Shown in pieces: positions 1 to 32,014 of a stretch of 32,014 nucleotides of DNA. The notes beneath the pieces were generated by a model. It did no database searches, was not told the origin of the DNA, and saw only the letters and a list, made by a program, of their open reading frames with translations. Source of the stretch: Candidatus Bathyarchaeota archaeon (GTDB lineage: Archaea > Thermoproteota > Bathyarchaeia > TCS64). Every line of letters starts with the position of its first letter. Position 1 is the stretch's first letter. Position numbers and translations under genes: made by a program. The stretch lies in the NCBI GenBank assembly GCA_013329615.1, contig DUKA01000032.1:1-32014 (forward strand). Reading direction: 5' to 3'.

Positions 1-231
1 GTCGACTACGAGTTCAGGACGACGGTCGTCCCGGGCATCGTCGATGGTGGCGACCTAGAGGAGATCGCTAAGACCCTCGCGGGTTCGAAGAGGTATGTGC
101 TCCAGGGTTTCAAGCCCGGCTCTACCCTGTCCGATGAGTGTAGAAGCGTTGAACCCTATAGTTTGGTTGAGATGAGGCAGTTTGTCGACCGCGTCTCCCC
201 GTATTTTGCGGATGTCGGGTTGAGAGTTTAG
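1..231 (+). CDS. Radical-SAM activating enzyme, C-terminal fragment (NrdG-like anaerobic RNR activase); the 5' end lies outside the window
   Basis: Frame 1 is open from nt 1 to TAG 229-231. My translation VDYEFRTTVVPGIVDGGDLEEIAKTLAGSKRYVLQGFKPG... carries the YEFRTTVVP...YVLQxF block typical of class III RNR activase C-termini. It is absent from the ORF track because it has no start codon. Confidence 0.55.
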   Translation, partial: VDYEFRTTVVPGIVDGGDLEEIAKTLAGSKRYVLQGFKPGSTLSDECRSVEPYSLVEMRQFVDRVSPYFADVGLRV

Positions 232-427
232 AGTAGAAAGACCGGGGGGCGAGGTTCTGCGACAAACCCCTCAGGTGTTTCTTGGCGTTCTGAGTATTGC
301 CGCCCCGGTCTCATTTAGCCCACACGAGGAACAATATATACATTACCCGCGAAATAAGTGTGAAAGATGTTATTGTAAATACTATTTCTCGGGTGTTTGT
401 ATATGCTACCGCGACAGAAGATACTCA

Positions 428-1048
428 TTAAACGTATCCGAAGATCGCCATGATGAGGGGCGTAATCACGACCTCGATCGCCGCGGCGAATATGAGCATG
501 GGCACGACGCGTGTGATGAAGAGTCCCAGTGCGGGTCTAGCTTCGTTCATTATGCTGCCTTTTCCCCGCAGGGAGTTTATGGCGGTGTAGCCGAGGCTCA
601 TCCCCATCGACATGGCAAGGATGATCGCGGGGATCTCAATGATGCCGTGTGGCGTGAGGCCGACGACTACGTATCCTACTCCGTAGATGGAGCCGAGGCT
701 GTTGGCGATCCAGCCTATGAAGAAGCCGTTGAAGATTATGAAGAAGAGGGGGAAGACTCCGCCGAGCAGCCCGCCGAGCATGAAGAGCAGGCTCTTGAAG
801 GCGTTGTTTGCGGCGATGAATCCGAAGAGTTCGAGTAGGCTCATGTTCTGTATATCGGGGAATGAGTTTAGCAGGTCGTTCATGGCTGAGGTGGGTATCG
901 TCTCGCCGAGGAGGTAGCCCATCCCGAGGCTGAAGCCGAATAGGAAGCAGCAGAAGGCGAATATCGGTATGAGGCCCCGCGCGTACTCTGAGTAGTCGCC
1001 GAATAGGAGCCATTTGATGCCCCGGGTCTGCGTCTGTGGCTTCGTCAT
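428..1048 (-). CDS. SpoIIM-like (DUF95) integral membrane protein
   Basis: 206-aa ORF with an ATG start and several hydrophobic helices. The LTPHGIIEIPAIILA motif is characteristic of the stage II sporulation protein M family. It begins 5 nt after the histone gene stop. Confidence 0.8.
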   Translation of the reverse strand: MTKPQTQTRGIKWLLFGDYSEYARGLIPIFAFCCFLFGFSLGMGYLLGETIPTSAMNDLLNSFPDIQNMSLLELFGFIAANNAFKSLLFMLGGLLGGVFPLFFIIFNGFFIGWIANSLGSIYGVGYVVVGLTPHGIIEIPAIILAMSMGMSLGYTAINSLRGKGSIMNEARPALGLFITRVVPMLIFAAAIEVVITPLIMAIFGYV

Positions 1049-1053
1049 CGCGT

Positions 1054-1284
1054 CTACTCTCGTTCCTTCTCCTTGATGCGGGCGGCTCTGATATCTCTTT
1101 CTAGGACGGTTTTTCGGTTGTCTTTTCTCGCGTTTTCGACGGCGGCTTCGGCGATTCTCTGCGCGAGTTCGCCTACGGCGCGTCTCATCTCCTCGGCGGC
1201 CTCCTCGCTGATCTTGATGTCGCCCTGTTTCTTTATGAGCCTCCGCATTGGGGCGAGGGTGAATTCCTCTGCCAGTTTGTGCAC
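1054..1284 (-). CDS. Archaeal histone-fold DNA-binding protein
   Basis: 76 aa with a GTG start. FTLAPMRRLIKKQGDIKISEEAAEEMRRAVGELAQRIAEAAVENARKDNRKTVLERDI matches the archaeal HMf-type histone fold (LPxAPxxRIxK...RVSxxA...GRKTV pattern). It has a short charged C-terminal tail. Confidence 0.8.
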   Translation of the reverse strand: MHKLAEEFTLAPMRRLIKKQGDIKISEEAAEEMRRAVGELAQRIAEAAVENARKDNRKTVLERDIRAARIKEKERE

Positions 1285-1374
1285 CCGGTGGTTATGCGGG
1301 TGGGCGGGTTATTGTGTCTTTCCCGGGGTAAGGTATTTAGTCGAGGGTGGGTATCTGGGGTGTAGGTTTGGAAT

Positions 1375-1566
1375 ATGGCCGATGTTAAGGTCGATCTTGC
1401 GAAGTGTGAAGGCGCGGGTGTGTGCGCCGAGGTCTGCCCCATGAACGTCTATGACATGGTTGAGATCGGTGGGAAGAAGAAGGCGCAGGCGACGCGTGCC
1501 GCGGACTGCATAATATGTATGGCTTGCGTTAACGGGTGCCCCGCCGCAGCCATCACAGTAGAGTAG
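1375..1566 (+). CDS. Small 4Fe-4S ferredoxin
   Basis: 63 aa with an ATG start. It has two cluster motifs, CEGAGVCAEVCP and CIICMACVNGCP. It is divergent from the histone gene. Confidence 0.85.
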   Translation: MADVKVDLAKCEGAGVCAEVCPMNVYDMVEIGGKKKAQATRAADCIICMACVNGCPAAAITVE

Positions 1567-1611
1567 ACGCCCTGATACGGTTATTATCAGGGACCCCATC
1601 TTATTCTTAGA

Positions 1612-2292
1612 ATGCTCAACGTCCTCTTCGTCGAAGCCGCATTAGAGATAGTGCCGAGGAAGATCAGTCGTCACCCATCCGTGACGCGGAACGCGAAGAA
1701 GGATGGAAAGAACCCGGAAGGAGTTCTGCTTGATAGGAGCCTGCATCACCACGCGATGGTTGCGCTGCCCGAGGCGGAGAAGAGGGGGAGACCTGACATC
1801 CTCCAGTTCTGCCTCTTGGAGGCGTTGGGTTCTCCGCTGAATAAGGTGGGGAAACTCAAACCGATGGCGCACACTCTGAATGGTGACTTCATCGACTTCT
1901 CCCCCGAGCTCAGGCTTCCGCGGGACGCGTATAGGTTCAGGAGTCTGATGGAGCAGCTCTTCGCTGAGGGGAGGGTCCCGCCGGGGGAGGGGGAGCCGCT
2001 GATGACGCTGGCGAGGAAGTCGCTCGGGGAGGTCAAGGAGGGTGTACACCCGAGCAGGACCTTCGCTTTGACGAGCCACGGTAAGATGGAGAAGCTGGCG
2101 GAGCTGTGTAGGCGGTTGGCGGCGGAGGAGAATCCATTAGTCTTCTTGGGCGCCTACCCGCACGGCGCGTTGAGGGAGGAGACGCTGGCGGAGGCGGATG
2201 AGGCTGTAAGCATACACCCCGATGCGCTTGAGGCGTGGGTGGTGACTTCGCGCCTCATCTACGAGTATGAGAAGGCTTCGGGGCTAGAGTAG
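1612..2292 (+). CDS. nep1: Ribosomal RNA small-subunit methyltransferase Nep1 (EMG1 family)
   Basis: 226 aa. The RPDILQFCLLEALGSPLNKVGKL block matches the conserved Nep1 RPDIxHQxLLxLxDSPLNK motif, and the length is typical. Confidence 0.85.
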   Translation: MLNVLFVEAALEIVPRKISRHPSVTRNAKKDGKNPEGVLLDRSLHHHAMVALPEAEKRGRPDILQFCLLEALGSPLNKVGKLKPMAHTLNGDFIDFSPELRLPRDAYRFRSLMEQLFAEGRVPPGEGEPLMTLARKSLGEVKEGVHPSRTFALTSHGKMEKLAELCRRLAAEENPLVFLGAYPHGALREETLAEADEAVSIHPDALEAWVVTSRLIYEYEKASGLE

Positions 2293-2916
2293 ACGAGAAG
2301 CAAACTCGTTGAGGTCGTGGACCACGTCCTCTCCCTTGAGTTGCCCGATCCTGTCGAGGTGGTACGCCTTGACGCCGAGCTTCTTCGGGGCACGATAGTC
2401 GAACTCCTCGTGGTCTCCGACGTGTGCCAGCTCCTCCGGCTTTATCTCGAGTATGTCGCATACACGTTGGTAGAAGTCCGGAGCTTTCTTTACGGCGTTG
2501 AAGTCGGTTGGCGCGCTGAACACCCTGCTGAAGGGGTACTCTATGCATCCGAGCTGTATCTGGAGGAACTCGCGTATGGTGTTTGAGGAGACGATCAGGG
2601 GGTATTTCTTCCCGAGACGGTTGAGGGCGGGCTGCGCGTCGGGGTAGACGCGGCACTCGTCCTTGCGGCGCTGGGGGAGGTTTCGCCAGTAGTGGGGTAA
2701 CCCGAGGCGCCTCCACCAGTAGCCCATGTCGTACCACTCCGGTCGCCCCTCGCCGACGTCCGCGTACTCGGCGAAGACCTTCTTGCGCGCCTCTTCGAGG
2801 GGGAGCCCGTGAGCCTCGGCGTAGAGGGCGGGTATATCACCCTCCCAGATGGTCTTGCTGTAGCTGTGGTCGACGAGGGTTCCCTCCATGTCGAAGCTGA
2901 CTACCCGGATCGGCAT
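2284..2916 (-). CDS. HAD-superfamily hydrolase (subfamily IA-like)
   Basis: 210 aa with an ATG start. The N-terminal VVSFDMEGTLVD is HAD motif I (DxDGT-like), and a C-terminal VGDHEEFD motif is present. Its 3' end overlaps nep1 by 9 nt (convergent). Confidence 0.8.
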   Translation of the reverse strand: MPIRVVSFDMEGTLVDHSYSKTIWEGDIPALYAEAHGLPLEEARKKVFAEYADVGEGRPEWYDMGYWWRRLGLPHYWRNLPQRRKDECRVYPDAQPALNRLGKKYPLIVSSNTIREFLQIQLGCIEYPFSRVFSAPTDFNAVKKAPDFYQRVCDILEIKPEELAHVGDHEEFDYRAPKKLGVKAYHLDRIGQLKGEDVVHDLNEFASRLL

Positions 2917-2953
2917 GGGGTATTGGGCGTGTTTCTCGTTGAAAAGGGCGGCG

Positions 2954-3367
2954 CTAGTTTGCGGGTTTGCTTCCTATCTCCTGCGCGAACCTGAGAAGGT
3001 ACCCATCTGGGTCTTGGACGAGGAACTCCTTGACACCGTAGAGGGTGTCTCCTCCCCGGTACCAGCTCTCCTTCACGGGTCGGAAGAGGGGGACGTCATT
3101 TGCTTCTAGTGACTTGACGAGGGCGTTCACGTCGTCCGCGTGAAACTGGAAGTTGATGCCACGCCCGTATGGGTGTTCGAGTTCACCCGTCGCCCAGTGA
3201 CCGTTCGTCTCCTCAATCATGAGCTGCGCATCTTGGAAGCTGAGGTACATGAACTTGTTAGCGGGGCGCTCGTACTCCACCTTGAACCCGAGTGTGTCGA
3301 CGTAGAAGGCTCGGCTCCGTGTGAGATTGGAGACGCTTAGCTCGGGTACTAGGGCGTTGAAATGCAT
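2954..3367 (-). CDS. VOC / glyoxalase-bleomycin resistance family protein
   Basis: 137 aa. FYVDTLGFKV ... GINFQFHADDV ... FLVQDPDGYLLRF are typical vicinal-oxygen-chelate fold signatures. Confidence 0.8.
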   Translation of the reverse strand: MHFNALVPELSVSNLTRSRAFYVDTLGFKVEYERPANKFMYLSFQDAQLMIEETNGHWATGELEHPYGRGINFQFHADDVNALVKSLEANDVPLFRPVKESWYRGGDTLYGVKEFLVQDPDGYLLRFAQEIGSKPAN

Positions 3368-3472
3368 GTGGGGTGTATCGTCGTTGGGTGGCTAAAGGTT
3401 GTGGAGCGTGTCTCTCCTCGTAACCGTTAAAATCGGTTGGGCGCCATGGTATATGGTGTATTCTTGGCGAAG

Positions 3473-4315
3473 ATGATCATCACGGCGGCTTTGACGGGGG
3501 GCGAGCCGGTACACAAGGGCATGACGCCCTACGTGCCGAGTTCCCCCGAGGAGATAGCGGAGGAGACTTACAAGTGCTGGGAGGCGGGTGCCTCCATTGT
3601 GCACCTGCACGCGAAGGACCCATTGACGGGGAAGCCGGCTTCGGACCCGAACCCGTACTTCAAGAAGTACGCGAAGATGATCCGGGATAGGTGCGACATC
3701 ATCATAAACATGACGACGGGGGGCGCGCGCCCGACGACGGGTGAAAAGCTCGACGAGATGGTGAAGGAGAGGTGCGGCCTCGGGGCGGAGATGATGAGCC
3801 TAAACATGGGCACCATCAACCTCTGGACGCCTCCTTACGAGAACGTCTTCATGAACGAGATACCCCGGATCAAGCGCTGGGTCGGCTACATGTACGACGC
3901 GGGCATCAAGCCCGAGCTTGAGTTCTACGACACGGGTATGATAAACGCGACGAAGATGCTCGTCAGGGACGGGGTCTTGAAGGAGCCGCTCCACGTGCAG
4001 TTCGTGATGGTGGGGACGACGGGCTGGTCCCCGAACCCGAAGGCGCTCATGTATGGCGTGGAGCAGCTTAACCCGAGCTGGACGTGGAGCGTCTGCTCCC
4101 TCGGGCGCACGCAGCTGCCGATGGGGGCTTTCGCGATGACCCTCGGCGGGCACGTTCGCGTCGGCTTCGAGGACAACATCTACATCCGCCACGGCGAGCT
4201 GGCGAAGAGCAACGCCGACCTCGTGAAGAGGATTGTCACAATCGCGGAGGCGCTCAACATAGAGGTGGCGAAGCCCGACGAGGCGAGGAAGATGCTTGGG
4301 CTCCCCAAATCATAG
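3473..4315 (+). CDS. 3-keto-5-aminohexanoate cleavage enzyme family protein (BKACE / DUF849)
   Basis: MIITAALTGG...TPYVPSSPEEIAEE...GASIVHLHAKDP matches the BKACE N-terminal signature. The ORF is open from TTG 3437, with alternative ATGs at 3446 and 3473. I chose 3473 because family members start directly at the IITxAxTG strand. Confidence 0.8.
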   Translation: MIITAALTGGEPVHKGMTPYVPSSPEEIAEETYKCWEAGASIVHLHAKDPLTGKPASDPNPYFKKYAKMIRDRCDIIINMTTGGARPTTGEKLDEMVKERCGLGAEMMSLNMGTINLWTPPYENVFMNEIPRIKRWVGYMYDAGIKPELEFYDTGMINATKMLVRDGVLKEPLHVQFVMVGTTGWSPNPKALMYGVEQLNPSWTWSVCSLGRTQLPMGAFAMTLGGHVRVGFEDNIYIRHGELAKSNADLVKRIVTIAEALNIEVAKPDEARKMLGLPKS

Positions 4316-4369
4316 CGCCGTGACCCGCTACACACGATAACGAAGAAAAATTGTGTGGAATAACACGCG

Positions 4370-4417
4370 TTTTTGCATACATTCGTGATCCAACGGAGCG
4401 TTTTTCTGGCTATTTTT
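4370..4417 (+). terminator. Cluster of three T5 tracts downstream of the BKACE gene (archaeal oligo-T terminator candidates)
   Basis: TTTTT occurs at 4370-4374, 4401-4405 and 4413-4417 in the 220-nt intergenic region after the stop at 4315. Confidence 0.35.
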
Positions 4418-4490
4418 GGTGAATGGCGGCCTAGAATTTGGGATTGGGTGTACACCCCTCCCTCCCCTTTTCACGGCGCGCCTGCGAATC

Positions 4491-4499
4491 ATATATATT
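4491..4499 (+). promoter_or_regulatory. TATA-box candidate for the duplicated bacterioferritin-like gene
   Basis: ATATATATT lies about 40 nt upstream of ATG 4536. A GAGGT Shine-Dalgarno-like element sits at 4523-4527. Confidence 0.4.
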
Positions 4500-4535
4500 C
4501 ACAGATTCCTGAGACTCAATCAGAGGTTATGGAAA

Positions 4536-5513
4536 ATGGCTGTTAAAACTACGCCAAAGTACATCGACCTGCTCAACGAGGCCGTGGAGAGAGAGATACA
4601 GGTGAGCATCCAGTACCTACTCCAGCACGGCAAGATGGAGAAGCTCATCAGGAGGACGCTCCCCGAGAACATACTCCTCGATAAGACGACTTACGAGGCT
4701 GTCGGCAAGTTCCTTCGCGAGATAGGGATTCAGGAGATGAAGCACGCCGCCGCGATTATGGAGAGGATATACTACCTCGGCGGAAAGGCCACCACGAAGG
4801 CGAAGAAGCCTGTCATCGGCGGCTCACTCAGCGAATTCGCCAAGCTCGGCGTGGGCGCCGAGGAGGAGGCACTCACACTCTACAGGAAGATCATCGACGA
4901 GGCGCGCAAGGCGGGCGACTACGAGACACACGAGCTGTTCGAGAAGATATATGGCGAGGAGGAGGTGCACCTCTTCAAGTTCCAAGAATATACGAAGTTC
5001 AAGGACGAGCCACAGGACAGCGATGTTAAACCAAGCGAGTGGCGCAGGGCCTACACCGACGACTACTTCGCCCTTCTCAACAAGGCGGTCGCCAGCGAGA
5101 TCATGGCCATCATCCAGTACACAAACCAGCACGAGAAGGCGGCCCTCCTCAAGCTCAGGATGAAGGAGACGCCCCTCGAGACTATCACCGAGAAGAACAA
5201 GACACAGGTCGTCAGCGACCTTCTAAAACCCATCTTCATGCAGGAGATGGAGCACCTCGAGAAGATATCGGAGAGGATATACTTGCTCGAGGGCGAGGCG
5301 GTCGCGATGCCCGACCCACTCCCCAAGGTAGGGGAGACCGTCGACGAGTTCCTGCACCTCGACCACGAGGCCGAGAACGACGCCATACTCCTCTACAGGA
5401 GGATAATCGACGAAGCTATGAAGCGCGGAGACACGCTCACGAGGCGCATGTTCGAGGACATCGTCATACAGGAAGAGGAGCACTACTGGAAATTCGATGA
5501 CTTCATTCGCTAG
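4536..5513 (+). CDS. Tandem (duplicated) bacterioferritin-like / ferritin-like di-iron protein
   Basis: 325 aa from ATG 4536; the track ORF extends to 4416, but that leader is non-homologous. There are two homologous halves. Each half has QY..QH, QEM(K/E)H...ERIY.L.G, LYR.IIDEA and EE(V/E)H motifs, which are the Bfr-type ExxH ferroxidase ligands. Confidence 0.8.
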   Translation: MAVKTTPKYIDLLNEAVEREIQVSIQYLLQHGKMEKLIRRTLPENILLDKTTYEAVGKFLREIGIQEMKHAAAIMERIYYLGGKATTKAKKPVIGGSLSEFAKLGVGAEEEALTLYRKIIDEARKAGDYETHELFEKIYGEEEVHLFKFQEYTKFKDEPQDSDVKPSEWRRAYTDDYFALLNKAVASEIMAIIQYTNQHEKAALLKLRMKETPLETITEKNKTQVVSDLLKPIFMQEMEHLEKISERIYLLEGEAVAMPDPLPKVGETVDEFLHLDHEAENDAILLYRRIIDEAMKRGDTLTRRMFEDIVIQEEEHYWKFDDFIR

Positions 5514-5658
5514 ACGCCGCGGTTTTCACCGTCCACTCCGACGATTCTTTCACTCAGCCCCTTTTTGTAATCCTTTTCCGGCATCAAATAAAATCTTTAA
5601 GATGTAAAATAGCGATAAACCGAACATTTCTTTTATTACTTTGAAATATATCGTTTAG

Positions 5659-7086
5659 ATGTCATCGATTCTACCCAGAATTCTATTGCCGTTCGCGAAA
5701 CCATACGCGCTATCATTCCTCGACGAGAAGAGCATCGCCTCGAAGATGGAGGTGCTTATTAAGAAAAAGCTGAGAACACAGTCGAAGACGAGGATCGGTG
5801 ACGCCTTGGGCATAGGGTCAAACACATCAATTGAAAAGCTCCCGCTGACGAGTTACGAATTCTACAGGAAGTACTTCGAGTCGCCAAGCGAGGGGGATCT
5901 CATCTATCCCCTCGGAGACTACGTCAAGGCGATCACGAGCGGTACCATGGGGAAGCCGAAGTCCTTCCTGCTACCAAAGACGGGGCTGCAGGACAACCTG
6001 ATGAAGACGGGCTTCACGGTCATGCTGCTCGGGACGCACGATGGCGAGAAGATAACATTCGAGGCCGGTGACACGGTTTACAGGAACGTGCCGGGGGGAT
6101 CACACATCGCCGTCTTCCTGACGAATCTCTTCGAGAAGAACGACTCGGGCTGGGTAAAACAGTGCCCCGACTCAGACCTGCCTTTCCAGACGAAGGTGGA
6201 CTACTTCGTCGACCACTACAAGGAGATAGACGTCGCCTACATGACGGTGCCAACGCTGCTCGAGGAGGTCTACCCGCGCATCGGCAAGCCCATCCATCTG
6301 AAGGGCTTCATGACACAGGACACTGCCGCTGGAGCTTTCAAGGAGAAGATAAGGGAGGTCACTGGAGGCTACCCGAAGTCGAACTACGGCGCGACGGAGA
6401 CGATGTTCTGTAGCATGCCCTCGATAGAGCACCCGGGCGCATTTCTGCTCGATTGGAGGGTCATCTACCCCGAATTCATCCCCGAGAAGGAAAAGATCGA
6501 GGCAAACACCGGTATTGAGAAAGAGGCCCCTGATATGCTGACACTGACCCAGGTCGAAGCGGGCAAGATGTATCAGTTGGTCGCCACGCCGCTCAAGAAC
6601 GACATGACGCGGTACGTCATGCCCGACATCTTCGAATGCGTTGACACGTGCGACGACGTGCTCGGCGCAAGCATGCCCGTCTTCAGATATCACATGAGGG
6701 CAGACAGACTGATAATGTTACACAACTTCACACGAATAGTCGAGAACGAGCTGATCGACATCCTCCACGCCGCTGGTGTCCCCTTCGTCGACTTCACAGC
6801 GAGGAAGACCTCTGAGGGCATACACGACTACATGGAACTATACATAGAGCTCAAGGAGAAGGGCGACGTAGCGGCCTTGACGAAGCAGATCGACGACAAG
6901 CTCATGGAGGTGGACAAGGACTGGAGAGACCTCTCACACTTCCTAAAATACACGCCTCTAAAGGTCAATCTCCTCCCACGGGGCACGTTCCACAAGTACC
7001 TCGCCTCTCAGACGGGCATGCCGCGCGTCGAACGAATAGGCATGTCAGACGAGAGATTCGCCGGGCTCATTAGTAAACGGTCTTAA
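5659..7086 (+). CDS. GH3-family adenylate-forming (acyl-acid amido synthetase-like) protein
   Basis: 475 aa with an ATG start. ITSGTMGKPKSFLLP matches the GH3/ANL nucleotide-binding motif SGT(T/S)xGxxK, and NYGATET is a second conserved block. The length is typical of prokaryotic GH3 proteins. Confidence 0.7.
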   Translation: MSSILPRILLPFAKPYALSFLDEKSIASKMEVLIKKKLRTQSKTRIGDALGIGSNTSIEKLPLTSYEFYRKYFESPSEGDLIYPLGDYVKAITSGTMGKPKSFLLPKTGLQDNLMKTGFTVMLLGTHDGEKITFEAGDTVYRNVPGGSHIAVFLTNLFEKNDSGWVKQCPDSDLPFQTKVDYFVDHYKEIDVAYMTVPTLLEEVYPRIGKPIHLKGFMTQDTAAGAFKEKIREVTGGYPKSNYGATETMFCSMPSIEHPGAFLLDWRVIYPEFIPEKEKIEANTGIEKEAPDMLTLTQVEAGKMYQLVATPLKNDMTRYVMPDIFECVDTCDDVLGASMPVFRYHMRADRLIMLHNFTRIVENELIDILHAAGVPFVDFTARKTSEGIHDYMELYIELKEKGDVAALTKQIDDKLMEVDKDWRDLSHFLKYTPLKVNLLPRGTFHKYLASQTGMPRVERIGMSDERFAGLISKRS

Positions 7087-8236
7087 GGTTTACGACCTCG
7101 TCCGCCATGTTCTCGAAGACCTCGACCATCACCTTGTCATCGTGGATATGCGGGTAGAAGAAAGCATCTATCCTGACCCTGGCGGCCTTCAAGCGGGGTA
7201 TCATGGTCAGTAGCTGCTTGTGCAGGTCCTTCCAGTTATGAATCTCGATGAGCGTGGAGAGGCTGTAGAGAACGACGTTGACCTTTATCCTCCTGTCTCG
7301 GGAGAAGCCCACGACTTCGGAGAGCAGTATGCCCAGTTCCATCAGGTCGTCGTTTATCGACATCACCTTGTCCTGGAAGAGACTTGAGGGCTCGAGGTTG
7401 CCGTGAACCATGCGGACTATGTAGAGGTCCTGATCCTTGAGATGCTCCTGTCTGATCTGCTGTGGGGATATGAGGTCGTGTGTCGTGACGAGTATGGTCC
7501 TCTGGGCTCCGCCCTGTTTGGTCTTCACCTTGTTTATTATCCACTTGATCTCGTCCTCACGGGTGAGGTGGGACTCAATCAAGGTGACGCCACCCCCTCT
7601 CCCCTCCTCGTAGGTTTCGGCGTGCCCAGACAGGAGGAACTGCTTGAGGTCATCGGCGAGCAGTGTGAAGCGGGGTATTACAATGCCGGAGAGGACGACG
7701 ATCTTGCCGACTATCGCAAGCACCTCGCCGTAGAGCGCCTGTATAAAGCCGAAGGCGATGCCGAAGTTGATGACGAGAAGGAAAATCCACCCTATTGAAA
7801 GAAGATCGACCTCCACCTTGTACCTCAGCCTCATGTAGACGAGTACGCCGCTGATGAGGAGGTACGGCGTAATTCCGAGTATCCACCCTAAAGTGGAGGG
7901 GGCGGAGACGAGGTAGATGACGACTATACTTATGGGCACTATAAGGCTCGCCAGTAGGAATGATCTGAGCTTGTCTACTAGGTCGCCTAGGCCGGCGAAG
8001 ATAGCGGAGAAGCCTATCATGAGTGGGATCCCGGCTAAGAGTTCAACGGTCGATTCGGTGAGAAACAGAGGCCCGACCGCCCTTATGCATACGCTCACAC
8101 CGTAGAGGAGGAAGCCGACGCTCCATATCATGTAGAAGCGTCTGCTCGTCTTCACGAAGGTGGGATAGATCACAGCTACCATACCCATCGTGAATAGGCC
8201 GTTGATTAGCCTGAAAACGAGCGTCAGATCCTCCAT
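7070..8236 (-). CDS. 7-TM membrane protein with a cytoplasmic DUF835 / KaiC-like (Walker-A-less) C-terminal domain
   Basis: 388 aa. Seven hydrophobic segments lie in aa 6-190. The roughly 190-aa soluble domain (VTLIES...ILVTTHDLISPQQIR...VVLYSLSTLIE...) resembles the archaeal DUF835 / RecA-fold pattern but has no GxxxxGK[ST] motif. Confidence 0.65.
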   Translation of the reverse strand: MEDLTLVFRLINGLFTMGMVAVIYPTFVKTSRRFYMIWSVGFLLYGVSVCIRAVGPLFLTESTVELLAGIPLMIGFSAIFAGLGDLVDKLRSFLLASLIVPISIVVIYLVSAPSTLGWILGITPYLLISGVLVYMRLRYKVEVDLLSIGWIFLLVINFGIAFGFIQALYGEVLAIVGKIVVLSGIVIPRFTLLADDLKQFLLSGHAETYEEGRGGGVTLIESHLTREDEIKWIINKVKTKQGGAQRTILVTTHDLISPQQIRQEHLKDQDLYIVRMVHGNLEPSSLFQDKVMSINDDLMELGILLSEVVGFSRDRRIKVNVVLYSLSTLIEIHNWKDLHKQLLTMIPRLKAARVRIDAFFYPHIHDDKVMVEVFENMADEVVNLKTVY

Positions 8237-8365
8237 GGTTACTGTTAGCCACTCAATAATGTGAATGATATTTGTACTTTATAGAGGTTCGCAACGATTT
8301 TTACTAGTTTTTAGGATTTGTTGATATTGTTAAATATTATACAAGTTGACCCGCGGCGAAGTTGG

Positions 8366-9217
8366 CTAAGTAGTCAGGCGCTCAGTTTCTTGTCCCGGCT
8401 TCGCCCCCGCGCAGAGGACGTAGCCGATGTATTTGCTCGTCTCCTTGTTCCTCAGTAGCGTCTTCTTGGCGCCACTCAAGGCGGCAAATTTCTTCCGCAT
8501 CTTGCCGCTCCTCAGAGAGTAGATGAGCACCTTCCAGAGTGCACCGGCTAGCTTACCCCATCCGCTGAAGGCTTCGATGACGCCCTCTGAGTAGGGGCTC
8601 TCATTCGCGTTGGGGTGCTCTTCCAGCGTGACGTCGGTGAAGCCGGATGCTTTGAAGGCTTGACTCCAAATCTCGGGGCTGCGGAGGGTAAATGGCAGCT
8701 TGGTGAGTTCGCAGAACGCCTTCTCGCTCGCGTTTACCTGCCCCTTGGCTTCGGGGGGCACTCCCTCGGCGCGGTACATCTCGTTGACTCCTAGTCGGCC
8801 TCCGTCCACGAGGACCCTGCCGAACTCGGGGAACGCCCTTGCGGGGTCGAGGAACTGACTGACGAAGACCGTAACAACCACGTCAAAGGAAGCGTCCGGG
8901 AAGTGGAGGCGGTAGGCATCCCCTATCTTGAAGGAGACTCGGTCGGTCAGTCCGCGCCTTTGGGCGCGTCTCGTGGCCTCGAGCACCATGCGCTCGGCGA
9001 TGTCCACACCCACGACTGTGCACCCGTATCGTTCGGCGAGGTAGCAGGCGTTCCCGCCCGTGCCGCAGCCGACGTCGAGTACCCTCGTCCCAGCGCCTAT
9101 GTGGCACATCTCGGCGAGCCGATCCATGCTCACCTGACCTCCTATGTTGAAGAAGGGGATGCCGATGTAGCCCATGAAGTCGTAGTAGCCGAGGTTCTCC
9201 ACCTCTTGGATGCTCAA
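8366..9217 (-). CDS. Class I SAM-dependent methyltransferase
   Basis: 283 aa. It has the SAM motif I VLDVGCGTGG and an acidic post-I residue (VGVDI). The track start is a TTG; an alternative ATG at 9175 is possible. Confidence 0.8.
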   Translation of the reverse strand: MSIQEVENLGYYDFMGYIGIPFFNIGGQVSMDRLAEMCHIGAGTRVLDVGCGTGGNACYLAERYGCTVVGVDIAERMVLEATRRAQRRGLTDRVSFKIGDAYRLHFPDASFDVVVTVFVSQFLDPARAFPEFGRVLVDGGRLGVNEMYRAEGVPPEAKGQVNASEKAFCELTKLPFTLRSPEIWSQAFKASGFTDVTLEEHPNANESPYSEGVIEAFSGWGKLAGALWKVLIYSLRSGKMRKKFAALSGAKKTLLRNKETSKYIGYVLCAGAKPGQETERLTT

Positions 9218-9334
9218 CTCGTCTGACGCGCCGCCTCCCCCCGTGCCTGAAATTTGGCTATCCTCTTACATCGACACTCGCTGAGCCGCGGTTTAGGGTT
9301 ATGGGTTATATCGCCCCGCAGCCACTCAAGAGTG

Positions 9335-10282
9335 ATGGCTCGCCTCGACTTCGGGTTACAGATCGAGCCCCAGTACGGGTTCAGCTACGAGGGCATCAGG
9401 GGAATCGCCGCGGAGGCGGAGGGGCTCGGCTTCGAGTCTCTCTGGGTCTCGGACCACTTCTTCATGACGCCGGAGTCGGTGGACACGTCTTGCCTTGAGT
9501 GCTGGACGACGCTCTCCGCCCTCGCCCGGGACACGAGGCGGCTGCGCCTCGGCGCCATGGTTGCCTCCCAGAGCTACAGGAACCCCGCCCTCGTGGCGAA
9601 GATGGCGGCCACAGTCGACAACATCAGCGGCGGGCGCCTCAACTTCGGAGTCGGCGCTGGGTGGAAGGACGTGGAGTACGCCGCCTACGGGTACCCGTTC
9701 CCGAGCCCCGACACGCGCATCAGGCAGCTCAACGACTCGCTGGAGATCGCGAAGAGGATGTGGACATTGGGAAGGGCCACGTACGAGGGCAAGTACTACA
9801 GCGTAAAGGACGCCCTCTGCGCCCCGAAGCCGGTCCAGAAGCCCCACCCGCCCATCTGGGTCGGCGGCACAGGCAGCTTCACACTCAAGATAGCGACGCG
9901 CCACGCCGAAGCCATCAACTTCGCGTGGACCATACCCACCCCACGATTCAAGGAGAAGCTCGACGAGTTCAGGGGCTACTGCGAGGCACGCGGCAGGGAC
10001 TACGCGGGCATACGCAAGTCCGCCGGCCTCATGATCACCATGGCAGAGAACGAGACCGCCCTAAAGGCGATGCTCCGCCGACGCGAAGCAAACAAGGATA
10101 CACCCTACGCCCAGTACCTCGGCAAGCAGCAGCCCAACCTCGTCGGCACAACCAAGCAAGTTGCCGCACGAATCAAGGAATACACGGCGCTCGGCGTCGA
10201 CCACTTCATCCTCAGGTTCCACTTCGGCGAGGAAATCGAGGGTATGAGGCTTTTCACCGAGAAGGTGAAGCCACACCTCTAG
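9335..10282 (+). CDS. LLM-class (luciferase-like) F420-dependent oxidoreductase
   Basis: MARLDFGLQ...AEGLGFESLWVSDHF...LGAMV...NISGGRLNFGVGAGW is the typical LLM signature. ATG 9335 is preferred over the track start 9254, and a TATA-like GTTATATC lies about 25 nt upstream. Confidence 0.85.
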   Translation: MARLDFGLQIEPQYGFSYEGIRGIAAEAEGLGFESLWVSDHFFMTPESVDTSCLECWTTLSALARDTRRLRLGAMVASQSYRNPALVAKMAATVDNISGGRLNFGVGAGWKDVEYAAYGYPFPSPDTRIRQLNDSLEIAKRMWTLGRATYEGKYYSVKDALCAPKPVQKPHPPIWVGGTGSFTLKIATRHAEAINFAWTIPTPRFKEKLDEFRGYCEARGRDYAGIRKSAGLMITMAENETALKAMLRRREANKDTPYAQYLGKQQPNLVGTTKQVAARIKEYTALGVDHFILRFHFGEEIEGMRLFTEKVKPHL

Positions 10283-10503
10283 ATTAATCCCAAACCACGT
10301 AAGACAGCGATCCCATTCATCGTTATGCCGTAGGATCTCCCACGCCCACTGTGGCGAGACACCAAACCATCCGGATGCCTCACAAGATCCTCGACAATAC
10401 CCTTACAATATGGCTTGAAAGGCTTCGAGAACTTCCGCCGGATCAGCTCCAGCGGCTGGTGGGCGTAGATGGAGCCACCGCATGCCTCATAGATGACCAA
10501 CAA
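10279..10503 (-). CDS. Hypothetical short ORF, possibly a gene remnant
   Basis: 74 aa. The only start in the open frame is a TTG; there is no ATG. Codon choice (CGG, CGT, GGT, TTA, ATT) is atypical for the neighbours. I recognise no family. It is followed by an AT-rich gap. Confidence 0.2.
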   Translation of the reverse strand: MLVIYEACGGSIYAHQPLELIRRKFSKPFKPYCKGIVEDLVRHPDGLVSRHSGRGRSYGITMNGIAVLRGLGLI

Positions 10504-10660
10504 CCCCGCAACGTGCTCCGGCTTCAGCGACCGCTAGACAAGCTAGATGCAACATCAACCATTTGTCATATAAATCTAATACTTAATAAACAGATAAAAA
10601 CTACTAAACTTATGTACTACTAAGTAAATATCTATTAATGAAGACTGAAGGGCGGTCAGA

Positions 10661-10924
10661 ATGGGGAAAGTGGCGGTCTCCAAGATAAAATACTTCAAGA
10701 AATCTGGGGCACGACTCTACATACCACAGAGCGTACTCGACGACCCGAATTGGCGCTTCAGCGACGGGGATCTGGTCAAGATCGAGGTGGGGAACCCGTC
10801 GATAAGCCTCAGTAAACCCGAGTGGTGGGAGATGCTCGACTGGAACGAGATGGCTGAGACATACAAACTTCTGCCCGAGGAGATACGTGAAAAGATCAGG
10901 AGCCGCGGGCTACTCAAGTCCTAG
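10661..10924 (+). CDS. Small hypothetical protein with an AbrB/SpoVT-like swapped-hairpin N-terminus
   Basis: 87 aa with an ATG start and host-like codon usage. ARLYIPQSVLDD...FSDGDLVKIEV resembles the (V/I)xIPKxxxxxLxLxxGDxVxIEV AbrB/MazE pattern. Confidence 0.5.
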   Translation: MGKVAVSKIKYFKKSGARLYIPQSVLDDPNWRFSDGDLVKIEVGNPSISLSKPEWWEMLDWNEMAETYKLLPEEIREKIRSRGLLKS

Positions 10925-11682
10925 CCGATCACGATCTTGTTCGGGTCTAGCTCCTCACGCAGGAGGCGTAACTCCTCGGCGCTCGGCATCTCCGTCACCG
11001 GGACATGGTCGGGGATGATGAGTTTAAAACCCGTGTTGTCGACCACGTCCTTCACCGAGACGCCGGGATGGGTGGAGACGAGCACCATCCTCTTCGACTC
11101 GGGGTCGAATCCCATGACGCCGAGCTGTGTTATGACGCGGTATGGGCCTGTATTGCGTGGTAGACCCGCCTTCTCCCGTGAACCGGGTCCCAAGAGGTAG
11201 CCGGGGGTCGTGAGGTAGTCGAGTTTCTCGACGAACTTGCGGGTGTCCTGACGCATGAGTACTATTGTGCGCCAACAGAGGCTTCCGAGGTCGTTTGCGC
11301 CCCCGCTCCCGGGGAGGCGCGTCTTCGGATTTTCATGTTGCCCGATGCATGTGGTGTTGAGGTTGCCGTAGGCGTCTATCTGGGCGGCGCCGAGGAAGCC
11401 GTAGTCGATGTGGCCGAGCTGGGCGCAGCTCATCACGTAGTCCATGCTCGCCGCCATCACCGCCTTGTGGAAGGTGCGGCTGTCGCCGACGCTGATGGGT
11501 ATCGCGGGGATCTTGGGGCCGACGCCGCCGGCCTCGAAGACGACTAGCAGGTTCGGTGCGTGCGTCCTCTGGGCGAGCATCGACGCTATTATTGGGAGGC
11601 CGGTGCCGACGAAGACGGATTTTCCGTCCTCCAGCACGCGGGACGCGGCGCTTGCCATCAACTCGGTGGGATTGTACGCCAT
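10921..11682 (-). CDS. CoA-transferase subunit B (glutaconate / 3-oxoacid CoA-transferase beta family)
   Basis: The protein begins MAYNPTELMASAASRVL.DGKSVFVGTGLP and contains the EAGGVGP block. ATG 11682 is preceded by GAGGTGA and is preferred over GTG 11703. It lies 5 nt after subunit A. Confidence 0.85.
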   Translation of the reverse strand: MAYNPTELMASAASRVLEDGKSVFVGTGLPIIASMLAQRTHAPNLLVVFEAGGVGPKIPAIPISVGDSRTFHKAVMAASMDYVMSCAQLGHIDYGFLGAAQIDAYGNLNTTCIGQHENPKTRLPGSGGANDLGSLCWRTIVLMRQDTRKFVEKLDYLTTPGYLLGPGSREKAGLPRNTGPYRVITQLGVMGFDPESKRMVLVSTHPGVSVKDVVDNTGFKLIIPDHVPVTEMPSAEELRLLREELDPNKIVIG

Positions 11683-11687
11683 CACCG

Positions 11688-12659
11688 TCACCTCTTCGCC
11701 CACGGCGCCGAGAGCGGTTCCTCCAGCCTCTCAAGCCTCCGCAGGTAGCCCATCTTCTTCTCGCCACCGACGAGGGCGACGTACTCGGCGAAGTCCTCGA
11801 CGGGGTAGACGTACTTGTCGAGGTACTGTTTGACACCGTCCTCCGTCCTGCTCAGCGCGAGCCACTCCGCCATGTGCTCCTCGTCGCTGTAGTAGAGCAG
11901 CGGCATGTTTCCCGGGTGGCAGCCGTAGGGGACCTCGCAGACGGCGTCCACCATGTAGAAGGGGATCACCGTGCGATCCGGCGACGCCCTGATCTCGTCC
12001 TCGGACACGATCTCCTCGGTCGTAATTATGAGCCTCTTCGCCGCCATCGCCAACTCCTTATCCTCGATGACGGTGCCGTCGATCTGGCAGTTCCCGTACT
12101 TGTCGCAGCGGTGGACGTGTATGAATGCGAAGTCTGGGTAGCAGGCGGGGATTAGGCAGATGGGCTTTCCGGTGTAGGGGTCCTCCACGACCTTCGAGGA
12201 GCTGTACCTGAACGTGTCCGTACCCATCATTATGCGAGCGGGAAGCCACGGCAAACCCATGGAGGCCGCCTTGAACCTCCACTGGAAAGCCGCGTTGCTC
12301 AGCTCAGCCACCACCTTCACCTTGCCGCCCTCGACGGCGCGGCGCCCCGCGGGGCTAAGCCCACGGAGCTCGTGCCCGAAGGCGTAGGCGCACTCGACGC
12401 GGTCAACGACGCTTGATGCGATGAGAACGTCAACGTCGTGCACTGCGGTCTTGCCGGCGATGACGAGGTTGCGGCGCCTCTGCCGGATCATCTCGTAGAT
12501 GCCCGCCATGCTGACGCGTATGTGGCCGAAGCCGCCCATCGCGAGATAGCCGCCGTCGTAGGTGAACTTACTGACCGCCTCCTCTAGGGGCATCAGCTTG
12601 TCGGTGAGCATCCTGCTCTTCTTTGTCGCCATCCAGTCCCTTGCGTCATCGGGGTCCAT
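11688..12659 (-). CDS. CoA-transferase subunit A (glutaconate CoA-transferase alpha family)
   Basis: 323 aa. KLMPLEEAVSKFTYDGGYLAMGGFG is the typical family I CoA-transferase alpha N-terminus. It is followed directly by the beta subunit. Confidence 0.85.
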   Translation of the reverse strand: MDPDDARDWMATKKSRMLTDKLMPLEEAVSKFTYDGGYLAMGGFGHIRVSMAGIYEMIRQRRRNLVIAGKTAVHDVDVLIASSVVDRVECAYAFGHELRGLSPAGRRAVEGGKVKVVAELSNAAFQWRFKAASMGLPWLPARIMMGTDTFRYSSSKVVEDPYTGKPICLIPACYPDFAFIHVHRCDKYGNCQIDGTVIEDKELAMAAKRLIITTEEIVSEDEIRASPDRTVIPFYMVDAVCEVPYGCHPGNMPLLYYSDEEHMAEWLALSRTEDGVKQYLDKYVYPVEDFAEYVALVGGEKKMGYLRRLERLEEPLSAPWAKR

Positions 12660-12687
12660 CCAGGCGAGTAGCTCGCCCTTGCCTTCT

Positions 12688-13074
12688 TCATGGACCTTCA
12701 GGCTTTGGCCCCTCCGCTGGCTTTGGTTCCTCTTCGGTGAAGAAGTTGAGGACGAGTAGGGCGAGTCTGTCGTTTCCCGGATTTACGAACCTGTGCCCCT
12801 CGTTCGATGGGATGGTGACCACCATGCCTCCCCTTATCTCCTGGAATGTGTCGCGGGTCTCGACTCTGCAGCGCCCGCTGAGGACCATGGCGATGTGCTC
12901 CCTTACGTGGCTGTGGAACGCCGTGTGGCCCCCCGGTTCGATGCGGAGCACTCGACTGCTGAACGCCTTCAGGTCCGTCCTCTTCAGCACAAGGTCTATG
13001 GAGTTGACGCCCTGAGCGCCGCTCTCCGCCTCGGGGACGCCGGGCTCCTCGCTGAGCTTCCTCACCCTGATCAT
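12688..13074 (-). CDS. Cupin domain protein
   Basis: 128 aa. IEPGGHTAFHSHVREH ... GHRFVNPG are cupin motifs 1 and 2. It lies 28 nt upstream of the CoA-transferase genes on the same strand. Confidence 0.8.
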   Translation of the reverse strand: MIRVRKLSEEPGVPEAESGAQGVNSIDLVLKRTDLKAFSSRVLRIEPGGHTAFHSHVREHIAMVLSGRCRVETRDTFQEIRGGMVVTIPSNEGHRFVNPGNDRLALLVLNFFTEEEPKPAEGPKPEGP

Positions 13075-13170
13075 TGATTACACCGATGAGGAAGCATGTG
13101 GGAGGCGCGCATTTCATACTTTGCATCCCCCGGTGAAGCATTTAACCGCCCCAAGTGGGAATCAACCACG

Positions 13171-14334
13171 GTGAGCACGGTGAGCCTCCTCATAGGCACC
13201 TCGGGGTGGAGCTACGACGAGTGGATAGGCCCATTCTACGACAAGAAGCAGGGCATGTTCACGAACTTCACCAAGGTCTTCCGCACGACGGAGATCAACA
13301 GCACCTTCTACAGCTACCCTACGGAGCGCCTGGTCGAGGGGTGGACACGCAACGCGCCTCCCGGATTCGTCTTCGCGGCGAAGCTCCCCCAACTCATCAC
13401 GCACGACAAGTGGCTGAAGCTGAGCGAGGGCGTCGAGGACGACATGTGGAGGTTCATCCACCTCATGCAGCCCCTCGCAGAGAAGCTGGGGCCGATACTC
13501 ATCCAGACGCGCCCCATGTTCACATACAAGGAGAGCGCCGGCGACCTCGAAAAGTTCCTCGAGATCCTCCCCAAGAACCACGAGTGGGCCATCGAGTTCC
13601 GCCACGACAGCTGGCTCAGAAAGGAGACTTTCAAGATGCTTGAGAAGAACAACGTCGCATACACGATTGTAGACGAGCCTTTGCTCCCCCCTGAGACTCA
13701 TGTGACGGCTGACTTCGCCTACATACGCTGGCACGGGCAGGGCAAGCGCCTCTGGTACGACTACGAGTACACGAAGCCCCAGCTCGAGGAGTGGAAGCCG
13801 AAGGTCGAGGAGGTAAGGGGGAAGGCGAAGAGGACCTACGGCTACTTCAACAACCATTTCAACGCCTCCGCGGTAAAGAACGCCATCGAATTGCTTCAGG
13901 GGATGAGTGGAGCCTCGCCAGAGCAAGAGACGGCGCTGGCGAAGATCAAGGATCACAGGGCGAGCGCCTTCCGCCCCGGCGGCGTGCAGCCCCTCGAAGC
14001 CTTCAAAGAGACGGAGGAGGGGTTGAGCGTGGCCGATCTGCTCATCCACTTCACCGACACGGGGCGGCTGGCACGCGCCGAGCAGATGCCCGAGGAGGTG
14101 AAGGTAACCCTGAGCAGTAAGGACCTCATCAAGGCGAGGATCAAGGATTACACGATTGAGGTGGACCTGTCCGGTAAGGTCCTGCGCCACGACTGCGACG
14201 ACTGGAAGAAAACTACGGACAGGAAGCGCATGTGTAAGCACGTCGACAAGTTCTTCCTAAGCCTCCCCCCGGGGCAGGCGCGTAAGATCCTAGAGAAGAT
14301 GTGGGTAGAGAAGGACGACTGGACCTTCGAGTGA
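13171..14334 (+). CDS. DUF72 (UPF0759) protein with a roughly 140-aa C-terminal extension containing a SWIM-like zinc-finger motif
   Basis: IGTSGWSYDEW...FYSYP...RWHG...FNNHF is the DUF72 signature. The C-terminus has YTIEVDLSGKVLRHDCDDW-x9-CKHVDKFFLSL. The frame is open from ATG 13096, but I prefer GTG 13171 or 13180 because DUF72 proteins start at the IGTSGW strand. An ATTTAA element lies about 26 nt upstream. Confidence 0.75.
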   Translation: MSTVSLLIGTSGWSYDEWIGPFYDKKQGMFTNFTKVFRTTEINSTFYSYPTERLVEGWTRNAPPGFVFAAKLPQLITHDKWLKLSEGVEDDMWRFIHLMQPLAEKLGPILIQTRPMFTYKESAGDLEKFLEILPKNHEWAIEFRHDSWLRKETFKMLEKNNVAYTIVDEPLLPPETHVTADFAYIRWHGQGKRLWYDYEYTKPQLEEWKPKVEEVRGKAKRTYGYFNNHFNASAVKNAIELLQGMSGASPEQETALAKIKDHRASAFRPGGVQPLEAFKETEEGLSVADLLIHFTDTGRLARAEQMPEEVKVTLSSKDLIKARIKDYTIEVDLSGKVLRHDCDDWKKTTDRKRMCKHVDKFFLSLPPGQARKILEKMWVEKDDWTFE

Positions 14335-14369
14335 TTCCCGTTAAATACTGAAGGACCATTTTTCTGTCT

Positions 14370-15830
14370 GTGTCACGTTTCCTCGCCTTCGACCTCGGTG
14401 CCTCCAGCGGCAGGACGATCCTAGGCGAGCTTGGGGACGACGACAGGCTCGGGGTTTCAGAGGTTCACAGGTTCCCAAACGGCGCGGTGGACATCGGGGG
14501 ACACCTTCACTGGGATGCGCCGAGGCTTCTTGGGGAGATTCATGAGGGCATGCGCCGATGCGGGGGCGATCCCGATGTAATAGGAATAGACACGTGGGGC
14601 GTTGACTACGCCCTGATCGATGCTAAGGGACGAACAGTGGGGGCTCCGTATGCCTACAGGGATCGGCGGACTGAGGGCGCCGTCGACTCCTTCGCGGGGA
14701 AGATGCCCCTCGACCGCCTCTACGAGCGCACCGGGATACAGGTACTCCCCTTCGACACTCTCTTCCAGCTTCACGCCGCGGCGAGGGATGAGCCCGGGTC
14801 GCTGCGCTCTGCCCGAAGCCTGCTCATGATGGCGGACCTCTTCAACTACCAGTTGACCGGCGTGGCGGCGTCCGAGTTCACTCTGGCGACGACCACCCAC
14901 ATCTACAATCCTCGGCTCCGTGGATGGGACGACGATATAATCTCTACCCTCGGTGTCCCTAGGCGACTCTTCCAAGAGATCGTGGAGCCCGGGACGATCC
15001 TAGGAGAGCTTACACCCGAGGCGCGTTCCTCGACCGGGTTGAGGAAAGTGCCAGTCGCCGCCGTTGCGTGCCACGACACCGGCTCCGCAGTTGCCGCGGT
15101 CCCAGCCGAAGGCACCGACTTCGCGTACATCAGCTCTGGGACGTGGAGCCTTATGGGGATGGAGTCGAGGGAGCCGGTGATAAACACGGTTTCAGCACGC
15201 AACAACGTGACCAACGAGGGCGGAGTCGGGCACACTTACAGGGTGCTGAAGAACATAGCTGGGCTCTGGCTCGTTCAGGAGTGCCGGAGGGCGTGGGGCG
15301 GCGGATACGGGTACGACGAACTAACCGCCCTCGCCGAGGCGGCGAAGCCCCACGTCGCGGTCATCGACCCTGACTGGCACGGGTTCCTCAACCCGCCGTC
15401 GATGCCCGACGCCATAGCCGACTACTGTAAGAAGACGAGGCAGAACACACCGTGTAACCACGGCGAAACGATACGCATAGCCCTCGAAGGCCTCGCCCTA
15501 GCCTACAGACACACGCTCCACCAGCTCGAAGAGGCCTCGGGGAAGAGGGTTGAGAGGATACACATCGTCGGCGGCGGGGCGCGTAACGGGCTGCTGAACC
15601 GCTTCGCCACGGACGCTACAGGCAGGCGCGTATACGCAGGCCCGGCCGAGGCCACAGCCATAGGCAACCTGCTGGTCCAAGCCATGGCGACAGGCCGCGT
15701 GAGGGACCTCAACCACATAAGAAGTATAGTAAGGGGCTCAACTGAGATAGCCGAGTACGAGCCCGGAGAAGCCGGGGCTTGGGACGAAGCCTACGAGAAG
15801 TTCAGGGAACTGAAGGAGACGATGATTTGA
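14370..15830 (+). CDS. rhaB: Rhamnulokinase (FGGY carbohydrate kinase family)
   Basis: 486 aa with a GTG start. FLAFDLGASSGRTILGEL...HRFPN...WD is the rhamnulokinase N-terminus, and FGGY C-terminal motifs (HIVGGGARN) are present. It lies immediately upstream of rhaA. Confidence 0.9.
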   Translation: MSRFLAFDLGASSGRTILGELGDDDRLGVSEVHRFPNGAVDIGGHLHWDAPRLLGEIHEGMRRCGGDPDVIGIDTWGVDYALIDAKGRTVGAPYAYRDRRTEGAVDSFAGKMPLDRLYERTGIQVLPFDTLFQLHAAARDEPGSLRSARSLLMMADLFNYQLTGVAASEFTLATTTHIYNPRLRGWDDDIISTLGVPRRLFQEIVEPGTILGELTPEARSSTGLRKVPVAAVACHDTGSAVAAVPAEGTDFAYISSGTWSLMGMESREPVINTVSARNNVTNEGGVGHTYRVLKNIAGLWLVQECRRAWGGGYGYDELTALAEAAKPHVAVIDPDWHGFLNPPSMPDAIADYCKKTRQNTPCNHGETIRIALEGLALAYRHTLHQLEEASGKRVERIHIVGGGARNGLLNRFATDATGRRVYAGPAEATAIGNLLVQAMATGRVRDLNHIRSIVRGSTEIAEYEPGEAGAWDEAYEKFRELKETMI

Positions 15831-17080
15831 ACGTGGATAGGGCATACGAACTCGCCGAGGAGGCGTATTCCGACCTAGGCGTAGACGTCGAGGCCGCCAT
15901 GCGCAGGCTGGCTGCGAAGAGCATCTGCCTCCAGTGCTGGCAGGGGGACGACGTGGCGGGCTTCGAGAGGCCCGGCGCCGCCCTAACGGGAGGCATCATG
16001 GCGACAGGCAACTACCCCGGCAAGGCGAGGAATGTCGCCGAGCTGCGCAGCGACTTAGAGACCGCGATGAACCTCATAGCCGGCCCACACAGGGTGAACC
16101 TCCACGCCACGTACGGCGAGTTCAAGAAAAAGGTTGATAGGGACGAGGTTGAGCCCGAGCACTTCGACGGCTGGGTACAGTGGGCGAAGGAGCACAAACT
16201 AGGGCTGGACTTCAACGCCACCGTCTTCTCCCACCCCAAGTCGGACAACGGGTTCACCCTCAGCAGCAAGGACCCCGAGATACGCAGCTTCTGGGTGGAG
16301 CACGTCAAACACACGCGCACCGTCTCCGCCTACATCGGCGGTCGCCTCGGCACGCCCTGCATACACGACCTCTGGATACCCGACGGAATGAAGGACAACA
16401 CCGTGGACAGGATCGGCTACAGGAGACTCCTCGCCGAGTCACTCGACGAGATATACGCCGTCAAACACCCCCGCGAGCACATCAAGGACACTGTGGAGTC
16501 GAAGCTCTTCGGTCTAGGCAGCGAGTGCTACGTGGTGGGCAGCCACGACTTCTACCTCGCCTACGCGCTGAGGCACGACCTGCTCGTCTGCATAGACATG
16601 GGGCACTACCACCCGACGGAGTCGATAGGAGACAAGCTGAGCGCCATACTCCTACACATGCCCGAGATGATGCTCCATGTCAGCCGCGGCGTACGCTGGG
16701 ACAGCGACCACGTGCCCGTAGTCGACGACCAACTGCGCGAGACCATGCTTGAGGTCGTCAGATGCGACTCCCTCGACAGGGTTCACCTCGCCCTCGACTA
16801 CTTCGACGCGAGCATAAACAGGGTCGCGGCGTGGGTCGTCGGCGCCCGGGCGACGCAGAAGGCGCTTCTGGGCGCGCTGCTTGAGCCACGTAAGATGCTT
16901 CTTGAGGCGGAGGAGGCGGGCGACTACACGGGGCGCCTCGCGCTGCTTGAGGAGGCGAAGGTGCTGCCACTCGGCGCGGTCTGGAACAAGTTCTGCGAGG
17001 AGCAGGGAGTCCCCTCGGACCGCGAGTGGATGACAGTGATCAGGAAGTACGAGAAGGCGGTCCAGTCGAAGAGGCGTTAG
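15827..17080 (+). CDS. rhaA: L-rhamnose isomerase
   Basis: The sequence is collinear with E. coli RhaA as I remember it. Shared blocks include CWQGDDVxGFE, TGNYPGKARN, WIPDGMKD, LHVSRxVRWDSDHV, DFFDASINR and GDYTxRLALLEE. TTG 15827 overlaps the rhaB stop (ATTTGA) and follows a GGAGA element. GTG 15833 is an alternative start, and the track ORF opens at 15779. Confidence 0.9.
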   Translation: MNVDRAYELAEEAYSDLGVDVEAAMRRLAAKSICLQCWQGDDVAGFERPGAALTGGIMATGNYPGKARNVAELRSDLETAMNLIAGPHRVNLHATYGEFKKKVDRDEVEPEHFDGWVQWAKEHKLGLDFNATVFSHPKSDNGFTLSSKDPEIRSFWVEHVKHTRTVSAYIGGRLGTPCIHDLWIPDGMKDNTVDRIGYRRLLAESLDEIYAVKHPREHIKDTVESKLFGLGSECYVVGSHDFYLAYALRHDLLVCIDMGHYHPTESIGDKLSAILLHMPEMMLHVSRGVRWDSDHVPVVDDQLRETMLEVVRCDSLDRVHLALDYFDASINRVAAWVVGARATQKALLGALLEPRKMLLEAEEAGDYTGRLALLEEAKVLPLGAVWNKFCEEQGVPSDREWMTVIRKYEKAVQSKRR

Positions 17081-17907
17081 ACGATCACGCACTCGACGCC
17101 GAGGCGACCGAGTGTCGCCTTGAGCATCGTCTTCTCTGAACCCTTCAACCCGCTCTCCACATACGCTCTCTCGACGCCGCCGGTCTTCGCGATCATCTGT
17201 CTGATTAGGTCGTCATTCAGGTCTGGAATGGCGTACTTGGCGGCTACGTGGCCGAAGGCGTGCTCACCCTCCATGACGCTGAACTTGGGGCAGTAGTGAC
17301 CGCCCCCGAAGCCTATCGCGCGTGGCGCCTTCTCACTAGACGCTACGCCTTCTAGGATGGCGTCGACGAGGTACTCGCAGGCGGCGACGTCCCCCCACTG
17401 CGCCTCGCTGCTCCCTACCTCGGCGAAGAACATCGGCACCCTGAACTGCGTCGGGCTATGATGCGTCGCCTCGAGGCTGACGGAGAAGCCCGTGGGAGGA
17501 CTCCGCTTCAGGGCCACGTAGACGTTCCTCATCGCCTCCGCCGGGACGGGTTGAAGCTCGCGGGGCCTCCCACCTAGCAGCGCCTCGCCGAAGTTACCCG
17601 TCGCATGCGCCGTGAGGCTCGGCTGCCCGCTCCTAGCCCAGTGGCGGCTCGCGACGACGAAGTAATCGACACCGAGCTCCGCGGCGAGGGCATCGTAGTC
17701 GAGCGGGTAGGGGTCGGGCTCCCTCGGAGCCGGCTCGTCCTCAACGGGGACAATCTCACGAGGGACGGGGACGAGGAATATGTCACCCTTAGCGTAGACT
17801 CCCTCACGCACCTCGGAGAAGCCGCGCCTCTTGAATATCTCGAACATGTTGGCGGCGGCCTGGTCGGTCGTCGCGAGGGTTATCCCTACCTTCCCCATCT
17901 CCGGCAC
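17077..17907 (-). CDS. dtdA: Archaeal D-aminoacyl-tRNA deacylase (DTD2 type)
   Basis: 276 aa. ASRHWARSGQPSLTAHATGNFG, EATHHSPT, FAEVGSSEAQW and GGGHYCPKF match conserved blocks of the archaeal D-Tyr-tRNA deacylase family. Confidence 0.85.
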   Translation of the reverse strand: MPEMGKVGITLATTDQAAANMFEIFKRRGFSEVREGVYAKGDIFLVPVPREIVPVEDEPAPREPDPYPLDYDALAAELGVDYFVVASRHWARSGQPSLTAHATGNFGEALLGGRPRELQPVPAEAMRNVYVALKRSPPTGFSVSLEATHHSPTQFRVPMFFAEVGSSEAQWGDVAACEYLVDAILEGVASSEKAPRAIGFGGGHYCPKFSVMEGEHAFGHVAAKYAIPDLNDDLIRQMIAKTGGVERAYVESGLKGSEKTMLKATLGRLGVECVIV

Positions 17908-17942
17908 CAGATGCGTAGGAGTGGGGGAGCGGGTTGTTAAAT

Positions 17943-19112
17943 CTAACCCGCGTCGGGGCGTCTGGGGAGGCGTATCGTAAACGTGGTCCCGACCCCCTGC
18001 TCGGAGGATGCCTCGATCGTGCCCCCGTGCGCCTCGACGGTCTGCCTGCAGAAGTTCAGCCCGAGCCCCATCCCCTGCGTCTTCGTCGACTCAAACGCCC
18101 TGAAGAGGCGCGGCAGGAACTCTGGGGGGATGCCGACGCCGGTGTCGCCTACCGTTACGACTATGAAATCGCCCTGAATCTGCGCGGTTACCTTCACCGT
18201 GCCCCCGTGGGGCATCGCGTCGACGGCGTTCCTCACGAGGTTCTCCACGACCCGCCTCATCTTCACGCCGTCGACGAGCTGCGTCCCGAGCTCCTCCACG
18301 TTGACGTCGATGACGATGTCGGCGACCCCCTCGACGACGGTGGCGCCCTCATGTATCACCTTGGAGAGGTCGGTCGGCGTGAGCACCATCGGTGCCTCCT
18401 TCGTCGCCTGCTTGACGCCCTCGATCATGTCGTTCGCGTAGTCAACGGCGTCGACTATCTTGTCTAGGAACTCCCCGAGCCTCTCCGGTCTCCGCTTCGA
18501 GAGGTAGACCATGTTCTTGATGAGCTGGAGGGGTCCCTTGATGTCGTGCGCCACTGTGGCGGCCACCCTCCCCGCGGCAACCATTTTACTCGCCTCGAGG
18601 AGCTCCTGCGTCTTCTCCGCGACCGACTTCTCGAGCGCCTCTATCTCGGAGAGTCGTTCCAGGGCCGAGCCGACGTGAAGCGCGAGTGCCTCGACCAGCT
18701 CCCTGTCCTCCCCTGTTATGGAGTCTACTCCGCCCCCCTCGACGTTTATGACGGCGCGCACCTCGCCACCGGCTACAACGGGTACTGCTAACTCGGATAA
18801 TACTGCGTCGTCGGGGTTTGGCGAGATGTAGTCCGGGTCGCGGCGCACGTCGGGCACGTACTGGGTCTCAGCCGTCTTTACGGTCCTGACGGTTACACCC
18901 CGCCCGTCGAGCGGAACAGACCAACTCTCTGGGATGGTTAAACCGCGATAATATCGGTACCTGAGATAACCACCCTCGACTATCCCTATCCCGCACCAGC
19001 CGAACTCGACAAGGGATTCTATCGCCTCGATCGCCGTGGAGTAGATGGAGTCGACGCTCCTCGCCTTCGCTAGCCCTATGGCGCGCTTGTTTAGCGAGGC
19101 ACACTTCCCCAT
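17943..19112 (-). CDS. Cytoplasmic GAF-domain sensor histidine kinase
   Basis: 389 aa. It has an N-terminal GAF-like region, the H-box VAHDIKGPLQ, an N-box LVRNAVDA, and G-boxes GDTGVGIP / GMGLGL. There are no TM segments, and no response regulator is present in the window. Confidence 0.85.
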   Translation of the reverse strand: MGKCASLNKRAIGLAKARSVDSIYSTAIEAIESLVEFGWCGIGIVEGGYLRYRYYRGLTIPESWSVPLDGRGVTVRTVKTAETQYVPDVRRDPDYISPNPDDAVLSELAVPVVAGGEVRAVINVEGGGVDSITGEDRELVEALALHVGSALERLSEIEALEKSVAEKTQELLEASKMVAAGRVAATVAHDIKGPLQLIKNMVYLSKRRPERLGEFLDKIVDAVDYANDMIEGVKQATKEAPMVLTPTDLSKVIHEGATVVEGVADIVIDVNVEELGTQLVDGVKMRRVVENLVRNAVDAMPHGGTVKVTAQIQGDFIVVTVGDTGVGIPPEFLPRLFRAFESTKTQGMGLGLNFCRQTVEAHGGTIEASSEQGVGTTFTIRLPRRPDAG

Positions 19113-19265
19113 TTTCGATCCTCCATGGCGTCTCAGAGGTTGAGTCGGCCCCGCCCACCGCCCCGGAGGCGTGACCCAAATGGCATAGCCGCGAGTGGTT
19201 AAGCCAAAAACTCGAGCCTTGGGAAACCACTGTGTCGAGTTGGTATATGATATTTCTGGAACAAG

Positions 19266-20216
19266 CTACGGGAGCTGTATCGTACCGGCGACTCTTAGCC
19301 TGCCGCCGTCGATGTAGACAAGCACGGCGCGCGCCCCCACGGGATGGACGAGCGGTCTCTCAAGCGTGATGGTCATCTCGGGCTTCTTGTCGCCAACGTC
19401 GTTCATCTTCGTGATTCTGGCGAGGCTGAGCTGCAGCCAGTGGCCGAGGTGGAGTGTGCTCCCCTCGTGCAGCTGCGCCTGGAAGTAGGGGATCACCTCG
19501 GCCTTCGCGGTGAGTGTGGAGGTCTGTTTGAGGTCTGCGCCCGTGAGGACTGTTCCCCTGTCGAGGTCCTCCGCCTCTACCCCCTTGAGGGCGACGCCGA
19601 CGTGGTCCCCAGCTTCAGCCGATTCGAAGTCCTCGTCGTGCTTCTGTATGCTCCTGACCTCGGCGACCTTGTCGCCGGGGAGGACCTTGAGTTGGTCGTG
19701 CTTCTTGATGGTGCCGCTCTTTATGTTTGCTAGGGCAACTGTGCCGATGCCGCGGACGTTGAAGGCGGCGTCGACGGTGAGCGTACCCGGCCCGGTCTGC
19801 GGCTGCCTCGGCGCCTCGGCTAGGGCGATGAGCCTGTCCCTCAACTTCATGGGATCATCCTCCATCACCGTGTAGCCCTCGAGGACCGTGCCCTTCCTCA
19901 ACGCCTTGAGCTGATCCTCGGTGATGTAGTTGCGGAGCACTATCGTGCCCTCCTTTACGCCGCAGGCGTTGATCATGAGGAGGCTCTCGCCGAAGTACTG
20001 GTCGAGCTTCTCCGCCACAAGGACGGCGTGCTCCCCGAAGGCCACCGAGTAATAGAGGCTCTGAATCTTCTCCGGGTACCTGCTCGGCTCGACCATCGTG
20101 ACGACGGTCTCCCCCTTCTTCAGGTCGTAGAATGTGATGTCGGTCTCGCCGCTCTTCTTGCCGAGCTGCTTGGCGTACTCCGGGCTGCCGATGACGGACG
20201 CGTTGAGGCTGGGCAC
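19266..20216 (-). CDS. EF-Tu/EF-1alpha-like protein with a degenerate G domain (domain II/III conserved)
   Basis: 316 aa with a GTG start. Aa 145-225 (GTLTVDAAFNVRGIGTVALANIKSGTIKKHDQLKVLPG...EVRSIQKHDEDFESAEAGDHVGVALKGV...DLDRGTVL) is a clear EF-Tu domain II barrel. The N-terminal region lacks the GxxxxGK[ST], DxxG and NKxD motifs. Confidence 0.75.
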   Translation of the reverse strand: MPSLNASVIGSPEYAKQLGKKSGETDITFYDLKKGETVVTMVEPSRYPEKIQSLYYSVAFGEHAVLVAEKLDQYFGESLLMINACGVKEGTIVLRNYITEDQLKALRKGTVLEGYTVMEDDPMKLRDRLIALAEAPRQPQTGPGTLTVDAAFNVRGIGTVALANIKSGTIKKHDQLKVLPGDKVAEVRSIQKHDEDFESAEAGDHVGVALKGVEAEDLDRGTVLTGADLKQTSTLTAKAEVIPYFQAQLHEGSTLHLGHWLQLSLARITKMNDVGDKKPEMTITLERPLVHPVGARAVLVYIDGGRLRVAGTIQLP

Positions 20217-20478
20217 AGAGGCTGAGGGATGCGAGGCGGTTAATATGGGTTATTAAGAACCGATGGCGCTACTCGGGTTAGCGACCACCTCTCCTATATG
20301 GTTTGTTTCATTCTACTTTTTTTAGGCGAAATTTATTTCATCATAAGTTGGAATTGTCTTCGGTGAAAATTGGGCCAAGAACGTAGAGAAAACGCCCAGA
20401 TTTGGCTGCAGAATGATCATCAGTCGCGATTACTGAATGTGAGTAAGTTCTTAATATTCACCTGCCCACCGGGGAACC

Positions 20479-21168
20479 ATGAAAGTGCTCGCGTTAAACG
20501 CAAGCCCAAGAAAACAACACGGCACTACAGACATAATCATCGACTACTTCCTAGAAGGGGCCAGACAAGCCGGGGCAACCACTAAGAAGCACTACGTCAC
20601 AGACCTCGACATCAAGGGTTGCACCGGCTGCTTCACGTGCTGGACTAAGACCCCTGGAAGATGCATACACCGTGACGATATGGATTGGCTGATCCCAGAG
20701 ACAAAGGAAGCCGAGATAATCATATTCGGGACCCCCATCTACAACGGAAACATCACCCACTACATGCAGCGAATGACCGAGCGCTTCCTACCCACTCTAC
20801 TCCCTTGGATGGAGGAGAGTGGAGATACCACGCATCACCCACTGAGATACGAGAAAAAACCACAGAAGAGAGTACTCGTGGCGGTGGCCGGATTCCCCGA
20901 TCACCAAGCATTCAACATAGTCAAGGCGATCTCCCCTGACTCACTCCATATCCTGTTACCCAGCAGCCAAATCCTCCAAGATATGGAAGGCAAAAAACTG
21001 ATGAAGGGTTTCACGGACGCGGTGACAGAGTCTGCGAAACAACTAATCAGGCGTGGGGAAGTAGACCAAGAAACTAAAAACAAGCTAGTCGTGGAGCACA
21101 GCACAGAGATAAAGAATCTGATTAGAGAACACGCAAACAGGTACTTCGAAGCCCATCTGGAAAAATGA
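20479..21168 (+). CDS. Iron-sulfur flavoprotein / NADPH-dependent FMN reductase family protein
   Basis: 229 aa. It has MKVLALNASPRK, the compact Cys motif CTGCFTCWTKTPGRC, and IIFGTPIYNGNIT. G+C is lower than in the neighbours. Confidence 0.8.
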   Translation: MKVLALNASPRKQHGTTDIIIDYFLEGARQAGATTKKHYVTDLDIKGCTGCFTCWTKTPGRCIHRDDMDWLIPETKEAEIIIFGTPIYNGNITHYMQRMTERFLPTLLPWMEESGDTTHHPLRYEKKPQKRVLVAVAGFPDHQAFNIVKAISPDSLHILLPSSQILQDMEGKKLMKGFTDAVTESAKQLIRRGEVDQETKNKLVVEHSTEIKNLIREHANRYFEAHLEK

Positions 21169-21327
21169 CTAAAAGAGAAGGGGGACGAGGTGATCGAGAA
21201 ATCTGCCCCTTATTTCACATCCTAATCCTTTATCATCCCCAATTTGCTGTAAATCGTGCAGGTGAGCGATAGGCGTGGTGGAGCTGGTTCGGGGCTAGAT
21301 TTATAGTGACGACGGACGGGTATTCTC

Positions 21328-21540
21328 TTGATAGCATTGGGCAAGATCGACAAGGGCCAGAAATGCACGGTCAAGAACTGCAAACAGGACGCGGTGCGCT
21401 CCGTCAGCGTCGAAAAGGCGAAGGCAGCCGGACTCGAAGTCGAGGGCAAGAACGCCTACGTCTGCGAGGAGCACTACAAGCAGTTCAAGAAGGGAAACAA
21501 GAAGTCGGACCAGATAGAGAAGTGGCGCTTCGGCCGCTAG
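21328..21540 (+). CDS. Small basic hypothetical protein with a CxxC...CxxH motif
   Basis: 70 aa with a TTG start (alternative TTG at 21337) and host-like codon usage. It has CTVKNC ... CEEH and a Lys-rich tail. A TATA-like GATTTATAG lies about 25 nt upstream. Confidence 0.5.
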
Positions 21541-22994
21541 CCGCTGAACTTGGGGCGCGACTGCAGGTACCTGGGTACGGGCAGCGGCCTCCACGGCTTG
21601 TCGCCGACGACGCCCTTGATCTCCGCGGCGAGGTCCGCGGGGGAGTATTCTGAGAGCTTCCCCGTCGCCCTGACGCGTACGGGTATCTTCTCCTTCCCCG
21701 CCTCCTTCTCGCCGATGACGAGGGTGTAGGGTATCCACTCCTTCTCCGAGTCCCTGATCTTCTTGCCGACCGACTCGTCCCTGTTGTCGACGTCGACCCT
21801 GATCTTCGATACCTCTATCTCGGCGGCGATCTTGTCTGCTGCGCCGAGGTAGTCCTGGCTGACGGGGATGACGCGAACCTGAGTGGGCTGTAGCCAGAGG
21901 GGCAGCATGGGGCGCTTGCCGACCTTCATGTCGAAGGCCGCCTTCTCCAGCAGGGCGTAGATGTCCCTCTCGATGGCGCCGCTGGGGCTGCAGTGCAGGA
22001 TGAGGGGGTGCTTGGTGGTGCCGTCCTCCTCCATGAACTTAATGCCGTACCTCTCGCCGTTCTCGACATCTATCTGGTCGGTGCTCAGGGCGCTGGCCTT
22101 GTCGAGGTTATCGACGAAGTTCCTCTCCCACTTCAGAATGAAGTAGAAGATGCGCTCCCGCCACATCTCCACCAGCACCGGCTTGCCGTGGGTCTTGACG
22201 AGGTTGACGACGAAGTCCTTGTTGTTCTCCCAGAACTCCTCGGTGAGGCGGACGCCCAGCTCGTAGTCGCTGTTGTGTATGCCTATGCCCTCGAGGACGT
22301 CGGCGCTCATCTTGAACCTGACCATGAACTCCTCCTTCGCCTGCGGGAGGTCGCGACACATGGCGTGGACGTCGGGCATGGTGAAGCTGCGGAGCCTGCG
22401 CAGGCCAGTGAGTTCGCCCTTCTGCTCCCTGCGGAAGCTGTAGCGGGTGAGCTCGTAGAGCTTGAGTGGGAGGTTCTTGTAGCTGATGGTCGCGTCCTTA
22501 GCCATGAGGAACTGGCCGAAGCACGCCGCGAAGCGGAGGAAGTACTTGTCGTCGTCGGACTCGATGGTGTACTGGCGGGCTGGGAAGCGGTTTAGGTAGT
22601 TGGCGAGGGTCGGGTGGTTGAGGTTGTACATGATGGGGGTCTCGACCTCCATGCCGCCGTACTTGCCGACGGAGCTGGAGACGTACTCCTCCAGGAGCGC
22701 CTTCATCATCCTGCCCTTGGGGTAGAAGCGCATATTACCGGGGTCGCTCGCGGGCTCGTAGTCGACGAGCTCCAGCGCCTTCATCATCGTGACGTGCGGT
22801 GGCTCCTGGTGTACTGTCCTGTCCTTGTCTACCTCGTAGCCGGCGAATTTCCGGAGGTTGTCGCGGCCCTTGAAGTTGAACTCGTCTATCTTGTGGAGTT
22901 CGCCCTCTAGGTCGAGTATGTACCAGTGTGACTTGAGCTTCTCCTCCGCCTTCAGCGCTGCGGAGACTACCTCTTCCTTCTTGTTTTCAGCCAT
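21537..22994 (-). CDS. thrS: Threonyl-tRNA synthetase, catalytic form lacking the N-terminal editing domain
   Basis: 485 aa from ATG 22994 (the track opens at GTG 23030). It has archaeal ThrRS blocks: class II motifs [22 protein letters not shown] and [17 protein letters not shown], plus a C-terminal anticodon-binding region (VRVIPVS...[34 protein letters not shown]). Confidence 0.9.
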
Positions 22995-23163
22995 TGTTTT
23001 TGCCTTCCAGTTGGAGGCGGCGACGCCCACTATCCCCTAGGGTTGGTTGTTGTCTTAGAACCTCGGGGGAGCGTCTGGGATTGCCTTGGGCCTTTCGGCC
23101 TAAACTGTTTGGCGGGTGGTCACCGCGCTCTCCTCTGAACATCAACGGTGGGGAGGTGTGTTT

Positions 23164-23847
23164 TTAACCTTTATGTGCTTTGGGGGCGAGGTGGGCGTGC
23201 TTTACGGCGTATGTGCCGCTGGTGCCCTCCCAGACCACTTCCGCCTCGTCTATGACGAGCCTCTTTCTGAACCAGGGCGCGTCGACGACGAGGCTCTCGT
23301 ACTCGCCGCCCTCGCCGCATACGTTGACCCCGAAGCGTTCACTCAGTCCTGCGAGCTCCGCCGCGGCCTTCTTGTCGATGCGCCTGCCGAGCCAGCTCTT
23401 GTCGAGGCCGTTCGCCGCGGCGTGCACTAAAATTATCTCCATCCCCGACTTGATCTCGGCCTCGAGGACCTCCTGCGGGTTCTTCCCCCACAGTGGGGAC
23501 AGGTGGATTATGCCCAGTTCACTGCATAGCTGATTTACCCTGTCCCGCTGGTACTTTGAGGCTATTGCGCCGCTGACGACGCCCTTCACGTCCAGAAGCT
23601 CGATGAGGTGCTTCAACTCCTCGACCTCCTTCTCTTTCTCGCCACTGCTTGGGGCGGAGGCGAGGGGCTTGCCCTGCGCCTCGGCGACGAGGGGGGTTAA
23701 GTGGATGTTGACCCCGTGGAACATGTAGCTGTCCCCCCGGGCGGGGCGCATGCAGGCGAATATGGAGACCTCGTGCCCCCCCTTTTCGGCGAGGTACGCA
23801 GCGTATGTGCTATCCTTCCCCCCGGAGAAGAGCGCGGCCAGCTTCAT
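23164..23847 (-). CDS. dph6: Diphthine-ammonia ligase (Dph6; DUF71 PP-loop ATPase)
   Basis: MKLAALFSGGKDSTYAAY contains the PP-loop SGGKDS. The remainder matches MJ0570-like proteins. ATG 23847 is preferred over the track start 23895. Confidence 0.85.
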   Translation of the reverse strand: MKLAALFSGGKDSTYAAYLAEKGGHEVSIFACMRPARGDSYMFHGVNIHLTPLVAEAQGKPLASAPSSGEKEKEVEELKHLIELLDVKGVVSGAIASKYQRDRVNQLCSELGIIHLSPLWGKNPQEVLEAEIKSGMEIILVHAAANGLDKSWLGRRIDKKAAAELAGLSERFGVNVCGEGGEYESLVVDAPWFRKRLVIDEAEVVWEGTSGTYAVKHAHLAPKAHKG

Positions 23848-23917
23848 GGATGAACACAATGGCTTTGGCTTTATTAGATGTGTGTGGGTATCCAAAGGTT
23901 ACAGGTCAAAGGGTAAC

Positions 23918-23962
23918 ACATGGGAAAAACACATGTTTTATTTACATGTAATTTCAACATGT
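23918..23962. promoter_or_regulatory. Phased ACATG(T) repeat array, a likely vapBC operator/promoter
   Basis: ACATGG at 23918 and the palindromic ACATGT at 23931, 23944 and 23957 are spaced exactly 13 nt apart. They are embedded in AT-rich sequence immediately upstream of GTG 23968. Confidence 0.5.
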
Positions 23963-23967
23963 AAATA

Positions 23968-24210
23968 GTGGTAACCGTGGCCAAGGTAGTCCAAACCGAA
24001 CTCGATGAGAAAGAATACAGGCTCCTTAAAGAAGTCTCAAAGAAAAAGGGACTCTCGATAAAGGAGACGCTGAGAAAAGCGACAGTCACCTACATAGAAG
24101 ATCAGCTACCCCTAGAGGAAGACCCCATATTCAAGGTCAAACCAAGAGGGACGAGTGTAAAGACCAACGCATCAAGACTCGATGAACAACTCTACAGGGA
24201 GAAATCTTGA
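23968..24210 (+). CDS. vapB: Ribbon-helix-helix (CopG-like) antitoxin
   Basis: 80 aa with a GTG start. VVQTELDEKEYRLLKEVSKKKGLSIKETLRKA fits an RHH fold. It overlaps the downstream PIN gene by 4 nt. Confidence 0.7.
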   Translation: MVTVAKVVQTELDEKEYRLLKEVSKKKGLSIKETLRKATVTYIEDQLPLEEDPIFKVKPRGTSVKTNASRLDEQLYREKS

Positions 24211-24614
24211 GCCTCTTCTGGGATACGTCTGCCATTGTGGCCTACTACTATACTGACGATGTCTTCCACAGACCCGCTTCAAATTTCATGGAGGAGGTAA
24301 AGAAGAAACGCCTCTACAAGAGATTCTATATAACCGACTACATACTCAACGAATCCCTAACCTTCTTTGAACGCGTAGTTAAGGACCATGACCTCGCCGA
24401 GGAGGTCGGTGACGCAATATTCGAATCCAGTTTCGTTACGATCGAGCGAGTGGATGAGGAATTACTAAGTGAATCGTGGGAACTTTTCCGTCACAGAAGG
24501 GGAATGAGCTTCACGGATTGTACATCCTTCACTTTGATGCGGAGAATGGAATTGAAAAAAGCCTTCACCTTCGATAGGCATTTTCAGGAAGAGGGTTTTG
24601 AGACTCTCCCCTAG
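24207..24614 (+). CDS. vapC: PIN-domain ribonuclease toxin
   Basis: 135 aa with a TTG start. The conserved acidic residues are in the expected context: FWDTSAIVAY, TDYILNES, SFTDCTSF, FDRHF. Confidence 0.85.
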   Translation: MSLFWDTSAIVAYYYTDDVFHRPASNFMEEVKKKRLYKRFYITDYILNESLTFFERVVKDHDLAEEVGDAIFESSFVTIERVDEELLSESWELFRHRRGMSFTDCTSFTLMRRMELKKAFTFDRHFQEEGFETLP

Positions 24615-24616
24615 GT

Positions 24617-25924
24617 TTAGTAGGCTTCCTTCTTGTCGGCGTCGTACTTCAGGTACTCCTTGTTGTCGATGACGGCCTTGAGGTGCTGCACGACATGCCA
24701 GATCTCCTGATAGGACGTGTAGAGGGGGATTGGGCTGAGGCGTATGGTGGTCGGTGGGCGGAAGTCGGGTGGGACGCCGCGTGCCGTGAGGGCCTCGCAG
24801 ATGCGGCGCGCCTCCTTGTGCTCGCAGGCGACGTGGCCGCCACGCCTCTCGGCCTCGCGGGGGTTGCCGACGCTGAAGTTGTAGGGCTTCTTGCTGAGCA
24901 CCTCGTCGATGAGGAACATGAGGTAGTCGGTGGCCTTGAGGCTCTTCTCCCGTATCTTGTCGAGTCCCGCCTCTACGATCATCTTGCTGCTGGCGTAGAC
25001 GGGGGCGACGCAGAAGCCTATGCTGAGGTTGCTGCCGAGGTGCCACGAGGCGGCGTTGCCCGTTGGGGTCCACTCCTGTTTGAAGTCGAACCTGTTGCCG
25101 GGGCTGTTGCCCCACCAGGTGGGTAGGCCGGGGGTCTCCTTGAAGTGGCTGTTGTGCACATATAAGCCGGCGATGGCGCCCGTTGAGCCGTTCATGTACT
25201 TGTAGTTGCACCAGAGGGCGTAGTCGACGCCCCACTCATGGAACTTGTGCGAGATTACGCCGACGCTGTGGCAGCAGTCGTAGCCGATTATGATGCCGTG
25301 GTCGTGGGCCGCCTTGGTGAGGCGTTTTATGTCTAGGAGCTGGCCGCTGACGAAGTAGACGCTGGGGAGGTGGCAGACGCTGACCTCGTCGCTCATGGCG
25401 GCGATTATGTCCTCCTCCGCGATTGTGCGCCCGTCCCTGCTCTTGACGACTATGAGGTCCTTCTCGGGGTCTCTACCCTTGAGGCGGATGTCGCCCGCGA
25501 GGGCGTAGATGTCGCTGCTGAAGTTGAGTTCGTCCCCGATGATCTTCGTCCTCTTGCCCTTGGGTTTGTAGAACGTGGTGACGAGCGCGTGGATGTTGAC
25601 GGAGGCGCCTCCCGTGACTATGACCTCCTCCTTCTCCGCGCCGACCAGCTTCGCCTGCAGCTCGGCGGTCTTCTTGTCGATGCCGCTCCGGCGGGCGGAG
25701 AGGTCCTTCCACCTCTCGAGCTCCACCTTCAGCTCCTCCTCTGCGTCCTTGGAGGCGAGGCCGAGGCTGTTGCCGTCCATGTAGATTATGGGCTTGACCG
25801 ACTTGGTCTTGCCACCCATGTCGAGGGTCTCCCTCTCGGGGATATAGAACCGCTTCTTATACGCGGCGAGCGGGTCCTCCCTGTCGAGCTTTTTAGCGTA
25901 TTCGAGGTCGGTCTTGTGCACCAT
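24617..25924 (-). CDS. kynU: Kynureninase (PLP-dependent, aminotransferase class V fold)
   Basis: 435 aa. It has DPLAAYKKRFYIP...IYMDGNSLGL at the N-terminus and the CNYKYMNGSTGA PLP-lysine block (compare CSYKYLNxGPG). Confidence 0.8.
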   Translation of the reverse strand: MVHKTDLEYAKKLDREDPLAAYKKRFYIPERETLDMGGKTKSVKPIIYMDGNSLGLASKDAEEELKVELERWKDLSARRSGIDKKTAELQAKLVGAEKEEVIVTGGASVNIHALVTTFYKPKGKRTKIIGDELNFSSDIYALAGDIRLKGRDPEKDLIVVKSRDGRTIAEEDIIAAMSDEVSVCHLPSVYFVSGQLLDIKRLTKAAHDHGIIIGYDCCHSVGVISHKFHEWGVDYALWCNYKYMNGSTGAIAGLYVHNSHFKETPGLPTWWGNSPGNRFDFKQEWTPTGNAASWHLGSNLSIGFCVAPVYASSKMIVEAGLDKIREKSLKATDYLMFLIDEVLSKKPYNFSVGNPREAERRGGHVACEHKEARRICEALTARGVPPDFRPPTTIRLSPIPLYTSYQEIWHVVQHLKAVIDNKEYLKYDADKKEAY

Positions 25925-26013
25925 TTGGATCGTTTGATGGTCCGCTACGCGCTTATATTACCTGTCTTGGGCACAGGGGTTTTATAACGGGTCTGAGGTA
26001 TGCCACTTGTTCG

Positions 26014-26577
26014 GTGTCTCACTTGAATCAGGTTCTCGATATAATCAAGAAGAGGCGCTCGTGGCGCGCCTTCGAGGCGAAGACGGTCCCTAAGAAGCTC
26101 GTGGAGCAGGTTATCAACGCGGGGAACGAGGCTCCCAGCGGCATGAACAGCCAACCGTGGCGCTTCGTCGTCATAGAGAGTGAGGCGATGAGGAGGAGGC
26201 TATTCGACGCCGCCTACCCCAAATGGCGAAGGGTCTACGAGGACCTGATGAGAAACCCCGCCTCCGCCAAGGAGGCCGAGAAATACGGGAAGATTGAGGA
26301 TCCAGTCTACTACCGCGCCCCCGTCGTCGTCTTCGTCATAGGCAAGGGGGCCGTCAACTGCGCACTCTGTTGCGAGAACATGATGCTCGCCGCCGAGTCG
26401 CTGGGGCTGGGGAACTGCTACGTCTACTTCGGCTCACTAATCAGGGACGACCCAGTGATCGTCGAGGCACTCGAACTCGGTGAAAAGGACGAGATATACG
26501 GCCCCATCCTCCTCGGCTACCCGAAGGGGAAACCCGAGGTACCACCCAAGAAGCCAGCGAAGGTGAAGTGGGTTTAA
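26014..26577 (+). CDS. Nitroreductase family protein
   Basis: 187 aa with a GTG start. IKKRRSWRAFEAKTVPKKLVEQVINAGNEAPSGMNSQPWRFVVI is the canonical nitroreductase N-terminus. A TATA-like GTTTTATAA lies about 28 nt upstream. Confidence 0.85.
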   Translation: MSHLNQVLDIIKKRRSWRAFEAKTVPKKLVEQVINAGNEAPSGMNSQPWRFVVIESEAMRRRLFDAAYPKWRRVYEDLMRNPASAKEAEKYGKIEDPVYYRAPVVVFVIGKGAVNCALCCENMMLAAESLGLGNCYVYFGSLIRDDPVIVEALELGEKDEIYGPILLGYPKGKPEVPPKKPAKVKWV

Positions 26578-26589
26578 AAATACGGGGCA

Positions 26590-27337
26590 TCATTTCTTGG
26601 GGGTGTTTTTCTTCGCAGCCTTTTCGCGCAGGGTTTTAATGCCTATAGCTACGGCCTTCACCCTGCCCGCTACACCGCCCTCGAAGCTGGCGTTCACTAT
26701 GTCCCTGTAGTCCTCTTTTGAAATGCTCATATCGCTGATGGCGTCCATGGTCTCCCTGCTGATGGTTCCCCCCGGCGAGTTCTGCCTCGGCTCTTCTTGT
26801 CGCCTCCGCATTGTCGTCGAACAGGCTCGGGGCACCCACAACTCCCGCCGTCGGGATTAGCGCCTCCCCCCCACATGCCTCGCGTGCCTCATCCATTTCT
26901 TGAAGTGAGCACTCATGAGGGAGAAGTTCTCTATATCGGGGAACCCGCAGGAGGCTACGAGCACGCCCTTGGCGGGGGATTGAACCTATGAGGGTGCACG
27001 GTCAACCCATCACCCATGTCAACCTAGAGGGGATCGAGGTTGACGAAGAATCTATCCATGACGTTTTTTACTGTCGCGGGGAAGCCGAAGGCGTAGACGG
27101 GGGCGGCGACGACCAGGTAGTCGTAGCGCTTGTAGACGTCGAAGATGCCCTGGAAGTGTCCCTCTGGACGCACTCCCTCCTGTTCTTGCCCACCCAACAG
27201 CTCTTGCACGGCCCTATCTTCATCTTGTGGTGGTAGAACTTGTGAAGTTCCACCTCCCCCATGCCGTCGATTAGTGTATCGAGCATCCTCTCGGTGAATG
27301 ACGAGTCTCTCTGCGGACCTGATATGGCGAGCACCAC
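26590..27337 (-). pseudogene. Disrupted iron-sulfur flavoprotein / FMN-reductase paralog (4 frameshifts plus 1 in-frame TAG)
   Basis: Five minus-strand pieces in three frames join into one flavoprotein collinear with the intact gene at 20479-21168. The pieces are: VLAISGPQRD..PCKSCW..ECVQRD / HFQGIFDVYKRYDYLVVAAPVYAFGFPATVKNVMDRFF..DPL* / KGVLVASCGFPDIENFSLMSAHFKKWM / EALIPTAGVVGAPSLFDD / TISRETMDAISDMS... Confidence 0.65.
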
Positions 27338-27496
27338 AGGTTTTTTCGCGCCGCCGTCGGGCTTGGACTTGGTATCTGGTTCGATGAGTGTCGATTAAAA
27401 GCCTTGGGCGGATGCCCCCACAGAATATTGAGCGAAAAACACCGCCATGGCCATCACTTATTATAAATTGTCTGTAACATCACACCACTACTCTGA

Positions 27497-27527
27497 CTTT
27501 TAATAGACAATAACATCAATCAATTGA
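27497..27527 (+). promoter_or_regulatory. TATA-like element plus a perfect 8-bp palindrome upstream of the envelope operon
   Basis: CTTTTAATAGAC (27497-27508) lies about 50 nt upstream of TTG 27559. TCAATTGA (27520-27527), preceded by ATCAA, sits between the TATA element and the AGGTGA Shine-Dalgarno sequence (27546-27551). Confidence 0.35.
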
Positions 27528-27558
27528 CAGTTGGAAAAAGGGGTTAGGTGACACTGGG

Positions 27559-28077
27559 TTGAAGAGAAAGGCGAGGATGATGGGCTTGCTGTTCGTCGTC
27601 CTCTGGTTCAGCGTAGTTACCGTCTCGGCCTACGTCTTCCAGCAGAGTCAGATGACTGTGACGCAGACGGTCAAGGAGATAGCCACGATTACTCTGCAGA
27701 ACTCCGCCCTAGGCAACATAAACGAGGGTGAGACGAAGGGTTACACGAAGGCGGAGGTAGCGACGCTCGGCAACGCGATAGAACTCGTCACGACAACCGT
27801 CGACGTCTACATGCATTTAAACAGCGACCTCGACTCCCAGGACGACTACTCTACCTACTCGATAACTGTGAAGTACATAACCGTCCCCGGCGGCTCGGCG
27901 CACAACGTTGGCGACACGGCGTGCACGCTGACCAAGGCGGCCCCCGACCCGGCTGGTGTGACGCTCGATGTCTCGGGCACTTGGAGGTTCGACCTCGAGA
28001 TCACGACCACGGCCAGTTCCGTCGACGCGGACACCCCGACAACCGTCACCATAATTGTGACGGCGGAGAGTACGTAG
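27559..28077 (+). CDS. Exported / N-terminally anchored Thr-Val-rich beta-rich protein of unknown family (possible TasA/camelysin-like fibre subunit)
   Basis: 172 aa. The TTG start lies 7 nt after AGGTGA. The N-terminus is MKRKAR followed by a 20-aa hydrophobic stretch. The mature part is rich in T/V/S/D with alternating beta-strand-like patterns and ends TVTIIVTAEST. Confidence 0.7.
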   Translation: MKRKARMMGLLFVVLWFSVVTVSAYVFQQSQMTVTQTVKEIATITLQNSALGNINEGETKGYTKAEVATLGNAIELVTTTVDVYMHLNSDLDSQDDYSTYSITVKYITVPGGSAHNVGDTACTLTKAAPDPAGVTLDVSGTWRFDLEITTTASSVDADTPTTVTIIVTAEST

Positions 28078-28085
28078 GTGTTTGT

Positions 28086-28307
28086 ATGATACGTGTCAGT
28101 GAGGGCTGGAAGAGGGCGGCGATGGTCGGGTCGGCGGTCATCTGGACCATCTCAATCCTCACAATAATGATAACTGGAGCGTTGAACCAGAACGTGTTCC
28201 CTGAGAGGGTCGACCCCGTGGTGCTGGCGACGCTCGTAGTCTCCACGATGGCCTTCGCGAGCGCGCTCGCATACATGGGGATAAAGAAGATCTGGTTCGA
28301 GTCCTGA
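28086..28307 (+). CDS. Small two-TM membrane protein
   Basis: 73 aa. ATG 28086 lies 5 nt after AGGTG (28076-28080). Two hydrophobic helices are present (AAMVGSAVIWTISILTIMITGAL and VVLATLVVSTMAFASALAYMGI). It sits between the two exported-protein genes. Confidence 0.55.
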   Translation: MIRVSEGWKRAAMVGSAVIWTISILTIMITGALNQNVFPERVDPVVLATLVVSTMAFASALAYMGIKKIWFES

Positions 28308-28332
28308 CGCCACGGCGTGGGAGACCCGGCGG

Positions 28333-29769
28333 GTGATCTCTTTGCGAGATGCGGGCGGCAGGCGGGTCGTCACCTCGAGGTCGAGGCTGGCCATGCTCCT
28401 AGGCGGGCTAATACTGCTCATCGTTGGACAGGTCGCCTCGGGCTACGTCCACGAGCAGAGCTCACAGGCGGCCACTCAGACGATTGTCTCGGCGAACGCG
28501 AAGGCGTTCATCGCGTATACGTCTAACTCTGGTTCCCTCCTCATGGAGTCGCCGAAGGGTGGGACGTGGACGGGGGAGGCATGGACGTATCCCGAGGAAC
28601 TCTCTTCCACGGGTGGCACGCTGATGTGGGTCAGGGCTGTGAGTTGCCCCCTCTCGGAGCGGTACTATGAGAAGATCGTCGTCACATTATCGTCAGATGC
28701 TCGTATCTCGGCGTTCGTCTGGACCGGCACAACGTGGTCGGTCTACGATGACATAGGGGCCGTGAACTCCGCCGCCGCGTCGTATCGATCCTTCGACGTC
28801 GTATACGAGGGCACAAGCGGTGACGCCGTGCTCGTCTACGCCGTCGACTCGGCGAGCGGGAGCGAGGACCTCGCCTACAAGGTGTGGGACGGGTCGAGCT
28901 GGTCCACCGAGACTTATATCAACGACGCGGGACACGGAGGAGATATCAATTACAGGTGGATGGCGCTCCGCTCCGACCCGACTGCGGGATCGGATGAGGT
29001 TGCCCTGATCGCTGTCAATCAGAGCAGCGGCGACGCCGACGCATGGATATGGGACGGCTCCAGCTGGGGGAACTTCATGGAGCTGGAGACTAGCCTCTCC
29101 TCGGTCAGGACGTGTGAGTGCCTCGGCCTCGCCTACGAATCGTCATCAGGTGCCGCGCTCTTCGCGTGGTGCGCCGCGGGGAACGTCGAGGCACGGGTCT
29201 GGTCCGGGTCGGCTTGGGAGGCTGAGCTACCAGCGGTCGTAATCTCGGTTACGAGCAACGTGCGCTGGATCACCCTGAAGCGGGACCCTTCCTCTGACAT
29301 AATTATGGCTACCACGATCGATCTGGATGATGATCTCAATACGATCCTGTGGGATGGCGCTTCTTGGGGCGTCCCCGAGGAGCACGCTACGGCGCTGACG
29401 ACCACTTCGAGGAGGTGCGCCGACTACGAGTGGGAGCCGTCGGGGAGCACTGGCCTACTGGTCTGTAGCGTAGAATCCGGTTCGCTGAGCTGGAAGAGAT
29501 ACGTCGCGGGCGGCACTTGGAGCGTGGCTTCAACGGTGGCTAACGCGGGGACGCATATATGGGTGACTCTGAGGAGGAATCCACGGGAGGTCTCGGGGGA
29601 CGTCAAGATATTTGGCGCCGCCCTGAACAGCAATCGGGACCTCTATGGATTCAGGTGGGACGGCTCGACGCTCACGTTCGAGGGCTCTGCGTTCACCGTG
29701 GACACTGGCTCCACCACCTACGAGTGTTTCGACATCGCCGTCAGGCCGATGTTTAGCCCTCTGAGTTAG
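28333..29769 (+). CDS. N-terminally anchored protein with eight WxGxxW repeats of about 50 aa (beta-propeller-like)
   Basis: 478 aa with a GTG start. It has an Arg-rich N-terminus and a hydrophobic segment. The motif recurs at aa 79, 130, 185, 240, 290, 340, 391 and 442: TWTGEAW, VWTGTTW, VWDGSSW, IWDGSSW, VWSGSAW, LWDGASW, YVAGGTW, RWDGSTL. Confidence 0.8.
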   Translation: MISLRDAGGRRVVTSRSRLAMLLGGLILLIVGQVASGYVHEQSSQAATQTIVSANAKAFIAYTSNSGSLLMESPKGGTWTGEAWTYPEELSSTGGTLMWVRAVSCPLSERYYEKIVVTLSSDARISAFVWTGTTWSVYDDIGAVNSAAASYRSFDVVYEGTSGDAVLVYAVDSASGSEDLAYKVWDGSSWSTETYINDAGHGGDINYRWMALRSDPTAGSDEVALIAVNQSSGDADAWIWDGSSWGNFMELETSLSSVRTCECLGLAYESSSGAALFAWCAAGNVEARVWSGSAWEAELPAVVISVTSNVRWITLKRDPSSDIIMATTIDLDDDLNTILWDGASWGVPEEHATALTTTSRRCADYEWEPSGSTGLLVCSVESGSLSWKRYVAGGTWSVASTVANAGTHIWVTLRRNPREVSGDVKIFGAALNSNRDLYGFRWDGSTLTFEGSAFTVDTGSTTYECFDIAVRPMFSPLS

Positions 29770-29770
29770 T

Positions 29771-31387
29771 CTACCAGCCTAGTGCCTGGCCGTCGCCACG
29801 TGGGTCGCTGCCCGCTGTGAGTGCGCCCGTCTTGGAGTTCCTGAGGATTATCTGACCCTTGCCGAAGATTATGCGGTTTGGTCCGGCGACGGGGATGACG
29901 TCATGGCCCATGCGGGCGAGGGCGGCCATGGTGTCTACGGGTATACCCTCCTCGAGGCTGACCTTGCCTCCGGCGGTGCCGTCGAGTATGCAGAAGCGGG
30001 GCGCGTCGAGCGCGTCCTGCGGCCCCATGCCGTAGTCGATCATGTTTGTGACAACCTGCACGTGGCCCTGTGGCTGCATGAAACCCCCCATGACACCGAA
30101 GGGGGCGTATAGGTCGCCGTTCCTCGTCATCATACCGGGGATGATGGTGTGGTATGGCCTCTTACCCGGGGCGAGGACGTTGGGGTGGCGCTTGTCCAAG
30201 CTGAAGCCGGAGCCCCTGTTCTGGAGGGTGAAGCCACAGCCTCTGGGGATGAGACCCGTGCCGAAGCCGGAGTAGTTGCTGTTTATGAAGCTGCAGGCGT
30301 TGCCCCAGCGATCTACGGTGCAGAGGTAGACGGTGTCGCTGCCCGTCACCGGGCTGCCGTGGACCCTGTCTAGAACTGCCTTGGCTGGGTTGATGTGCTG
30401 CCTCCTCTCCTCGGCGTACTCCTTCGAGATTAGCTCCTTGATGGGGACGTGTGTGACGGATGGGTCGGCGACATACCAGCGGGTGTCGGCGAAGGCGGTC
30501 CTCATGGCTTCGATGAGCAGATGGAGCCTCTGCGGGGAATCGTATGGGAGGTTTGTGAACCTGAATCCCTCGAGCACGTTGAGGGCGATGAGGGCCGTGA
30601 TGCCCTGCCCGTTTGGGGGTATCTCCCAGACGTCGACGCCGCGGTAGTTGATCGTGATGGGTTCGTCAAATGTGGATTTATGCTTCTTGAGATCTTCTAG
30701 GGTCATGGTGCCGCCCTTGAGGGCTAGCAGCTCGACTATCGCCTCGGCGACGCGGCCCTCGTAGAAGCCCGCCTTGCCGTGCTCGACGACCTCGCGCAGG
30801 CTCTTGGCGAGGGTGGGGTTCTTCATTATCTCACCCGCGCCTGGCGCCCTGCCGTTTATGAGCATCTCGTCCCCGTATGGCCCGGTTTTTAGGAAGGGTA
30901 TGCCATTCGCCCACGCGCGCGCCGTTAGGGGGGAGACGGGGTATCCTCCCTCGGCAAGCTCGATGGCAGGGGTGAGGACATCCTTCATGGCGAGTGTTCC
31001 GAACTTCTCGATGGTGTCCACCCAGCCCGCGACTGCGCCGGGGACCGTGACGGTGTGTATGCCGTTTGAGGGCATCTTGGTGAAGCCCTCGCCGAGGAGC
31101 TTCTCGGGGGTGAGCCCCGCAGGGGCGCGGCCGCTGCCGTTCATCCCCTTTACGCGTCCCTTCGCGGCGTCGTAGTAGAGTGCGAAGCAGTCACCGCCCA
31201 TTCCTGTGCTGCACGGCTCGGTTACGTTGAGTGCGGCGGCGACGGCGACCGCCGCGTCGGCGGCGTTTCCGCCCTTCTGGAGTATGCGCATCCCCGCCTC
31301 GCTTGAGAGGGGCTGGCTCGAGGCGACGACGCCCCGGGTCCCGTAAACGGGTGAGCGCCGCGAGTTGAACCACATCGCCACCACCAT
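29771..31387 (-). CDS. ggt: Gamma-glutamyltranspeptidase
   Basis: 538 aa with an ATG start. It has GGNAADAAVAVAAAL...P.STGMGGDCF, the autoprocessing Thr context GSDTVYLCTVD, and the GGFMQPQGH block. Confidence 0.9.
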   Translation of the reverse strand: MVVAMWFNSRRSPVYGTRGVVASSQPLSSEAGMRILQKGGNAADAAVAVAAALNVTEPCSTGMGGDCFALYYDAAKGRVKGMNGSGRAPAGLTPEKLLGEGFTKMPSNGIHTVTVPGAVAGWVDTIEKFGTLAMKDVLTPAIELAEGGYPVSPLTARAWANGIPFLKTGPYGDEMLINGRAPGAGEIMKNPTLAKSLREVVEHGKAGFYEGRVAEAIVELLALKGGTMTLEDLKKHKSTFDEPITINYRGVDVWEIPPNGQGITALIALNVLEGFRFTNLPYDSPQRLHLLIEAMRTAFADTRWYVADPSVTHVPIKELISKEYAEERRQHINPAKAVLDRVHGSPVTGSDTVYLCTVDRWGNACSFINSNYSGFGTGLIPRGCGFTLQNRGSGFSLDKRHPNVLAPGKRPYHTIIPGMMTRNGDLYAPFGVMGGFMQPQGHVQVVTNMIDYGMGPQDALDAPRFCILDGTAGGKVSLEEGIPVDTMAALARMGHDVIPVAGPNRIIFGKGQIILRNSKTGALTAGSDPRGDGQALGW

Positions 31388-31440
31388 ACACCGCTAGGTG
31401 AAAAAGGTTAACCCTCATCGTTCGGCCAACCGAGACGCGC

Positions 31441-32004
31441 TCAGTAGTGTTTCTCTATCCCGCCGAAGCCGAACAGCCTGTTCTTCTCGGTCATCCTGAT
31501 GAAGTAGTTGAGGCGTTTCTCGAACTCCGCGGGGCGGTTTCTCGCGCCCTCGATGAAGGCGACGCGGATTCTCCTGTACTCGGGGGAGAAGCGTTGGTAA
31601 TTCTCCCACGCCTGCTCGTTTTCCTGCAGGGCCTTCAGGATGTCGGGGGGCGCGACGTATTCCTCGTCGAGTATCCCCTCCAGCGTCGCCAGCACTGAGG
31701 GTATGACCCTCCCCTGTTTTACGAGCGCCCTCAGCCTCTGCTTGTTGGCCTCGGAGTAGCTGCTCCCCGGTTTCCGCGGGGAGAACCGCTGTGCGTAGGA
31801 GTACTCGTCGATGCGCTTGACGGTGCTGTCGATCCAGCCGAAGCAGAGCGCCTCCTCGACGGCGTCGTTGTAGAGGATGCGTGGCCTGCCGCTCGCCTTC
31901 TTGGGGTAGAGCAGCCAAGCCTCCTTCTCCTTGTCGTGGTTCTCGGTGAGCCACGACCGCCACTCTGCCCTGTCCTTGAAGTATAGCTCTGTGCCCACGT
32001 GCAT
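31441..32004 (-). CDS. YdeI/OmpD-associated family protein
   Basis: 187 aa. LYFKDRAEWRSWLTENH...EAWLLYPKK...NDAVEEALCFGWIDS...RFSPRKPGSSYS matches the YdeI (OmdA) family pattern. Confidence 0.8.
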   Translation of the reverse strand: MHVGTELYFKDRAEWRSWLTENHDKEKEAWLLYPKKASGRPRILYNDAVEEALCFGWIDSTVKRIDEYSYAQRFSPRKPGSSYSEANKQRLRALVKQGRVIPSVLATLEGILDEEYVAPPDILKALQENEQAWENYQRFSPEYRRIRVAFIEGARNRPAEFEKRLNYFIRMTEKNRLFGFGGIEKHY

Positions 32005-32014
32005 GTAGTGGCGG

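Follow-up and report, generated by a model that had tools for sequence, protein, structure and literature searches.

A candidate donor-strand surface polymer with interchangeable lectin-like heads encoded by a three-gene operon of Bathyarchaeia

Introduction

The biofilm fibre of Bacillus subtilis is the product of the TasA/TapA/SipW system, in which the Sec-exported jelly-roll protein TasA is the major subunit and donates its N-terminal strand to the next subunit, while the minor protein TapA has a mature N-terminus near-identical to that of TasA (PMC10151520, PMC9674648). The two N-termini read AFHDI (TapA) and AFNDI (TasA), and TapA can only start the filament (PMC10151520). In the Thermoproteota, the phylum of the locus described here, the bundling pilins AbpA (Pyrobaculum) and AbpX are jelly-roll proteins cleaved by signal peptidase I, and AbpA is processed by the generic peptidase (PMC9245690); the adjoining secreted protein AbpB has been proposed to act both as donor of the first strand and as adhesin, and the operon also encodes small multi-TM proteins. 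The Sulfolobus thread (Saci_0406) and the Pyrodictium cannulae (CanA/CanX) are polymers whose small beta-rich subunits are joined by strand donation without a chaperone, and the thread cap Saci_0405 has a donor strand without an acceptor site (PMC9715654). For the haloarchaeal Tat-fimbriae (TafA/TafC/TafE/TafF), a linear model comprises a tip adhesin, a core subunit, and a membrane anchor, the tip of TafC bearing a laminin-G-like domain (PMC11821415). Bathyarchaeia are not mentioned in the published surveys consulted here.

Here, we analyzed a three-gene operon (A, B, and C) within a 32,014-nt stretch of Bathyarchaeia DNA, hereafter the window. By analogy with the systems above, and with a rough probability of 0.5, we propose that it encodes a simple self-assembling surface fibre or matrix of the donor-strand type, with a sugar-binding tip and proteins of unnamed families. 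A preliminary description had interpreted the locus as a surface-fibre system made up of a TasA/camelysin-like or donor-strand subunit (A), a membrane anchor or assembly factor (B), and a propeller tip (C), an interpretation that our results partly support.

Results

Organization of the operon

Genes A (27559-28077; TTG start, 172 aa), B (28086-28307; ATG start, 73 aa), and C (28333-29769; GTG start, 478 aa) are all on the forward strand, separated by gaps of 8 nt (A-B) and 25 nt (B-C). An alternative TTG start for C lies at 28342 and is preceded by GGGTGATC. The Shine-Dalgarno sequence of A, AGGTGA, occupies 27547-27552, and AGGTG(A) is found 5-6 nt ahead of both the A and B start codons, which confirms the co-directional arrangement and matching ribosome-binding sites described earlier. 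The 221-nt intergenic region 5′ of the operon (27338-27558, forward strand) is AT-rich, as reported, with 45% GC versus 59% for the whole window. It probably contains the operon promoter, judging from the archaeal TATA consensus: a TATA-like TTTTAATA is located at 27498-27505, ~50 nt 5′ of the A start codon, and a second such element, TTATAAAT, at 27461. At its 3′ end, the operon abuts, as previously noted, a convergent gamma-glutamyltranspeptidase gene (29771-31387, reverse strand; Pfam E = 4e-151), which lies 1 nt past the C stop codon. Neither Rfam nor tRNA scanning returned a match in the window, which also encodes rhamnose catabolism genes.

The reported lack of dedicated assembly machinery nearby was borne out: when the remaining large ORFs of the window were scanned with Pfam, none matched a sortase, a secretion ATPase, a PilC-like protein, or a peptidase of the prepilin or signal type. 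The search for a pilus ATPase, platform protein, or prepilin peptidase was equally negative in the 32-kb window and in the annotated homologous loci, as was that for a SipW-type or other peptidase, in contrast to the TasA system. A chaperone-usher pilus was discarded, as no gene for a periplasmic chaperone or an outer-membrane usher was found in any locus. Archaea lack an outer membrane.

Protein A is a predicted jelly-roll protein of an orphan family

The first 24 residues of A (27559-27630, forward strand) constitute a predicted Sec-type signal peptide with a basic n-region (KRKAR), an h-region spanning L10 to V22, and a V-S-A c-region. Cleavage would occur after Ala24, which is invariant in the family alignment, Ser23 being almost invariant. 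Export would thus differ from that of the Tat-fimbriae, which use the Tat pathway and have a four-TM peptidase of their own, TafD. The h-region is better conserved (0.57) than the n-region (0.33), which is unusual for a cleaved signal and favors a nonpolymeric display of A on the cell. In that case, the N-terminus shared by A and its partner proteins (see below) would be a lineage-specific signal anchor or sorting tag, either retained in the membrane or passed to B, and A and the lectin-like heads would be glycan-binding proteins tethered singly at the cell surface or parts of an S-layer or sheath lattice. Against such anchoring, small residues at positions -3 and -1 suit signal peptidase I in all of these proteins.

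The remainder of the protein (residues 39-172 plus the stop codon; 27673-28077, forward strand) was modeled by AlphaFold2 (AF2) as a nine-stranded beta-sandwich with a pLDDT of 83, and mature A contains 19% Thr and 10% Val. Foldseek searches with this model retrieved jelly-roll proteins, including CanA and Ena2A, in agreement with the beta-sandwich anticipated for A. The highest TM-score, 0.46 for Pyrodictium CanA (9hdi), denotes a weak fold match unaccompanied by a sequence match; the best E-values corresponded to viral capsid jelly-rolls, and CanA ranked 41st. CBM36 was also among the matches, and the frequency of jelly-rolls in carbohydrate-binding modules is a further argument for single-molecule display. 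The cannulae are calcium-dependent tubes without a tip protein, unlike the system proposed here; the threads carry heavy glycosylation, but A lacks any N-glycosylation sequon. Its small size and the absence of this sequon also make A unlikely as an S-layer protein, although a lattice or sheath is kept as a form that an A polymer might take.

Sequence searches left A without a named family. It had no Pfam or NCBIfam match at E ≤ 1, including the TasA/camelysin family PF12389 (Peptidase_M73), and hmmsearch of the PDB with the A profile (E ≤ 10) retrieved none of 8aur, 7ueg, 7pnb, and 9hdi (TasA, AbpA, thread, and CanA, respectively); homology to AbpA, in particular, was not detectable. Similarly, hhalign comparisons of A alignments with TasA alone (a query checked against 8aur) and with a 59-sequence TasA-family alignment yielded probabilities of 1-4%. 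The TasA/camelysin-like assignment of A therefore stands for the predicted fold but not for sequence membership. An exhaustive A-profile search of 1.84 billion representatives produced only 70 matches and linked A to no named family; the distant matches gave nothing significant in family scans, and matches to repeat proteins were spurious. More than 214 homologues of A were nevertheless found, the best 120 of which share 56-86% identity, and they form a compact, well-conserved family nearly confined to Bathyarchaeia. As for A, neither B nor C matched an unrelated characterized family in Pfam or NCBIfam (nor, for A and C, in PDB profile searches), as the preliminary description had anticipated.

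Protein B is a near-constant companion of A

B (28086-28307, forward strand) is predicted to consist of two hydrophobic TM helices with basic termini and a short outside loop, whose motif is FPxxVDP here but PTFP in most relatives; a Trp in TM1 is invariant. Its best Pfam match, Cap15_TM (E = 0.013; 16.6 bits), was below the cutoff of 28.2, the best NCBIfam match, CydC (E = 0.16), was insignificant, and family scans of 15 B homologues revealed nothing significant. Almost every locus nonetheless has a B-like ORF 0-41 nt 3′ of A, and searching with a B profile recovered B directly after A in 25 of the 27 distinct homologous loci. The A-B-C triad recurs in the same order on three independent contigs (L027, L028, and L029) and is therefore not a chance arrangement; it is rearranged on two others (L006 and L007). 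The conserved triad proposed earlier thus does co-occur in related genomes, but its core is A plus B, the third gene being an interchangeable head. In some MAGs, the A-B pair is present in two or three copies, and five of the seven loci concerned carry their own head.

No equivalent of B is known from described filament systems, which counts against a polymer: the tapA operon has no such two-TM protein, and the Tat-fimbrial anchor TafF includes a pilin-like domain, whereas B comprises two helices and a loop only. A membrane protein as the constant partner of A would also suit nonpolymeric display. On the other hand, A is conserved across loci above C and B, which points to extensive protein-protein interfaces and argues against such display.

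Protein C and the interchangeable heads

C begins with a signal peptide (residues 1-37; 28333-28443, forward strand) with predicted cleavage after A-S-G37, and its orthologues retain the basic n-region and small -3/-1 residues. The bulk of the protein (residues 52-478 plus the stop codon; 28486-29769, forward strand) was modeled by AF2 as an eight-repeat beta-propeller with a pLDDT of 90.5. Eight blades agree with the eight WxGxxW repeats initially assigned to C, but only six of the motifs are exact (residues 79, 130, 185, 240, 290, and 340), the other two being degenerate (at ~392, and WDGSTL at 442). The top Foldseek matches were Photorhabdus PLL/PHL, Burkholderia BP39L, and the fungal fucose lectins AAL/AFL (E about 1e-10; TM-scores of 0.67-0.70 on the target), which likewise consist of Trp-rich repeated blades. 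These lectins have seven or six blades, however, and C adds a secretion signal and an extension. In addition, the sequence similarity is insignificant, the best hit of the PDB sequence search with C being the AOL lectin at E = 0.1, and C has no Pfam or NCBIfam match at E ≤ 1. C is thus predicted to be a lectin-like beta-propeller and a putative sugar binder, and this model, the Foldseek matches, and the shared extension bear out its description as a propeller carrying the N-terminal module of A. By its fold, this head differs from both the Ig-like TapA and the head of the AbpA/AbpB system, whose locus comprises eight genes instead of three.

In other genomes, the third gene encodes an exchangeable head of a different fold: LamG_3 plus DUF2341, 3-keto-disaccharide-hydrolase/ConA-like domains, or domains with weak CBM96-like matches. 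The LamG/DUF2341 heads adjoin A in four loci (L002, L010, L016, and L025) and resemble the laminin-G-like domain of TafC (PMC11821415). Both DUF2341 and LamG have been described as pilus-tip domains (PMC4858521, PMC11821415), which is at odds with display of single molecules. As all heads resemble lectins or carbohydrate-binding domains, and the window encodes rhamnose catabolism, A, C, and the heads might instead be secreted unassembled, as soluble glycan-binding or scavenging proteins with a clade-specific signal and with B unrelated to them. The A-B coupling, with its 0-41-nt gaps kept in 25 of the 27 loci, speaks against this alternative, as do the features of the extension described below, and we regard it as improbable.

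Distant relatives of the C propeller are fused to genuine type IV pilin N-termini, and the gene for one such protein belongs to a bacterial pilus operon, where T2SSE/T2SSF genes and N_methyl pilin genes flank it; the head is therefore a filament-mounted module elsewhere. In type IV pilus minor-pilin/adhesin fusions and DUF2341 tip proteins, heads of these two kinds join the filament via an N-terminal incorporation module (PMC4858521). That module combines a class III signal and a hydrophobic helix that is retained, whereas A and C have a predicted Sec signal followed by a polar strand.

A and C share an N-terminal extension

Past the predicted cleavage site, A and C each display a 14-residue extension: YVFQQSQMTVTQTV in A (residues 25-38; 27631-27672, forward strand) and YVHEQSSQAATQTI in C (residues 38-51; 28444-28485, forward strand). 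They are identical at 7 of the 14 positions and conform to the same pattern of the mature N-terminus, [YF][VI][YFH][EQ]...Q..TQT[IV], which is common to A, C, and heads of unrelated fold at other loci. Within the A family, the extension and the folded domain are equally conserved, each with a mean top-residue frequency of 0.64. In the AF2 monomer, it is not packed onto the domain: residues 2-30 form one helix running on from the signal peptide, followed by coil, and the region has block pLDDT values of 61-64. By analogy, the extensions of A and C are candidate donor strands.

Besides A and C, about two-thirds of the loci have a head with the Sec/signal-peptidase-I-like signal plus extension, and the A profile matches solely the first ~40 residues of these otherwise unrelated ORFs. 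In the C orthologues of L006 and L007, for instance, the extension is the sole part matching the A-family profile. Among the 1,852 ORFs of the window and L001-L025 (26 sequences), all module matches fell within about one gene of A, i.e., the module is not a general signal, because the genes bearing it are found only beside A. This restriction, together with conservation that continues past the cleavage site into the extension, is hard to reconcile with unassembled secretion. Likewise, anchoring alone poorly explains a conserved, polar, beta-prone 14-residue segment past the helix. In a permutation test, head extensions shared 7.1 of 14 positions with their own neighboring A versus 6.6 with other A proteins, a difference short of significance (p = 0.07).

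The helix spanning residues 2-30 of A, followed by a beta domain, is also the general layout of archaeal pilins, and Gly9 is nearly invariant in A. A and C might accordingly be atypical type IV pilins that keep the N-terminal helix after prepilin peptidase cleavage and depend for assembly on an ATPase/PilC machine whose genes lie elsewhere in the genome. The propeller heads on true pilins in other lineages, and the DUF2341 proteins that accompany archaeal type IV pili (PMC4858521), fit this possibility. However, all members of the A family have a hydrophobic residue at position -2 relative to Gly9, the partner proteins have no [KR][GAS] site, and the class III motif ([KR][GA]) is absent from A and all module proteins, every one of which has small residues at -3/-1 ahead of an aromatic residue. 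Moreover, the hydrophobic stretch measures only ~14-16 residues, the Pfam and NCBIfam scans matched neither Pilin_N nor an archaeal pilin model, and the ATPase, platform protein, and prepilin peptidase are absent from the window and the annotated homologous loci. On signal-peptide grounds, we rate type IV pilins as an unlikely explanation with little chance of being correct.

Discussion

In the donor-strand polymer that we favor, A and C would be Sec substrates that the general signal peptidase cleaves just ahead of the conserved aromatic residue (VSA/YVF in A and ASG/YVH in C), and both mature proteins would thereby begin with equivalent 14-residue extensions. By analogy, the extension of A would enter the jelly-roll domain of the next A as a beta-strand, and the resulting chains might form a fibre, a bundle, a tube, or a sheet. 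Having the extension and no A-like acceptor domain, C would be a donor only and therefore have to reside at one end, where it may nucleate or cap the polymer and display the sugar-binding propeller as a tip adhesin. C would in this respect resemble TapA and the thread cap; related tip or cap pairs are AbpB/AbpA (PMC9245690), Saci_0405/0406 (PMC9715654), and TafC/TafA (PMC11821415). In other Bathyarchaeia, LamG/DUF2341 or other ConA-like heads would be attached via the equivalent extension. The most speculative step concerns B, which is translationally linked to A and might, as an anchor or assembly factor, retain the subunit nearest the membrane or set it free, perhaps acting through the conserved signal helix.

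A has no sequence tie to known donor-strand subunits, viral capsid jelly-rolls came ahead of CanA by Foldseek E-value, and the pairing of heads with their own A reached only p = 0.07; these points weigh against a polymer. So does the one described Bathyarchaeia culture, Bathyarchaeum tardum, which showed no pili but only an S-layer plus an outer sheath (PMC10477458). A sheath without appendages would equally agree with nonpolymeric display, which we consider somewhat unlikely in view of the head domains known from pilus tips and of the conserved extension. As a tentative extension of the donor-strand reading, possible rather than probable, the operon may specify a sequence-orphan jelly-roll polymer that dispenses with a dedicated peptidase or chaperone, takes up interchangeable lectin heads via the common 14-residue strand, and perhaps corresponds to the outer sheath or matrix of Bathyarchaeum, with B as a new two-helix anchor or release factor.

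If the donor-strand polymer is real, the growing set of chaperone-free donor-strand filaments would gain a sequence-orphan family as well as B, an accessory protein of a new kind, and the plug-in, exchangeable lectin tips might offer a self-assembling display scaffold. A 15-kDa subunit and a short peptide make for a small test system. Bathyarchaeia are abundant worldwide and scarcely cultivated, and their cell-surface biology is almost a blank; the operon would provide a testable candidate for their attachment to one another and to glycans of plant or microbial origin.

Operon layout and predicted proteins

The three co-directional genes lie on the forward strand where the preliminary description had placed them: A (27559-28077, TTG start, 172 aa), B (28086-28307, ATG start, 73 aa), and C (28333-29769, GTG start, 478 aa), separated by gaps of 8 and 25 nt. 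As described, a convergent gamma-glutamyltranspeptidase (ggt) gene begins 1 nt past the stop of C. The 221-nt spacer 5′ of the operon has a GC content of 45% versus 59% for the window and contains two TATA-like boxes. AGGTG(A) is found 5 to 6 nt ahead of the A and B starts, in agreement with the ribosome-binding sites claimed for both, and an alternative C start (TTG at 28342) is preceded by GGGTGATC. A and C yielded no Pfam/NCBIfam match at an E value of ≤1 and B only insignificant ones, so all three still lack a named family. Pfam scans identified only housekeeping and metabolic genes in the rest of the window, and no secretion ATPase, platform protein, prepilin/signal peptidase, or sortase, as anticipated. 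Directly upstream, an NADPH-dependent FMN reductase gene (27024-27337, reverse strand) is split into overlapping ORFs (27068-27337 and 27024-27209), probably reflecting a frameshift, a pseudogene, or an assembly error; an intact paralogue maps to 20479-21168. A PIN-domain protein is encoded at 24207-24614, and an unannotated 87-aa ORF (10661-10924) occupies a lower-GC gap between luciferase-like and CoA-transferase genes in which Rfam and tRNA scans found no match.

The A family is compact. More than 214 clusters matched, the best 120 listed being 56 to 86% identical, and the taxon names on listed matches are all Bathyarchaeia or Bathyarchaeota, except for one MAG labelled Nitrososphaerales. 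When 1.84 billion representatives were searched exhaustively with the A profile, only 70 matched, and none bridged A to a named family. The family alignment unveiled four regions: a basic, variable n-region; a hydrophobic stretch of 14 to 16 residues; V-S-A, with Ala24 invariant and Ser23 near-invariant; and a polar, beta-prone segment, [YF]V[YF][EQ]xxxQxVTQT[IV], as conserved as the folded body. Consistently with the fold expected for A, the AF2 model is a nine-strand beta-sandwich (pLDDT 83), against which residues 25-36 are unpacked. Foldseek retrieved jelly-roll proteins, with the best E values for viral capsids and the top TM-score (0.46) for the cannula protein CanA; the spore-fibre subunit Ena2A was also among the matches. 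The suggested TasA/camelysin likeness thus holds for the predicted jelly-roll fold but not for sequence: A did not match PF12389, and hhalign comparisons with a verified TasA sequence and with an alignment of 59 TasA-family members gave probabilities of 1 to 4%. Since, in addition, an A profile search of the PDB found no known filament subunit at an E value of ≤10, no dedicated signal peptidase lies near A-B-C, and the CanA match is weak, we do not claim membership in a known family. Mature A (27631-28074) has no N-glycosylation sequon and one Cys. Its invariant or nearly invariant acidic residues (E56, D90, D130, D137, D145, E147, D158, and E170) may, by analogy, recall calcium-dependent assembly in cannulae and AbpX.

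At homologous loci, the A stop is followed after 0 to 41 nt by the start of a short ORF that encodes two hydrophobic helices and was frequently uncalled in the original annotation. A profile built from these ORFs matched in 25 of 27 distinct loci, with no B detected in L006 and L014. These proteins have in common a strictly conserved Trp in helix 1, an outside loop that is short and usually reads PTFP, a motif resembling G-L-D-K-L-G past helix 2, and basic termini; no known family matched.

The AF2 model of C is a confident propeller (pLDDT 90.5), closest to the Photorhabdus PLL/PHL, Burkholderia BP39L, and fungal AAL/AFL fucose lectins (E value of about 1e-10; TM 0.67 to 0.70 on target). Of eight WxGxxW repeats described initially, six are exact, spaced ∼50 residues apart, but two are degenerate. 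The signal peptide of C ends in A-S-G and is followed by YVHEQSSQAATQTI, identical to YVFQQSQMTVTQTV of A at 7/14 residues, which supports the proposal of a propeller using the N-terminal module of A. The window also carries an FGGY-family sugar kinase gene adjoining that of L-rhamnose isomerase (14370-17080; RhaA, E = 3e-184), a pairing indicative of deoxy-sugar catabolism. Fucose and rhamnose are ligands of the structural neighbours of C.

Exchangeable heads next to a conserved A+B core

The A profile also matched otherwise unrelated ORFs over their first ∼40 residues only, always next to A or about one gene away (counted among 1,852 ORFs in the first 26 sequences analysed, i.e., the window and L001-L025). 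Behind this module, neighbours of A-B bear different heads: the C-type propeller (L006, L007, and L027-L029), LamG_3 plus DUF2341 (L002, L010, and L025), DUF2341 only (L016), a 3-keto-disaccharide-hydrolase/ConA-like domain (L015), or small domains that weakly match CBM96 or GH114-associated models (L008, L013, and L017). A+B therefore forms the conserved core, next to which the third gene supplies an interchangeable lectin-like head borne by a shared N-terminal module. Co-variation between A extensions and those of neighbouring heads was not significant (p = 0.07). A type IV pilin reading of A and the heads is disfavoured, because their hydrophobic stretch is short and not preceded by a [KR][GAS] site, and no pilus machinery genes accompany them.

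The co-directional triad is also present on three independent contigs, where A/B/C identities are 86/74/76%, 80/40/58%, and 78/51/62% (A > C > B), but elsewhere other heads replace C; in L006 and L007, C is transcribed divergently from A. Some MAGs have two or three A-B copies (L016, L019, and L023 in MFD04408.bin.1.228; L008 and L012; L024 and L025), and a head adjoins five of these seven loci, none being found at L019 and L023. The L016 and L019 B proteins are identical, suggesting recent duplication, and L025 holds an extra A fragment (9008-9358). At 3805-5846 of L001, a 779-kb Bathyarchaeia contig, a few additional secreted proteins cluster ahead of A-B: one of 216 aa (full module), one of 155 aa (similar start, PIVA|YVYSQTQ), and one of 225 aa (Dockerin_1 domain), which hints at a larger extracellular assembly. 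Partial synteny around A spans distant Bathyarchaeia: nitroreductase and class II aminoacyl-tRNA synthetase genes occur close to A in the window (26014-26577 and 21537-23030) and in L004/L005 (6963-10463; ProRS-type in L004), and in L027-L029 the triad borders a diphthamide synthase gene (window counterpart, 23164-23895).

Several observations suggest that heads of these types sit on filaments. Distant propeller relatives of C differ in their N-termini, which are archaeal pilin-like in P0010 and carry the classical bacterial prepilin motif G|FS(L/I)xE in P0024, P0026, P0035, and P0036. The P0036 gene lies between T2SSE/T2SSF and N_methyl pilin genes within a bacterial type IV pilus operon. The C-type propeller is a mobile head domain. 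Two other homologues bear a cohesin domain (PF00963; P0017) and a He_PIG Ig domain (P0029). DUF2341 has been described as a pilus-tip adhesin domain of archaeal type IV pilus loci (PMC4858521), and a laminin-G-like domain is present in TafC, which forms the tip of haloarchaeal Tat-fimbriae (PMC11821415).

Proposed mechanism

The A/C pattern fits that of known chaperone-free donor-strand filaments, in which each Sec-exported jelly-roll subunit passes an N-terminal strand to its successor and the chain is begun or capped by a minor protein with the same strand. TapA/TasA offers the clearest precedent: the mature N-termini are nearly identical (AFHDI and AFNDI), and TapA, unable to accept a strand, can only start the filament (PMC10151520). 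AbpB/AbpA (PMC9245690), Saci_0405/0406 (PMC9715654), and TafC/TafE/TafA (PMC11821415) follow the same logic. On this likeness, we propose a donor-strand scheme in which A would polymerise via residues 25-38; C and the other heads, having the strand but no A-like domain, would take a terminal position as adhesins or nucleators; and B would serve as an anchor or assembly factor at the membrane end. The role of B, signal cleavage, and strand insertion are inferred, as is the higher-order form, which could be a fibre, bundle, tube, or sheet.

A non-polymeric, membrane-tethered display or lattice is also plausible, given the unusually high conservation of the signal helix, B as a membrane partner, and the S-layer and outer sheath, with no pili, of the only Bathyarchaeia culture described (PMC10477458). 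We put the donor-strand mechanism at roughly even odds (about 0.5). The initial interpretation of a self-assembling surface-fibre operon largely holds wherever testable, refined to an A+B core with exchangeable lectin heads. Collectively, these findings suggest that the locus is probably a new variant of donor-strand filament, built from sequence-orphan families.
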